DNA of 64,000 nucleotides from Myxococcota bacterium (GTDB lineage: Bacteria; Myxococcota_A; UBA9160; JAFDDA01). The notes beneath the pieces are model-generated. The model did not search any database, was not told where the DNA came from, and was given only the letters and a program-made list of their open reading frames with translations. The stretch's first letter is position 1, and each line of letters opens with the position of its first letter. This document shows positions 1-64,000 of this stretch, one piece after another. The position numbers were made by a program, and so were the translations under genes. The DNA is taken from positions 4,032,001-4,096,000 of the forward strand of contig OZ245817.1 in NCBI GenBank assembly GCA_965228475.1, read 5' to 3'.

Positions 1-907
1 TGTGGGCGGGGACGACGCGCACGAGATCGCCGACTTCCGGCTTGGGCTGCCCCTCTTCCGCGTTGAAGGTCAGGTGCTCGTCCGAGCAGAACCAGACCTT
101 CGCGCCTTCGATCGTCGGGTTGCCGTGGTCGAGCGCCAGGGACTTCAAGCCCGCGTTCGCGACGGCCCACGCCGGAGAAACCGAGACGACCGTCGAGAGG
201 ACCGTGAGCGCCTGGCGGAACCCCTGCCCGAGCTTCTGGTAGTCCGTGTCCATCAGCGAGTAGGAGCCGGCCTGGATCTCGTTCGCCCAGGTGTTGATGT
301 CGTAGGTGCCGGTCCCGCCGGCGGAGATGACGTCGCCCCCGGTCTCCTTGTGGGCGGCGAGGAGCTTCTCCATCGCCACGCGCGTGGCCTCGACGCGATC
401 GTTCCGGTCCTGGACCGGCATCACGTGCCCCTCGTAGCCCATCACCCCGCGCACCTCGAGGCCGGCCTTGCGGGCGCGGTCGGCGATGCGTCCGGCGTCC
501 TCGGGCGCACAGCCGCAGCGCGGCAGGCCGACGTTCACGTCGACGAGCACCTCCCGAACGCCCCCGCGCGCCGCGGCATCGACCGTGGCGTCGGAGTCGA
601 CCGCGACGGTCACGCGCGCGTCGATCTTGCCGAGGCGCGTGGCGTCGAGCACCTCGTTCGCGAGCAGCAGGTCCTCGCCGAGGCCGGCCTCCGCCATGCC
701 TTCCATCTCGCGGATCGTCGCGCAGCAGAAGGTCTTGTGGCCGAGCTCGGCCTGACGCTTCGCCAGTGCGGTGCACTTCGTGGCCTTCACGTGGGGACGC
801 AGGCGGGCGCCGGGCAGGGCTTCGCTCATGGTCCGCAGGTTGTGATCGAATGCAGCGGCATCGACCAGGAGCGCCGGGGTCACGAGGTCGTGGATGGTGG
901 TCGCCAT
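1..907 (-). CDS. DSD1/D-threonine aldolase-type PLP-dependent enzyme (alanine racemase-like fold), 3' end outside the window
   Basis: Manual translation: MATTIHDLVTPALLVD...RLRPHVKATKC (PLP lysine)...VDVNVGLPRCGC...GVMGYEGH...SAGGTGTY...EIQAGSYSLMD...SDEH. Absent from the ORF track because no stop lies in the window. Confidence 0.88.
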   Translation of the reverse strand, partial: MATTIHDLVTPALLVDAAAFDHNLRTMSEALPGARLRPHVKATKCTALAKRQAELGHKTFCCATIREMEGMAEAGLGEDLLLANEVLDATRLGKIDARVTVAVDSDATVDAAARGGVREVLVDVNVGLPRCGCAPEDAGRIADRARKAGLEVRGVMGYEGHVMPVQDRNDRVEATRVAMEKLLAAHKETGGDVISAGGTGTYDINTWANEIQAGSYSLMDTDYQKLGQGFRQALTVLSTVVSVSPAWAVANAGLKSLALDHGNPTIEGAKVWFCSDEHLTFNAEEGQPKPEVGDLVRVVPAH

Positions 908-916
908 GGGCGGAGC

Positions 917-1525
917 TTACACGTCTCCGAGGCCGCCGATGCACGCTCCACAGCGATAGCGCTCGACGAGGCCAGCGGTGGTCAGGGCGACGTGGGCCTG
1001 ACTGCCCGCCGCGAGGGCCTCTCCGCAGTCACAGCGCTGGTTCGCCGCCAGCACCAGGGGCTGCCAGCCGAGAATCGCCGGCTCCGTCGGGGATGCCGGC
1101 CGCGGCTGCGGACGCTCCGCCGCCTCCGGGGCACGCGTGGCTTCCGGCCGCTCCGACCTCGCCCTGGCCGCCCGCGCTGCGGACGTCCAGCGCCCGCGGC
1201 CCCGCTCGGGCGCCGCATCGCGGCGGAGGCGTTCGGCCACCTCCTCCGCCCCTTCGACGACGTCGTCGATCAGCTCGCCGAGATCCCCGCCGACGGCCTC
1301 ACTGACCGCGTCCGCGACGGAGACGGCTTCCTCGAGCACGTTGCGCACGAGGTTCGAGACCGGGACGCGGAGCTCCTCGGCCGCCCGGCGCAGGTCGGCT
1401 TCGAGGTCCTCGGAGATGCGGGTATGGAGGATCCGCTCCTTGCGGCGACGTCGGCGCTCCCGGCGCCCCTCACGGTCCGCCTGGTCCGTCCGCCCCCTGC
1501 CCTCTCCGCGCCCTCGCTCGCTCAT
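917..1525 (-). CDS. Hypothetical protein with ribbon-helix-helix-like N-terminal segment and C-terminal Cys cluster
   Basis: ILHTRISEDLEADLRRAAEELRVPVSNLVRNVLEEA has an RHH/CopG-like pattern; C-terminal CDC...CGAC. ATG at 1525 follows an AT-rich promoter-like stretch. Confidence 0.65.
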   Translation of the reverse strand: MSERGRGEGRGRTDQADREGRRERRRRRKERILHTRISEDLEADLRRAAEELRVPVSNLVRNVLEEAVSVADAVSEAVGGDLGELIDDVVEGAEEVAERLRRDAAPERGRGRWTSAARAARARSERPEATRAPEAAERPQPRPASPTEPAILGWQPLVLAANQRCDCGEALAAGSQAHVALTTAGLVERYRCGACIGGLGDV

Positions 1526-1532
1526 GGTCGAG

Positions 1533-1552
1533 AATGTATGACAATGTATTAC
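1533..1552 (-). promoter_or_regulatory. Direct-repeat operator and -10 element upstream of the RHH-like gene
   Basis: AATGTAT at 1533-1539 and 1543-1549 (10-bp period). On the minus strand TACATT lies 7 nt before the ATG. Confidence 0.5.
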
Positions 1553-2211
1553 GCTTTCCAAGGCCCCCGGAGCTCGGGACTCGTGAGCACCCGGTGGAAG
1601 GGCCCGCCGCCGCTGGCGGCGACCGCCCTCAGCAGGTCTTCCGGGGCGAAGCCGGGGCCGGAATCCTCGTGTTCCCAGGCGTCGCGCCCGGCCTGGGCCA
1701 GGAGCCACGGCGCCCAGGCCGCGAGACGGCGCTCGAGCCGCCGCTCGCAGAGCCAGCCCGGGGACACCACCTCCAGGGCGATCGCCCGGTCGTGCAGGGA
1801 GAGCACGAAGCCGACCTGCCCCTCCTCGGGACGAAACGCCGCGACCAGCGCTTCGACGCAGTGCGGACACGGCCGCTCGCTCGACGCCGCGGCCAGGGAG
1901 AGGCTCACCGCGCAGTGCGGCGGGATGAGCCGGCTCTCGGCGGCCACCCCTGCCCCGCCGAGCGGCTCCCCGGCCAGGAGGACGACCGGCAGCGCCGCCC
2001 GGTTCGTCACACGGACCGCCTCGGCGGGGGCCGCGCCGGCCGCGCCCTCCGAAGTCTCCCGCGACAGGCTCGCGACGGAGAGGAAGCCGTCCTCGAGGGC
2101 CGTCTCGACGGGCCAGACCTCGAGCGGCGAAACCGCACTCGACTCCGCCACGAGGGGCCAGAGCGTGACCTCCTTGTCCACCTGCCGCCGCGCGAGCCGA
2201 ACACCCTGCAT
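1549..2211 (-). CDS. Hypothetical protein, possibly a divergent ARPP-1 (DUF6569)-like domain
   Basis: GGAGG SD before the ATG. VTLWPLV...ALEDG...VRVTNRAALPVVLLAGEPLGG and EGQVGFV resemble ARPP-1 family segments. Confidence 0.5.
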   Translation of the reverse strand: MQGVRLARRQVDKEVTLWPLVAESSAVSPLEVWPVETALEDGFLSVASLSRETSEGAAGAAPAEAVRVTNRAALPVVLLAGEPLGGAGVAAESRLIPPHCAVSLSLAAASSERPCPHCVEALVAAFRPEEGQVGFVLSLHDRAIALEVVSPGWLCERRLERRLAAWAPWLLAQAGRDAWEHEDSGPGFAPEDLLRAVAASGGGPFHRVLTSPELRGPWKA

Positions 2212-2429
2212 CGATTCCTCCTACTCCTGCGTCTGCGCAACGTGGACCCGAGGCCGGGCCCACGCCGCCGCGAATGGCTGGGGCAGCGGGGGAAGCCCTC
2301 GCGTCGCAACGGCACGACGCCGCGGACGCTGCGCGCGCGGGGCGCTGCCCACGAACCAGAACATGGAGGGGTGCTGTGACAAGGGCGGTCACGCCGGCGA
2401 ACCGACAGGACCGCGACGGGGCCGGGCGC

Positions 2430-3347
2430 CTACAGATAGGTCAGCCAGTCCTCGTACTTGGCGTCGCGGCCGGCGACGATGCCGAAGAAGGCATCCTGGA
2501 GCGTCTTCGTGATCGGCCCGCGGCTCCCGCTGCCGATCGCTCGCCGGTCGAGCTCGCGCACGGGCGTGAGCTCCGCGGCCGTACCGGTCAGGAACATCTC
2601 GTCGGCGACGTAGCACTCGTCGCGCGTGATCTCCGCCTCGGTGACCTCAATGCCCCGATCGCGCGCGATCTTCATCACGACCTCGCGCGTGAGACCGGCG
2701 AGGATCGTCGGCAGCGGCGGCGTGCGGATCGCGCCGTCGCGCACGATGAAGACGTTCTCGCCGCTGGCCTCGGAGACGCGGCCGTCGGTATCGAGCATCA
2801 CCGCTTCGTCGTAGCCGTCGAGCAGCGCCTCGCGCTTGGCGAGGATCGAGTTCACGTAGTCGCCGCAGGTCTTGCCCTTGGTCATCTTCGCTGCGGGGTG
2901 GTTGCGCGGGAAGGTCGAGACCTTCGCCCGGATGCCGCGCTCCATGCCTTCCTCGCCGAGATAGGCGCCCCAGGGATAGGCGATCACCGCGAGCCGGATC
3001 GGGTTCTCGGCGGGGTTCAGGCCCATGGCGCCGTCGCCGACGAAGACGAGCGGCCGCACGTAGCCCTCGGTGAGCGAGTTCGCGCGGATCGTCTCGAGGA
3101 TGGCGTCGTTGACCTGCGCTTCGCTGAACGGGATCTCCATCAGGTTGATATGGGCGGAGTCGAACAGGCGCCGGGTGTGGTCCTGCAGGCGGAAGACCGC
3201 CGAACGGCCATCCTCGGTGGCGTAGCAGCGCAGCCCCTCGAAGACGCCGAGGCCGTAGTGGAGCGTGTGCGTCAGGATGTGGACGTTGGCCTGGTCCCAG
3301 GCCACGAGCTCGCCGTCGAGCCAGATCTTCTCACCGGTGATCGCCAT
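2430..3347 (-). CDS. ilvE: Branched-chain amino acid aminotransferase
   Basis: THTLHYGLGVFEG, YVRP, EASGENVF, ILAGLTR, ADEMFLTGTAAE class IV aminotransferase motifs. Confidence 0.96.
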   Translation of the reverse strand: MAITGEKIWLDGELVAWDQANVHILTHTLHYGLGVFEGLRCYATEDGRSAVFRLQDHTRRLFDSAHINLMEIPFSEAQVNDAILETIRANSLTEGYVRPLVFVGDGAMGLNPAENPIRLAVIAYPWGAYLGEEGMERGIRAKVSTFPRNHPAAKMTKGKTCGDYVNSILAKREALLDGYDEAVMLDTDGRVSEASGENVFIVRDGAIRTPPLPTILAGLTREVVMKIARDRGIEVTEAEITRDECYVADEMFLTGTAAELTPVRELDRRAIGSGSRGPITKTLQDAFFGIVAGRDAKYEDWLTYL

Positions 3348-3460
3348 GGGAGCCTCCGACGAAGGAACGATCGCAGCGGCGGGAACCGGCCTCGTCCGCA
3401 GCGGAGGTGGATCCTACCGCGTTCGAGTCGAGCCGGGGCTGCGTTCGGGGCGAGCCGAGG

Positions 3461-4510
3461 CTACCCGGACCGGCCGAGTTTCGCGGCGTCGAAGGGGGGC
3501 CGAAGCAGGCCGCGGTCCGTGACCCAGGCCGAAACGAGACGGGCCGGCGTGACGTCGAAGGCCGGGTGCCGGACGGGGACGTCGGCCGGCACCAGTTCGT
3601 TGCCGCCGAGCTGCGCGACCTCTGCGCGCCCCCGCTCTTCGATGGGAATCGCGTTGCCGTCGGGCGTATCCGGGTCGAAGGTCGCGACGGGCGCGGCGAC
3701 GTAGAACGGGACGTCGTGGGCGCGGGCCAGCACGGCCACACCGTAGGTCCCGATCTTGTTCGCGACGTCGCCGTTGCGGGCCACGCGGTCGGCCCCGACG
3801 ACGACGAGGTCGACCTCGCCCCGCGCCATGAAGTGGGCCGCCATGCCGTCGGTGATGACGGTGACGGGGATGTCGTCGCGCGCGAGCTCCCAGGCGGTCA
3901 GCCGCGCGCCCTGCAGGAAGGGCCTCGTCTCGTCCGCGAGCACCGCCGGCTTGCGGCCCGCCGCCGCGGCCGCGCGAACGACGCCGAGCGCGGTCCCCGA
4001 GCCCGCGGTCGCGAGCGCCCCGGCGTTGCAGTGGGTGAGGATGCGCGCGCCTTGCGGAACGAGCTCGAGGCCCGCCTCGCCGATCTGCCGGCAGGACGCC
4101 ACGTCCTCGGCAACGAGCGCCTCCGCTTCCGCGCCGAGCGCCGCACGGACCGAGGCCAACGTCGCGCCCTCGGCTCCGACGGCTTCGCCGAGACGCCGGC
4201 GCATACGGTCGATCGCGTAGAAGAGGTTGACCGCGGTCGGGCGCGTGGCCTCGAGCCGCTGGCAGGCCGACTCGACGTCGCGAACGAGGCCGGGGACGTC
4301 CGCCGCCTCGCTCCGCCGCGCCGCCAGCGCGACGCCGTGGGCCGCCGTACAGCCGATGGCCGGCGCGCCGCGGACGACGAGATCCTCGATGGCCCGCGCC
4401 ACCGCCTCGGCATCGTGCAGCTCGAGGATGCGCTCCTCCGCCGGAAGGAGGCGCTGGTCGAGCAGCTCGACGGCGTTCTCCCGCGCGCGCAGGGTGAACC
4501 ACTCGGCCAC
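3461..4510 (-). CDS. mtnA: S-methyl-5-thioribose-1-phosphate isomerase
   Basis: LLDQRLLP, VRGAPAIG, TRPTAVNL, THCNAGALAT, DETRPFLQGARLTAWE, GADR, NKIGTY. Confidence 0.96.
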   Translation of the reverse strand: MAEWFTLRARENAVELLDQRLLPAEERILELHDAEAVARAIEDLVVRGAPAIGCTAAHGVALAARRSEAADVPGLVRDVESACQRLEATRPTAVNLFYAIDRMRRRLGEAVGAEGATLASVRAALGAEAEALVAEDVASCRQIGEAGLELVPQGARILTHCNAGALATAGSGTALGVVRAAAAAGRKPAVLADETRPFLQGARLTAWELARDDIPVTVITDGMAAHFMARGEVDLVVVGADRVARNGDVANKIGTYGVAVLARAHDVPFYVAAPVATFDPDTPDGNAIPIEERGRAEVAQLGGNELVPADVPVRHPAFDVTPARLVSAWVTDRGLLRPPFDAAKLGRSG

Positions 4511-4512
4511 GG

Positions 4513-6654
4513 TCAGCGCTTTCCGCCGAAGAGCCCTTCGATCAGCTCACCGACCTGCTCGCTCGCACCCTCGCCGAGCTTCTCGTCGAGCTTCTCGCCG
4601 TACTTGCGGCGGACCTTGCTGCGCGCGTAGCTCCCGGCCAGGCTGCGCGCCTCGGCGGAGGAGATCTCGACGTCGGGCTCGGCGAGCGTTCCCTTCACGC
4701 GCGCCAGCTCGATCACGCGCTCGCGGGATTCGCCGGGCTCCGGCTCCCCGGAGGCATCGGCGAGATTCTGGTCGACCTCGGGCTTGAGCGTCAGCTTGCC
4801 CGTGAAGTCGAGGAGCTGGTCGAAGAGCCGCAGGCCGCCGGCCAGATCGACGCGGTAGCCGTCGTAGACGAGCCGCAGGTCTTCGGTGCGCGCCCAGCCC
4901 TGGGCGACGTCGAAGGTGCCGGCGAGCGCCTCGAACTCGTCGCCGTAGTAGCGCTCCATCTTCTTGGCGCGCTCGGGCTTCTTCAGCGTCGCCACGAGCA
5001 GCGCCGCCTCGCCGACGTCGCCGAGCCGCAGCACGGTCTGCTCGAGGAGCGAGACGTCCTTCCACCGGCCGGGCGTCACTTCGAAGGCCACCCGTCCGGT
5101 CAGGTCCTCGAGCTTTTCGTCGCCGGTCACGCCCGAGAGGTCCGTCGCGAACTGGAGCGGGCCGAAGACCTGGTCCGAGACGCCGGCGAACGCGGAGAGC
5201 AGGGTGTTGGTCTCCGCGCCGTCGGCGCCGAGCCGGACCTTGTACCGCATGCGCTCCTTCGAGAGGCCGTCGACGCGGCCGGAGATACGCAGCGCTTCCC
5301 CGCCCGTCTCGAGCACGACGTCGACGAGCTCCGCCGCATCGCCCTTGCCCTCGACGGCGCCGCGGACCACCACGGGCGGGCCGTCGGGCAGCACGGCCTC
5401 GACGCCGTCGAGGCCGATCTTGCCGTGGAAGGAGAGCGGCTCGGTCGTGAAGGCCAGCGCCTCCGGGCGAACCGTACCGCGGAGCCCGTACTCGGCGAGG
5501 GCCGGAACCAGCTCGTCCCAGCCTGCAAGGTCGAAGGGCTCGGCGTTCAGGGACGCGCGCACGCGCTCGCCGTCGACGTCGACCTTCCCGCGGGCGTCGA
5601 CGTTGTGGATCTTGAGCTCCACGTCGTCGACGGTGAGGCCGCCGTCTTCGCGCGGGACGAGCCGGCCCTTCACGTTGGCGGAGCGGCCGGCGGGTTTGCG
5701 GTAGGCGCCCTCGAAGGCGTCGAGCTCGGCGGCCGTGGCATCCACGTCGAACGTGCCCGAGAGCGCATCGCCGCCCCGGAGGTTCGCCCGCAGTGCCAGA
5801 GGCCCGCGCAGGTCGACGTCACCGATCCGCACGACGCTCTCCGCGACGTCGAGGTCCGCCGCGATCTCCGGCGTGGCGAAGGCGCCGCGCACGCCGACCG
5901 TACCCGAGAGCGCACCGGCGACGCTGCGGCCGTCGTCGAGATAGGGAGCGAGCGCCGCCAGACCGATGCCGTCGAGCTTCGCTTCGAGGTCCGCCGTCGA
6001 GGCCTCGAGATCCGCGGTGCCGTCGAGCGCGAAGCCGCCGCCCTCGACCCGGGCATCCACGTCGATCTCCGCGGGGCCGGTGAGCGAGAGCCGGGCGGTG
6101 GCGTCGAGGTCCTCGATGTCCCAGGTCGCCGCCGGGGCGACCGTCCGATCCTCGAGCACGATGCGCGAACCGCGCAGGGCCACCTCTTCGACGGCGAGGG
6201 AGACGCCGGAGTCCTCTTCCTTGCCGCTGGAAGGTCCACCCTCCGAAGGGGCCGGATCGGCCGGCGCCTCTTCCGCGGGCGGCTCGGGCAGCCGGATCCC
6301 GTCGGCGTCGCGCACGAGGCGGAGCGTCGCCTCCTCGACGACGAGGTTCTCGAGCACCACGCTGCGCGCGAGCAGGGGCCAGAGCGCGAGCTGGAGCGAG
6401 ACCTCCCGCGCCTCCATGAAGGGCGGGTCGCTCGCAGCCTCGCCGGAGAGACTCGGTTCGGAGAGGCGCAGACGCGGCGGGAAGAACCCGAAGCCGAGGT
6501 CCGCGTAGCGGAACTCGCGCCCGGTCGCCTCGCGCGCGGCGTCGGCGATGCGGCCCTGCACCGCCTCGCTCGAGACCAGGCCCGGCAGCACGAAGGCGAG
6601 CCCGGCCACGGCGAGGAGGATCAGCACGACGAACGCGACGAGCACCTTCCGCAA
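4513..6654 (-). CDS. AsmA-family membrane-anchored protein
   Basis: N-terminal TM helix (RKVLVAFVVLILLAVAGLAFVLP), AsmA-like ATGREF...FFPPRLRL...LALWPLLAR, long beta-rich body, C-terminal VKGTLAEPDV. TTG start at 6654 or 6660, abutting the gatB stop. Confidence 0.8.
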   Translation of the reverse strand: MRKVLVAFVVLILLAVAGLAFVLPGLVSSEAVQGRIADAAREATGREFRYADLGFGFFPPRLRLSEPSLSGEAASDPPFMEAREVSLQLALWPLLARSVVLENLVVEEATLRLVRDADGIRLPEPPAEEAPADPAPSEGGPSSGKEEDSGVSLAVEEVALRGSRIVLEDRTVAPAATWDIEDLDATARLSLTGPAEIDVDARVEGGGFALDGTADLEASTADLEAKLDGIGLAALAPYLDDGRSVAGALSGTVGVRGAFATPEIAADLDVAESVVRIGDVDLRGPLALRANLRGGDALSGTFDVDATAAELDAFEGAYRKPAGRSANVKGRLVPREDGGLTVDDVELKIHNVDARGKVDVDGERVRASLNAEPFDLAGWDELVPALAEYGLRGTVRPEALAFTTEPLSFHGKIGLDGVEAVLPDGPPVVVRGAVEGKGDAAELVDVVLETGGEALRISGRVDGLSKERMRYKVRLGADGAETNTLLSAFAGVSDQVFGPLQFATDLSGVTGDEKLEDLTGRVAFEVTPGRWKDVSLLEQTVLRLGDVGEAALLVATLKKPERAKKMERYYGDEFEALAGTFDVAQGWARTEDLRLVYDGYRVDLAGGLRLFDQLLDFTGKLTLKPEVDQNLADASGEPEPGESRERVIELARVKGTLAEPDVEISSAEARSLAGSYARSKVRRKYGEKLDEKLGEGASEQVGELIEGLFGGKR

Positions 6655-6656
6655 TG

Positions 6657-8129
6657 TCAATTCCCTCCGACCTTGCGCGCCAGGATCTCGCGGACGGCGC
6701 CCGGGTCGGCCTTGCCCTGGGTCCGCTTCATGACCTGTCCCATGAGCGCGTTCAGGAGCTTCTTCTCTCCGCCTCGGATGCGCTCGACCACGTCGGCGTT
6801 CTCGGCGAGCACGGCGTCGACCGCCTCGTCGAGCACGCCGGTGTCGGACACGGCTTCGAGGCCGCGCTCGGCGACGAGGCCCGCCGGGTCCGCCCCCGTC
6901 GCAACCAGCTCCGGCAGCAGCTCCCGCGCCACGGACGCCGTGATCTTCCGCGCGTCGACGAGCCCGACGAGACCCGCGAGGCCCGCGGGCCCGAGCTTCA
7001 CGCGCGGGTCGTCGATCTCGGCGTCGAGGTCGTTCAGCACCCGCGCGACATCCCGCAGCAGCCATTTCGACACCGCGGCCCCGTCGCCGTGTTCCCGCGC
7101 CGCCGCCTCGAAGAAGTCCGCGAGCTCCCGGCTCGCCGTCAGGGCGGCGACGTCCTTCTCGGAAAGCGCGTACTCGCTGGCGAAGCGCTCGCGCTTTTCG
7201 GCGGGCAGCTCGGGAAGCGCCTCGCGGGCCTTCTCGATGCGCGCCTCTTCGACGATGAGCGGGATCAGGTCCGGGTCCGGGAAGTAGCGGTAGTCGTCCG
7301 CGTTCTCCTTGAGCCGCATCACCGAGGTCGTGCGCGTCCGCGGGTGGTAGCGGAGCGTGCACTGCTGGACCGCGCCGCCGCCATCGATCAGGTCGGCCTG
7401 GCGCTCGATCTCCGCTTCGATCGCTTCCTGGATGAAGCGGTAGCTGTTCAGGTTCTTCAGCTCGGCGCGCGTTCCGTACGTCTCCGAGCCGTGGGGCCGG
7501 AGCGAGACGTTCACGTCGCAGCGGAAGTGACCCTTTTCGAGGTCGACGTCGGACACGTCGAGGAAGCGCAGGAGCGAACGCAGGGTGCGCAGGTAGGCCA
7601 CGGCCTCCTCGGCCGAGCGCATGTCCGGCTCGGTCACGATCTCGAGCAGCGGCGTGCCGGAGCGGTTCAGGTCCACGAGCGACCCACCGCCCTCGCCGTG
7701 CATCGACTTGCCGGCGTCCTCTTCCATGTGGATCCGCGTGAGCCGCACGCGCTTCGTGCCGGATTCGAGCGGCACGTCGACGTAGCCCGCGGTGCAATAG
7801 GGCTCTTCGAACTGGGAGATCTGGTAGCCCTTCGGCAGGTCCGGGTAGAAGTAGTTCTTGCGCGCGAAGATCGAGTGCCGGTGGATCTCGCAGTTCGTGG
7901 CGAGGGCCGCGCGCAGGGCGAAGTCCACCGCCTGCTCGTTCAAGACGGGCAGCGCGCCCGGCAGCGCGAGGCACACGGGGCAGGTGTGGTGGTTCGGGTC
8001 GTCGCCGTAGGCGAGTTCGCAGCCACAGAAGAGCTTGGTGCGCGTCTTCATGTGGACGTGGGTCTCGAGACCGATCACGACCTCGTAGTCGGGGTGCGGG
8101 GAGCTCGGGCTCGAAGCCTGGGCGCTCAT
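6657..8129 (-). CDS. gatB: Asp-tRNA(Asn)/Glu-tRNA(Gln) amidotransferase subunit B
   Basis: [60 protein letters not shown]. Confidence 0.97.
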
Positions 8130-9613
8130 CGGCCGGGCTCGGGCGGGCGCGCCGCGTGGTGGTCCGTCGCACGCTGATAGGCGTCGGCGACGGCGAGGAG
8201 CCGCTCTTCGCCGAGCGGCGGCCCGAGCAGCTGCAGCCCGACGGGCAGGCCGTCGGCGAAGCCGCAGGGCGTCGAGATTCCGGGGATGCCCGCGAGCGGC
8301 GCGGCCACCGTGTAGACGTCGGCGAGGTACATGCGCAGGGGGTCTTCGGTGTTCTCGCCGAGGCGGAAGGCCGGCTCGGGGGCCGTCGGCGTGGCGATCA
8401 GGTCGCAGCTCGCGAAGGCCTCCTCGAAGTCGCGCCGGAGGAGCGTCCGCACCTGCTGTGCCTTCTTGTAGTAGGCGTCGTAGTAGCCGGCCGAGAGCAC
8501 GTAGGTGCCGAGCAGGATTCGCCGCTTCACCTCGGCCCCGAAGCCTTCGGAGCGCGAGCGTTCGTAGAGTTCGCGCAGGTCCCCGGCGCCGGCGGCGCGG
8601 TGCCCGTACCGGACGCCGTCGAAGCGCGCGAGGTTGCTCGACGCCTCCGCCGTCGCCACCAGGTAGTACGTCGCGACGGCGTAGCGCGTGTGCGGGAGCG
8701 AGACCTCCTTCACCTTGGCCCCGGCCGCCTGGAGCGTTTCGACCGCCTCGCGGACTCGGGCCAGCACGCCGGGCGAGACGCCCTCCTCGACGAAGTACTC
8801 GCGCGGCAGCCCGACGGTGAGCCCGGAGACGTCGCCGTCGAGGGCCGCCGCGTAGTCCGGAACCGGGTCGGGCAGCGACGTCGAATCCCGCCCGTCGTGT
8901 CCGGCGACGGCGGCGAGTCCGATCGCCGCGTCCTTCGCCGTGCGCGCGAAGGGTCCGATCTGGTCGAGCGAAGAGGCGAACGCGACGAGGCCGTAGCGCG
9001 AGACGCGGCCGTAGGTCGGCTTCATGCCGACGACACCGCAGCAGGCCGCGGGCTGGCGGATCGAGCCGCCCGTGTCGCTGCCGTAGGCGAGCGGCACGAT
9101 GCCGGCGGCGACGGCGGCGGCCGAGCCGCCCGAGGAGCCTCCGGGAACGCGCTCGGGGTCCCACGGGTTGCGCGAGGGCCCGGCGGCGGAGTTCTCCGTC
9201 GAGGAGCCCATCGCGAACTCGTCCATGTTCGTTCGGCCGATGATGACGGCGCCGGCGGCCTTCAGGCGCTCGACGGTGTGGCCGTCGTAGGGCGCCAAGT
9301 AGCCCGTGAGGATCTTCGAGGCACAGCCGTTCGGCTCGCCGGCGTGCGAGAAGTTGTCCTTGATCGCGATCGGGATCCCGTCGAGGGGGCCGAGCGGCTC
9401 GCCCGCCGCGCGGCGCTCGTCGGCGGCGGCGGCTTCGGCGCGGGCCGCCTCCGGGCGGAGCGAGGTGAAGACCCCGAGGGCTTCCCCTGCGCCCGCGGCG
9501 CGAGCGAGGGCGCGTTCCGTCAGCGCGGCAGCGGTGGTCCGGCCCGCGGCGAGCGCTTCGCCCAGCTCGTCGAGCGTCCCGAGCGGCTCCGCGGCTGCGT
9601 TCGGCTCGCTCAC
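8126..9613 (-). CDS. gatA: Asp-tRNA(Asn)/Glu-tRNA(Gln) amidotransferase subunit A
   Basis: Amidase signature [41 protein letters not shown]; lies between gatC and gatB. Confidence 0.97.
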
Positions 9614-9921
9614 CCGCCCTCCTCCTCGTCCCCGTCCATGACGGCCGGGACGGCGAAGGCGGAACCCGAGGCCTCCGGGGCGTTCGCCACGGCGCGCTCG
9701 GGGGCCAGGCTCGGGCGGGGCTCGTCCGCCCGGTAGGGCGTCGGCAGGGCTTCGATGTGGGCCGTCGGCGGGACGCCCTCGGTATCGAGCCCCTCGAGCA
9801 TCTCGACGTAACCGAGAATGGTGTCGAGGTCCGCGGCCATCGCGCGGGCGTCCTCCGGCGAGAGCGACAGCCGTGCGAGCCCGGCGATGCGGGCGAGTTC
9901 CTCCTCGGACAGGTGCGCCAT
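9610..9921 (-). CDS. gatC: Asp-tRNA(Asn)/Glu-tRNA(Gln) amidotransferase subunit C
   Basis: [18 protein letters not shown]...[19 protein letters not shown]...RADEP...ANAPE...FAVPAV; overlaps the gatA start by 4 bp. Confidence 0.93.
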
Positions 9922-9996
9922 GGCCGCGACGGTAGCGCAGGCGCCCTGCGGCGGACTCGGCGAAACCCTCGCGGTTTCGATACCTTCCGCCGCCAC

Positions 9997-11483
<1,487 letters not shown>

Positions 11484-11487
<4 letters not shown>

Positions 11488-11969
11488 GCGCTCGGCCCCT
11501 CCACGTCGCCGACGGGCGCCTTTCCCTCGAGCACCGCGGGCAAGAACACTTCGGGGTGCGCTTCGACCACGAGGCGCATCTCGAGTTCCCCGCCCGGTGT
11601 GATCCGATCCACGAGCCGCGCGATGCGGCCCTCCGAAAAGTGCGCGGTCTCGGTCATCGTGAAGTGGCAGCGCTCGCCCGAAGCCATCGTGTAGAGCGCG
11701 AGGCCATGCACCTCGACCTCGTCCCCCTCCGCGCGCGGCGCGCTCAAGGGCACGACCCGGCGGGAGGCGAACTTCCGGTCGAACTCCGCGGTGATCCATT
11801 CGAAGAAGCCGAGCACGGCCTCGCGGCCTTCGTACCGCAGGGTCGACCGGGCCGGACGATGGATGACGTACTCCGCCTCCTCGGTGAAGAACGGAGCGAG
11901 GGCGGCGTAGTCGGCGCTGGCGTAGGCCTTCTCGAAGGCCGCGGCGTACTGGACGAAACGATCGAGCAT
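11484..11969 (-). CDS. SnoaL/NTF2-like fold protein
   Basis: LAPFFTEEAEY...YEGREAV...HFSEGRIARLVD pattern; divergent from the TetR gene. Confidence 0.7.
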
Positions 11970-11990
11970 CGGGTTCTCCCTGGCGCGCTT

Positions 11991-12009
11991 ACTTTGAGTA
12001 GTCTAAGTT
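11991..12009. promoter_or_regulatory. Probable TetR operator in the divergent promoter
   Basis: Imperfect palindrome ACTTTGA-GTAG-TCTAAGT in the 47-bp spacer; TAAGTT lies 7 nt before the tetR GTG. Confidence 0.55.
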
Positions 12010-12016
12010 AAGGATC

Positions 12017-12628
12017 GTGGCAAGAGAACGGCCGAGAGAGCGCCGGAGAAGGCCGGCCGCCGAGGCCCGGCGGCGGATCCTCGAGGCGGCGGAGAAGCAC
12101 CTCGTCGAACGCGGTCCCGAGGGCGTCCGCGTCCAGAGCCTCGCGCGGGAGCTCGGCATCACCGACGCCGCGATCCATTACCACTTCGGGTCACGCGAGG
12201 CGCTCCTCACGGCGCTCCTCGAGTTCGGCGGGCGGGAGCTGCGCGCGGCCCTCGAAGCGGCGGTCGGCCCGAGCCTTTCCGAGGAGCTCGACCTGCCCGC
12301 CTTCCTCTCCGCCGCGACGTCGATCTTCCGGGACCGCGGCTATTCGCGCCTGGCACTCTGGCTCTCGGCTTCGGGGTGGCGCAGCCGGGGGTCCGGCCTC
12401 TTCGACGATCTCGTCGGCGGAATCCGGGCCGCGCGTCCCGGGCGGAGCCTCGAGGAGGCTCGCCACCTCGGCGCGACCATCGCCCTCCTCCTGATGGCCG
12501 AGCCGATCTTCGGGGAGGCCGCACGCCGAAGCGTCTCCCTTCCCGCCGGGCCGGAGGCGGGCAGGCGCTTCGAACGCTTCCTCGCGCGAAACCTGACGAG
12601 CTGGGTGGAGGGGGAAGTCCCCGGCTAG
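12017..12628 (+). CDS. TetR/AcrR family transcriptional regulator
   Basis: RRRILEAAEKHLVERGPEGVRVQSLARELGITDAAIHYHFGSREALL helix-turn-helix. Confidence 0.93.
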   Translation: MARERPRERRRRPAAEARRRILEAAEKHLVERGPEGVRVQSLARELGITDAAIHYHFGSREALLTALLEFGGRELRAALEAAVGPSLSEELDLPAFLSAATSIFRDRGYSRLALWLSASGWRSRGSGLFDDLVGGIRAARPGRSLEEARHLGATIALLLMAEPIFGEAARRSVSLPAGPEAGRRFERFLARNLTSWVEGEVPG

Positions 12629-13425
12629 CCGAGCACGATGCGGTGCCCGGGGGCCTCGAGCGTCTTCGCGGCCGGGTCGAGCGTCACCGTCGCGGAGCCA
12701 TCGGCGGCGAGGGGCTGCGGCTCGCTGCGCGTGCGCTTGTCGCCCTCGATCGTGATCGCGGCGCGCCGGCCGGCGGCGTCGCAGAAGAGAAGCTCGGCAT
12801 GCCCTCCGCTCGGACGGCTCTCGCACCACTCGGCCGCACCGTCGACGGAGTCGAACTGGTGGAGGCAGTTCTGCAGCAGCAGGAAGGCCGGGCCTTCGCA
12901 GGCATCGGGCTCCGTCCGCCCGGGCGAGCGCGCCGCGCAGGCCAGGCCGCCCGCGTTCACGCCGGCGTAGGCGCCCGGGAGCCAGGGCAGCGTCCACTCG
13001 ACCGAGGGGATGTAGGCGTCGGGCTCCGCGCGGCGCAGGAGGCCCGGTTCCTCGGGCGAGGCCAGGGTGATGCGTCCGTCGGGACCGAGCCCGACCCGAA
13101 GCGTCGCGCCGACGCCTTCCGGCGTGCGCTCGCGCGCGAGCAGGTAGTGGAGACCGAGTTCCGAGACGTCGGCGCCTCGCGAGAGGCCGATCACCCGCTC
13201 GTCGAGGTGCGGGAAGTGGCGTCGGACGTCGCGCGCGGTGCGCTGCGCACGGCCGTGGCCACGCGGCCCCTCGAACGGGCGCCAGCGGCCGAGCCAATCC
13301 CCACGGCCGCCGACGCGGCGCACGCGCTCGGCGATCTCCGCTTCGAAGGCACGGCCCTGCGCGAGCCCCATGTCCCGCGGCGCGCCTTCGCAAGCCAGGA
13401 GAGGCAGGGAACCGGACTCGGTCAT
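12625..13425 (-). CDS. Divergent C45/Ntn-hydrolase-like protein, catalytic Cys apparently absent
   Basis: EGAPRDMGLAQG N-terminus and AGVNAGGLA motif resemble the C45 family; 4-bp overlap with the larE stop. Confidence 0.55.
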   Translation of the reverse strand: MTESGSLPLLACEGAPRDMGLAQGRAFEAEIAERVRRVGGRGDWLGRWRPFEGPRGHGRAQRTARDVRRHFPHLDERVIGLSRGADVSELGLHYLLARERTPEGVGATLRVGLGPDGRITLASPEEPGLLRRAEPDAYIPSVEWTLPWLPGAYAGVNAGGLACAARSPGRTEPDACEGPAFLLLQNCLHQFDSVDGAAEWCESRPSGGHAELLFCDAAGRRAAITIEGDKRTRSEPQPLAADGSATVTLDPAAKTLEAPGHRIVLG

Positions 13426-14288
13426 TCGGCCTTGGCCCGGTCGTCCGCGGAGAGCACGGCGTTGAGCGAGCCCGTGCGGTAGCCCTCGAGGTCGAGCGAG
13501 ACCCAGCGGAAACCGAGCGGCTTGATCTTCGAAACCATGGCTTCGACCATCGCCGGGTCGAGCGCGCGCGCCATCTCGGCCGGGTCGATCTCGATGCGCG
13601 CGACGTGGCCGTGGTGGCGCAGCCGGATCTGCCGGAAGCCGAGGGCGTGGAGCGCGGCCTCGCCTTCCTCGACCTGGCGCAGGCGTTCGGGCGTGACCTC
13701 GAGACCGTAGGCCAGCCGCGAACTCAGACACGCCGAGGCCGGCAGGTCCGCAGTCGGCAGCCCGGCCGCGCGAGAGAGCGCCCGGATCTCCTCCTTCGAG
13801 AGGCCCGCATCGACCAGCGGCGAGAGCACGCCGTGCTCGCCGGCGGCGCGGTGGCCGGGGCGGAAGTCGCGCTTGTCGTCGGTGTTGATGCCGTAGGCGA
13901 CGGCGGCGAAGTCGAGCTCGCCGGCGACGTGGTCGAGCACGTCGAACAGTTCGTTCTTGCAGAAGTAGCAGCGGTCCGCCTGGTTCCGGCGATAGCCCTC
14001 GTGCTCCATCTCCCGCGTATCGACGAAGCGGTGCGCGAGGCCGTTCTCGCGGACGATCCGCTCGGCCACGGCGCGGTGGCTCTCCGGGTAGGAGGGCGAG
14101 ACCGCCGTCACCGAGAGGGCGTCTTCGCCGAGGGCGCGGTGGGCGGCCCAGGCCAGGTAGCTCGAATCCACGCCGCCCGAGAAGGCCACGATCACGCGGC
14201 CGGCCTGGCGGAGGGTCTCGAGCAGGGCCTCCTGCTTGGCCGCGAGCTCGGGCGCGAGCGTCGTCTGTGAGGGGGAAATCGCTGCCAT
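13422..14288 (-). CDS. larE: LarE-family ATP-dependent sulfur transferase
   Basis: PP-loop AFSGGVDS, RCYFCK, DFRPG, SACLSSR, RLRHHG, LDLEGYRTGSLN. Confidence 0.93.
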   Translation of the reverse strand: MAAISPSQTTLAPELAAKQEALLETLRQAGRVIVAFSGGVDSSYLAWAAHRALGEDALSVTAVSPSYPESHRAVAERIVRENGLAHRFVDTREMEHEGYRRNQADRCYFCKNELFDVLDHVAGELDFAAVAYGINTDDKRDFRPGHRAAGEHGVLSPLVDAGLSKEEIRALSRAAGLPTADLPASACLSSRLAYGLEVTPERLRQVEEGEAALHALGFRQIRLRHHGHVARIEIDPAEMARALDPAMVEAMVSKIKPLGFRWVSLDLEGYRTGSLNAVLSADDRAKAE

Positions 14289-14356
14289 CGCGGCAGGGTA
14301 GCCGCTCCGCCCCGCGAAATCCTATGCTCCCCGGGGCAAGCAGAGCTGGGGGGCTC

Positions 14357-15442
14357 ATGGACAAGCTGCGCGTGGGATTGCTGTTCGGGGGCCGCTCGGT
14401 CGAGCACGAGGTCTCCCTGGCCTCGGCCGCATCGATCCTCCAGGCCCTCGACCCGAACCGCTACGACGTTCGCCTCCTGTGCGTGGACCACGACGGCCGC
14501 TGGCACCTGGCCGCGCCGGGGGCGCTGCCCGAGACGGCCGTGCGGGGCGAGGAGGTCCACCTCCCGGCGGCCCCCGGCGAGGGCGCGCTCCAGGCCGCGA
14601 GCACCGGCGCGCCGGTCGCGAGCCTCGACGTCGTGATCCCGATGATCCACGGCACGGGCGGCGAGGACGGCTGCGTACAGGGCCTGCTCGAACTCTCGGG
14701 CGTCCCCTACGTCGGCTCGGGCGTGCTCGGCTCGGCGATCCAGATGGACAAGGAAGTTTCGAAGCGTCTGCTCGCGGCGGCGGGCCTGCCGGTGGTGCCG
14801 GGCATCGCCGTCACCCGCTACGACTTCGAGCGCGACCGTGCCGGCACGGTCGAGCGCGCCCTGCGTGAGGTGGGCCTGCCGCTCTTCGTGAAGCCCGCGA
14901 ACCTCGGCTCCTCGGTCGGCATCAGCAAGGTCGAAACGCGCGAGGCGCTCGAGCCGGCCCTCGCCGAGGCCGCACGCTACGACGCGAAGTTCCTGGTCGA
15001 GCGCGCCGTCAACGCGCGGGAGATCGAGGTCGGCGTGATCGGCCACCACGCGCCCGAAGCCTCCGTGCCGGGCGAGATCGTCCCCAAGCGCGACTGGTAC
15101 GACTACCACGCCAAGTACGCCGACGACGAGACCGAGCTCAAGATCCCCGCGGACCTCGACGAAGCGCGGACCGAAGAGATCCGCGCGCTCGCCATCGAAG
15201 CCTACCGCTGCCTCGAAGGCAGCGGCCTCGGCCGCATCGATTTCTTCCTGTGCCGCGACACCGGCCAGTTCTACGTGAGCGAAGTGAACGCCCTCCCCGG
15301 CTTCACCGAGATGAGCATGTTCCCGCGCCTCTGGCAGTCGACCGGCCTCCCCTACACCGCGCTCCTCGACCGCCTGATCGAGCAGGCCATCGAGAGCCAT
15401 CGCGAGCGCGAGGGGCAGGAGACGGTCTACCGGGCCCCGTGA
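14357..15442 (+). CDS. ddl: D-alanine--D-alanine ligase
   Basis: LFGGRSVEHEVS, HGTGGEDG, VKPANLGSSVG, YDYHAKY, EVNALPGFT. Confidence 0.96.
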   Translation: MDKLRVGLLFGGRSVEHEVSLASAASILQALDPNRYDVRLLCVDHDGRWHLAAPGALPETAVRGEEVHLPAAPGEGALQAASTGAPVASLDVVIPMIHGTGGEDGCVQGLLELSGVPYVGSGVLGSAIQMDKEVSKRLLAAAGLPVVPGIAVTRYDFERDRAGTVERALREVGLPLFVKPANLGSSVGISKVETREALEPALAEAARYDAKFLVERAVNAREIEVGVIGHHAPEASVPGEIVPKRDWYDYHAKYADDETELKIPADLDEARTEEIRALAIEAYRCLEGSGLGRIDFFLCRDTGQFYVSEVNALPGFTEMSMFPRLWQSTGLPYTALLDRLIEQAIESHREREGQETVYRAP

Positions 15443-15861
15443 GCAAGCCTGCGCACGCCATCGTCGGCCTCGACCACGTCGTCCTGCGCGTCGCCGACGT
15501 CCCGCGCGCCATCGCCTTCTACTGCGACGTCCTCGGCTGCAGCGTCGAGCGCGAACTCCCGGAGCTCGGCCTCCACCAGCTCCGCGCCGGCAGCGCCATC
15601 ATCGACCTGGCCGGCGTCGATACGCCCATCGGCAAGGCCGGCGGCGGCCCGCCGGCCCCGGACGGCAAGAACATGGATCACTTCTGCGTGCGCGTGGAGC
15701 CCTTCGACGAGGATGCGCTGCGCGCGCACCTCGGCGCGCACGGCATCGAGGTCAGCGAATCGGGCATCCGCTACGGCGCGGAAGGCAACGGGCCCTCGAT
15801 CTACATCCAGGATCCGGACGGGAACACGGTGGAGCTGAAGGGGCCGCCGGTCGGCGACTAG
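15439..15861 (+). CDS. VOC/glyoxalase family protein
   Basis: LDHVVLRV...FYCDVLG...NMDHFC...SIYIQDPDGNTVELK; GTG start overlaps the ddl stop. Confidence 0.9.
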   Translation: MSKPAHAIVGLDHVVLRVADVPRAIAFYCDVLGCSVERELPELGLHQLRAGSAIIDLAGVDTPIGKAGGGPPAPDGKNMDHFCVRVEPFDEDALRAHLGAHGIEVSESGIRYGAEGNGPSIYIQDPDGNTVELKGPPVGD

Positions 15862-15871
15862 CCACTGCCAG

Positions 15872-18175
15872 TCACTCGAAGACTCCATAGCTCTGACAGG
15901 TCACGAAGTTCCGATCGTCGGGGCCCAGGAGATCGATGCAGAAGCTCAGGTTGCAGAAGCCGACCAGCCCGGGGACCACATCCAGCTGAGCGGTCATGGT
16001 CCGCACGAGGTCGGAGTCGTCTCCGTCCTCGTCGAAGAATGCCGACACGTCGAGCTGGCGCGCCTCCGCGTCGATTGGAACGCCGCCGAACGAGACCTCT
16101 TCGCACCGGAACGAGCTCATGGAGATCGAGCGCTCATCGGGATCGGTCTCGGTGTCGTCCTGGCTGGTCAGCACGAACTCGATCGGTGTCGGGACCGAGA
16201 TCGTTCCGCTCGGTGGCGTGAACGTCAGGAGAAGGCCGGCGTTCACCACGCGAGCGAACTCCTCCCCGAAGGCGGGGTTTCGGTTTCGATCCTCCCCGCT
16301 GGCGTGGATGCTGAAGGGACAGAACCAAGGCGCGTCACACGCGATCCGTCCTTCGAGAACGACATCTCCGTTCGACTCGATCGTGAGATCGAAAAGGTGC
16401 GTGACGTCGACGCCCTCGTAGTAGCCGTTGGAGGCCGGCTCGGCCGAGAACAGGAAGATCGGGGGAGGAAACTCGGGGAACGGAGGCGGGCTGGGCGGAG
16501 GGGCCGGCAGTCCGTTGATGGTGAAACCGGAACCGCCTCGGAACATCACCCGCACCGAGCCGGGGTCGACACCGGACCCTTCGTCGCGCAGCCGGATCTC
16601 GACGTCCGAGAAGTCGAAACTCTCCGGCTCGATCGAAACGATGATCTCTGGCGGATCCGTTTCGAAGACGCAGGCCAGGTCCTCGAAGGAGAAGGGCGTG
16701 AGGGTGCCGCCGAAGGTCGTGTCGGGAATCAGGTCGTAGTCGGCCTGGTTGCCGGTGAACGGCGGAAGCAGGGATCGCGGGGAGACCTCGAAGAATGCGC
16801 CCGCATCCAGGAACGGTTCACCGCAGACGAGGAGCTTCGGGAACCGTGTCGGTCCGAGCAGGGAGTCTTCGAGCCGCTGGAGACGCATCCGCAGGGCCTG
16901 CTCGTCCGCAGGCGTCTCGAAGACGAGGGAGAGCAGGTCATCGGAGGGATCGTCCGGCTCCGCGAGAGCGCTGTCGACGGCGGCCTTCGCCAGGGCCGTG
17001 GTCCAGAGGAACTCGTCGACCGCGGCGACGGCCATGGCCTGGCCATCCTCGAACTCGAGCAGGTTCGGATGGTCGGCGAGGATCTGCTCGACGCCTCCGA
17101 GCGGGCCGAGCCGGATCGACTCGCAGATGTCCTGGAGATCGACCTGCGCGTCGTAGGACATCAACCAGATCAGGATGCCTCGCAAGAAGTGGAGCCCCGC
17201 ACGAAGCGCGAGTGCATCCGTCTCGTCGAGCTCTACGGACATCGGGGGTCCGAGAGCCGCGGGCATGTCGCAGCTTCCGTCCCAGACCGGCTGCAGGGCC
17301 TCGAGTGCTGCGAGCTCCGCCAGGGCCTGATCCAACGCCGGGAGAAGCTCGGTCTCGATCGCCGCCTGGAAGGCGGAGACATCGAGCGGGCCGTCGACGA
17401 AGCAGCTCTCCTTGGCTTCGTCGCGAGAGGCGAACCACATGAAGGGGTTGCGCCCAAGCTCGCTGAAGCCGAGTGCGTCGAGCACCTCCCGGATCGTGTC
17501 CACCCGGCTCGGGTCGCCGTCGTCCGCCTGCTCCAGGAAGGGACGCAGGGAGCGCGTGAAGCCACGGAAGAGGGTCGCCGCCCCGAAGGTCAGTCCGGAG
17601 CCGGCCGGGGGCATGCCCGGGTCGTCGACGTTCAGGCCGGCGAGGCACGCGTCGAGAAGATCGTCGGCCGCGAGGAGGTCGCGGTCCACGCAGAGCGCAT
17701 CGGCCGCCGCGGCGCAGACGGCGTTGGGCCCGGGCGGACACGCGGGGCCACTGCAGCCGAGCTGGAGGGCTCCGCACGCCGGCCCGCAGTTCGCTCCCGG
17801 GGCGCCCAGGTGGAAGCCCGGAAAGAACGCCAGGAAGTCGTCGATGTTGACGAAGCCATCACCCGTCATGTCCGTGCCGCTGCCGGGCTCCGGCACCCCG
17901 ACGATGAACTCGGGCAGGAAGGCGTTGAAGTCTTCGACGTTGCAGAACCCGTCGCCGGTAAAGTCACAATCGCAGGCGTTCCCCGTGCCGTCCGCATCGT
18001 CGTCCGGCTGGCCGCCGACGGTCGTCTGGCCGGGAAGCGGCGGAACCGTCCGCGGGTTCGGAACCGAGGGGCAGTTGTCCACCAGGTCGTCGACACCGTC
18101 GAGATCGCTGTCGAGGGCAATGGCTGGGGATGAAGTCAGCAGGAGCCCAAACACTACCAGGAGCGAAACTCCCAT
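15872..18175 (-). CDS. Large secreted protein with TSP3-like and dockerin/EF-hand-like Ca-binding N-terminal module (paralog A)
   Basis: Signal peptide, DSDLDGVDDLVDNCP, DDDADGTGNACD, paired DFTGDGFCNVEDF and DMTGDGFVNIDDF loops; full-length similarity to 18568..20838. Confidence 0.8.
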   Translation of the reverse strand: MGVSLLVVFGLLLTSSPAIALDSDLDGVDDLVDNCPSVPNPRTVPPLPGQTTVGGQPDDDADGTGNACDCDFTGDGFCNVEDFNAFLPEFIVGVPEPGSGTDMTGDGFVNIDDFLAFFPGFHLGAPGANCGPACGALQLGCSGPACPPGPNAVCAAAADALCVDRDLLAADDLLDACLAGLNVDDPGMPPAGSGLTFGAATLFRGFTRSLRPFLEQADDGDPSRVDTIREVLDALGFSELGRNPFMWFASRDEAKESCFVDGPLDVSAFQAAIETELLPALDQALAELAALEALQPVWDGSCDMPAALGPPMSVELDETDALALRAGLHFLRGILIWLMSYDAQVDLQDICESIRLGPLGGVEQILADHPNLLEFEDGQAMAVAAVDEFLWTTALAKAAVDSALAEPDDPSDDLLSLVFETPADEQALRMRLQRLEDSLLGPTRFPKLLVCGEPFLDAGAFFEVSPRSLLPPFTGNQADYDLIPDTTFGGTLTPFSFEDLACVFETDPPEIIVSIEPESFDFSDVEIRLRDEGSGVDPGSVRVMFRGGSGFTINGLPAPPPSPPPFPEFPPPIFLFSAEPASNGYYEGVDVTHLFDLTIESNGDVVLEGRIACDAPWFCPFSIHASGEDRNRNPAFGEEFARVVNAGLLLTFTPPSGTISVPTPIEFVLTSQDDTETDPDERSISMSSFRCEEVSFGGVPIDAEARQLDVSAFFDEDGDDSDLVRTMTAQLDVVPGLVGFCNLSFCIDLLGPDDRNFVTCQSYGVFE

Positions 18176-18178
18176 CCG

Positions 18179-18571
18179 CTACTCCACGGCCTCCAGGACC
18201 GATGCAATCAACTCGTCGATCCCGGCAATCTCGAACTCCGAGCCTGACGCGCCCAGCTTCGGGATCATGAGCTGATCCTCATCCACGAGCAACTCTCCAC
18301 CCACCCAGATACGGAGGTCGTGCATCACCGTCCCCGCCAAGAGCGGAGAACGAATGACCCCGCGCTGCCCCGAGCGCCGCTCGATCTCACCGACTTGAAC
18401 GCGGACCCTCCGGCCCTCGCTCGTCACATCGACCAGGTCCACGGAACTCGCAATCGAAGAAGACACCTCCCTCTCGGAGTGTCTGCGGTCCGACGGCAAG
18501 AACGTCACGCCAGACAGGCCGATCCAGCCCAGAACTGCGAGCGCCGTTGCGACCCGTACCCAGCCACTCAT
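18179..18571 (-). CDS. Small hypothetical protein with N-terminal hydrophobic anchor
   Basis: ATGA overlap with the stop of paralog B; stop lies 3 nt before the paralog A start; MSGWVRVATALAVLGWIGLSGVTFL. Confidence 0.6.
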   Translation of the reverse strand: MSGWVRVATALAVLGWIGLSGVTFLPSDRRHSEREVSSSIASSVDLVDVTSEGRRVRVQVGEIERRSGQRGVIRSPLLAGTVMHDLRIWVGGELLVDEDQLMIPKLGASGSEFEIAGIDELIASVLEAVE

Positions 18572-20838
18572 CGCGCCACCCTCAACGGAGGTGCACAAAC
18601 CCGCGGGAACGGGCCACCCACGCCAACAGGATCGACGCAGAAGTGCATGATGCAGGCGTACTCACTTGCTCCCAGGTCGACCGTTGCGGACAGCGTTCTC
18701 ACCTCGTCAGATGGGTCTCCGTCTTCTTGGAACAGTGTAGTGACAGGAATCTCGAACGGACTCGCATTCGCCGGCTGACCGTTCAGTGTGGTCCCTTCCG
18801 GGCACGGCGCGAACAGGGTCACGGTCTGATCGTCCGGGTCCAACACCGCGCTGTCGCGGCTTCTGATCTCGAGCGCGAGTTCCAGGGGTGCGAGCTCGAG
18901 TGAGAAGATGCTCCCTGGAGGACTGATCCGAAGCAACAGATCGTCGTTCACCACTGCGATGAAGCTTGCCCCCCTGAAGGCTTGGTTGCCGTTGCGATCC
19001 ACGATACGAGTACTCCCGGCGGCGCCACACCAAGATGCTCCATCCGCCGTCAGTCGAGCCGAGAAGATCGTCGCTCCATCCGAAGCGGTGCTTGGTGAGA
19101 ACAGATGACCCACTCCTCCGATCGAGCCGACTGGTACTGGAACGCCCTCGACTGCGTAGTCGCACTGGAACGGCTGAAGCCAGAATTCGAACGACGCGAT
19201 GTCTATCCCGCTGCCGTTGGCGGGCTCATCGACCGCTCGAACTTCGATGTCCACGAAGTCGAAGCCGACGGCGCTGAACCCATCCGAAGTTCCGATCGCC
19301 ACCGTCGGACGCTCTGCTTCGAACGAACAGGTCGCGTGCTCGGCCGTGAATCCCGGAATCGTTTGCCCGAAGGTGAAGTCCGGAAACAGACTCCCGTCGG
19401 CCTGATTTCCTTGGAACGGGGGAAGCAGCGCCCGGGGAGCGGTCTCGAAGAACGCACCTACGTCCAGAGGTGGATCGCCACAAAGGCCAAGGTTCGGGAA
19501 CTGAGTTGGACCGAGCAGCGTGTTCTCCAAGCGCTGGAGACGCTCGCGCAAGGCCTGTTCGTCCTCGTTCGATTCGAAGGCGAGCGAGAACAGGTCGTCG
19601 CCCTGGTCATCCGTTTCGGCTTTCCAGCTGTCGAACGCTGCCCGGGAGAGTGCCGCTGCCCAGAGGAAGTCGTCGAGGGCGGGCGCGGCACGGAGGTCAT
19701 CATCGCGGAACTCGAGCAAGCCGGGTCGATCCACCAGAAGCTGCTCGATCCCACCCAGGGGTCCGAGCTGCAACGTCTCGCAAGCGAGTTCGAGATCTGA
19801 TTCGACGTCGTAGGCGAGCAGCCAGCGCAGAAGGCCACGGAAAGAGTGAAGAAGAGCTCTCAGTGCAAGGGCATCAGTTTCATCGAACTCGATTCTCATC
19901 GACCCGAGGGTCGTCGGAACGTCGCATGCGCCATCCCATTGCGGCAGTTGCGCCTCGAGCGCCCCGAGCTCGGCGAGGGACTGATCGAGTGCGGGAAGCA
20001 GCTCGAGCTCTAGGGCCCGCTGGAAGTCCCCTGGGTCGAGGCCTCCGTCGACGACGCAACTGTCGGCGAGAGTGCTCCGCGTTGCCATCCAATCGAGCGG
20101 ATCACGTCCCAGCTCCGAGAAGCCGAGGGCATCGAGCACTTCCCGGATGCTATCGGTCGCGGACGGATCCCCATCGTCCGGCTGCTCGAAGAACGGCCGC
20201 AGTGCGCGGGTCAAACCGCGGAACCCCGTGGCCGCGCCGAAGGTGAGGCCCGAACCGGCGGGCGGCACGCCCGGGTCGTCGACGTTCAGGCCGGCCAGGC
20301 AGTTGGCCAGCAGATCGTCCGCCGCGACGAAGTCGCGATCGACGCAGAGCGCGTCGGCCGCCGACGCGCAGGCGGCGTTCGGGCCGGCCGGGCATTCGGG
20401 GCCGCTGCAGCCGAGCTCGAGGGCGTCGCAGGCCGGGCCGCAGCTCGGACCGGGGAAGCCGGACTGGAAGCCGACGACGAAGCGGAGGAAGTCGTCGATG
20501 TTGACGAAGCCGTCGCCGGTCATGTCGGTGCCGCTGCCGGCGCCGGGCACGCCGCTGATGAAGTCCGCGATGAACCCGTTGAAGTCGTCGACGTTGCAGA
20601 AGCCGTCGCCGGTGAAGTCGCAGTCGCAGGCGTTGCCCGTGCCGTCGAGGTCGTCGTCGGGCTGGCCGCCGACGGTGGTCTGTCCCGGAAGCGCCGGGAT
20701 CACGCGCGGGTTCGCGACGAAGGGGCAGTTGTCGACGAGGTCGTCGACGCCGTCGAGGTCCGAGTCCGCGGCCTGGGCCGGAAGGGAGAGCGAGAGCGCC
20801 GCGAGCAAGAGGAGCCAGATCCGCAAGAACGCCTCCAA
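18568..20838 (-). CDS. Large secreted protein with TSP3-like and dockerin/EF-hand-like Ca-binding N-terminal module (paralog B)
   Basis: TTG start after a purine-rich SD-like stretch, signal peptide ending AQA, same Ca-binding loops and Cys pattern as paralog A. Confidence 0.8.
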   Translation of the reverse strand: MEAFLRIWLLLLAALSLSLPAQAADSDLDGVDDLVDNCPFVANPRVIPALPGQTTVGGQPDDDLDGTGNACDCDFTGDGFCNVDDFNGFIADFISGVPGAGSGTDMTGDGFVNIDDFLRFVVGFQSGFPGPSCGPACDALELGCSGPECPAGPNAACASAADALCVDRDFVAADDLLANCLAGLNVDDPGVPPAGSGLTFGAATGFRGLTRALRPFFEQPDDGDPSATDSIREVLDALGFSELGRDPLDWMATRSTLADSCVVDGGLDPGDFQRALELELLPALDQSLAELGALEAQLPQWDGACDVPTTLGSMRIEFDETDALALRALLHSFRGLLRWLLAYDVESDLELACETLQLGPLGGIEQLLVDRPGLLEFRDDDLRAAPALDDFLWAAALSRAAFDSWKAETDDQGDDLFSLAFESNEDEQALRERLQRLENTLLGPTQFPNLGLCGDPPLDVGAFFETAPRALLPPFQGNQADGSLFPDFTFGQTIPGFTAEHATCSFEAERPTVAIGTSDGFSAVGFDFVDIEVRAVDEPANGSGIDIASFEFWLQPFQCDYAVEGVPVPVGSIGGVGHLFSPSTASDGATIFSARLTADGASWCGAAGSTRIVDRNGNQAFRGASFIAVVNDDLLLRISPPGSIFSLELAPLELALEIRSRDSAVLDPDDQTVTLFAPCPEGTTLNGQPANASPFEIPVTTLFQEDGDPSDEVRTLSATVDLGASEYACIMHFCVDPVGVGGPFPRVCAPPLRVAR

Positions 20839-20911
20839 GTGAGGCTTCCTTCTACCACACCGCGATGCGTCAGATGCGGCCGGCCGGCGCTCGCCGGCGA
20901 GGCGTCTCGCC

Positions 20912-23083
20912 TCAGGCGGGCTCGAGGTTCGCGAACTTCAGCACGAGCTTCTTCACGCCGGCGCGGTCGAAGCGGATGTCGATCTTCGTCCCGGGCCCCT
21001 CGCCGGTGACGCGCACGACGCTGCCGACGCCGAAGACGGGATGCCGCACGCGGAGTCCGGGCTGGAGTTGCCCTTCCCCGCCGTCGGCCTCCTGGCTGTA
21101 GCTGTAGTCGACGCGCGGGCCGTCGGCGAAGTCGTCGCCGTCGGGCGGGTCTCCCTCGAGGACGTGGGGCGGGATCTCGCGCAGGAAGCGCGAGGGCACG
21201 CTGAAGTTGGTCGAGCCGAAGCGCCGCCGCTCCTTCGCGAAGCTGATGGTGAGCTTCTCCATCGCTCGGGTCATGCCGACGTAACAGAGGCGTCGCTCCT
21301 CCTCGACGCCATCGGGATCGCGCGAGGAGGCCTGGTGCGGGAAGACGCCTTCTTCGAGGCCGCCGAGGAACACGACCGGGAACTCGAGCCCCTTCGCCGA
21401 GTGCACGGTCATGAGCGAGACGCGATCGCCGTCGTCCTCGTAGCCGTCGAGGTCGGAGACGAGGGCGACCTGGTCGAGGAAGAGCTCGAGCATGCCGCGG
21501 TCTCCGGTGTCCTCGGCGTTCTGGGCTTCGAAGTCCTCGGCGCCGGCCAGGAGTTCTTTCAGGTTCTCGATGCGCGCCTCGGCCTCGGGGGAGCCGTCAC
21601 GCTCGAGGGCGCGCAGGTATCCGGTGCGATCGAGGATGCGCGCGATGGCGTCCGCCGGCGGCAGCAACCGCACGTCGTCCCGCAGCCCCGCGATCAGGCG
21701 CACGAAGTCCGCGATCTTCGCCGCCGACCGTCCGGCCTCGCCGCGTTCGAGGAGCCGCTTGAACGCCTCGAGCAGCGAGATGCCGTCGCGCACCTGAAGC
21801 TCCGCCGCACGCTCTACGCTCGTCTTCCCGATGCCCCGCGCGGGGACGTTGACGATGCGCCGAAGCGCCATGTCGTCGGTCGGGTTCACGAGCAGGCGGA
21901 GGTACGCGAGTGCGTCCTTCACCTCTGCGCGCTCGTAGAACCGCACGCCGCCGACGATCACGTAGGGAACGTCGTACTTCAGCAGCTCGTCTTCGTAGGG
22001 GCGCGATTGGGCGTTCGTTCGATAGAAGATCGCGCAGTCGCGGTAGTGGCGTTCCTTCTGCCGCACGGCGCCGAGGATCTGGCTCACGGTGAACATCGCT
22101 TCGTCGCGTTCGTCGTGGGCTTCGTAGAGCAGGATCTTCTCGCCGCCGTCGCGGTCGGTCCAGAGCCGCCGCTCCTTGCGGGCGGTGTTGTTCTCGACGA
22201 CGGCGGAGGCGCCCTCGAGGATCGGCTGCGTCGAGCGGTAGTTCCGCTCGAGCTTCACGACCCCGGCCTCGGGGTAGTCCTCTTCGAAATCGAGGATGTT
22301 GCGGATGTCCGCACCGCGCCAACCGTACACAGACTGATCGGCATCTCCGACCACGCAGATGTTCTTGTGCTCCGCCGCGAGCAGCTTCAACAGCCGGTAC
22401 TGGACGCGGTTCGTGTCCTGGTACTCGTCGACGAGCAGGTACTGCCAGCGCTGGCGGTAGTAGCGCAGCACCTCCGGGAACTCTTCGAAGAGGCGAAGGG
22501 TCAGCAGGAGGAGATCGTTGAAGTCGAGGGCGTTCTGGTCCGTCAGCAGGCGCTGGTAGGTGCCGTAGAGCTCGACGGCCTGCTCCTCTTCGAGATCGCG
22601 CGCGACGACGTCGGCGGGCCGGAGCGCCGCGTTCTTCCAGCCGTCGATGCGCCAGCGCAGGCGCCGCGGGTCGTGGGCCTTCGGGTCGAGGCCGTGGCGT
22701 CGGAGCGCTTCCTTCAGCGTGCCGAGGGTGTCCGCGTCGTCGTAGATGACGAAGCCGCGCGAGATGCCGAGGTGGCTGATGTCCCGACGCAGGATGCGCA
22801 CGCAGGCCGAGTGGAACGTCGTCACCCAGAGGCCTTCCGCGGCGTTCCCGAGGATCTTCTCGACACGCTCGCGCATCTCGCCCGCGGCCTTGTTCGTGAA
22901 CGTGACGGCGAGCACCGCTTCGGGCGCGATGCCGCACACGCCCACGAGGTAGGCGACGCGATGGGTCAGGACGCGCGTCTTTCCCGAACCGGCGCCAGCC
23001 AACACGAGCAGGGGGCCTTCGGTCGTCTCGACCGCGCGCTTCTGTTCCGGGTTCAGTCCGTCGAGGATCTGCTCGCCGAGCAA
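20912..23083 (-). CDS. pcrA: PcrA/UvrD superfamily 1 DNA helicase
   Basis: LAGAGSGKT, VTFTNKAA, VDEYQDTN, VGDADQSVYGWRGA, NYRST, HSAKGLEF, EEERRLCYVGMTRA; C-terminal Tudor-like VRHPVFGVG. Confidence 0.95.
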   Translation of the reverse strand: MLGEQILDGLNPEQKRAVETTEGPLLVLAGAGSGKTRVLTHRVAYLVGVCGIAPEAVLAVTFTNKAAGEMRERVEKILGNAAEGLWVTTFHSACVRILRRDISHLGISRGFVIYDDADTLGTLKEALRRHGLDPKAHDPRRLRWRIDGWKNAALRPADVVARDLEEEQAVELYGTYQRLLTDQNALDFNDLLLLTLRLFEEFPEVLRYYRQRWQYLLVDEYQDTNRVQYRLLKLLAAEHKNICVVGDADQSVYGWRGADIRNILDFEEDYPEAGVVKLERNYRSTQPILEGASAVVENNTARKERRLWTDRDGGEKILLYEAHDERDEAMFTVSQILGAVRQKERHYRDCAIFYRTNAQSRPYEDELLKYDVPYVIVGGVRFYERAEVKDALAYLRLLVNPTDDMALRRIVNVPARGIGKTSVERAAELQVRDGISLLEAFKRLLERGEAGRSAAKIADFVRLIAGLRDDVRLLPPADAIARILDRTGYLRALERDGSPEAEARIENLKELLAGAEDFEAQNAEDTGDRGMLELFLDQVALVSDLDGYEDDGDRVSLMTVHSAKGLEFPVVFLGGLEEGVFPHQASSRDPDGVEEERRLCYVGMTRAMEKLTISFAKERRRFGSTNFSVPSRFLREIPPHVLEGDPPDGDDFADGPRVDYSYSQEADGGEGQLQPGLRVRHPVFGVGSVVRVTGEGPGTKIDIRFDRAGVKKLVLKFANLEPA

Positions 23084-23177
23084 TCCGCACTCCGCACTAG
23101 AGGATCCGCTGGGTTCGATCGGGGGGATCGAGACCGGTGGAATCTAGCAGAGTCGCTCGCGCCCCGAGGGACGCCGG

Positions 23178-24173
23178 TCAGTACAGATCGCGGAAGTAGG
23201 CCTGACGGCGTTTTCGGATCTTCAGCTGGTAGCGAAGCGTCGTGCCGGGCGAGATGTTCCAGTTGTAGGTCGGCTGCCATTGGTGGGCATCCTTCGGCAC
23301 GGAGGGGGACGGGAAGAGACCCGTCGCCTCGACCCGCTCGAAGACCCAGTCGTCCTTGAGCCGGATCAGGTACTCGTCACGCCCCGAGTCGTTCCCGACG
23401 GCGCCGGTGCAGTTGTGGTGAACGCCGTGAAGAGCGGCGTCCGCCGACGCGGAGAATCCCTCCGTCGGGAAGACGTGCTCGAATCCGCACTTCCCCGCCT
23501 TGTAGTCGTCCTCCGACGAGAACGGATCGTTCCGGACGCTGCACCAGTAGCTGTTGGAATCGTGGCCGCACGAGAGGAGCTCGACGTCGGAGCGAGAAAC
23601 CCAGGCCGACTCGCTCGGCACCTGGAACTGCGCGGGATACGGCGTGCCGTTGACCCCGTCCTTCGTCCGCACCACGACGCTCACGTTCACCCGATCCATC
23701 GGCTTGGGCACGTTCCACGGGATCCAGCCGTTGACCTTCTCGGGGCTTTCCCAGACGACCCCGTTGAGCTTGATCTCGTACGGATAGTCGGGGCCGAAGG
23801 CGTAGTTGCTCGGCGCCTTGATGAAGATCTCGCCGTAGCCGGAGCCGAAGTAGCGCCCCACCAGGAACACCCTCGCACCCGGCGCGAGGATGCCCACGTC
23901 GGTGAGCTTGTCCGCCGTGGCGGGGATGATGATCATGTTCTGGATCATCGGCTTGGCGGAGATCGCGGTCTGCGCCGCCCCCTCCCGGTGCAGCTCCATC
24001 TTCCGCTGGATCTGACCGGGCGTGGCTCCCTCCGCCACCGGCCCGTCGGGCTGGACCCGCTGGAGCCCTCCCCGCTCGTTGGTCTTCTTCTTGAGCAGCT
24101 GCGCCGATGCGGGCACCGCCGGCACGGCCAGCGCCAGGATCAGCGCCAGGAATCGCCATCGTACGCGGTCCAT
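23178..24173 (-). CDS. Hypothetical secreted protein with possible IPT/TIG-like domain
   Basis: Signal peptide ending ASA; PGARVFLVGRYFG...WESPEKVNGWIP...VSVVVRTKDG; coding-like codon usage; GGAGG SD. Confidence 0.65.
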   Translation of the reverse strand: MDRVRWRFLALILALAVPAVPASAQLLKKKTNERGGLQRVQPDGPVAEGATPGQIQRKMELHREGAAQTAISAKPMIQNMIIIPATADKLTDVGILAPGARVFLVGRYFGSGYGEIFIKAPSNYAFGPDYPYEIKLNGVVWESPEKVNGWIPWNVPKPMDRVNVSVVVRTKDGVNGTPYPAQFQVPSESAWVSRSDVELLSCGHDSNSYWCSVRNDPFSSEDDYKAGKCGFEHVFPTEGFSASADAALHGVHHNCTGAVGNDSGRDEYLIRLKDDWVFERVEATGLFPSPSVPKDAHQWQPTYNWNISPGTTLRYQLKIRKRRQAYFRDLY

Positions 24174-24296
24174 CGTTCCCTCCCGGATTCCAGGATCCCG
24201 GCCGCCGCGGGCGCCCCGGCCGCAGGGCGCACCTCGAGCGCGGCTTCCGATCTTACGAGAGGACGCCCTGGCGGGGCGGCTTATTCGAGGGGCGAT

Positions 24297-26132
24297 CTAC
24301 TCGACGGTGACCGACTTCGCGAGATTCCGCGGCTGGTCCACGTCCGTGCCCTTCAGCACGGCCACGTGGTACGCGAGCAGCTGGAGCGGGACCGAGACCA
24401 GGATCGAGGTCAGGAAGTCCCCGAGGTCCGGGATCCGGACCACGTCGTCGGCGTTGCCGTCGATGGCCTCGTCGCCCTCGCTCGCCAGGGCGATGATCTT
24501 GCCCTCGCGGGCGCGGACCTCTTCGAGGTTCGAGATGACCTTGTCGTAGACGGGGCTTCGGTTCGCGATCACGACGACGGGCATGCTCTCGTCGATCAGG
24601 GCGATCGGCCCGTGCTTCATCTCCCCCGAGGCGTAGCCCTCGGCGTGGATGTAGGAGATCTCCTTCAGCTTGAGCGCGCCCTCGAGGGCGGCCGGGAACA
24701 TGATGCCCCGGCCGAGGAAGAGGAAGTCGCTCGCGTGGAAGTACTTCTGGGCGATCTCGCGCACGGGCTCGTCGAGGGCCAGCGTCTCGTCGACGAGGCG
24801 CGGCAGCCGGCGCAGGTCGCCGAGGTGCTTCTGCATCTCCTCGGGCGTGAGTCGGCCGGCGACCGAAGCGAGCTTCAGCGCGATCAGGTAGAACGCGACC
24901 ACCTGGGTGGTGAAGGCCTTCGTCGAAGCAACGCCGATCTCCGGGCCCGCGTGGGTGTAGAGCACGTCATCGCTCTCGCGCGGAATCGAGGAGTCGCGCA
25001 CGTTGCAGATCGAGAGGATGCGCGCGCCCTTCCCCTTCGCCTCGCGGAGCGCGGCGAGCGTGTCCGCGGTCTCGCCGGACTGGGAGACGGGGATCACCAG
25101 GCAGCGCTCGTCGATGATCGGCTTGCGGTACCGGAACTCGCTCGCGAGGTCGACCTCCACCGGAATCCCGGCGAGCTGCTCGATCATGTACTTGCCGACG
25201 AGGCACGCGTGCCAGGAGGTGCCGCAGGCGATCAGGCCGATGCGCGAGAGCCCGAGCACCTCTTCCTTCGTGAAGGCGATGCCGTCGAGGTCGATCTCGC
25301 ACTCTTCGTCGAGCACGCGGGCGCCGATCGTGTCCGTGATGGCGCGGGGCTGCTCGAAGATCTCCTTCTGCATGAAGCGGTCGTAGCCGCCCTTCTCCGC
25401 CGCGACCGGGTCCCACTGGATCGTGCGCAGCTCACGCTCGATCGGGTTGCCCTCGGCGTCGCAGATCTCGTAGCCCTCGCGGGAGAGCATCGCGAAGTCG
25501 CCGTCCTCGAGGAAGATCATGCGGCGCGTGTAGGGGAGGATGGCCGGGATGTCGCTGCCGAGGAACGCCTGGCCGTCGGCCACGCCGACGATGATCGGGC
25601 TGCCGCCGTTCTTCGCCGCCATCAGCTTGCCGGGCTCGCGGTCGCTGATCACGCCGAGCGCGTAGGAGCCGACACACTGGGCCGTCGCCGCGAGCACGGC
25701 GTCGCGCAGGCCCTTGCCGGCTTCCATCTCCTCGTTGATCAGGTGGGCGATCAGCTCGGTGTCCGTATCCGAGAGGATCTCGTGGCCGCGCGCGCGCAGG
25801 GCGTTCCGCAGGTCCGTGTGGTTCTCGATGATGCCGTTGTGCACCACGACGACCGAGCCGGCGCGGTGCGGGTGCGCGTTCGCCTCGCTCGGCCGCCCGT
25901 GGGTGGCCCAGCGCGTGTGGCCGATGCCGGCCGTCCCCTCGAGGGGGTCGTCGCGCAGGATGCCGTCGAGGTTCACGAGCTTGCCGAGGGCGCGCCGTAC
26001 TTCGATCTGCGAGCCGTCGGAGATCGCGACGCCCGCCGAGTCGTACCCGCGGTACTCGAGGCGGCGCAGGCCGTCCATCAGGACGTCGATGGCCCGGTAC
26101 TCATCTCCGATGTATCCGACGATTCCGCACAT
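24297..26132 (-). CDS. glmS: Glutamine--fructose-6-phosphate aminotransferase (isomerizing)
   Basis: MCGIVGY, LEYRGYDSAG, HTRWATHG, SQSGETADT, DQPRNLAKSVTVE. Confidence 0.98.
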   Translation of the reverse strand: MCGIVGYIGDEYRAIDVLMDGLRRLEYRGYDSAGVAISDGSQIEVRRALGKLVNLDGILRDDPLEGTAGIGHTRWATHGRPSEANAHPHRAGSVVVVHNGIIENHTDLRNALRARGHEILSDTDTELIAHLINEEMEAGKGLRDAVLAATAQCVGSYALGVISDREPGKLMAAKNGGSPIIVGVADGQAFLGSDIPAILPYTRRMIFLEDGDFAMLSREGYEICDAEGNPIERELRTIQWDPVAAEKGGYDRFMQKEIFEQPRAITDTIGARVLDEECEIDLDGIAFTKEEVLGLSRIGLIACGTSWHACLVGKYMIEQLAGIPVEVDLASEFRYRKPIIDERCLVIPVSQSGETADTLAALREAKGKGARILSICNVRDSSIPRESDDVLYTHAGPEIGVASTKAFTTQVVAFYLIALKLASVAGRLTPEEMQKHLGDLRRLPRLVDETLALDEPVREIAQKYFHASDFLFLGRGIMFPAALEGALKLKEISYIHAEGYASGEMKHGPIALIDESMPVVVIANRSPVYDKVISNLEEVRAREGKIIALASEGDEAIDGNADDVVRIPDLGDFLTSILVSVPLQLLAYHVAVLKGTDVDQPRNLAKSVTVE

Positions 26133-26150
26133 GGCGCTCTTCCTTCTGGC

Positions 26151-27515
26151 TTACTTCCGCGGGCGCTTGCGCGCGCGCCAGCCTTCGATGTTCTTCTGCT
26201 TGGCCCGCGCGACGGCGAGCGAATCTTCCGGAACGGACTGCGTGACCGTCGATCCGGCCGCCACGACGGCGCCGTCCTCGAGCGTCACCGGCGCCACCAG
26301 GTTGGCGTTGCAGCCGACCTTCACCTGGCTCCCGACCGTCGTGCGGTGCTTCTCGTCCCAGTCGTAGTTCACGGTGATGGCGCCGCAGCCGAAGCTCGAG
26401 CCCGGCCCGACGTCCGCATCCCCGACGTAGGCCAGGTGGTCGACCTTCACGCCCTCCGCGAACTTCGAGTTCTTCACCTCGACGAAGTTGCCGACCCGGC
26501 AACCATCGCCGAGCTCGCAATCCGGCCGCAGGTGGGCGGAGGGCCCGACGACGACCTCGTCCCCGAGCCGCGAGTCCTCGATCGTGCAGTGCGGCTTGAT
26601 GTGGCAGCCCTCGCCGATCACGCTCCGGCCCGTGATCACGCAGCCCGGCTCGACGAGCGTGTCCCGCCCGATCTCGACCTCGACGTCGATGTAGGTGTTC
26701 GCGGGGTCGACGATCGAGACGCCCTCCGCCATGAGCGCTTCGCACTTGCGGCGGCGCGCCACGGCGCCGGCGGCGGCGAGCTCCGCCCGGGTGTTCACGC
26801 CGAGGCAATCCTCCGCGCTCTCGAGCTTCAGCGCTTCGACGCGCATGCCCTCGGCGCTCGCGAAGCCGACGACGTCGGTCAGATAGATCTCGCCCTGTGC
26901 GTTGCGGTCGTCCACCTGGGCCAGTGCCTTCCAGAGAAGCTCGGGCTTCATCAGATAGACACCGGTATTGCCCTCCTGGATCTCCGCTTCTTCGGGCGTG
27001 GCGTCCGTGAGCTCGACGATCCGGTCGACGCGCCCGTCCGGCCCGCGCACGACCACGCCCGGGAGCTGCTCCGGCGAGGTCAGCATCACGAGGTCCGCCC
27101 CCGCGGCGAACATCGCGGCCATCTCGCGCAGGGATTCGAGGCGGATCAGCGGCGTGTCGCCGTAGAGGACGAGTATGGCGTCGGTCGCGTCGGCCAGGGC
27201 GTCCTGGGCGCACAGCACCGCGTGGCCCGTCCCGTTCTGGGGCTCCTGGAGGACGAAGCGCGCCTGGCCCTCGAGGGCGGCCTGGACGTCCTCGGCGTCG
27301 CGCCCCACCACGACCACCGGCTCGCGGGGCGAGAGCTCCCGGGCCAGGGCCACGGGGAAGCCCACCATGGGCCGGCCGGCCAGCTCGTGCAGGACCTTCG
27401 AGCGCCGCGACTTCATGCGCGTGCCCTTGCCTGCCGCGAGGATCACGACGGAGACGTCGAGCCCCCCGGAGGCGCTCGGGTTTCCGGAACCGGCGTTGTC
27501 GCTTGCGCTGCCCAT
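26151..27515 (-). CDS. glmU: Bifunctional UDP-GlcNAc pyrophosphorylase/glucosamine-1-phosphate N-acetyltransferase
   Basis: LAAGKGTRMKS, NAQGEIYLTD, hexapeptide repeats, GNFVEVKN, HLAYVGDA. Confidence 0.96.
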   Translation of the reverse strand: MGSASDNAGSGNPSASGGLDVSVVILAAGKGTRMKSRRSKVLHELAGRPMVGFPVALARELSPREPVVVVGRDAEDVQAALEGQARFVLQEPQNGTGHAVLCAQDALADATDAILVLYGDTPLIRLESLREMAAMFAAGADLVMLTSPEQLPGVVVRGPDGRVDRIVELTDATPEEAEIQEGNTGVYLMKPELLWKALAQVDDRNAQGEIYLTDVVGFASAEGMRVEALKLESAEDCLGVNTRAELAAAGAVARRRKCEALMAEGVSIVDPANTYIDVEVEIGRDTLVEPGCVITGRSVIGEGCHIKPHCTIEDSRLGDEVVVGPSAHLRPDCELGDGCRVGNFVEVKNSKFAEGVKVDHLAYVGDADVGPGSSFGCGAITVNYDWDEKHRTTVGSQVKVGCNANLVAPVTLEDGAVVAAGSTVTQSVPEDSLAVARAKQKNIEGWRARKRPRK

Positions 27516-27785
27516 GGACTCCTTCTCATCGGCCCGAAACCGGCCGACCTTCGGGTCCTTCGGGCCAGTGAGTGGTGCGAAGGACCGGGTAGGTTACCTG
27601 CGCTCTCCGCCCTTCGTAAGGATTTGGGGCCGGTCTCCGGGGAACCCCTGATCCCCGCGGGGACCGGCCGCCGGGGGTGCTTTCCCTTGCCCGGGGCGGT
27701 GCCTAACATGGCCAAAGCGCCCCGCGCCGCCCCGCCCGCGCCCATCCAGCCGCTCGGCCCGCACGGGCCATCGAAGGAGCCCACC

Positions 27786-29495
27786 ATCCAGGTCTTCGGC
27801 AACACCCAGGGTCTCAAGGCCAGCCAGGCCCGTGCCCTCGAACGCCTCTATCGCCGCCGCCTTCCCGCGGAACGCATCCTCACCCAGGAGATCGCTCGCG
27901 AGCTGACCGAGCTCTCGCACGAGATCCGCCGGGTGGTCGGGATCCTCGCGGACCGCCGCGGCGAGGTCACCCACGTCATGGTGGGCGACGCCCAGGGCAT
28001 CGAGCTGCCGGACTGGGGACGTCTGCGCGCCGGCCGCGGCCGGCTCCGCGGTCTGCGCTGCATCCACACGACGCTCGGGGGCGAAGAGCTCTCGCGCGAC
28101 GACCTGACCGACCTCGCGTGCCTGCGTCTCGATGCGATGGTGACCGTCGCGCTCGACGGCGACGGCCTGCCGACGCTCGCCCACGTCGCCACGCTCAAGC
28201 CGGCCGGGAGCGAAGGCGACGGCATCGACCGCCTCGAGCCGACCCCGCCCGCGCGCCTCGACACCGACTTCCGCGACTGGATGCGCGCCCTCGAAGAGGA
28301 GCTCGCGCGCTCGACGAAGGCGAAGGAGGTCGGCGAGGGCGAGCGCGCGATCCTGGTCTCGGTGCAGTCGCGCCGTCGGGCGAAGGACAAGAACGAAGAG
28401 GACTACCTCGACGGCGACGCCGTCATCGCGGAGCTCGAAGAGCTCGCGCGCTCGGCGGGCGTCACCGTCGTCGACCGCATCGTGCAGCATCGCCAGCGGC
28501 CGGACCCGAAGACCCACCTCGGCTCGGGCCGCCTGCGCGACCTCGTGATCCACGCCTTCCAGGAAGACGTGGACCTCGTGATCTTCGATTCGGACCTCAC
28601 GCCGACCCAGGCGCGCAACCTCGCGGACCGCATGGAGCTGCGCGTCATCGACCGCACCCAGCTGATCCTCGACATCTTCGCCCAGCGCGCCCAGAGCCGG
28701 GACGGCAAGCTCCAGGTCGAGCTCGCGCAGCTCAAGTACCGCATGCCGCGCCTCGCCCAGCGCGCGGACGTTTCGCTCTCGCGCCTGGCCGGCGGGATCG
28801 GCGGACGCGGCCCGGGTGAGACGAAGCTCGAGGTCGACCGCCGGCGCGTGCGGGACCGCATCGCGCGCTTGGAACGGGAGTTGCAAAAGCTCCGCAAGGA
28901 ACGCGCAGGCCGCCGCCAGCGCCGGCGCCGCCAGGGCCTGCCGGTGCTGTCCATCGTCGGCTACACGAACGCAGGAAAGAGCACGCTGTTACGAGCACTT
29001 ACCAAGACCGAGGCCCACGTCGAGGACCGCCTGTTCGCGACCCTCGATCCGAGCTCGCGCCGCCTCCGCTTCCCCCAGGACCGTGACGTCATCATCACGG
29101 ACACGGTCGGATTCATCCGGGATCTGCCGACGGACCTGGTCGAGGCCTTCCGCGCGACCCTCGAGGAGCTCTCCGAGGCCGACCTCTTCCTCCACGTGGT
29201 CGACGCCGCGACGCCGGAGGCCGAGCGCCGCATGGCCGCCGTCCACAAAGTGCTCGACGAAATGGAACTGCGAGGCACGCCGGAGCTTCTGGTGTTGAAC
29301 CAGATCGATCGCCTGCCGCCCGGCGAAGGACAGGCCCTGGCCGAGCGGCTCGGCGGCGTCGCCGCCAGCGCGATCACGCGAGAAGGGCTCGCGGAGGTGC
29401 TCGACCGCGCCGCCGCCGTGCTCTTCGCCGAAGAAGCGCCGCAGAACGCACACGACCGGAGACGGCTCGCGGCCGTCTCCTCCGGGGGGAACTGA
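27786..29495 (+). CDS. hflX: GTPase HflX, long form; start probably ATC at 27786 (alternative ATG at 27708)
   Basis: [13 protein letters not shown]-terminal extension, [44 protein letters not shown]. Confidence 0.94.
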
Positions 29496-29497
29496 AG

Positions 29498-30508
29498 ATG
29501 GCCGGGATTCGCCGATCGAAGATTGCAGGGACCGGGATGTACGTGCCGGACCGCGTCGTCACGAACCACGATCTCACGCAGTGGATGGACACGAGCGACG
29601 AGTGGATCCAGCAGCGCAGCGGCATCGTCGAGCGCCGCTGGATCGAGGAGGGCCAGACGCCGGCGGACCTCGCCGAGGAGGCGACCAAGAACGCCCTCGA
29701 GAACGCCGGCCTCGACGCGAGCGACATCGATTGCATCGTGCTCGCGACGCTCTCGCCCGAGCACCACTTCCCGGGCACGGCCTTCTTCCTGCAGTCGCGC
29801 CTCGACTTCGGCGACGCGCCCTGCTTCGACGTCCACGCCCAGTGCAGCGGGTTCCTGTTCAGCCTGACGACGGCGGATTCCTTCATCCGCGCCGGCCAGT
29901 TCGACCGCGTGCTCGTGGTGGGCTGCGAGGTCCACAGCACCGGCCTCGAGCTCGCCGACCGCGGGCGCGACGTCTCGGTCCTGTTCGGCGACGGCGCAGG
30001 GGCGGTCATCCTCGAGGCCAACGAGGACGAGAGCGATCCGGCCGGGATGATCGAGAGCCGCATGCACGCCGAGGGCGAGCACGCCAAGCGGCTGTGGGTC
30101 GAAGGCCCGGCCTCGGCGCAGAATCCTCGGCTCACGCCGGAGATGTTCGAGAACGGAGCGATCTTCCCGCACATGGAAGGCCGGTTCGTCTTCAAGCACG
30201 CCGTGACGCGCATGCCCCAGGTTCTTCAGCAGGCGCTCAGCGCCGCGAGCCTCAAGCTCGACGACGTCGATCACTTCCTCTTCCACCAGGCGAACTTGCG
30301 GATCAACGAGTTCGTCGCGAAGGGGCTCGAGCTGCCCGCAGAAAAGTGCCCGAGCAACATCCAGAAGTTCGGCAACTGTTCAGCCGCCTCGATCCCGATG
30401 CTGCTCGACGAGTGCCGCCGGGACGGCCGCATCCAGCCCGGCCACGTCGTGGCGATGACCGGCTTCGGCTCCGGCTTCACCTGGGGCAGCGCGATCGTCC
30501 GGCTCTAG
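29498..30508 (+). CDS. fabH: 3-oxoacyl-ACP synthase III family protein
   Basis: DTSDEWI, AQCSGF, LFGDGAGA, HQANLRI, GNCSAASIP, GFTWG. Confidence 0.9.
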   Translation: MAGIRRSKIAGTGMYVPDRVVTNHDLTQWMDTSDEWIQQRSGIVERRWIEEGQTPADLAEEATKNALENAGLDASDIDCIVLATLSPEHHFPGTAFFLQSRLDFGDAPCFDVHAQCSGFLFSLTTADSFIRAGQFDRVLVVGCEVHSTGLELADRGRDVSVLFGDGAGAVILEANEDESDPAGMIESRMHAEGEHAKRLWVEGPASAQNPRLTPEMFENGAIFPHMEGRFVFKHAVTRMPQVLQQALSAASLKLDDVDHFLFHQANLRINEFVAKGLELPAEKCPSNIQKFGNCSAASIPMLLDECRRDGRIQPGHVVAMTGFGSGFTWGSAIVRL

Positions 30509-30570
30509 AGCCGCACCCTGACCGCGAGCGAGGTTGACGCTGCCGCGGCTTCGGTGATATCGCAGGGACC

Positions 30571-31809
30571 ATGATGCGACGAATCGTGGTCACGGGGCTC
30601 GCTTCCATCGTGCTCGTCGGCGTGCTGCTGGCGGTGACCCAGCCGCGCGCCGTGCGGCGGGCCGTCTTCATGGGGACGATGTTCCAGGGCGTCGACATGA
30701 CGGACGAGTTCGCGGACATGGCGTCGCTCTTCCCGACGCACCCCGTCCGCACCACGCGGCCCGAGCCGCTCCCTACGGCCGCAACACGGCTCGAGCTTCC
30801 CGAAACCTACGATTGGAACGGCGAGCCCGCCGACCTCCGGGCGTTCCTCGAAGGAACGGACACGAGCGGGCTGCTGGTGCTCGTCGATGGCGAGATCGTC
30901 CACGAGGAGTACCGGCTGACCTCGGGCCCCGAGGTCACCTGGATTTCCTGGTCCGTCGCGAAGAGCTTCATCTCCGCGCTGGTCGGGATCGCCCTCGCCG
31001 AGGGCCGCTTCGAGAGCGTCGAAGAGCCCATCACGAAGTACGTGCCGGAGCTCGCCGGCTCGGCCTACGACGGCGTGCGCATCAAGGACGTCCTGCAGAT
31101 GTCGAGCGGTGCACGCTGGAACGAGGACTACGGCAGCCCGACGAGCGACATCACGCGATTCGGCGCGGCGATCGTCTTCGGCGGTTCCCAGGACGACTTC
31201 AGCGCCAGTCTCGAGCGCGAGTTCGAGCCGGGCACCTACAACCGCTACAACAGCACGGACACCCAGGCCCTCGGCATGCTGCTCGTCCGCATCACGGGCC
31301 AGACCATCGCCGAGTACATGGAAGCCAGGCTCTGGCAGCCGCTCGGCATGGAGCAGGACGCCTACTGGATCACCGACGACCCGGGCATGGAGCTCGCCTT
31401 CGGCGGCCTGAACGCGACCCTCCGCGACTACGCCCGCTTCGGCGAGCTCTACCGCCGCGGCGGCGAATGGAACGGGAAGCAGGTCGTTCCCGCCGATTGG
31501 GTGCGCGCCTCGGTCACCGCCGACGCGCCGCACCTCCAGCCCGGCGAGAACCCGCTCTCCGGGTGGGTGCTCGGCTACGGCTACCAGTGGTGGCTCCCCG
31601 AGACCGACGAAGGCGAGTTCTCGGCCATCGGCGTCTACAACCAGTTCGTGTACGTGAACCCGGCCCGGGGCGTCGTGATCGCCAAGACCTCGGCGAACCG
31701 GGCCTACGGCAAGGACGAATCGACGGACCGGGAGATGGAGACCTTCGCCGCCTTCCACGCCATCGCCGAGCGCGCGGCGCCGCGCCGGGACGGAGCCGCC
31801 GCGCGCTGA
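30571..31809 (+). CDS. Serine hydrolase of the class C beta-lactamase/NylB-like family
   Basis: SWSVAKS (SxxK), YNS, LRDYARFG, YGYQWW; hydrophobic N-terminus. Confidence 0.9.
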   Translation: MMRRIVVTGLASIVLVGVLLAVTQPRAVRRAVFMGTMFQGVDMTDEFADMASLFPTHPVRTTRPEPLPTAATRLELPETYDWNGEPADLRAFLEGTDTSGLLVLVDGEIVHEEYRLTSGPEVTWISWSVAKSFISALVGIALAEGRFESVEEPITKYVPELAGSAYDGVRIKDVLQMSSGARWNEDYGSPTSDITRFGAAIVFGGSQDDFSASLEREFEPGTYNRYNSTDTQALGMLLVRITGQTIAEYMEARLWQPLGMEQDAYWITDDPGMELAFGGLNATLRDYARFGELYRRGGEWNGKQVVPADWVRASVTADAPHLQPGENPLSGWVLGYGYQWWLPETDEGEFSAIGVYNQFVYVNPARGVVIAKTSANRAYGKDESTDREMETFAAFHAIAERAAPRRDGAAAR

Positions 31810-31819
31810 TCCCGGCCCG

Positions 31820-32377
31820 CTAGTCGAGCGGAAGGATGATGTTGCGGAGCTTCCAGGAGAGCCCGTACCGCGCGAGCACGAAGTGGAGTTCTTCGCCGTC
31901 CTCGGTCGGGACGTAGATCGAGAACCGGTCGAAGGAGTCGCGCTGGTGGCGGGCGTTCGCGAAGAGCTCGGGCTCGTCTTCCTCGCCGGCGCTCCCGGTG
32001 CCTCCGGGGGCCGGCTCCGGCTCCGGCGAACGGGGGCCCGGCGGCAGGCTCGGCGTCGGTTCTTCTCCCCGGGCCATGGACGCGATCGCCGCCGGCGTGA
32101 GGAACGCCTCGAGCAGGCCGTCCACCACCAGCGAACCGATCCCCATCGCGAAGGCCTTGAGCGGGCCCTCGTTGGCCGCGCCCGCGAGCAGCTTCGCGCG
32201 CAGCTGCTCGCCGAGGTTGTCACGCAGCACCGGGAAGTCCACGCGCTCCTCGATCGCCACCGCATCGCCCGCGTCGAGCGCCTCGCGCAGATCCCGCGCC
32301 GCCAGGAACGGCGCCGCCCACAGGTACCCCCCGACGACCGCCGCCAGGACCAGCAAGACGAAGAACGCTCTCTTCAT
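31820..32377 (-). CDS. DUF2939-like protein
   Basis: GGYLWAAPFLA...GDAVAIEERVDFPVLRDNL...GLSWKLRNI. Confidence 0.75.
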   Translation of the reverse strand: MKRAFFVLLVLAAVVGGYLWAAPFLAARDLREALDAGDAVAIEERVDFPVLRDNLGEQLRAKLLAGAANEGPLKAFAMGIGSLVVDGLLEAFLTPAAIASMARGEEPTPSLPPGPRSPEPEPAPGGTGSAGEEDEPELFANARHQRDSFDRFSIYVPTEDGEELHFVLARYGLSWKLRNIILPLD

Positions 32378-32468
32378 GGAACCCTCCAGGCCCTTGGGGC
32401 CGGCCCGAAGGTAACGGACGCGCGAGCTCGGCTGGCCGACCCGGATCCGCGCTAGTGTCGCCGGCGCT

Positions 32469-32909
32469 GTGTTCGAGATCGATCACGTCCTGCGCGTCGA
32501 GGCGCCCGCGGAGACCGTCTGGCGGGTGATCACGGACTTCGACGCCTACCCGGAGTGGAACCCCTTCGTGGTGGGGTGCGCTTCGACGCTCGTTCCCGGG
32601 GATCCGATCGACATGCGGGTCGCGCTGGTCGGCCCGGTGATGCGACAGCGGGAGACGATCTTCGAGCACGAGCCCGGGCGGCGCATGGGCTACGGCCTCG
32701 CGCCGAACTTCACCGGGGCACTCGCCAGCAACCGGACCCACGAGGTCGAAGCCCTCGGACCGGCGAGCAGCGAATACCGCTCACACTTCGAGCTCTCGGG
32801 GTGGCTGTCGCCGCTGGTGCGCGGGCTGCTCGGCAGCCGACTCGAAGCCGGTTTCGCGGCCATGAGCGAGGGGATCCGGGCGCGCGCGGAGTCGCTCGCG
32901 AAGCGCTAG
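32469..32909 (+). CDS. SRPBCC (polyketide cyclase/START-like) family protein
   Basis: EAPAETVWRVITDFDAYPEWNPF...MSEGIRARAES. Confidence 0.85.
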   Translation: MFEIDHVLRVEAPAETVWRVITDFDAYPEWNPFVVGCASTLVPGDPIDMRVALVGPVMRQRETIFEHEPGRRMGYGLAPNFTGALASNRTHEVEALGPASSEYRSHFELSGWLSPLVRGLLGSRLEAGFAAMSEGIRARAESLAKR

Positions 32910-32925
32910 CGCCTCGGCGCCGCCG

Positions 32926-33525
32926 CTAGAGCGGCAGCCAGGAGAAGCCCTCGCCCTTGCGGTAGAAGACGCGGAGCGCCCGGGCGTAGACCGCCTCCTC
33001 CTCGACGAAGCCGAAGAAGCGGCCGTCGCGGCTGTTGCCGCGGGCATCGCCGACCATGAGCAGATGGCCCTCGGGCACGGTGGTCGGGTTGAGATCCGGC
33101 CCGCCGCCGTGGATCAGGTTCAAGCGCACGTCGGGGCCTTCGGGAAAGTGCTCGAGGCCCGGGCGCGCCGGGTCCGAGAGCGGCTGGTCGTTCAGGACGA
33201 GCCGCCCGCCCTTCATCGCCACGCGGTCGCCGGCGACCGCCACGACGCGCTTCACGAGCCGCGTGCCGCTCTCGGGCGAGTCGAAGATCACGACGTCGCC
33301 GCGCTCGGGGGAGTGGTCGCCGCCGAGCTCGATGTTGCTGTACGGCAGGCGCAGGCCGTAGGCGGTCTTGCTCACGAAGACCCGGTCGCCGGGCATGAGG
33401 TTCGGCTCCATGCTCCCGGTCGGGACGACGTAGTGGTCCGCGAAGGATCCCCGCGCCACCACGACGAAGGCGATCACGAGGATGAGCGAAGCATTCTCGC
33501 GAAGCAGCTTGCGAATGCGATCCAA
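32926..33525 (-). CDS. lepB: Signal peptidase I
   Basis: VPTGSMEPNL, VKRVVAVAGD, GDARGNSRDGR; AGGAG SD then TTG at 33525. Confidence 0.92.
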   Translation of the reverse strand: MDRIRKLLRENASLILVIAFVVVARGSFADHYVVPTGSMEPNLMPGDRVFVSKTAYGLRLPYSNIELGGDHSPERGDVVIFDSPESGTRLVKRVVAVAGDRVAMKGGRLVLNDQPLSDPARPGLEHFPEGPDVRLNLIHGGGPDLNPTTVPEGHLLMVGDARGNSRDGRFFGFVEEEAVYARALRVFYRKGEGFSWLPL

Positions 33526-33533
33526 GACGTCTC

Positions 33534-35441
33534 CTAGGGAAGCCGGTCGAGCCGCAGCGCGACGTCGCGCCGGAAGCTCGGCACCTCGACCGTGGGCGGC
33601 CCCTTCACCGGGGGCGCCACGAGGCCCGCGGGCGCGAGGATCGCACCACTCCACGGATCGATCCACCACCCGGCCCAGGTTCCCCCGCGCTGCAACGGGA
33701 GGACGAGGCTCGCCCCGGAGACCTCCGAGAGATCCGGCGAGTAGTACTGGTGCGCGCCGTTCTTCAGCCACGCCAGGACCGTGTCCTTGCCCGAGTAGAC
33801 GTAGGCGGAGACGTCCGCCGCCCCGTCCACCGGTTCGATCGAGTGGCGGAAGCGCTCTTCGGGGAAGTCCACGCCCTGGACGAGCCGGGCGAGCGGCGTG
33901 AGGTGGAAGTACCAGTCCTGCGGGTCGACCACGGAGTCCCACCACCAGGACATCCCCGTCCCGATCCCGCCGCCGAAGAAGCCGGCCCAGACGACGTCGT
34001 GGAAGCCGTCGCCGCCCGGGTCCTCCGCGAGGGTCTCCGGGCCGCCGCGGAAGTCGATGCCGGTCTCGGCCACGAGCACGGGCTTCCCGAACTGCGCCAT
34101 CCGCCCGATGAGCTGCGCGAGGGTCGCCGCGGTCGGGACCTGCACGTTCCAGCCGGAGATCTGATAGGAGTGGAGCTGCACGAAGTCGATCTCGGGCAGC
34201 TCCCAGACGGGCGCGTACTCGAGCGGGAACGTCTCGATGGGCGAGCTCCCGACCCAGGCCGTGAAGGTCATCAGCTCGTCGCTGGTGCTGGTGGTGACGA
34301 GGTGGCGGTTCGGATCGAGCCGCTTGAGCTCCCGGGCCATCTCGCGGTGCCAGGCCACGACCGGCGCGAGGTCCTCGGGCTGATCCGTGAGATCGACCTC
34401 GTTCCACAGCTCCCACGCCATGACGTTCGGCGAGTGCCCGTAGCGGGCGACCACGTAGCGCAGGTAGCGGCGGAAGATCTCGCGGGCGGTCTCGTCGTGG
34501 AAGAAGTCGCGCGGTTCGGCCAGGGGGCCGCCGTTCGCCGCGTTGTAGAGGTTGCTCCCCCAGCCGGAGCCGAAGAAGTCGTCGAGGTCGAAGGGGCCGT
34601 GGTTCTGGACCGAGAGCATGACGTAGACGTCGTGCTCCCGGGCGAGCTCGAGGACGCGGTCGAGCTGCCAGACCCGGTCGAGCCTCGCCGTCCAGTCTTC
34701 CAGCGTCGCCGGGGCGTAGACCAGGCCCATGTCCCAGCTCGGCATCCAGAGGCGGATGTAGTTCCCGCCCGCCGCGGCGAGCTTCGGGATCCACTCCTCG
34801 TAGAGCGCGAGGCGCCGGTTCGACCAGGACATGTTCTCGCCGACGGGAACGAAGGGCGTGCCGTCGTCGAAGACCAGGTAGCGCGGGTCCTTCTCGGAGC
34901 GGCGGATGAAGCCGAGCCCGGGGCGGCCGAGCGGAGCCTGGCCGCCCAGCGTGCTCTCGCCGGGGACGTCCTGACGGCGGCGGATGTGCCCGGTCGACGC
35001 CGGCGGCGCCGGACCCACGACGAAGCGCTCCCACTCGTGGACTTTCTCCGAAGCGCTCGCCTGCTCCCGGTCCTGCGTCGCGTGCAGCCAGCGCCAGCGC
35101 CACTCGCCCGGGACCGTGGGCGTGAAGCGAACCCGCCACTCCTGCGGGCCGACCGCGGTACGGCGCTCCTCGCCGCCGGGCAGGATCTCCCGCTCGTAGT
35201 CCTGGTAGACGAAGCCCGGAGTGCGGACGACGCGGCCGCCGGGCTCGCGGAACTCCGCGTCCACCCGGACCTGGTTCGGATCGAAGGGGTTCTCGGGCCC
35301 GACGGGGACCGGAAGCGTCCGCTCGAAGGTCTCGTAGACCTCCAGATCGGCCGGGCCGGTGGGCACGCAGGCGGGCCCGAGCCAGAGTACGCCGATGATC
35401 CAAAACCAGAGCAAACCGGGCGACTTCCGCAGTTTCGGCAT
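33534..35441 (-). CDS. DUF5060-domain / GH5-like glycoside hydrolase, probable lipoprotein
   Basis: Lipobox-like LGPAC, NPFDP...WRVRFTP...GEW (DUF5060-like), AWELWNE (acid/base), PVLVAETG (nucleophile). Confidence 0.8.
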   Translation of the reverse strand: MPKLRKSPGLLWFWIIGVLWLGPACVPTGPADLEVYETFERTLPVPVGPENPFDPNQVRVDAEFREPGGRVVRTPGFVYQDYEREILPGGEERRTAVGPQEWRVRFTPTVPGEWRWRWLHATQDREQASASEKVHEWERFVVGPAPPASTGHIRRRQDVPGESTLGGQAPLGRPGLGFIRRSEKDPRYLVFDDGTPFVPVGENMSWSNRRLALYEEWIPKLAAAGGNYIRLWMPSWDMGLVYAPATLEDWTARLDRVWQLDRVLELAREHDVYVMLSVQNHGPFDLDDFFGSGWGSNLYNAANGGPLAEPRDFFHDETAREIFRRYLRYVVARYGHSPNVMAWELWNEVDLTDQPEDLAPVVAWHREMARELKRLDPNRHLVTTSTSDELMTFTAWVGSSPIETFPLEYAPVWELPEIDFVQLHSYQISGWNVQVPTAATLAQLIGRMAQFGKPVLVAETGIDFRGGPETLAEDPGGDGFHDVVWAGFFGGGIGTGMSWWWDSVVDPQDWYFHLTPLARLVQGVDFPEERFRHSIEPVDGAADVSAYVYSGKDTVLAWLKNGAHQYYSPDLSEVSGASLVLPLQRGGTWAGWWIDPWSGAILAPAGLVAPPVKGPPTVEVPSFRRDVALRLDRLP

Positions 35442-35603
35442 GGGCCCATCCTAGGACACGGCGGGCCCCGCCGGGCGCCAATCCATGACGCGGAGCGTGG
35501 GAAAACACCCATAGCGCAGCGCAGCATCCGGATGGGGAGGTCCAGGGTCTAACACCATGAAACCAAAGACATTAGCCAGATGCCGCGGCGCGTCCTTCGC
35601 CCC

Positions 35604-35631
35604 TTGACGCGATGACGCGACGTGTTAAGTT
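35604..35631 (+). promoter_or_regulatory. Sigma70-type promoter of the phasin-like gene
   Basis: TTGACG-N16-TAAGTT with TG extension; tandem TGACGCGA repeat (35605-35620) overlaps the -35 and spacer. Confidence 0.55.
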
Positions 35632-35711
35632 CTGGGGCGTTCAACCCGAAGGATCACGCCAGAACGATCTGGCGCACGGCCTTAGAGACAACCGAGCGAA
35701 GGAGCATTCCC

Positions 35712-36119
35712 ATGATGGAACAAGCCCAGAACATCGTCGACGAAGGCGTCGACCGCGTCCAGGACGCCATGAAGTCCGCGGACAAGGAATTCCAGAAGGT
35801 GCAGCGCCGCGTGAAGACCCAGCGCCGCACGATCGAGCGCCGCATCGAGAGCCAGCGCAAGAGCTTCGAGAAGGCCGCCCAGAAGCAGATCAAGGGCTTC
35901 GAGAAGGCCGCGCAGAAGCAGATCAACGCGATCCGCAAGACGGACCTCGTGAAGCGCGTCGAGTCCCTCGGCACCGACGTCCAGGAGCAGGTCGAGAGCG
36001 GCATCGAGTCCGTGCTCTCGCTGCTCCAGATCGCGTCCAAGAGCGACGTGAAGCGCGTCGATCGCAAGCTCGCCCGCATCTCCAAGAGACTGAAGGAACT
36101 GGAAGCCCCGCAGGCCTAG
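35712..36119 (+). CDS. Phasin/PHA granule-associated-like coiled-coil protein
   Basis: AAGGAG SD; helical, with C-terminal LQIASKSDVKRVDRKLARISKRL typical of PhaF/PhaI-like proteins; own terminator. Confidence 0.65.
   Translation: MMEQAQNIVDEGVDRVQDAMKSADKEFQKVQRRVKTQRRTIERRIESQRKSFEKAAQKQIKGFEKAAQKQINAIRKTDLVKRVESLGTDVQEQVESGIESVLSLLQIASKSDVKRVDRKLARISKRLKELEAPQA
35863..35926 (+). repeat. 33-bp-period tandem duplication inside the phasin-like gene
   Basis: GCTTCGAGAAGGCCGC(C/G)CAGAAGCAGATCAA at 35863-35893 and 35896-35926, encoding FEKAAQKQI twice. Confidence 0.9.
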
Positions 36120-36141
36120 AGCGACCTTCGTCTCCACTCCG

Positions 36142-36180
36142 AGAAGCCCAGCGGTCCCCCCGCTGGGCTTCTTTCTGTTT
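36142..36180 (+). terminator. Intrinsic terminator
   Basis: AGAAGCCCAGCG/CGCTGGGCTTCT stem followed by TTCTGTTT. Confidence 0.85.
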
Positions 36181-36227
36181 GGGCCCGGGCCTGTGCTTTA
36201 CTGCCGGGCGCAGCCCAAGGAGCCCCC

Positions 36228-37394
36228 ATGCCGGATTTCAGCGGCCTCGACTTCCTCCGCCTCGACGAAGAATTCACCGACGAAGAGATCATGGCGCGCA
36301 ACGCCGTGCGCGAGTTCGTCAGCAAGGAGTTCCTGCCGGTCATCCAGGAGCACGTGCGGCAGGACGGTTCCTTCCCGATGGAGCTCGTCCCGCGCATCGC
36401 GGAGCTCGGCCTCTTCGGTCCGAACCTCCACGGCTACGGCTGCGCCGGCATGAGCAACGTCGGCTACGGCCTCGTCATGCAGGAGCTCGAGCGCGGCGAT
36501 TCGGGCCTGCGCTCCTTCGCCTCGGTGCAGAGCAGCCTCGTCATGTACCCGATCCACACCTACGGCTCCGACGAACAGAAGGACCGCTGGCTCCCGGCGC
36601 TGTGCTCGGGCGAGGCGATCGGCTGCTTCGGCCTGACCGAGCCGGACTTCGGCAGCCACATCGGCGCCATGCGCACCCAGGCCATCCGCAAAGACGGCGG
36701 CTGGGTGCTGAACGGCACGAAGCGCTGGATCACCAACGGCACGCTCTCCCACGTGGCGCTCGTCTGGGCCCGCACCGAAGAGGGCGTGCGCGGCTTCCTC
36801 GTCCCGACGGACCGCAAGGGCTTCGAAGCCCGCGACATCAAGGGCAAGTTCTCCCTGCGCGGCTCGGTGACGAGCGAGCTCTTCTTCTCCGACGTCGAGC
36901 TCTCGGACGACGAGGTCCTGCCGAACGTCCAGGGCATGAAGGGCCCGCTCTCGTGCCTGACCCAGGCGCGCTACGGCATCGCCTGGGGCGTGCTCGGCGC
37001 GGCGATGGCCTGCTACGAGGAGGCCTTGAACTACTCGCTCGAGCGCGAGGTCGCCGGCGGCCCGCTCGCCGGCAAGCAGCTCACCCAGATGAAGCTCGTC
37101 GAGATGGCCACGGAGATCACCAAGGGCCAGCTCCTCGCCCTGCGCGTCGGCCGGATCAAGGACGCCGGCAAGCTCGAGCACGCCATGGTCAGCATGATCA
37201 AGCGCAACAACGTCGACGTCTCCCTGAAGATCGCCCGAGAAGCCCGCGACCTGCTCGGCGCCAACGGCATCGTCGACGACTACCAGTCCATGCGCCACAT
37301 GGTGAACCTCGAGACCGTGCGCACCTACGAAGGCACCCACGACGTCCACACCCTGATCCTCGGCGAGCACCTCACCGGTCTGCGAGCGCTCTGA
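36228..37394 (+). CDS. gcdH: Glutaryl-CoA dehydrogenase-like acyl-CoA dehydrogenase
   Basis: ELERGDSGLRSFASVQSSLVMYPI, GCFGLTEPD, GPLSCLTQARYGIAWG, LLGANGI, TYEGTHDVH. Confidence 0.85.
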   Translation: MPDFSGLDFLRLDEEFTDEEIMARNAVREFVSKEFLPVIQEHVRQDGSFPMELVPRIAELGLFGPNLHGYGCAGMSNVGYGLVMQELERGDSGLRSFASVQSSLVMYPIHTYGSDEQKDRWLPALCSGEAIGCFGLTEPDFGSHIGAMRTQAIRKDGGWVLNGTKRWITNGTLSHVALVWARTEEGVRGFLVPTDRKGFEARDIKGKFSLRGSVTSELFFSDVELSDDEVLPNVQGMKGPLSCLTQARYGIAWGVLGAAMACYEEALNYSLEREVAGGPLAGKQLTQMKLVEMATEITKGQLLALRVGRIKDAGKLEHAMVSMIKRNNVDVSLKIAREARDLLGANGIVDDYQSMRHMVNLETVRTYEGTHDVHTLILGEHLTGLRAL

Positions 37395-37486
37395 AGCGGG
37401 GGGCGTGGCCGCGGCCGGGGCGAATCCCCCACTTCCGTGCGATGCCCCGATTTCAGTCATGCCGGTGAGTTGCCGATCTTCTGCGC

Positions 37487-38398
37487 ATGACGAATCGAGC
37501 GTTCTGGGCGGCCCTGCTGACCTTCCTCGCCACGGGCTGCGTGCATCACACGCAGACCCAGGTCGAGTACGACCCGGTCGACGTGCGCAGCCGGACGGAT
37601 CTGGTCGGGCTGACGGCGCGGCAGTTCGGCTTCGAGCGCGCCCGGCCGGAGATGCTCGACCTCCCGGTCCACCTCGCCTTCGCCTGGGTGCGCGACACGC
37701 GCGCGTTTCCCCACTTCTACGGGACGGACCAGGGGCGCCTGTCCGGGGTCGAACGTCAGGAGCTCTCGGACGTCCTCGGCGCGCGGCTGAACTCCCCGCC
37801 CTTCGCACCGGTGACGCGGATCCCCGCGCCGGCCGCTTCGGGCGGCCCGTCCCCGCTGGCCGTTCCCGCGATGCCGGTCGCCAGCGCGACGCGGCGTGCC
37901 GCCCGCACCGGGAAGCGCCTCGGCGCGGACGTCGTGATCGTCGTCCAGACCCGAAGCGAGGAACTCACGGAGCGGAACCTGCTCTGGCCGGTCGCGAAGA
38001 TCGACCCGTCGAGCCGCATCGTCCCGGGCGAAGACCTCTCGGTGCACGTCCGCGCGGAAGCCTGCGCGGTCTGGGCCGAGCGCGGCGCCCTGATCGAGTG
38101 CCGGGAGGCGACGGGGGATGCCTTCCAGCCCTGGGTCTCGGGGCTCCAGACCGAGGTGATCTTCGCCGACCTCCGCCAGCGCGCCCTCGCCGACGCCCTC
38201 ACCGAGGTAGCCGACGAGATGGTGACGACGCTGCTTCCGCTGACGGCCCCGCCGGAGCTCCGTCCGGAGGACGCGGACGCCGCGATGCCGCCCGAGCCTT
38301 CTCAGGCTCCCGCCGCGGGAACACCCGAAGCCTCGGACGTCAGCCTTCGGTCCGGGCCTTCCGAATCGCCTCGGCGACGCGCCCCTCGGAACTCCTGA
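37487..38398 (+). CDS. Hypothetical lipoprotein
   Basis: Lipobox LATGC; LDLPVHLAFAWV and AARTGKRLGADVVIVV loosely recall rhombotarget-type lipoproteins; Pro/Ala-rich tail overlaps the murQ 3' end by 59 bp. Confidence 0.6.
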   Translation: MTNRAFWAALLTFLATGCVHHTQTQVEYDPVDVRSRTDLVGLTARQFGFERARPEMLDLPVHLAFAWVRDTRAFPHFYGTDQGRLSGVERQELSDVLGARLNSPPFAPVTRIPAPAASGGPSPLAVPAMPVASATRRAARTGKRLGADVVIVVQTRSEELTERNLLWPVAKIDPSSRIVPGEDLSVHVRAEACAVWAERGALIECREATGDAFQPWVSGLQTEVIFADLRQRALADALTEVADEMVTTLLPLTAPPELRPEDADAAMPPEPSQAPAAGTPEASDVSLRSGPSESPRRRAPRNS

Positions 38399-39218
38399 GG
38401 AGCTCGTCCGCCCGCGCCGGCTCGACGCCGGCGAGCTCGCACACGATCCGGCGCGCACGCTGACGCAGTTTCTCCGAGACGGGGTTCAGGTGCGTCATGC
38501 GGTTGCCTTCGACGCGGCCCAGCCGGACCATCGTGGTCGTCGAGAGCAGGTGGAGCATCATCTTCTGGGCGAGCCCGCCCTTCATGCGGGTCGAACCCGC
38601 GATCACCTCGGGCCCGACGGCCAGCACGAGCGCGGTCTCCGCGCGCTTCGCGAGGTCCGAGTCCGGGTCGCAGGTGATGGCGATCCGGCGTGCGCCGACC
38701 TCCGCCGCCGCTTCGAGCCCGGCGAGTGCGAAGGGCGTGCGGCCGCTGGCCGAGATCGCCACGACGGCGTCCTTCTGGCAGAGGGCCCGATCGGCGAGCT
38801 CGCGCTTCGCGGCGGCGGCGTCGTCCTCGGCGCCTTCGATCGATCGCACCAGCGCCTCGGGCCCGCCGGCGACCACCGCCTGCACGCACTCGGGCGACAT
38901 GCCGAAGGTCGGCGGGATCTCGGCGGCGTCGAGCGCCCCCATGCGGCCGCTCGTGCCCGCGCCGACGTTGAACCAGCGCCCCCCGCTGCCGAGCGCCTCG
39001 ACGAGCGCCTCGACGGCCCGGGCGGCCGCCGGCAGCGCGGCCTTCACCGCCGAGAGCGCCTTCCCGTCCTCCGCGTGGATCAGGGCGAGCACCTCTTCCA
39101 CGGGCAGGCGGTCGAGGTCGGAGGAAGCCTTCAGCGCGGTCTCGGTCGGCGCCGCACCGTTGCCCGGCGTCCGGCCCGGAGTTCCCGGCCCCGCCCCGTT
39201 GTTCTCCCGCTCGGCCAT
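38340..39218 (-). CDS. murQ: N-acetylmuramic acid 6-phosphate etherase
   Basis: GAGTSGRMGALDAAEIPPTFG, EGAEDD, SASGRTPF, GPEVIAGSTRMK, KLRQRA. Confidence 0.93.
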   Translation of the reverse strand: MAERENNGAGPGTPGRTPGNGAAPTETALKASSDLDRLPVEEVLALIHAEDGKALSAVKAALPAAARAVEALVEALGSGGRWFNVGAGTSGRMGALDAAEIPPTFGMSPECVQAVVAGGPEALVRSIEGAEDDAAAAKRELADRALCQKDAVVAISASGRTPFALAGLEAAAEVGARRIAITCDPDSDLAKRAETALVLAVGPEVIAGSTRMKGGLAQKMMLHLLSTTTMVRLGRVEGNRMTHLNPVSEKLRQRARRIVCELAGVEPARADELLRSSEGRVAEAIRKARTEG

Positions 39219-39279
39219 GGCTTCCTTTCGGCCGGCGCCGGCTCGGATATGACCCCGGAAGCGTGGCTATCCTCTTGCC

Positions 39280-41658
39280 GTGCCGTTGCGCATCGCTGAG
39301 AAGACGCTCGAACGCCTGGAGTGGCCGCGCCTGCGCGAACGGCTGGCGGCGCTCGCCCGGACCCCGGGCGGGCGAGCCCACTGCCTCGAGGGCGACCTCT
39401 TCCACGAAGACGGCGAAGCGGTCCGCGAAGCCCTCGCCGAAACCGCCGAAGCGGCGGCGCTCCTCGGCGCGGGTGCGGACGTCCCGCTCGGCGGCATCCG
39501 CGAGCTCGGCCCGATCTTCCGGCGCCTCGGCAAGGGCGGCGTGCTCGAGGCGCGCGAACTGCTCGACCTCGCCGGCACGCTCCACGCCTTCCATGCGACC
39601 GAGCGCTTCTTCGAGCAGCACGGGGAAACCGCGCCCCGCCTCGCGCGGCGCGCGAACGGGATCGTCCCCCAGCGCGACCTCGCCGAGGAGATCGACCACT
39701 GCATCGACGCCGAGGGCCAGGTCAAGGATTCCGCCTCCCGCGCCCTGCGCGAGGCGCGCTCCGAGGTGCGCTCGCTCTCGGGCGAACTCGAGCGCCGGCT
39801 CGACCGCTACCTCCAGGACCCGGACGTAAAGGCCGCGCTCTCGGACCGCTTCTTCACCATGCGCAACGACCGCTACGTCCTGCCGGTGCGGGCCGACTCG
39901 CGCGGCGCGGTGCGCGGCATCGTCCACGACGCCTCGGGCTCCGGGACGACGCTCTTCATCGAGCCCGAAGCGGTCGTCGAGCTGAACAACCGGCTGAAGA
40001 GCGCCGAGCTGACGATCGAGCGCGAGTGCCTGCGCGTGCTGCGCGAACTCTCGGAGCGGGCCGGCCGCGCCGCCGGCGAGATCCGCGAGAGCCTCGGCGT
40101 GCTCGAAGCCCTCGACGCGATCGGCTGCCGGGCGCGGCTTGCCGAGGCCCTCGACGCGGTCGAGCCGGAGGTCGGCGACGAGGGCATCGTGCGCCTCCCG
40201 CTGCTGCGTCACCCGCTGATCGATCCGGAGGAGGTCGTGCCGAGCGACCTCGCGGTCGGCGAGCACTATCAGGTGCTCGTGATCTCCGGCCCGAACGCCG
40301 GCGGGAAGACCGTCGGCATGAAGGCCCTCGGGCTCGCGGCCCTCCTCACCCACGCGGGCTGCTTCGTCCCCTGCGCCGCGGGGGCGCGCGTCGACGTGCT
40401 GCAGCGCATCGTCGCGGACATCGGCGACGAGCAGGACATCCGCGAGAGCCTCTCCACCTTCTCCGCGCACATGGCGAACCTCGCCGAGATCGTGGCCGGC
40501 GCCGGGCCGGGCACCCTCGTCGTGCTCGACGAGATCGGCCAGGGCACGGACCCGAGCGAGGGGGCCGCCCTCGCCCAGGCGATCCTCGAGGGCCTGGCCG
40601 ACGCGGGGGCTCGGGTGGTCGCGACGACCCACTTCAACCTCCTGAAGGAGATGGCCGAGGTCGACTCCCGCTTCGAGAACGCGAGCGTCGAGTTCCATCC
40701 GGAGACCCTCGCGCCGACCTACCGGCTCCACACCGGAACGCCCGGCGCCTCCTCGGCGACGGCGGTCGCCTCCCGGATGGGCCTGCGCGCCGACGTGCTC
40801 GAGCGCGCGAACGCGCTCCTCGAGCGCGAGGACCGGCGCCTCGACCGCATGCTCTCCGAGCTCGCCGCGAGTCGCGTGACCCTCGACGCGGAGCAGCGCG
40901 AAGCCCGGCGCCTGCGCGACGAGTCCGAAGCCGCCCGCGCCGAGTACCGGGCCAAGCTCGAGCGGCTCCAGGAGCGCCGCGACCAGCTCTTCGAGAGCAT
41001 GAAGACGGACCTCGAGGGCGCCTTCCGCGACGCCCACGGCCAGGTCGCCGCCGTGATCCGGGACCTCCAGCGCGGCGGAACGGCTCGCGACGCCGCCCAC
41101 GCCCGGGAACGCCTGCTCGGCCTCGAGGACCGGGCGCGCGAGGCAGAACGCGAGGTCGAGGCGCGGACGCCCGCCAGCGAGCCGCGCGGAACGCCCATGG
41201 ACTGGCAGCGCGCGAAGCCCGGCGCCGCGGTCGACGTGGTGGGCGTCGGCGCCGGGACCCTCGACAGCCTTCCCGACCGGCGCGGCCGCGTCGCGGTCCA
41301 CGTCGGAACGACGCGCGTCGTCGTCCCGGCCGAGCGGGTGCACGCCGCTCCGGGCACGGCCCCGGCGCGCCGCCGCCCGGCCGACGCCGTCACGGCACCC
41401 ACCCTGGCCGGGGGGACCACCCACTGCGACCTGCGCGGCATGCGCGTCGAGCAGGCTCTCGACGAAGTGGAGCAGGTGCTCGACCGCGCCGCCGGCGACG
41501 GGCGCGACCGCGTCTCCATCGTCCACGGCAAGGGGACGGGCGCGCTCCGCGATGCGATCCGCAGCTACCTGAGCCGCTCTCCCTACGTCGTCCGCTCGAC
41601 GCCGGGCGCGGCCGAAGAAGGCGGCGACGGCGTGACCCTGGTGGATCTCCGGGACTGA
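39280..41658 (+). CDS. mutS2: MutS2 with C-terminal Smr domain
   Basis: GIVHDASGSGTTLFIEP, GPNAGGKT, DIGDEQ, STFSAHM, DEIGQGTDPSEG, DLRGMRV, HGKGTGALR. Confidence 0.95.
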   Translation: MPLRIAEKTLERLEWPRLRERLAALARTPGGRAHCLEGDLFHEDGEAVREALAETAEAAALLGAGADVPLGGIRELGPIFRRLGKGGVLEARELLDLAGTLHAFHATERFFEQHGETAPRLARRANGIVPQRDLAEEIDHCIDAEGQVKDSASRALREARSEVRSLSGELERRLDRYLQDPDVKAALSDRFFTMRNDRYVLPVRADSRGAVRGIVHDASGSGTTLFIEPEAVVELNNRLKSAELTIERECLRVLRELSERAGRAAGEIRESLGVLEALDAIGCRARLAEALDAVEPEVGDEGIVRLPLLRHPLIDPEEVVPSDLAVGEHYQVLVISGPNAGGKTVGMKALGLAALLTHAGCFVPCAAGARVDVLQRIVADIGDEQDIRESLSTFSAHMANLAEIVAGAGPGTLVVLDEIGQGTDPSEGAALAQAILEGLADAGARVVATTHFNLLKEMAEVDSRFENASVEFHPETLAPTYRLHTGTPGASSATAVASRMGLRADVLERANALLEREDRRLDRMLSELAASRVTLDAEQREARRLRDESEAARAEYRAKLERLQERRDQLFESMKTDLEGAFRDAHGQVAAVIRDLQRGGTARDAAHARERLLGLEDRAREAEREVEARTPASEPRGTPMDWQRAKPGAAVDVVGVGAGTLDSLPDRRGRVAVHVGTTRVVVPAERVHAAPGTAPARRRPADAVTAPTLAGGTTHCDLRGMRVEQALDEVEQVLDRAAGDGRDRVSIVHGKGTGALRDAIRSYLSRSPYVVRSTPGAAEEGGDGVTLVDLRD

Positions 41659-41666
41659 GACCGGCG

Positions 41667-43001
41667 CTAGCCGAGATCGGCGCAGAGCTCCGCGGCGGCC
41701 CGGTGGCCCGAGGAGACGGCGGACTCGAGCCAAGGCCCGGCGAGGTGGTCGCCGGCGAAGTAGAGGCGCCGCCCCGCAGCGCGGCGGTCCGCGTGGACGC
41801 GGCGGAAGGCGGCGAGCCGGCGGAAGTGGCCGGGTTCGAAGCGGGGCATGGCTGCCTCCCAGCGGGTGACGCGGCGGAAGAGCGCCTCTCCGCGAAGCTC
41901 GGGAACGTGACGCTCGAGCAGCCCGACGAGCTCCTTCTCGACGACGTCGTCGGCGACGCCGGACCAGCGCGCTGCGGCGTCGGCCGTGGCCACCGCGACG
42001 GCCACGCCTCCCGCCTCGGGGAGGCCCTGGGCCCCGTCCCCGGCGAGGAGGCTGATCGCCTCGATCGGAAGCCCTTCGGACGAAGGCACCCAGATGCGCC
42101 GCGACACGCCGAAGCGTCGCTCGGCCAGGCCGATGCTGAGGGTCAGGGCCGGCGCATGGGCGACGCCGCCGAGGAAGTCCTGCTCGGCGGTGGCCAGCAC
42201 GCCCGGCGCGATCCGGATCGCGACCGGCGCCGGCACGGCCAGCACGACCGCGTCCGCGGGGGCGACGCCGCTTCCCGCCGCCGTTTCGAAGGCCACGTCG
42301 AAGCCGCCGTCGCTGCGCTTGGTGACCTCACCGACGCGGCAGCCCGTGCGCACGTCGAGGCCGCGGGCCCGCTCGGAGAGGAAGGCCCCGAAGCCGCCCC
42401 GGACATGCGCGAGGGGCGCGGCGCGATGCGTCTCCGCGCGGAGCAGGAACAGGAGCCGGCTCGTGTCCTCGGGCCGCTGGAAGGTGCCGGCGGTGGCCAT
42501 CGGCCCGATCCAGCGCTCGGCCACGCTCGCGCCGAAGTAGAGCTTCGCGAAGTCGCGCAGCGAGCGGTCGTCCCAGCGCGCCGCGCGCTCCGGAGCGTCG
42601 GCGTCGAGGACCGAGCGGTAGCGGGCCATCAGGCGGTCGAGCCGCATGAGCCGGAGCGCATCGAGGTTGCGGACGCCCGGGATCCGGGCCACGCCGAAGC
42701 GGCTCGAGAAGTCGATCGCGGTCGTGTCGCCGCCGCGAATCTGCGCCAGGCCGCCCGGGCCGAGGGCCCGGACGCGGCCGCCCTCCCCGGCCGCCGTGAG
42801 CCAGCCGAGCAGCCGGCGGTCGGCCATGGAAACCACGTGGCCGCCGGGGTCGAAGACCGCCCCGCCGGCCTCGCCGGACGCGGCGCGCCCACCCGGCGCC
42901 TCGGCCGCCTCGAGCACGGTCACCTCGCGGCCGGCTTCCGCCAGCTGGGAGGCCGCCGAGAGGCCCGCGGGCCCGGCTCCGATGACGACGACGCGCTGCA
43001 T
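41667..43001 (-). CDS. FAD-dependent oxidoreductase (protoporphyrinogen oxidase/amine oxidase family)
   Basis: VVVIGAGPAGL...LEA...GGR dinucleotide-binding motif; C-terminal FAGDHL...ESAVSSG. Confidence 0.85.
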   Translation of the reverse strand: MQRVVVIGAGPAGLSAASQLAEAGREVTVLEAAEAPGGRAASGEAGGAVFDPGGHVVSMADRRLLGWLTAAGEGGRVRALGPGGLAQIRGGDTTAIDFSSRFGVARIPGVRNLDALRLMRLDRLMARYRSVLDADAPERAARWDDRSLRDFAKLYFGASVAERWIGPMATAGTFQRPEDTSRLLFLLRAETHRAAPLAHVRGGFGAFLSERARGLDVRTGCRVGEVTKRSDGGFDVAFETAAGSGVAPADAVVLAVPAPVAIRIAPGVLATAEQDFLGGVAHAPALTLSIGLAERRFGVSRRIWVPSSEGLPIEAISLLAGDGAQGLPEAGGVAVAVATADAAARWSGVADDVVEKELVGLLERHVPELRGEALFRRVTRWEAAMPRFEPGHFRRLAAFRRVHADRRAAGRRLYFAGDHLAGPWLESAVSSGHRAAAELCADLG

Positions 43002-43154
43002 GGCGGCCGAGCCTAGCACCCCGGGGGCGTGAACCCCCTCCGCCCCCGGCGCGTACTAGGGGGCGTGAGTGAAGCCCTTCTCGCCGAGAACGGCCCCTGG
43101 TGGGCCCCGAGAACCGCGGTGGCCGCCGGGCGGAAGTGGGTATGGTCCGGCTCG

Positions 43155-43715
43155 ATGGCGAGCGACGAGGAATGCATGGCCCGGGTCGCCCAGGGCGACG
43201 ACGAGGCCCTGGCCGAGCTGCTCGGCCGCTTCCGCGGGCCGCTCTATGGGTTCCTCTCGCGCCGGGTCCCGTCCTCGGAGACCGACGATCTCTTCCAGGA
43301 GACCTGGCTGCGGGTCGTCCGCTACCGCGACCGCTTCGACCCGAAGCGGCGCTTCTCGACCTGGCTCTTCCAGATCGCGAACAACCTGTGCCGCGACCGG
43401 GCGCGCCGGCGCGAGGTGAGGGAGCGCCATCGGACGGCGAGCCAGGCCGAGGCCCAGGCCGACCCGGCGCGCACCACGCCGCCGCCCCTCGACCGCGATC
43501 TCGACATGCGCCGACGCGTGTCCGCGCTGCCGGATCCGCTCCGCGAGGTCCTCGTCCTCCGCTACTACCGCGACCTCCCCGAGAAGGAGATCGCGAAGAT
43601 CGTGGGCATCCCGCCGGGAACGGTGAAGAGCCGCCTGCACAAGGCCGTGAAGACGCTGCGCGCGGGCCTCGCGGAAGAGGACGCCGTCTGCGAGGAGAAC
43701 GACGATGACCGCTGA
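43155..43715 (+). CDS. ECF RNA polymerase sigma factor
   Basis: DDLFQETWLRV, FSTWLFQIANNLCRD (region 2); EIAKIVGIPPGTVKSRLHKA (region 4). Confidence 0.93.
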   Translation: MASDEECMARVAQGDDEALAELLGRFRGPLYGFLSRRVPSSETDDLFQETWLRVVRYRDRFDPKRRFSTWLFQIANNLCRDRARRREVRERHRTASQAEAQADPARTTPPPLDRDLDMRRRVSALPDPLREVLVLRYYRDLPEKEIAKIVGIPPGTVKSRLHKAVKTLRAGLAEEDAVCEENDDDR

Positions 43716-44223
43716 AGCTTCGCGCTGCGAGGCCGTCCAGGCACGGCTTTCCGACGCGCTCCTCGCCGGAACGGTCGCGGCGGAGACGGACCGCCAGCAC
43801 GCCGCGGGCTGCGCGGACTGCGGCGCCTTCGAGCGCGACACCGCGCGGCTCGCGCGGGCCTTCGCGGCGGACGCCCTCCCGAACGCGAGCGACGCCCTGG
43901 TGAACGCCACCCTCGAGCGCGCGAAGGCCGAGCTCGCGGCGCCCGACCCGGAGCGGGCGGCGATCCCCGAGGGCTACCGCCGCGAGTTCGGCCGCCTGCT
44001 CGGCGCGGCGCTCCTGCCGCTGCCGATCGTGCTGGCCTGGAACGCGACCGTCCTCTCGATCGGCGGCGACCTGCTCGGCGGCCTCCTCCCGGCCGGCCTC
44101 CTCCAGGCCGCCGGCACCGCCTACGTCCTGGCCGGCGCGACCTGGCTCGGCTGCCTGTACGGATCCCTTCCCCTGGTGGCGCATCGCACGATGCACCGCC
44201 GCGCCTTGGAGATGGCCTCATGA
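43705..44223 (+). CDS. Zinc-binding membrane-anchored anti-sigma factor
   Basis: N-terminal Cys plus HAAGCADC (HxxxCxxC); two hydrophobic segments; overlaps the sigma factor gene. Confidence 0.75.
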   Translation: MTAEASRCEAVQARLSDALLAGTVAAETDRQHAAGCADCGAFERDTARLARAFAADALPNASDALVNATLERAKAELAAPDPERAAIPEGYRREFGRLLGAALLPLPIVLAWNATVLSIGGDLLGGLLPAGLLQAAGTAYVLAGATWLGCLYGSLPLVAHRTMHRRALEMAS

Positions 44224-44546
44224 CCGAAACCAGAACCTGCCCCTACTGCGCGGAGTCGATCCGCGCCGAAGCGATCAAGTGCCGATACTGCGGCTCGATG
44301 GTCTCGGCCTTCCCGCTGGCGACGGAGTGGGTGCGGAAGGAGAACGGCCGCATGATGGCCGGCGTCTGCGCCGGGCTCGCCGAACGCTTCACCGTCTCGG
44401 TGACGGTCATCCGGCTCGCCTTCGTGCTCGGCTTCCTCTTCTCCGGGGGCGCCGCCGCGATCCTCTACATGGTGCTCTGGGTGATCATGCCCCTCGAGAT
44501 CCCGCGGGACTTCGACGCGGACTACGTCGGCCAGGACGACTACTGA
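44220..44546 (+). CDS. Zinc-ribbon plus PspC domain protein
   Basis: CPYCAESIRAEAIKCRYC followed by MMAGVCAGLAERF...IRLAFV...LYMVLWVIMP. Confidence 0.88.
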   Translation: MTETRTCPYCAESIRAEAIKCRYCGSMVSAFPLATEWVRKENGRMMAGVCAGLAERFTVSVTVIRLAFVLGFLFSGGAAAILYMVLWVIMPLEIPRDFDADYVGQDDY

Positions 44547-44566
44547 AGGAGCGGTAGCGGCCGGGC

Positions 44567-47092
44567 CTAGCCCGAGATGCGGCGCGTGAGGGCCGCGATC
44601 ACGTCGGCCAGGGTGTCGAAGGGCTCGTAGGGAACACCCTGCCGGTCGAGCTCCGGCGCGAGGGTGTCCTTCGCGAAGGCCCAGTCCGCGGCGCGCGCGC
44701 CGCAGAGATCCGAAACACGGCCGTTCCCGATGTGGGCCACCGGCACGCCCGGGTTCCGGCGGCGGAACTGTTCGATGCGGCCGCGCTTGCAGGTGCCGGT
44801 GCCGCACCCGCACGCGGGGTTCGGGAAGCCCGCGGCGATGCCCCAGCGGTCGCCTTCGTACCAGAGCCGGTTGCACTCGTACTCGAAGCGGACGCCGAAG
44901 CGCTCCTGCAGCCGGTCGAGGTTGCGGTCGAAGCCGTCCGAGAGCACGCGGAAGGGCACGCCGCGGTCCGCGCACCAATCGACGAGATCGCTCGCCCCCG
45001 GGTCGAGCTCGACGGACATCAGGAATTCTTCGAGGGCCTCGGGCGGGCACGGGAGACCGTGCAGGATCTCGAGGTTGTACTCCCAGGCCGTGGTCTCGCC
45101 GCGCTCGTAGCGCTCCCAGGCAGCCGGCCGGCGGTCCGCCGCATACTGCTTCGCCAGGGTCGAACCGACGTCCTGCACCAGGAACGTCCCGTCGAAATCG
45201 CAGAAGACGGCGCAGGGCGGCGGCGGGCCTTCGCGCACGACCTGGGCGCTGCGCCCCGGGAGCGTCACGCCGGCGCACTCGGCGGTCTCGTCGGAGCCGT
45301 TCACGTGGGCGCGGATCGTCCTCGTCCCGTCGCTCGCGGAGGTCCCCTTCGCAAAGCCGGGCTCGAAGACGCCGAGGGTCCGGACCGCGCGGCCGCCGCC
45401 GATGCGATCCACGGCGCGCGCCCCGTCCAGGGTGTCGAGGAGCAGCGCGCGCCCCTCGTCCCCGAGGTGCTGCCAGTCGTCGCTGAAGATCAGCATGCCG
45501 GCGCTGCCGGCGATCGAGGCGCCGAGCGTCGCGGCCTCGTTCGGGGTCAGGTTCGTGTCGCTCGTGCGGGCCATCAGGCAGTCCGGGTCGTTCAGCCAGA
45601 GGCGCCGGTGCTGGAAGGCCCGGGCGAGCACGTTGCGGACGGCGCTGCGCGTCGAAGGCTGCGTCGGCTCGATCCCGGGGATCTTGATCGGTGCATCGTT
45701 TCCCCAGCGCGGGGCTACGTCCGGGCCGATGCGCATGCCGTCGACGACGCCCACCGCGGGCCCGAGCGGGCAGCCGCAGCCGAGGATGAAATCGCGCTCG
45801 CCGACGCCGCGGCGGACCGCTTCGAGCCCGGCGCGCAGCCGTTCGGCCCGGGTCACCTGCATGTCCGCCGCCACCGAGGGCATCGCCGCGGAGAAGAGGA
45901 AGTCGATCTTGTGGTAGACGAAGCCGAGGTCGTGGATCTCGCGGAACGTCTTCTCGAGGTGCGCGACGACCTCCGCGCGGGTCGTGTCGAGGACGTGGAC
46001 CGCGCCGTCCTCCGGGTTCCAGGTGGGATGCACGAGGCCGCGGAAGAACGCGCCGGCCTCGTCGCGAAGGAACCACTCGGGGTGGTCTTCGAAGACGCGG
46101 CTCTTCGGCACCGCGTTGAAGGGCGCCGTCCAGAGCCCCGGCAGGAAGCCCGCGGACCGGATGCCCTCGGCCACCGGCGCGAGGCCGCGCGGGAACTTCG
46201 CGTTGGTTTCGAGCCAATCGCCGATCTCGCGCTGGAAGCCGTCGTCGAGCTGCACGACGGAGATCGGCACCTCGTTGCGCGCGGCGGCGAGCGCGTCGAG
46301 ATTCCGCAGCAGATCCTCTTCGGTGACGTCGTGGAAGAAGTGGTACCAGCTGCACCAGCCGGCCTGGAAGGGCGCGTCGCTGCGCGCGGCGCCGAAGGCA
46401 CCGTGGGCGTCGGCGTGCTCCTGAAGGAGCCGGTTCACGTCGGTCCCGACGGCGGCGCGCACGGGCTCGAGGCCGCGGCGCTCCCCCGGCGCGAGTTCGG
46501 TTTCGAGCACGAGTTCGACGGCGAGGCGGACTTCCTCGGGGCCGGGCCGGAGATGGACGACGCCGAACTCTCCGCCGCGCTCGAGCACGCCGACGCAGCA
46601 GGCCGGGCCTTCGTCGGAGGCGCCCACCGCCGCGAGGAGGTGCGACTCGTGCCAGCCACCGCGATCCGCCGGCGGCGCGCCCCGCGCATGGAACATGCTG
46701 CGCAGCCACTCGCCGCTCGGGAAGGGTTCCGGCCCCGCTTCGTCGAGGGCCTCGGCGCAGGTCTCCGACCACGACTGCCAGCCGTGCTTCAGGAAGCGCA
46801 GATCCTTCAGGCCGTGGTCGCGCCAGCGCAGGCCGAGGAAGACCGACTCCACCTGGACCGGCGCCTCCGAGACATTTTGGACGGAGAGGTCGACCCGCGC
46901 GTGGTCGCCCTGCCCGTCGAGCGCGATCCCGATCTCGAGCGGACCGACGCGCACCCGCCCGGGGGCGAAGACCGCCTCGCCGACGGTCGGCGCGCCGCCT
47001 CCGACGGAGACCCCGGGCGCGAAGCGCGCCCCGACCTCCTGGGCGGTGAGTTGACCGGAGCCCTGAGCTTTGGCGATGGCGGAACGGAACAT
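44567..47092 (-). CDS. GH36 alpha-galactosidase fused to a C-terminal MtnX-like HAD-IB phosphatase
   Basis: HGWQSWS, GWCSWY, QLDDG, KIDF, MRIGPDV, NDPD; then in the same frame FCDFDGT, LSDGF, GTCK, HIGNGRVSD, FAKD. Confidence 0.85.
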   Translation of the reverse strand: MFRSAIAKAQGSGQLTAQEVGARFAPGVSVGGGAPTVGEAVFAPGRVRVGPLEIGIALDGQGDHARVDLSVQNVSEAPVQVESVFLGLRWRDHGLKDLRFLKHGWQSWSETCAEALDEAGPEPFPSGEWLRSMFHARGAPPADRGGWHESHLLAAVGASDEGPACCVGVLERGGEFGVVHLRPGPEEVRLAVELVLETELAPGERRGLEPVRAAVGTDVNRLLQEHADAHGAFGAARSDAPFQAGWCSWYHFFHDVTEEDLLRNLDALAAARNEVPISVVQLDDGFQREIGDWLETNAKFPRGLAPVAEGIRSAGFLPGLWTAPFNAVPKSRVFEDHPEWFLRDEAGAFFRGLVHPTWNPEDGAVHVLDTTRAEVVAHLEKTFREIHDLGFVYHKIDFLFSAAMPSVAADMQVTRAERLRAGLEAVRRGVGERDFILGCGCPLGPAVGVVDGMRIGPDVAPRWGNDAPIKIPGIEPTQPSTRSAVRNVLARAFQHRRLWLNDPDCLMARTSDTNLTPNEAATLGASIAGSAGMLIFSDDWQHLGDEGRALLLDTLDGARAVDRIGGGRAVRTLGVFEPGFAKGTSASDGTRTIRAHVNGSDETAECAGVTLPGRSAQVVREGPPPPCAVFCDFDGTFLVQDVGSTLAKQYAADRRPAAWERYERGETTAWEYNLEILHGLPCPPEALEEFLMSVELDPGASDLVDWCADRGVPFRVLSDGFDRNLDRLQERFGVRFEYECNRLWYEGDRWGIAAGFPNPACGCGTGTCKRGRIEQFRRRNPGVPVAHIGNGRVSDLCGARAADWAFAKDTLAPELDRQGVPYEPFDTLADVIAALTRRISG

Positions 47093-47113
47093 GGGCGGCA
47101 CAGTATAGGCGCC

Positions 47114-48109
47114 ATGTCCGCCATGTCCGAAGACGAAGCCCCGAAGGGCACGGCCGCAGGAGGTCTGCGGCGGGCCGCAGGAGCGGGCCGGGCCGAGGCG
47201 TTGCGGGAGCGGCTCCGCCGGGGCCCTCCCCTGCTGCTCGACGGCGCGCTCGGCACGGAGATCGAGCGCCGGGGCGCCCACGCCGGGCTCCCGCTCTGGT
47301 CGACCCACGCCCTCCTGGACGACCCGACGCTCGTCGAAGCGATCCACCTCGACTACCTGCGCGCGGGGAGCGAGCTGCTCGTCGCGGACACCTTCCGGAC
47401 CCAGCGGCGCACCCTCGCCCGCGCCGGGCTCGGGGAACGCACGGCCGGTCTGACCCGGCAGGCCGTGGACCTCGCGCGCGCGGCGGCTCATCACGACGGG
47501 TCCGCCTGCTTCGTAGCGGGCTCGATCCCGCCGCTCGAGGACTGCTACCGGCCGGACCTCGTGCCGGACGAGGCCGCCCTGGCCCGAGAGCACCGCGAGC
47601 ACGCCGGTCACCTGCTCGATGCCGGCGTCGACCTCGCCTTCGTCGAGACCATGAACTGCGCACGCGAAGCCCGCGCGGCCCTCGCGGCGTGTGCCGAGCT
47701 CGACCTGCCCGCGGCCGTTTCGTTCGTCTGCGATGCCGAGGCGCGGCTGCTCTCGGGCGAGCCCCTGGCCGAGGCCATCGAGACGATCGCTCCGATGGCA
47801 CCCCTGGCCATCGGCGTGAACTGCCTGCCCGCCGCGGCGGCGCAGGCGTCGCTGCCCGCACTGGCCGCGAGCGGTCTGCCCTTCTTCGTCTACGCCAACC
47901 TCGGCGCACCGACCGAGGAAGGCGGCTTCGAACGGAGCGACGCCCTTTCGCCGGAGGCGTTCGCCGAACACGCCCGGGCGTGGCTCGACGCGGGCGCGGC
48001 GGCCGTCGGCGGCTGCTGCGGCACGACCCCGGATCACATCCGCGCCGTTGGAAAGCTTCTTCCCAACTCGGGCGGATCCCGAACACAAATTGCGTCACCG
48101 CCTGCCTAG
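47114..48109 (+). CDS. Homocysteine S-methyltransferase family protein (start 47114 or 47123)
   Basis: LLDGALGTE, HLDYLRAG, GSIPPL, ETM, GVNC, GGCCGTTPDHI (Zn ligands). Confidence 0.92.
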   Translation: MSAMSEDEAPKGTAAGGLRRAAGAGRAEALRERLRRGPPLLLDGALGTEIERRGAHAGLPLWSTHALLDDPTLVEAIHLDYLRAGSELLVADTFRTQRRTLARAGLGERTAGLTRQAVDLARAAAHHDGSACFVAGSIPPLEDCYRPDLVPDEAALAREHREHAGHLLDAGVDLAFVETMNCAREARAALAACAELDLPAAVSFVCDAEARLLSGEPLAEAIETIAPMAPLAIGVNCLPAAAAQASLPALAASGLPFFVYANLGAPTEEGGFERSDALSPEAFAEHARAWLDAGAAAVGGCCGTTPDHIRAVGKLLPNSGGSRTQIASPPA

Positions 48110-48228
48110 GGCCTGCCTTCGGGCTTCGCGTTCCTGCTCGCCCGAAACCGGCAGCGAATGCGCCGACGGATCGATTTCACCAACAAGATCGGATACTTGG
48201 AGACTCGCCCCCGGAACGGCGTGGGGAG

Positions 48229-48244
48229 TGGCACGCGCCTTGCT
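48229..48244 (+). promoter_or_regulatory. Sigma54 (RpoN) -24/-12 promoter
   Basis: TGGCAC-GCGCC-TTGCT matches TGGCAC-N5-TTGC(A/T) exactly, in an intergenic region. Confidence 0.8.
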
Positions 48245-48254
48245 CTACCTACGA

Positions 48255-48338
48255 CACGACAGCAGCGAACGCTCCCCGCGCCCGGACTGAGTACCCCTCC
48301 CCTCGCATTGTGCGAGGACTCGGTCCGGGCGTTCCCTT
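48255..48338 (+). ncRNA. Candidate sigma54-dependent small RNA
   Basis: Directly downstream of the sigma54 promoter; 14-bp stem (one G-U) with 8-nt ACCCCUCC bulge, 7-bp inner stem and pyrimidine tail. Ends are estimates. Confidence 0.55.
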
Positions 48339-48350
48339 ATGTTCCGCACG

Positions 48351-50354
48351 ATGTCGCCCGCCGCGAAACGCCAGGCCCGCTCGCGAATTCCCCCGCTCCT
48401 TCCCGAACCGCGCGTCGTCCGGCCCGCCGCCGGCACCTTCACGCTGCGCGACGGCCTGCCCATCGTGCTCGAACCGGGCGCGAGCGAAGCCGACGAGCGG
48501 AGCGCGCGGCGCCTGGCCGAAGCGGTCCATGCGGCCTGCGGGCTCTCTCTTCCGGTCGAGGGACATGCCGAAGCCGACGACCTCGGCCCGCGCATCGAGC
48601 TGCGCCGCCGCTCGGGAGCCGGCCGGGTCGCCCAGGGCTACACGATCTCGGTCTCGGGCGTCCGCATCGAGGCCGTGGGCGGGGGCGATTCCGGCCTGCG
48701 CTACGCGGTCGAAACGCTGGCCCAGCTCGTCGCGCGCAGCGGCCGCGTGCCCGCCTGCGAGATCGAAGACACCCCGGACTTCCGCTACCGCGGCGTGATG
48801 CTCGACGTCTCGCGGGGCAAGGTCCCGACCGCCGACGCCCTGCGCGACGTCATCGAGATCTGCGCACGGATGAAGCTGAACGTGCTCATGCTCTACACCG
48901 AGCACACGTTCCAGTTCCGCCGCCACCCCGAGATCGGCGCCGGCGCTTCCCCGATGGATGCGGACACCGTGCGTGCCCTCGACACCTTCGCGGCCGAGCG
49001 GCACGTCGAGCTGGTGCCGACGCTCCAGTCGCTCGGCCACATGCGCCACGTTCTCGCTCTCGACGGCTACCGCCACCTCGCCGAGACCGACCGCCTCTGG
49101 ACGCTCGCACCCGTCGACCCCGGCACCTACACCCTGCTCTCGGACCTCTACGCCGAGTACCTGCCGAACTTCCGCTCGGCCTTCTTCAACGCGAACTGCG
49201 ACGAACCCTACGATCTCGGCCGCGGCCGCTCGGCCGAACGCTCGCGCGAGCTCGGGCCGGGCGGCCTGTTCCTCGAGCACGTCCGCCGCATCCGCGACCT
49301 CGCCCGCGACCACGGCAAGCGCACCCTCGTCTGGGGCGACGTCGTCCACCAGCATCCCCAGCGCATCCCGGAGATCGACCGGGACCTCGTCCTGCTCGAC
49401 TGGTGGTACGAGGCGAAGGGCGACTTCGAGCGCGTGAAGCGCTTCGCGGAGAACGGCATCGAGTTCTGGGTCTGCCCGGGGACCTCTTCGTGGAACTGCC
49501 TCTTCCCGCGCGTCGCGAACGCCGAGCAGAACGTCGCCGCCTACGCCGATGCGGGCCGGCGCCACGGCGCCGCCGGACTCGTGAACACCGACTGGGGCGA
49601 TCACGGCCACTACAACCTCCAGGCCAACTCCTGGCTCGGCTACGCCCAGGGAGCGCAGCAGGCCTGGTCCGGCGAGTACGACGCGAAGCGTTTCGACGGT
49701 GCGTTCTCGCGCCTCTGCTTCGGGGACGAGACCGGGCGTGCCGCACGCCTCTACCGCGAGCTGGGCGCCGTGCACGACGTCGGAAGCCCCGTGTTCAACG
49801 GCTCGCTCCTGCAGTTCATCTTCTTCGACGACGTGGGCTCGGCACTCTTTTGCGTGGGCGGACGGGCCGCGAAGCTGCGCCGCGCCCTCGCCAAGCTCGA
49901 GCGCGCGCGCGAGCGCATCAGCAATGCCCCGGAGGCCTTCGTCGGCGACCCCCACGCCCACGACGAACTCCTCTACGCCGCCGACGCCTCCTGCTTCGCC
50001 GCCCGCAAGGGCCTCGCCGCCCTCGAATGGCTCGCGTGGCGAAAGAAGCCCGAGCGGCTCGGTACGCGCGAGCGCAGGAAGCTCGCCAAGACGCTGCAGC
50101 GCCTGGCCGGCGAGCAGGCCGGGCTCGGGCGCCGCCTCCGCCGGCTCTGGCTCGCACGCTCGGGGCCCGGCGGCTTCGAGGTCGTGGCCGCCCGCCTGGC
50201 CGGCTCGGTGAAGAGCCTGCGCGCGGCGGCGCGACGGCTCGAGCAGGGCAGACCGCCCGCCGAGGCACCCCCCGAGGCCTTCGATTTCATGACCGGATAC
50301 CGCGCGTTGACCGAACAGGTTGCGCGCTCGGGACCGATCCTGCCCGACGCCTGA
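48351..50354 (+). CDS. GH20 family beta-N-acetylhexosaminidase (start 48351 or 48339)
   Basis: IEDTPDFRYRGVMLDVSRG, QSLGH, NCDE (catalytic DE pair), WGD, TDWGDHGH. Confidence 0.88.
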   Translation: MSPAAKRQARSRIPPLLPEPRVVRPAAGTFTLRDGLPIVLEPGASEADERSARRLAEAVHAACGLSLPVEGHAEADDLGPRIELRRRSGAGRVAQGYTISVSGVRIEAVGGGDSGLRYAVETLAQLVARSGRVPACEIEDTPDFRYRGVMLDVSRGKVPTADALRDVIEICARMKLNVLMLYTEHTFQFRRHPEIGAGASPMDADTVRALDTFAAERHVELVPTLQSLGHMRHVLALDGYRHLAETDRLWTLAPVDPGTYTLLSDLYAEYLPNFRSAFFNANCDEPYDLGRGRSAERSRELGPGGLFLEHVRRIRDLARDHGKRTLVWGDVVHQHPQRIPEIDRDLVLLDWWYEAKGDFERVKRFAENGIEFWVCPGTSSWNCLFPRVANAEQNVAAYADAGRRHGAAGLVNTDWGDHGHYNLQANSWLGYAQGAQQAWSGEYDAKRFDGAFSRLCFGDETGRAARLYRELGAVHDVGSPVFNGSLLQFIFFDDVGSALFCVGGRAAKLRRALAKLERARERISNAPEAFVGDPHAHDELLYAADASCFAARKGLAALEWLAWRKKPERLGTRERRKLAKTLQRLAGEQAGLGRRLRRLWLARSGPGGFEVVAARLAGSVKSLRAAARRLEQGRPPAEAPPEAFDFMTGYRALTEQVARSGPILPDA

Positions 50355-50448
50355 CGGCGCCCACCCCGGTTCTTCCAGGTTTCCCAAGCAGGCTCCCGTT
50401 CAGTTCGCCCGAGCCCTGGCCGATTCCCCTCGCAGGAGAGCCATCCCG

Positions 50449-51144
50449 TTGGGCAGCACCGTACGCATCCTTTCTGCCAACCTCTGGAACGGCGCCGCCG
50501 AAGCCGACGCCTTCGCCCGCCTGGCGTCCGACCTCGACGCGGACGTCGTCGCCGTCCAGGAGCTGGCACCGGCCCAGGCCGAGGCGCTGGCCGACGCCTT
50601 CCCCTACGGCCTGCTCGAGCCGCGCACGGACTACAACGGCGGCGGCCTCGTCCTCCGCCATCCGGCCGAGGTGCGCCCGGTACCCATGGGACGGCGCCAC
50701 GGCTACGGCGCGACCCTCGACCCCGCCGCCTGGCCGATGCTCGACGCCCCCCTCGAGGTCTTCGGCGTCCACGTCTTCGCGCCCCACGCATACTACGGGC
50801 TCGGCCTGCCCCTGCGCTGGCCGCAGATGCGGGATCTCACCCGGCGCCTCGACGGCGCCGAAGGCCGCTCCCAGGTCGTCGTCGGCGACTTCAACTCGAC
50901 GCCCTCGTGGCCGCTCTACTGGCGCATGCGCCTGCGCTTCGCCGATGCCGCGCTCACCGTCGCGCGCCGGAGCGGCGAGCGGCCGCTTCGCACCTGGGGC
51001 CCCTGGCACGGCGCGCCGCGCCTGCTGCGCATCGATCACGCCTTCGTGCGCGGCGGGGAGCCCGAGACCTTCCGGCGCATCGAGGTCCCGGGCTCGGACC
51101 ACAGCGCGGTCCTCCTCGACCTCGCCGTGAACGCTTCGCGCTGA
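50449..51144 (+). CDS. Endonuclease/exonuclease/phosphatase family protein
   Basis: ILSANL, VAVQE, VGDFNS, RIDH, GSDH; AGGAG SD then TTG. Confidence 0.88.
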   Translation: MGSTVRILSANLWNGAAEADAFARLASDLDADVVAVQELAPAQAEALADAFPYGLLEPRTDYNGGGLVLRHPAEVRPVPMGRRHGYGATLDPAAWPMLDAPLEVFGVHVFAPHAYYGLGLPLRWPQMRDLTRRLDGAEGRSQVVVGDFNSTPSWPLYWRMRLRFADAALTVARRSGERPLRTWGPWHGAPRLLRIDHAFVRGGEPETFRRIEVPGSDHSAVLLDLAVNASR

Positions 51145-51239
51145 TCCGCCCCGACGGGCCACCTGCGCTCTTTCGGTAAGATCGACGCCCGCGACGGAAA
51201 CCATCCGTCCGCGTCGGGAATCCCGAGGAGGCGTGCGCG

Positions 51240-52031
51240 TTGGACTACCAGGACATCCGGTTCGAAACGAGCGACCACGTCGCCACCATCACCCTCGACC
51301 GACCCGAGGTGATGAACGCCTTCCGCGGGCGAACCTGCGAAGAGCTGATCCACGCCCTCCATCGCGCCGGCTACGACCGCGACGTCGGCGCGATCATCCT
51401 GACCGGCGCCGGAGAGCGGGCCTTCTGCACCGGCGGCGACCAGTCGGGCCACGACGAGGACGGCGCCTACTCGGGGAGCCGCGGCGTGATCGGCATGCCG
51501 ATCGACGAAGTCCACACCGCCATGCGCGACGTGCCGAAGCCCGTCCTCGCCAAGGTGCGCGGCTATGCCATCGGCGGCGGGAACGTGCTCGCGACGATCT
51601 GCGATCTCACCCTCGCGGCGGAGAGCGCCATCTTCGGCCAGGTCGGACCGAAGATGGGTTCGGTGGATCCGGGCTTCGGCACCGCCTACCTCGCGCACGT
51701 GGTCGGAGAAAAGAAAGCGCGGGAGATGTGGTACCTGTGCCGCCGCTACTCAGCCCAGGAAGCGAAGGAGATGGGCCTCGTGAACGAGGTCGTCCCCGAC
51801 GACCAGCTCGACGCCGTGGCCATGGAGTGGGCCCGCGAGATCGCCGAACGGAGCCCCACGGCGATCGCGCTGGCCAAGCGCTCCTTCAACGCGGACACCG
51901 AGAACATCCGGGGCATCGGCAGCCTCGGCTTCCAGGCGGTCGCGCTCTACTACGGAACCGAGGAGTCCAAGGAAGGCGGAGCCGCCCTCGCGGAGAAGCG
52001 CCGGCCGGACTTCCGCAAGAAATCCGGCTGA
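51240..52031 (+). CDS. badI: 2-ketocyclohexanecarboxyl-CoA hydrolase (BadI/MenB-like crotonase)
   Basis: NAFRGRTCEELI..L..AGYD, FCTGGDQS, RDVPKPV, GGGNVLATICDLT, GQVGPKMGSVDPG, LYYGTEES are BadI-type rather than MenB-type. Confidence 0.85.
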   Translation: MDYQDIRFETSDHVATITLDRPEVMNAFRGRTCEELIHALHRAGYDRDVGAIILTGAGERAFCTGGDQSGHDEDGAYSGSRGVIGMPIDEVHTAMRDVPKPVLAKVRGYAIGGGNVLATICDLTLAAESAIFGQVGPKMGSVDPGFGTAYLAHVVGEKKAREMWYLCRRYSAQEAKEMGLVNEVVPDDQLDAVAMEWAREIAERSPTAIALAKRSFNADTENIRGIGSLGFQAVALYYGTEESKEGGAALAEKRRPDFRKKSG

Positions 52032-52077
52032 CGCGGTCGCCGCAGACGTCGCTACGTTCTTCACGAGGGGGATCGAC

Positions 52078-52827
52078 ATGAGCACGGAAGGTTCCGGGGC
52101 GTCGCGAGCCGCAGGAGACGGGCTCCACAACGAAGACGTGTTCGTCGTCGAGCCGGGGCTCGGCCTGTATCTCGTCTGCGACGGCGCCAGCGGCGCGCCG
52201 GCCGGCGAGGCCGCGGCCCGCATCGCCAGCGAGGCGATCGAGGCCTTCGTCGAGCGGGCCGACGAGGAGATCGACCTCGGTGGGAGCCGGGCGAGCCTCG
52301 CAGTCGTCGAGCGCGCCATGCGCTACGCGCTCGGCTGCGTCCTCGACTCCGACGAACTGACGCCCGGGCCGGGGCTTCTCACGACCGCCACCCTGCTTCT
52401 GGCCCACGGCCGCACCGGAGTGATCGGACACTGCGGCGACAGCCGCGCCTACCTCGTCCGCCAGGACCGCTGCCATCAGCTCACGCGCGACCACGAGCTC
52501 ACGGAAGAGAGCGCCGGCGGTGGCGAGGTGCCCTTCGACGTCTTCCGGGTCGACCTGCATGCCGGCGACACGGTGATTCTCTGCACGGACGGAGCCGAGG
52601 ACGTCGTCCAGAACCGGGAGATCGTCCGGGCCGCTTCCCGGCTGGCGCCCCGTGTCCTCGCCAGCCGGATCGTCAGCGTGGCCAACCGCGAGCACTCGGA
52701 TCAGGACGCGACCGCCGTGGTCGTTCGCGTTCAGCACGAGCGAGATCCGGGTTGGCTCGGCGTCTCCGAGCCCACGCGCGGGACGTCCTACGGCCACACG
52801 CTCGAACACGCGTCGCGGCCGGCCTGA
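52078..52827 (+). CDS. PP2C-family Ser/Thr protein phosphatase
   Basis: NED, VCDG, GDSRAY, QLTRDH, LCTDG, DQDATAVVV. Confidence 0.82.
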   Translation: MSTEGSGASRAAGDGLHNEDVFVVEPGLGLYLVCDGASGAPAGEAAARIASEAIEAFVERADEEIDLGGSRASLAVVERAMRYALGCVLDSDELTPGPGLLTTATLLLAHGRTGVIGHCGDSRAYLVRQDRCHQLTRDHELTEESAGGGEVPFDVFRVDLHAGDTVILCTDGAEDVVQNREIVRAASRLAPRVLASRIVSVANREHSDQDATAVVVRVQHERDPGWLGVSEPTRGTSYGHTLEHASRPA

Positions 52828-52830
52828 CGA

Positions 52831-52860
52831 GCCGCGCCCCCCTCGGAAGAGGGGCGCGGC
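52831..52860. terminator. Stem-loop between convergent genes
   Basis: Perfect 10-bp inverted repeat GCCGCGCCCC/GGGGCGCGGC; no U-tract. Confidence 0.6.
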
Positions 52861-52878
52861 GCCAGCATCACACTGGAG

Positions 52879-55824
52879 CTAGAGGCAGGCGTTCACGCCG
52901 GAGTTGTCCACGCAGATGGGCATCTCCGGGGAGAGCGGGCCGTGCGGGTTCTGCACCTGGAGCAGGTGCAGGCCGTTCGGCGGCACGCTGCTGAGCGAGA
53001 TCACGACGGTCTGCGAATCGCAGTACGGCGTGAAGCTTCCGCCCTGACAGCTGATCGAGCCGCTCACGACCTGGCCGTCCACGATGATCTGGGCATCGCC
53101 GCGCACGTCCACGCCGACCAGGGTCATCGGGTTCTCGGCGGGAAGGACCGGCAGATCCGGGTTGCCCGTCGCCCCGTTCCCGTTGCCCACCTGCGACAGC
53201 AGCGGCATGCGGTGGGTCGCCGCGCCGTAGTTCTGCGGAAGCGCGCCGGTGAAGGTCAGCGTCGCGTCGCCGGCCGCCGCCAGGGCGATCAGCGAAGCCC
53301 GGGTGTGGGAGATCGAGTCGTTGGCGTTCTTGTAGGTGCCGTCGTCCCGGTAGGAGAGAATGACCCAGACGGAGTTGCCGCCCTGGTCGATCTCGCCGTG
53401 GGCGCGCAGGTTCACCATGCCGTCGTCGTCCGCTTCTTCGAGCCGGGCGATCACCGCCTCGGTGTCGGTGAGCTCGGGTGCGACGGAGGTCACGTCGTTC
53501 AGGGTGACCTGCCGGCCGAGAACCCCGCTGAAGCCCGTGCTCGCCTCTTCCGCCATCTGGAAGATGTCGAAGACGCCCTTGCCGTAGACCGGGAAGAACA
53601 CGGCGAAGGCCGCCGAGAGGACCGCGTCCTCCTCGAAGCCCTGGGCCGGGTCGTAGGGAATCTCCGTGGCGAGCGTCGCGATCGGGAAGCCCAGGATGTT
53701 GATGATCTGCGAGGTCTTCGCCCACTCCATGGTCTCTTCCGCGGCGGTCACGCCGAGGGAGAACTGGAGCCAGCGGTCCGTCATGCCGCGCATGGTCGGC
53801 ACGTCGAAGCCGCCGAGGGTCGACGAGCTGTGCCCGACGCCGAGGGGCAGCGAGTGGCACCCGGAGTTCGAGTCCGCACAGGTCAGGACGCCCACGAACC
53901 CGCCGGCGCCGCCGACGTCGACGAAGAAGTCCGAGAAGCCCTGGTTGGCGCTCGCCGTGAGCGCGTCGTCCGCGCGGCGCGAGCGCGGCGGCGGGTAGGC
54001 GACGTTGCCGAGGAAGACGGCCATGTCGTCCTGCTCCTGCACCGAGAGCTCGTTCCCGCCGAGCGGGCAGCCGGCCGGGTTGGTCGCGAGGTTCTGGTCG
54101 CACATCACGCCGGAGAGCGCGTGGACGACCAGATCCAGGAAGCAGTCGTGCTCGTCGCCGTCGGAGATGTCGCAGCTCGGCGGGACGTTTCCGTTCACGC
54201 CGACCGCGCCGTCCGCGCCGCCGAAGGGGTCGCCGAGGGCACCGTCCCAGTGGAGCGGCACGGTGTTGGCGAGGCCGCGCACGGGCATCGTGCTGCGGAT
54301 CTCGTCGTTCTCGTTGCAGGCCCCGAAGAAGCAGGCGCCGCCGATCCGCCAGAGCAGCTGGTCCGTGTTGCCGTCCGGGTGGCAGCTCTCGCAGGAGAAC
54401 GTGCCGTCCGTCGAGGCGAAGCCGCTGCTGAAGGCGATGCGGCCGCGGCGGATGGCATCCGGCGTCGGATCGGCACCGACCGTGAACTTGCCCGTGTGCG
54501 TGATGGCCCCGGGCGTGCTCACGTCGACCACGGAGACCGTGTTCTCGAGCGTGTTCAGCACGTAGGCCGTCTGGGGCGCGCCGCCGCCGTCCGAGAGGAG
54601 CGCCACGCCCTTCGGGATCTGCTGGCCGAAGTCCGCCGGCACGCCGGCGTTCAGGTCGAGCGTGTCGAGGATCGCGCCGGTGCTCGCGTTCATCGTGAAC
54701 ACGCGGCTCGTCCCGGCCGCGGTCGCCACGATCGTCGCGTCGTTGTCGCTCAGGGCGATGCCGTAGGGGGTGGCCAGGGCCGTCGTGACCGGGCTCCCCG
54801 GCGCCGGCTCGAGCTCGATGCTCGTCTGGACGCTGCAGCTCGCGCCGCTGCAATCCACGTTGCCGATCTGATTCAGGAACATGCGGTTCTCGAGGGCGAC
54901 GAGGTCGTTCGCTCCCGTGTCGTTGTTGCCGCCGTTCACCTCGTTGCGCGCCTCGACCTGCGTGATGAAGACCTCGTCCGTCGAGCTGATGACGAGGTCG
55001 TAGAGCAGGGTCCCGACGCCGGTGACGGCTTCGTCGAGCGTATCCGTGGCGGTGTCGATCACGAAGAGGTCGCGGTCCGGCACGTCCGGGTCGATCACGA
55101 TGCGCGAGTCCTGACCGGGGATGTTCGGCGAGACGAGCACGAAGTCCGCCAGGTCCGCGGCATCGAGGGTGCACTGGGGCGGGTTCAGGCCGCCGGGGCA
55201 GAGCGAGAGCTCGGACTGGTTGCCCGACTCGAAGACGGCGACGTAGAGCTTGCCGTTGCGGACGGCGATGGCCCGCGGCTCCTGGGCGGTGATGTGGATG
55301 CGCCCGGTGACCTCGTAGGTCGTGGTGTCGATGATCGCGATGTCGTTGCGCGAGGAGAGCGCCACGTAGGCCTTGGCGTTGCTCGCGAAGGCGATGCCGG
55401 TCGGCTCGTCGAACTGGCTCACGCCGTTGCTGTCGACGTCCTGCACGGTCTCGATCACGCGGTACTGCGTGTCGCCCGCCGTGAGGTCGATGACCGAGAC
55501 CGAGTCCGAGAGGTGGTTCGAGACCCAGAGCTCGGAACCGTCGGGCTTGAGCGCGAGGCTTCCGGGCTCGAGCCCGACCTCGATGGTGGCGAGCGGCGAG
55601 TTGCCGGCGGTCGCGATCACGCTGACCGTGCCGCTCGTCGTGTTGGCCACGAACAAGAGCGAGCCGTCGCCGGAAAGAAGGATGGGCTTGACCTGGGGAC
55701 TCGCGAAGGTCTGCTGCCCCTTCGGTTCGTGGTTGTTCACTTCGTTGCAGGCGGCACCGAGGTGCGAGACGCCGAGAACGACGGCTGCCAGAACGAACCA
55801 GCGGGCGGAATGGTTGGGGCGCAT
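52879..55824 (-). CDS. Exported YVTN-type beta-propeller protein fused to a di-haem cytochrome c peroxidase/MauG-like domain
   Basis: Lipobox-like LGAAC; FVANTTSGTVSVI and WVSNHLSDSVSVID repeats; GRIAF...SCESCHPDG; second site CADSNSGCH; FDVPTMRGM; GGAGG SD. Confidence 0.8.
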   Translation of the reverse strand: MRPNHSARWFVLAAVVLGVSHLGAACNEVNNHEPKGQQTFASPQVKPILLSGDGSLLFVANTTSGTVSVIATAGNSPLATIEVGLEPGSLALKPDGSELWVSNHLSDSVSVIDLTAGDTQYRVIETVQDVDSNGVSQFDEPTGIAFASNAKAYVALSSRNDIAIIDTTTYEVTGRIHITAQEPRAIAVRNGKLYVAVFESGNQSELSLCPGGLNPPQCTLDAADLADFVLVSPNIPGQDSRIVIDPDVPDRDLFVIDTATDTLDEAVTGVGTLLYDLVISSTDEVFITQVEARNEVNGGNNDTGANDLVALENRMFLNQIGNVDCSGASCSVQTSIELEPAPGSPVTTALATPYGIALSDNDATIVATAAGTSRVFTMNASTGAILDTLDLNAGVPADFGQQIPKGVALLSDGGGAPQTAYVLNTLENTVSVVDVSTPGAITHTGKFTVGADPTPDAIRRGRIAFSSGFASTDGTFSCESCHPDGNTDQLLWRIGGACFFGACNENDEIRSTMPVRGLANTVPLHWDGALGDPFGGADGAVGVNGNVPPSCDISDGDEHDCFLDLVVHALSGVMCDQNLATNPAGCPLGGNELSVQEQDDMAVFLGNVAYPPPRSRRADDALTASANQGFSDFFVDVGGAGGFVGVLTCADSNSGCHSLPLGVGHSSSTLGGFDVPTMRGMTDRWLQFSLGVTAAEETMEWAKTSQIINILGFPIATLATEIPYDPAQGFEEDAVLSAAFAVFFPVYGKGVFDIFQMAEEASTGFSGVLGRQVTLNDVTSVAPELTDTEAVIARLEEADDDGMVNLRAHGEIDQGGNSVWVILSYRDDGTYKNANDSISHTRASLIALAAAGDATLTFTGALPQNYGAATHRMPLLSQVGNGNGATGNPDLPVLPAENPMTLVGVDVRGDAQIIVDGQVVSGSISCQGGSFTPYCDSQTVVISLSSVPPNGLHLLQVQNPHGPLSPEMPICVDNSGVNACL

Positions 55825-55996
55825 GAATCCTCCAGACGGGTCCGCGAAGTGTACAGACGCGGGCCGAGGGGGTCGACGCACTTCGACCCCCCGGTAAGTG
55901 CCTCAAGCCCTTGAAAAGTGTCGGGGATTTCCGTTTCCGGAGGCCGCCCGCCCGAAAGGAGGGCCTGAGAGCCTCTCGGCCCGTTTTCGCCCGCTT

Positions 55997-56035
55997 CGAC
56001 GCAGCGCGACGCCCCGGTCTAGACGCGCTGCGTCG
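55997..56035. repeat. 12-bp inverted repeat spanning the acyl-CoA ligase stop codon
   Basis: CGACGCAGCGCG (55997-56008) and CGCGCTGCGTCG (56024-56035). Confidence 0.6.
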
Positions 56036-57620
56036 CGACCCCTTCGGCCCAGCGGTAGTCCGGCTTGCCGCTCGGCGAGCGCTCGACGGCCTTCACCAGG
56101 TGGAGCTCGCGCGGGACCTTGTACCCGGCCAGGTGCTCGCGGCAGTGGGCCTGGAGCCCTTCGAGATCGAGTGCGGCGCCTTCTCGCGGCGCGACCACCG
56201 CGGAGACGCGCGCCCCCCAGCGTTCGTCGGGAACGCCGACGACCACGGCGTCCCAGACGGCCGGGTGGGACTTCACGGCGGTCTCCACCTCTTCGGGGAA
56301 GATCTTCTCGCCGCCCGAGTTGATGCACTGGGAGCCGCGCCCGAGGAGCGTGATGGTGCCGTCGTCCTCGAGCCGCGCGAAGTCGCCCGGGATCACCGCG
56401 CGCCGCCCGCCGATCTCGACGAAGGTCTCGGCGGACTTCTTCGGATCCTTGTAGTACTCGAGCGGCACGTTGCCGCAACGGGCGAGCTTGCCGGTGACGC
56501 CGGGCGGAGTCGGCTCGCCCGCTTCGTCCACGACCAGCGTGTCGAGGCCCGCCTTCACGTTGGGGCCGCCCCGCGTGAAGGCCGTCTTCCCCTTCACGAT
56601 GATGGTGAGCCCGTTCCCGCCGCCCTCCGAGGAGCCGATGCTCTCGGTGATGACGAGGTTCGGCAGGTGCTCGAAGAACTCGTCCTTCACCGCCGGCGAA
56701 AAGACCGCCGCGGTGCTGACCACCGCGATCAGCGAGGACAGGTCGTGCGTGTTGCGGCCGAGCGCTTCCACGAGAGGTCGCCCCATGGCGTCGCCCGTGA
56801 TGAAGAGGCTCTGGATCTTCTCGGCCTCGACCAGACGCCAGACGTCGTCCGGGTCGAAGCGCGAGACGAGGCCCGTCATGCGGCCAACGAAGCTCCCCCC
56901 CATGACCGACCACTGGGTCGCGCCGTGCATGAGCGGCGCGAGCGGCAGGAAGCGCGTGAGGCCCGGGCGGTTGCCCTTTTCGATCATGTCCTCGGGCGCC
57001 TTCGCGCGGGAGCCGTCCTGGAGGTCGACGCCGCCGCCGAGGGCGTAGAAGACGTCCTCGTGGCGCCAGACCACGCCCTTGGGCATGCCCGTCGTGCCGC
57101 CCGTGTAGAGGATGTAGTGGTCGTCGTTCGAGCGCGCCGGGAAATCCCGCTCGGCGGAACCTTCCGCGAGGGCGGTTTCGTAGGGGACCGAGTCCATGCC
57201 CGAGAGATCCGCGCCCGATCCGTCCTCGATCACGATCGAGTGCGAGAGGAGCGGCATCACGTCGAGCACCGAGCGCACGCGCGGCGCGAACTCCCGGGCG
57301 TAGACCAGGGCCTTCAGGTCCGCGTTGTCGAACAGGTAGCGGAGCTCGTCCTCGACGTAGCGGTAGTTGATGTTGATCCAGACGGCGCGGACCTTGAACA
57401 CGGCCCAGAGCGTCTCGACCCACTCGACGCAGTTGTAGGCGTAGATGCCGACGTGGTCGCCGGGGCCGATGCCGTTCGCGGCCAGGTGGTGCGCGAGCTG
57501 ATTCGCACGGGCGTCCATCTCGGCGAAGGTGCGGCGCTCGCCTTCGGCGACGAGGTATTCGCGGTCGGGCCACGCGTCTACGGCTTGCTCGAACAGATCG
57601 GCGAGATTGAACGTCGTCAT
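56019..57620 (-). CDS. Acyl-CoA synthetase (FadD19-like)
   Basis: NINYRYVEDEL, YTGGTTGMPKGVVW, GSSE, GRGSQCINSGGEKIFPEEVE, RSPSGKPDY. Confidence 0.93.
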   Translation of the reverse strand: MTTFNLADLFEQAVDAWPDREYLVAEGERRTFAEMDARANQLAHHLAANGIGPGDHVGIYAYNCVEWVETLWAVFKVRAVWININYRYVEDELRYLFDNADLKALVYAREFAPRVRSVLDVMPLLSHSIVIEDGSGADLSGMDSVPYETALAEGSAERDFPARSNDDHYILYTGGTTGMPKGVVWRHEDVFYALGGGVDLQDGSRAKAPEDMIEKGNRPGLTRFLPLAPLMHGATQWSVMGGSFVGRMTGLVSRFDPDDVWRLVEAEKIQSLFITGDAMGRPLVEALGRNTHDLSSLIAVVSTAAVFSPAVKDEFFEHLPNLVITESIGSSEGGGNGLTIIVKGKTAFTRGGPNVKAGLDTLVVDEAGEPTPPGVTGKLARCGNVPLEYYKDPKKSAETFVEIGGRRAVIPGDFARLEDDGTITLLGRGSQCINSGGEKIFPEEVETAVKSHPAVWDAVVVGVPDERWGARVSAVVAPREGAALDLEGLQAHCREHLAGYKVPRELHLVKAVERSPSGKPDYRWAEGVATQRV

Positions 57621-57669
57621 GGCGGCATCTTACCGTGACGGGCCGCCCGGGTGGCAAGCGTCCGAGCGG

Positions 57670-58941
57670 CTACGCGGACGCGTCGGGCCGGTGCCGCGGT
57701 TCGTCGACGAAGCGCCAGGTCACGAGGAAGGCCAGCGCCTGGAACCCGACCGTCACGGCGATGAGGACTTCGTAGCCGAACTGCGCGGCCAGGAGCCCGC
57801 CGAGGAGCGGCGCCGCGATGCCCACCGCCTCCGACGCCGAGTTCGCCACCGCGATGCGCATCGGGAGATCGGCGCGCGACCCGAACTCGAGCACCAGGCT
57901 CTGGGCGGACATCATGAATCCACCGAGGCCGGCGCCGAGGCCGACGAAGGCCACGAGCACCGCGCGATAGGAGTGAGCGTCGAGGAGCAGAAGAGCCGAA
58001 GCCATCCAGACGACGAGTGCCAGGAGCAGCGTCGCACGGAACCCGCGACGATCAGCGATCGAACCGAAGCCGAGGTTCAGGGCGCCCTGCGCCGCGACGA
58101 AGGCGACCGTCAGCTCCCCGATTTCCTCGCCGGAGAAGCCGAGGCGCTCCTTGGCCATGATGATGTAGAACGGCATGGCCATGCGGCCCATCACGCCGAG
58201 AGAGCGTGCGACGAGATAGCGCGCGAAGGCGGGATCCTCACGCAGCAGCGGGAGGAGATCGGAGAAGCGCTCGCGCAGCGGCGTCGCGGTCCGCGGCGCC
58301 GGGGAGTCCGGCTCCTTCAGCATCATGAAGAGCGCGAGACCGAGTGCCGTCAGGACGAACGAAACGAGGAAGACGGTGGCGTAGCCGTTGCCGAGAGTCT
58401 CGCGCGCGAGCAGCGTGCCTCCGATACCACCCACCAAGACACCCGCGAGGCTGCCGAGAGCATTGCGCAGCCCCTGAAGCCACCCACGCCGCTCGAGCGG
58501 AACGACCTTCGAGAACAGGACGTTGAAAAGCACGCCCTGCATCCCGAGGAAGAAGCCGAACATGCCAAGGAAGACGCAGACCGCCACGACGTTCGCACTC
58601 GGTGCCAGGAAGAAGCCCGCGAGGGCGATGCCGAGAATCTGCACGCGCATCGCGGCGCCGACCCAGAGTGCGGTGGGCAGGGCGCGTCGACGGTGCTCGA
58701 CGAGGCTTGCGCTGAGGATCGGCGAGAGGAACTGCCCGAAGGCCTGGACCGCCCGCGCCACACCGACCACGAACTCCGAGCCCGAGATCATGAACACGTA
58801 GGCCGGGATGAAGGTCGGCGCATGGATCATGCGAAACCCGGTCTGCCCGAGCAGGCCGTGGATGAGCAGGACGACGAAGTTTCGTCGGTAGTAGCGCTCC
58901 GCCTCGGCCCGCAGCGTTCGTTCGCCCGCGGCCTCGCTCAC
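57670..58941 (-). CDS. MFS transporter
   Basis: Multiple TM helices, KVVPLERRG, GSIADRRGFR; GTG start overlaps the folC stop. Confidence 0.88.
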   Translation of the reverse strand: MSEAAGERTLRAEAERYYRRNFVVLLIHGLLGQTGFRMIHAPTFIPAYVFMISGSEFVVGVARAVQAFGQFLSPILSASLVEHRRRALPTALWVGAAMRVQILGIALAGFFLAPSANVVAVCVFLGMFGFFLGMQGVLFNVLFSKVVPLERRGWLQGLRNALGSLAGVLVGGIGGTLLARETLGNGYATVFLVSFVLTALGLALFMMLKEPDSPAPRTATPLRERFSDLLPLLREDPAFARYLVARSLGVMGRMAMPFYIIMAKERLGFSGEEIGELTVAFVAAQGALNLGFGSIADRRGFRATLLLALVVWMASALLLLDAHSYRAVLVAFVGLGAGLGGFMMSAQSLVLEFGSRADLPMRIAVANSASEAVGIAAPLLGGLLAAQFGYEVLIAVTVGFQALAFLVTWRFVDEPRHRPDASA

Positions 58942-60272
58942 GGCTGGCCCGCGCGCAACACTTCCCGCGCGATGCCGGCGAGGTAGACCGAGCCCGTCAC
59001 GCAGAGGAGCTCTCCCGCACCGGTCCGCTCGCGCGCGGCGCGGACGGCGAGGTGCGGGTTCGGCACGACGTGGAGCTCGGTCCCGGGCGAGAGCTGCCGG
59101 ACGAGCTCCGCGACCTCGCTCGCCGCGAGCGAGCGCGCCGCCTCGGCGCGGGTCACGGTGACGTCGCGCACCCCGGGAAGCAGCGGCGCGAGCACGGCCT
59201 CGAGATCCTTGTCCGCAGAGATCGAGACCACGAGGCGCACGCCCTCGTTCGGAATCGTGGCGAGGGCACCGGCCAACGCGGCGGACGCGGCGGCGGTGTG
59301 CGCCGAGTCGACCACTACCACCGGGTCCCGGGAGAGGCACTCGACCCGGCCGGGCAGATGCGCGCCGGCGAGCGCCTCGGGCGCGCACCGGCGCAGCGCA
59401 TCGACGTCCACGCCGGGCAGCCTTCGCACGGCGGCCAGTGCGACGCTCGCGTTCGCCACCTGGTGTGCGCCGAGGGCCGGAATCCGGGCTTCGAGCTCGA
59501 AGCCTTCGTCGCGGAAGCGGAAGGCCGTGCCGTCGATCCCCGCGGAGAGCACCTCGCCCTCGAACTCCCTCCCGTGGCGCGAGAGCGGAGCGTCGAGTTC
59601 CTGGGCCCGTGCCTCGACCACGGCGGCCGCCTCGGGCGGGAGCGCCCCCATCACGACCGGCCGCTCCGGCTTCACGATGCCCGCCTTCTCCCCCGCGATC
59701 TTCGCGAGGGTGTCGCCGAGGAAGTTCACGTGTTCGAGCTCGATCGAGGTGATGCAGGCGACCTCGGGCAGGACGACGTTGGTCGAGTCGAGCCGCCCGC
59801 CGAGCCCGACCTCCACCACGGCGCGTTCCACCGCCTCGGATCGGAAGATCGAGAAGGCCGCCGCCGTCGTGACGTCGAACCAGCTCGGCACTAGCCGCGC
59901 CTCCGCTTCGCGCAGCGCCTCGACGTGCGGGCGCAGCGCCTCGACGGCCGCGACGAGCCCCTCCGCCGCCACCTCGCGGCCGTCGATGCGGAACCGCTCC
60001 GTCCAGCGCTCGAGGTGCGGCGAGGTGAAGGTCCCGACGCGCTCCCCGAGCCCGCGCAGCAGCGCCTCGGCGAACAGCGCGGTCGAGCCCTTCCCCTTCG
60101 AACCGGCGATGTGCAGCACCGCGAGCCCGGCGTGGGGGTCCCCCGCCCGCGCCAGCAGCGCGCGGATGGGCTCGAGCCCGAGCCGCTCGTAGGGCACGTC
60201 GCGCCGCCGCTCGACGTTGATCAGCCCCGCGAGCCAGGCTTCCGCGCCCGCGAGGTCCGTGATGGGATCCAA
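58938..60272 (-). CDS. folC: Folylpolyglutamate synthase/dihydrofolate synthase
   Basis: HIAGSKGKGST, FTSPHL, EVGLGGRLDSTN, EKAGIVK, LPGR, DSAHT, TGSVYL; GGAGAG SD then TTG at 60272. Confidence 0.95.
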   Translation of the reverse strand: MDPITDLAGAEAWLAGLINVERRRDVPYERLGLEPIRALLARAGDPHAGLAVLHIAGSKGKGSTALFAEALLRGLGERVGTFTSPHLERWTERFRIDGREVAAEGLVAAVEALRPHVEALREAEARLVPSWFDVTTAAAFSIFRSEAVERAVVEVGLGGRLDSTNVVLPEVACITSIELEHVNFLGDTLAKIAGEKAGIVKPERPVVMGALPPEAAAVVEARAQELDAPLSRHGREFEGEVLSAGIDGTAFRFRDEGFELEARIPALGAHQVANASVALAAVRRLPGVDVDALRRCAPEALAGAHLPGRVECLSRDPVVVVDSAHTAAASAALAGALATIPNEGVRLVVSISADKDLEAVLAPLLPGVRDVTVTRAEAARSLAASEVAELVRQLSPGTELHVVPNPHLAVRAARERTGAGELLCVTGSVYLAGIAREVLRAGQP

Positions 60273-60300
60273 GTCACTCTCCGGAGAAATGACACCCAAC

Positions 60301-60332
60301 GAAAAGAGGCGGCCCGGGTGGGCCGCCTCTTC
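60301..60332 (-). terminator. Intrinsic terminator after the small basic gene
   Basis: Minus strand AAGAGGCGGCCC-ACCC-GGGCCGCCTCTT-TTC. Confidence 0.75.
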
Positions 60333-60357
60333 ATGAAACTCTCACCAAGCCTCTCGG

Positions 60358-60684
60358 CTACTGAGCCATGTACCGCTTCCACTGGCGATACTGCTGGACG
60401 GCCTGGCTCGTCGTCTCCGTCGCCGGGAAGAAGAACTTCACCGCGTGGCCGCACTTCTTGCAGATCTTGTAACAGAACTTGAAGCCCTCGACCTCGCGCT
60501 CCTTGCCGACGGTCAGGCGGTTCGCCTCCGTGCAGCACTTCGACGGCGTCGGCGGCGACACGATCTTGCGCGGGTAGTTGTTCTTCGGCTTCTCCTTCGT
60601 CGTGTAGGAGATGATGTTCTTCGTCGGACGGTTCGACTTTGCGTCCGCGTTCTGCTTGCGAATGTTGCTACCGATGCGCCTCAC
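60358..60684 (-). CDS. Small basic Cys-rich hypothetical protein
   Basis: GAGAGGA SD, GTG start, strong codon bias, own terminator; SKCC...FCYKICKKCGH. Confidence 0.75.
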   Translation of the reverse strand: MRRIGSNIRKQNADAKSNRPTKNIISYTTKEKPKNNYPRKIVSPPTPSKCCTEANRLTVGKEREVEGFKFCYKICKKCGHAVKFFFPATETTSQAVQQYRQWKRYMAQ

Positions 60685-60702
60685 GTGATGGTCCTCTCTT
60701 TC

Positions 60703-61470
60703 TCACCGTCCCGTCACGACAGGGCCGACGCCGAGTTCGTGCAGGAGTTGCGAATGATCTTCGTAGTCCGTCGTGCAGGGCGGGCCGTCGGCGAAGCGCC
60801 ATTCGCTCCGCGTCCCGGGCTCCCCCCGCCAAAGCAGGCTCGAGCTGCGCGTGCCGTAGCCCTTGCCCTCGAGGCCCGCGTGGATGCAGGTGTTCGAGAG
60901 CGGGCCGGTCCGGCCTTCGTGGGAGCGGCAGACGTCGGCGAGGCGGTCGAGCAGGCGATCCGCCGGGCCTTCGAGGGCCCTCTCCGCGTCCGCGAGAATG
61001 CGGGCGACCTTCGGGTTCGAGCGGTCGTCCGGGTCCGCATTCCCGATCACGTGGACGCCGGGCTCGAGCGCCTCGACGCGCACCGTTTCCTCGTAGACCG
61101 CCACGTAGGCATTCTCCGCATCCGCCACCAGCAGGTTGAACGGGTTGTACTCGCCCGCCGGCAGCGCGTTCATCCAATCCACCGCCTCGGCCGCCTTCGT
61201 CACGCCGAGTGCGTCCATCACCAGGAGGCCCCGCGAGCGGCGCCCCGCGTCCACGCACGAGGTCGGCCGGTTCGTCAGGGCCGCGAAGGTCCCGTGGGCG
61301 TTCACGCCGAGCCAGGTCCCTCCGGCACGCAGATCCCGCGGCGCCGCAATGCGCCCCCCCGCCCGCAGCGCCGGCCCCTCGGCGGGGCGCTCGTGGTACT
61401 CGTCCCGGTTGGCCGCCACGACGAGGGGCGCGCCCGGGACGCAGCGGTGCAGGGTGATCAACGTGCACAT
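60703..61470 (-). CDS. NRDE/TANGO2 family protein
   Basis: MCTL...AANRDEY..RP, DLRAGGTWLGVN, SRGLLV, YNPFNL, YGTRSS. Confidence 0.93.
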   Translation of the reverse strand: MCTLITLHRCVPGAPLVVAANRDEYHERPAEGPALRAGGRIAAPRDLRAGGTWLGVNAHGTFAALTNRPTSCVDAGRRSRGLLVMDALGVTKAAEAVDWMNALPAGEYNPFNLLVADAENAYVAVYEETVRVEALEPGVHVIGNADPDDRSNPKVARILADAERALEGPADRLLDRLADVCRSHEGRTGPLSNTCIHAGLEGKGYGTRSSSLLWRGEPGTRSEWRFADGPPCTTDYEDHSQLLHELGVGPVVTGR

Positions 61471-61603
61471 GAGAGTGCCCGGGCAGGTCCTCCGGGTGAC
61501 GCAGGGCCAAAATCAAGACAGACCCTGGGGAACTTCCGAGGATAGCGGACATCCCCCGGGGGCGCAATTTCTTGCGGACTTTGGGTGACGCGAAGCGTCG
61601 GGC

Positions 61604-62965
61604 TCAGGCGCCCTGGTCGCCGACCAGCCGGAGGGAGGGTTTGTCCTCCTCGGGGTCGAACTCCTCGTCCTGCCCCGCCCAGCCCTTCTTCGCGCGCATG
61701 CGCTCGGCCTTGCGGCGGGCGACGTCGCGGTCCATCTCGAGCCCGTAGCGGCTGAGCACCCCGGCCAGCTGGTCGTAGTTCTGCTCGATCGAGCCCCGGA
61801 CGGATTCGAAGCCGTGCTGGACCGCCTCCCAGCGCTTCCAGAACGCCAGCGGGTTCACGCCGAAGAAGTCCGCGTCCGTCTCGCGCGGCTCGAGCAGCAC
61901 GATGTCGCCCTGGAAGCGGTCGTCGGTCAGGTAGCGCTGGATGCCGAGCTTGAGCCGCGAGTGAAGCAGCGTGCGGAAGACCTGGTTCACCACGGCCTTC
62001 AGCCCGCGGTCCGAGAGGTAGCGCCCGTCCGCGAAGTAGGTCGGCTCCTCGTCCTCGCCGTCGATGCGGTTCAGGAAGGGGCGGAACGGGTTGTAACAGA
62101 TGATCAGGTCCGCGCCCTTTTCGATCCCGATGTCGATGTTCGCCGTGTGGCGGACGCCGCCGTCGACGTAGTCGATGCCGCCGATGCGCGCGGGCTTGAA
62201 GAAGCCGGGCAGCGCCGTCGAGGCCTGGACGGCCTGGGAGATCGAGACCTCGTTCACCTCGTCGGGGCCGAAGACCACGCGCTCGGCCGTGTCGAGATCG
62301 CAGGCCGTGATGTAGAGCTGCTTCTCGCGCTTGCGCTGGAAGGCGCGGAAGTCGTTCGGCATGCGGATGCGGCGCAGGTTCTCGCTGAGCCACGCTTCGA
62401 GGGTGTAGTTGTCGAACAGGCCCGAGGGAATGTGGTTGCTCAGCGCGGGGATCTCGCGGTCGGGCGAGACGTGCTCGAGCGTGGCCATCGCGAAGGCTTC
62501 GAAGTGGGTGTAGTTGGGTTTGCGGACGAAGGCCTGGAAGCGCTGGCTCACGGCTTCGGGCAGCGCGGGCAGGGCCTTCGCGAAGTCGTTGGCGACCCCC
62601 GGGAAGTAGGAGAGAAAGTCGTAGGCGAGCTTCGCGGGCCGTTGGGCGAACTCGCGCCAGTTCGGCGAATAGAAGTCGAGGGGGCGGAGCTGACTGAAGC
62701 GGGTGCTCGTGCCTTCGAGGACGCGGAGCATCTCCTCGGGCGGGATGCCGCCGGCGAGCGGCACCGCGAGCAGGGCGCCGGCGGAGAGGCCGACGTAGGT
62801 GTCGAAGTCCGTCGTCTTGCGGCCGACCAGGTAGTCGTCGAGGGCCTTCAGGCCGCCGACCTTGAAGGCGCCGCCGGAGACCGCGCCGCCGGCGAGCACC
62901 AGCGCCACCTTCGGGTTGCGCTTGCGACGTCGCCCATCGCTCTTGCGGATCAGGGTCAGGCCCAC
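61604..62965 (-). CDS. Patatin-like phospholipase/esterase
   Basis: LAGGAVSGG, GLSAG (GxSxG), ASTALPG, YVDGG. Confidence 0.9.
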   Translation of the reverse strand: MGLTLIRKSDGRRRKRNPKVALVLAGGAVSGGAFKVGGLKALDDYLVGRKTTDFDTYVGLSAGALLAVPLAGGIPPEEMLRVLEGTSTRFSQLRPLDFYSPNWREFAQRPAKLAYDFLSYFPGVANDFAKALPALPEAVSQRFQAFVRKPNYTHFEAFAMATLEHVSPDREIPALSNHIPSGLFDNYTLEAWLSENLRRIRMPNDFRAFQRKREKQLYITACDLDTAERVVFGPDEVNEVSISQAVQASTALPGFFKPARIGGIDYVDGGVRHTANIDIGIEKGADLIICYNPFRPFLNRIDGEDEEPTYFADGRYLSDRGLKAVVNQVFRTLLHSRLKLGIQRYLTDDRFQGDIVLLEPRETDADFFGVNPLAFWKRWEAVQHGFESVRGSIEQNYDQLAGVLSRYGLEMDRDVARRKAERMRAKKGWAGQDEEFDPEEDKPSLRLVGDQGA

Positions 62966-63267
62966 TCGGAGACCTCCGGAGCGCCAGCCCTCCGCGCGAA
63001 ACCCTGCGACATCGGGCGGAGGCTCTGCTGCATCGCGTTAGAGGGTAACCAGACGGTCTCCGTAGGTCGAGCCTAGAATGGGCCGAATCCGGCGCCCCCG
63101 GGAAAGAAAAAGTGAGGAAAACACGCTGTTTGCGACGATCAGGCGCACGAGGCGGAGTGAGGGGTTCAGACAACGCTCCGCTGCCGCGCTGCGTCGGCTT
63201 CCCGTGAAACCTGTCTCCCGCTCGGGAACACTTTATTATGCTGGGCATCCAAGCTGGCGAGGCCCCC

Positions 63268-64000
63268 GTGAAGACGCCTGAAATCACACGAGGATTGAGA
63301 CTGGTGGTGGCCCTGGCGTTCACGCTCGCCACGGGCTGCGCCTCGAACACCGGGCCCGCTCCGGGCAGCGCCGGTGGCCCGCCCGGCGCCCAGAGCCCGA
63401 GCGTCGCGGCCGGCCCGCCCGGCCCCTCCGCCATGGACCGCAGCACGGCCGCCCTCGAGGGGGCTGTCCTGGGCGCCATGATCGGCACCTGGATGGGCCC
63501 GATCGGCGCGGCCGTCGGCGCCGGCGCCTTCATGCTCTACGGCGCCATGACCGGCCGTGTGATGGGCTCCCCCGGCCCGAACACCGGGCCGCGCAACGAA
63601 CGCGAGCGCGAGGAAATCCTCGAGGACCAGATCGATCAGGAGATGCAGCGCCACGCCTCGCTCGAGTCCGAGATCGAAGCGGAGCTCCGCCGGCAAGAGG
63701 AGCTGATGTCGCGCATCGAGCAGGACGAGGCCATGGCCGAAGCCCTCGGCGACGAGATCGCCCCCGAGCTGAGCCAGGAAGAGATCGCCGAGCACGCCGA
63801 CGCCCGCGCCGCACCGCTCGCCCCGAAGGACCGCGACCTCCCCGAGTACATCTTCGACGTCGACACGATCGAGGTCGCGCGCGGCGAGTGGGGCAACCGC
63901 AAGAAGATCGAGGCCACGCGGCGCAGCCTGGATGCGGACCGTGACGGAAAGCCGGAAGAAGTCCGCTACTTCGACCCCCAGGGCACCTACCTCCGCAAGG
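63268..64000 (+). CDS. Lipoprotein with glycine zipper, acidic coiled coil and DxDxDG motif, 3' end outside the window
   Basis: Manual translation: MKTPEITRGLRLVVALAFTLATGCAS...GAVLGAMIGTWMGPIGAAVGAG...EEILEDQIDQEMQRH...LDADRDGKPEEVRYFD; open to the window edge. Confidence 0.75.
   Translation, partial: MKTPEITRGLRLVVALAFTLATGCASNTGPAPGSAGGPPGAQSPSVAAGPPGPSAMDRSTAALEGAVLGAMIGTWMGPIGAAVGAGAFMLYGAMTGRVMGSPGPNTGPRNEREREEILEDQIDQEMQRHASLESEIEAELRRQEELMSRIEQDEAMAEALGDEIAPELSQEEIAEHADARAAPLAPKDRDLPEYIFDVDTIEVARGEWGNRKKIEATRRSLDADRDGKPEEVRYFDPQGTYLRK

Follow-up and report, generated by a model that had tools for sequence, protein, structure and literature searches.

The nearest known case to the RNA described here is Pxr, also a myxobacterial sRNA with a sigma-54 promoter. 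Pxr of Myxococcus xanthus and related Cystobacterineae is a lineage-restricted sRNA of ~100 nt that seems to have a sigma-54 promoter of its own, is present as a single copy or as tandem paralogs and acts in a host without hfq (PMC5568312, PMC5684412); it lies between nla19, which encodes an enhancer-binding protein (bEBP), and a NADH dehydrogenase gene, and has three stem-loops, the loop of SL1 being functional (PMC5568312, PMC5684412, PMC11928866). The GlmY/GlmZ sRNA genes of Enterobacteriaceae have a sigma-54 promoter, an upstream site for a dedicated bEBP, GlrR, and IHF sites (PMC3045617). Sigma-54 and the bEBP LuxO drive the Qrr sRNAs of Vibrio, which are the main output of their signalling pathway (PMC10162802), and Campylobacter jejuni has an RpoN-dependent flagellar sRNA that acts post-transcriptionally (PMC11187230).

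In this work, we analyzed a window of 64,000 nt from a Myxococcota genome (contig OZ245817.1, positions 4,032,001 to 4,096,000) and, within it, a locus carrying a predicted sRNA downstream of a sigma-54 promoter (Table 1). Almost no regulatory RNAs have been described in Myxococcota outside the model genus, and the present lineage is known only from metagenome-assembled genomes. Compared by their descriptions, the locus and Pxr differ in that (i) the neighbours are here a homocysteine S-methyltransferase (HMT) gene and a GH20-family glycoside hydrolase gene, or others, with no adjacent bEBP gene, and (ii) in place of three stem-loops, the conserved part is a single bulged hairpin preceded by a variable leader. 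As in GlmY/GlmZ, the sigma-54 promoter is accompanied by an upstream activator-like site, whereas the fold differs and there is no Rfam match; the GlrR site, TGTC-N10-GACA, also differs from the palindrome found here, GACRCAA-W-TTGYGTC. The Qrr sRNAs are Hfq-dependent and have several stem-loops and a conserved single-stranded seed; the sigma-54/bEBP logic is the same, but Hfq was not found in the host genome (96% complete), the fold is another one and Rfam again gives no link. RsaE/RoxS and other UCCC-motif sRNAs of Firmicutes expose C-rich tracts complementary to GGAGG-type ribosome-binding sites and do not strictly need Hfq, and rhizobial NfeR1 reportedly carries anti-Shine-Dalgarno (anti-SD) motifs. 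C-rich motifs of such Firmicutes and rhizobial sRNAs lie in hairpin loops or linkers, usually in several copies, whereas the terminator hairpin has here a single copy, placed in an internal bulge; the likeness is one of presumed mode of action. With the C. jejuni sRNA the locus shares an RpoN link, predicted in our case, but no known relation of sequence or structure, and flagellar gene context was absent around it in the window.

Rfam 15 returned no match at E <= 10 in 47900-48600 and none at the gathering score in the window and the loci of nine relatives, and no prior description of the RNA was found in the open-access literature searched. The predicted RNA family is real and previously undescribed, set apart from Pxr by locus and shape, and it would add a new family to the RNA databases. 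We class it as a new family within a known kind of sRNA, presumably enhancer-dependent and with a C-rich motif as its probable means of action; its anatomy has unusually strong support.

Table 1 Features of the sRNA locus and its flanking genes, in window coordinates
Feature	Start	End	Strand	Remarks
Homocysteine S-methyltransferase gene (HMT)	47231	48109	+	PF02574, E 1.4e-66; NCBIfam agrees; start approximate
Palindromic upstream activator-like site AACACAAATTGCGTCAC	48082	48098	.	Family consensus GACRCAAWTTGYGTCAC; 147 bp 5' of promoter
IHF-like stretch GATCGGATACTTG	48187	48199	+	Three mismatches to the presumed consensus WATCAANNNNTTR; weak here
Sigma-54 -24/-12 promoter TGGCACGCGCCTTGCT	48229	48244	+	Exact consensus in window
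Predicted sRNA, ~84 nt	48255	48338	+	Putative ends; fold -41.6 kcal/mol; no Rfam match
Variable 5' leader	48255	48278	+	7-110 nt in relatives, unconserved
Outer stem, 5' arm	48279	48292	+	Pairs with 48318-48331
Unpaired bulge ACCCCUCC, 8 nt	48293	48300	+	Unpaired probability at least 0.99; CCCUCC 60/60
Inner stem CCUCGCA / UGCGAGG, UUG loop	48301	48317	+	7/7 pairs compensatory
Outer stem, 3' arm	48318	48331	+	Partner of 48279-48292
U-rich tail UUCCCUU, weak terminator tract	48332	48338	+	T5-T8 in many relatives, none in some
TATGTT, predicted -10 element of the GH20 gene	48338	48343	+	7 nt, then ATG 48351
GH20-family glycoside hydrolase gene	48351	50354	+	Pfam Glyco_hydro_20b and Glyco_hydro_20; probably leaderless; neighbour, outside the RNA

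The start of the predicted sRNA was placed by the usual sigma-54 spacing and its end by the hairpin and the UUCCCUU tract. The sequence-only reading had described a 14-bp stem with one G-U, an unpaired ACCCCUCC bulge, an inner stem and a UUCCCUU tail, all of which are present as stated; the single G-U of the outer stem is U48288-G48322, and the inner stem pairs 48301-48307 with 48311-48317 over 7 bp. The fold is far better than chance: 48255-48343 reaches -42.5 kcal/mol against -25.9 +/- 3.2 in shuffles (z -5.3; 0/200 shuffles as good) and each bulge base is unpaired at a probability of at least 0.99 in the ensemble of 48255-48338. The strong GC-rich hairpin is a feature of intrinsic terminators, with a U-tract that is weak in the window and absent in some relatives. 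Predicted lengths range from ~65 to 170 nt in relatives, against ~84 nt in the window. Between the predicted RNA start and 48339 the only start codon is one GTG (48310-48312), which overlaps the unconserved loop. Pairing between leader and bulge, as a pseudoknot, was not enriched (mean -6.66 vs -6.31 kcal/mol in shuffles, n=58), 29 of the 58 leaders falling below their own shuffle mean for bulge complementarity; the bulge thus appears free and not systematically paired with the leader.

When 48110-48345 was compared with 60 relatives by BLASTN, the matches started exactly at the promoter and stopped just after the hairpin, with 72-87% identity in many families of the same order; this level of identity holds across 12 families. 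With a covariance model, R1, built from an alignment of 24 copies, the own genome contains one true copy (85.5 bits), and a second hit at 27 bits (L065) proved to be an ordinary terminator without the bulge. Of 151 genomes sampled from the order, 138 have an R1 match at E <= 0.001, in most cases a single one; the matches cover 84/91 high-quality genomes, 60/65 genera and 11/12 families. In a phylum-wide sample, R1 matched all but one of the 23 genomes belonging to the order and all four genomes of another family in the same class, with no credible hit elsewhere in that sample; of four weak hits outside, the three inspected (L120, L121 and L122; the fourth lies in genome G156) are plain hairpins or terminators lacking the bulge. 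Sense strands score 52-90 bits and antisense strands 26-34 bits. The 60 loci considered below are those for which DNA was returned, out of roughly 150 hits.

Covariation shows the predicted bulged hairpin to be the conserved structure. When 24 sequences were aligned with MAFFT, pairing held in 99.0% of the cells and 13 of 21 pairs were compensatory; in the 60-sequence alignment, which was aligned by the model and leans towards it, the values are 97.9% and 16/21 pairs, with 108 compensatory cells. None of 500 shuffles reached the observed value in either case, and slid controls on the 60 sequences, with partners shifted by 1-3 columns, left only 30-45% paired. All seven pairs of the inner stem are compensatory, around a loop of 3 to 9 nt, as are 9 of the 14 outer pairs (60 sequences), the lower 6 bp being nearly invariant. 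The bulge itself reads A in 55/60, C in 58/60 and then CCCUCC in 60/60 loci. Conservation of promoter, stem and bulge, together with covariation of the pairs, was what the sequence-only reading had suggested looking for, and it is present in all three elements.

Upstream of the RNA, the -24/-12 promoter noticed in that reading is an exact consensus match that occurs once in the window. The host genome, a single contig of 5.0 Mb with 70.5% G+C, contains 22 such exact matches, against 2 for a reversed control pattern, and most of the remaining 21 lie 20-130 nt ahead of an SD and a start codon; by these counts and positions, sigma-54 promoters of the TGGCAC-N5-TTGCT form are in use in this genome. 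With one mismatch allowed, the window holds 2 sites vs 0.53 expected, a number that 10 of 100 shuffles reach. The genome also carries one rpoN gene (one PF04552 match, 214.7 bits), and the ATPase domain of bEBPs, PF00158, is matched 27 times, with 21 strong matches (>150 bits). Among the 60 loci, TGGCAC-N5-TTGCT within 150 nt 5' of the hairpin is exact in 48, has one mismatch in 8 and two in 3, and is absent from 1, while the spacer between promoter and hairpin (17-120 nt) is unconserved.

Further upstream, a search for k-mers enriched 5' of the promoter led to a palindrome, GACRCAAWTTGYGTC(AC). Allowing at most 5 mismatches of 17, 52 of 59 loci have it between -112 and -150 (42 with at most 3). 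It occurs a single time in the own genome (<=2 mismatches, central CAAWTTG), where it sits in the last codons of the HMT gene, at the 3' end of that ORF. The control by an enhancer-binding protein that had been proposed for the RNA gains support from this conserved and unique site, to which a bEBP would presumably bind. Between palindrome and promoter, an IHF-like match had also been reported; the stretch is present, but it begins 3 nt earlier (48187 rather than 48190) and departs at three positions from the sequence that we take to be the IHF consensus. Scored against the same presumed consensus, an IHF-like site with at most one mismatch is found at -30 to -50 in 12 of 59 relatives, vs 0.46 on average and never more than 3 in shuffles, so that the enrichment appears real in part of the family, though the window copy is weak. 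Taken as a whole, the predicted layout is that of a canonical enhancer-dependent promoter. A complete regulatory module, with activator site, possible bending site, sigma-54 promoter and an RNA bearing an invariant 8-nt motif, can be read from the sequence alone, and ~90% of the genomes in an entire order have kept it.

The explanation we favor, and consider rather probable in its entirety, is a stand-alone sigma-54 sRNA gene whose bulge would pair with G-rich or SD sites. Transcription would start ~11 nt past the -24/-12 promoter and would depend on an enhancer-binding protein at the dedicated palindrome ~110-150 bp upstream, helped in part of the family by an IHF-type bend between the two. 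The RNA would consist of a short unconserved 5' leader and one long GC-rich hairpin doubling as terminator, in which the 8-nt bulge, held permanently single-stranded between two helices, would be the working surface. Most likely the bulge would pair with G-rich sequences such as GGAGGGG(U) where ribosomes bind SD-led mRNAs, and would block 30S binding; being G-C-rich, such pairing could work without Hfq. The trans-acting role in translation suggested by the sequence-only reading would be that of a repressor pairing with SD sequences. Of the parts of this explanation, autonomy of the sigma-54-dependent sRNA is the one we hold with high confidence; action by anti-SD base pairing is tentative, a possibility to which we give slightly less than an even chance.

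The bulge has CCUCC in common with the 3' end of the own 16S rRNA, GGAUCACCUCCUUUCU, and could pair along its length with GGAGGGG(U), but the genome holds 943 copies of GGAGGGG. A complement of 7-8 nt to a generic SD carries little specificity, and simple motif counts are too unspecific. A target scan over 17,173 candidate starts placed first a gene for a 107-aa PilZ protein, with 13 nt of perfect complementarity abutting the ATG, and DnaK fourth. Neither held as a candidate: an ortholog of the PilZ gene was found in just 8 of 41 genomes, and DnaK is present in 41/41 but the complementarity at its ribosome-binding site is not maintained (-24.4 kcal/mol in the window's genome vs -13.5 within the genus and -5.7 to -22.7 in other relatives), so that no conserved mRNA target emerged from these two. 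Regarding the translation modes available, a -10-like hexamer precedes an early start candidate by 5-10 nt in 408 of the 3568 genes defined by ORFs (internal background 0.18% per candidate), and in ~1500 genes an SD-like tetramer is close to such an early candidate, at a rate of 19.8% per early vs 9.6% per internal candidate. Crude as it is, this count suggests that SD-led and leaderless translation coexist in the host. Several observations weigh against the favored explanation: (i) a seed in the bulge of a terminator hairpin, and not in a conserved 5' region, is unusual, (ii) the near-invariant lower 6 bp also fit recognition by a protein, and (iii) both the U-tract and the IHF-like site are weak here.

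The second of these points leads to the alternative that survives best, which accepts a real sigma-54-dependent RNA but has it act as a protein decoy, sponge or scaffold, with the bulge and the lower stem as the protein recognition site. The pattern of conservation would suit it well, since bulge (60/60) and lower 6 bp hardly vary while the middle of the stem covaries freely and the 5' leader is unconserved; the two target tests gave no conserved mRNA, and with a palindrome unique in the genome the RNA may be the sole output of its activator. GlmY, a sigma-54-dependent decoy, provides a precedent for a protein-binding sRNA (PMC4152352, PMC7073468). No conserved adjacent gene encodes a candidate protein, however, and each RNA has a single motif, unlike sponges of the CsrB/RsmZ type. 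The GGA of the hairpin is base-paired and would make a poor site for CsrA, of which the host genome has one gene, located in a flagellar region. Besides, the C-rich motif matches the anti-SD core of 16S rRNA, for which base pairing is a ready explanation. We consider this alternative unlikely.

Base pairing by the bulge could also be taken further. Since the activator palindrome occurs once in the genome, the RNA might be the sole direct output of a dedicated sensor/bEBP pathway, and as a mimic of the 16S anti-SD it might, once induced, titrate strong GGAGG(GG) ribosome-binding sites throughout the transcriptome and shift translation from SD-led mRNAs to the leaderless class (crudely ~11% of genes, including GH20). 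This would amount to a global, signal-controlled switch between two translation-initiation modes, a proposition that we regard as distinctly improbable. Independently of it, the module offers an entry point for the cognate enhancer-binding protein and its signal, for regulation by C-rich bulges of terminator hairpins, and for sRNA action in hosts without Hfq that mix SD-led and leaderless mRNAs.

The autonomy of the sRNA was assessed against the gene order of the 60 loci, with flanks of ~1.5 kb and some loci shortened by contig ends. HMT and GH20 flank the RNA in 31 loci, HMT alone in 13, GH20 alone in 6 and neither in 10, that is, HMT lies upstream in 44/60 and GH20 downstream on the same strand in 37/60. 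The latter frequency would favor a cis-acting 5' leader or attenuator of GH20, in which sigma-54 transcription and conditional read-through or unfolding would control the gene; the window hairpin ends 8-20 nt ahead of possible start codons (an in-frame second ATG at 48339 precedes the GH20 ATG at 48351), and a GAGGA is sequestered in the inner stem. This interpretation is largely refuted by synteny. GH20 is missing within ~1.5 kb in 23 of the 60 loci, and the largest coding-like ORF just downstream runs against the RNA in 11 of them and in the same direction in 6, while in the remaining 6 none passed the filter. Eight of the 11 convergent ORFs beside the hairpin were confirmed by Pfam, four as MFS transporters and four as FolC-type ligases. 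As the downstream genes are convergent, the predicted sigma-54 transcript cannot be the leader of the next gene in those loci.

Where GH20 is present, its start lies between 7 and ~930 nt from the hairpin, and at any of these distances a TAnnnT is retained. The TATGTT that had been proposed as the gene's own -10 in the window has a counterpart, TAnnnT 6-11 nt ahead of a start without SD (TAGACT, TAAGAT, TAAGCT and others), in 31 of the 33 loci assessed, four more having been skipped as the protein alignment started too far in; the background in these loci is 81 of 4175 ATG/GTG positions. On this evidence, the simplest view of GH20 is that it has a promoter of its own and a leaderless mRNA. The GAGGA is, furthermore, at least 21 nt from any start codon. 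Changing neighbours, convergent genes and the conserved -10 of GH20 itself all argue that the RNA is not a GH20 leader, a role we consider very improbable, and the stand-alone transcript put forward in the sequence-only reading is supported by the last two.

Finally, that the hairpin is merely the intrinsic terminator of HMT, bidirectional in some genomes, with an incidental or silent sigma-54 match, is extremely improbable: HMT does lie upstream in most loci, many have a U-rich tract after the GC-rich hairpin and R1 weakly matches ordinary terminators elsewhere, but terminators do not preserve an 8-nt bulge unchanged together with 72-87% identity across 12 families, the promoter is within one mismatch of the 11-base consensus in 56/60 loci with the upstream palindrome conserved alongside, and the 16 loci without HMT retain the whole unit.

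Concerning the surrounding genes, the 1125-codon ORF given for 44732-48109 is spurious and due to the high G+C, as codon-position composition indicates a minus-strand gene with melibiase-like and HAD domains up to ~47100 and HMT, the gene upstream of the RNA, only from ~47200. Downstream, GH20 is followed by an EEP-family phosphatase/nuclease, an enoyl-CoA hydratase and a PP2C phosphatase. A neighbourhood devoted to cell-wall recycling (GH20, GH3, Mur ligase and MFS, by analogy with GlmY and amino sugars) was also considered and rejected on the NCBIfam readings, in which the Mur-ligase-type gene is FolC, the MFS gene of a generic efflux type and the GH3 gene BglX/xylosidase-like. A profile search gave no strong bEBP gene within the window, and none was present among the seven upstream ORFs examined in loci without HMT. 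At one locus, L079, a GAF-HisKA kinase is encoded upstream of the RNA on the opposite strand.

Upstream of the predicted sRNA, the plus-strand ORF 44732-48109 (1125 codons) was rejected as a gene, being a high-GC artefact according to codon-position G+C. The same measure points instead to a minus-strand gene with Melibiase and HAD domains, and the homocysteine S-methyltransferase gene is confined to the distal part of the interval, so that the two genes diverge from ~47100-47200 of the window.

Gene layout upstream of the sRNA, and tandem hairpin copies in relatives
Feature	Location	Strand	Basis
Melibiase + HAD gene	window ~47100 to 44567	minus	codon-position G+C
Methyltransferase gene	window ~47200-48109	plus	
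Tandem hairpin copies	L098 (G010) 1413-1577		
Tandem hairpin copies	G041:C4:2638263-2638410		
Tandem hairpin copies	G057:C128:6296-6434		

In some relatives the sRNA hairpin occurs as a tandem pair. At locus L098, one sigma-54 promoter precedes both copies, of which copy 1 is diverged (35 bits) and copy 2 is canonical (78 bits). Equal-scoring hits were also found on opposite strands of a short contig (G116:C406) at 1255-1330(+) and 1543-1618(-), with 213 nt between them; either the segment is duplicated in inverted orientation or the contig is misassembled. In the relative's locus L083 (G121), the convergent FolC-type ORF (1410-3077, minus strand) stays open through the hairpin on the other strand and runs ~85 codons beyond its final domain; this overlap is either real or an artefact of assembly or frame.

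Three of the 22 exact sigma-54 consensus matches in the window's own genome (G000:C1:1722277, 3789697 and 4080229) have the identical 16-mer TGGCACGCGCCTTGCT, the first lying upstream of an SD-bearing gene of flagellar rod-like type. Since their flanks are otherwise unrelated, this recurrence looks like chance among the 22 sites. Within the window, TGGAACGGGAGTTGCA at 28870-28885 is another sigma-54-like site, differing from the consensus at one position. Elsewhere on the contig, the neighbouring sigma-54 promoters at 4415843(-) and 4417624(-) each precede an AT-rich leader and a small secreted-looking ORF; the leaders are similar, one containing ggtataattaaaattg and the other ggtatatttaaaattg, and the two units look like paralogues whose leader has been conserved. 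The divergent sigma-54 promoters at 4199544(-) and 4205487(+) have AT-rich stretches upstream with repeated TGATCA-type motifs, and downstream of both a long structured leader runs up to an SD and ATG.

In a crude ORF-based count, 408 of 3568 ORF-defined genes of this genome (~11%) carry a -10-like hexamer 5-10 nt upstream of an early start candidate, suggesting a substantial leaderless class beside the SD-led genes.
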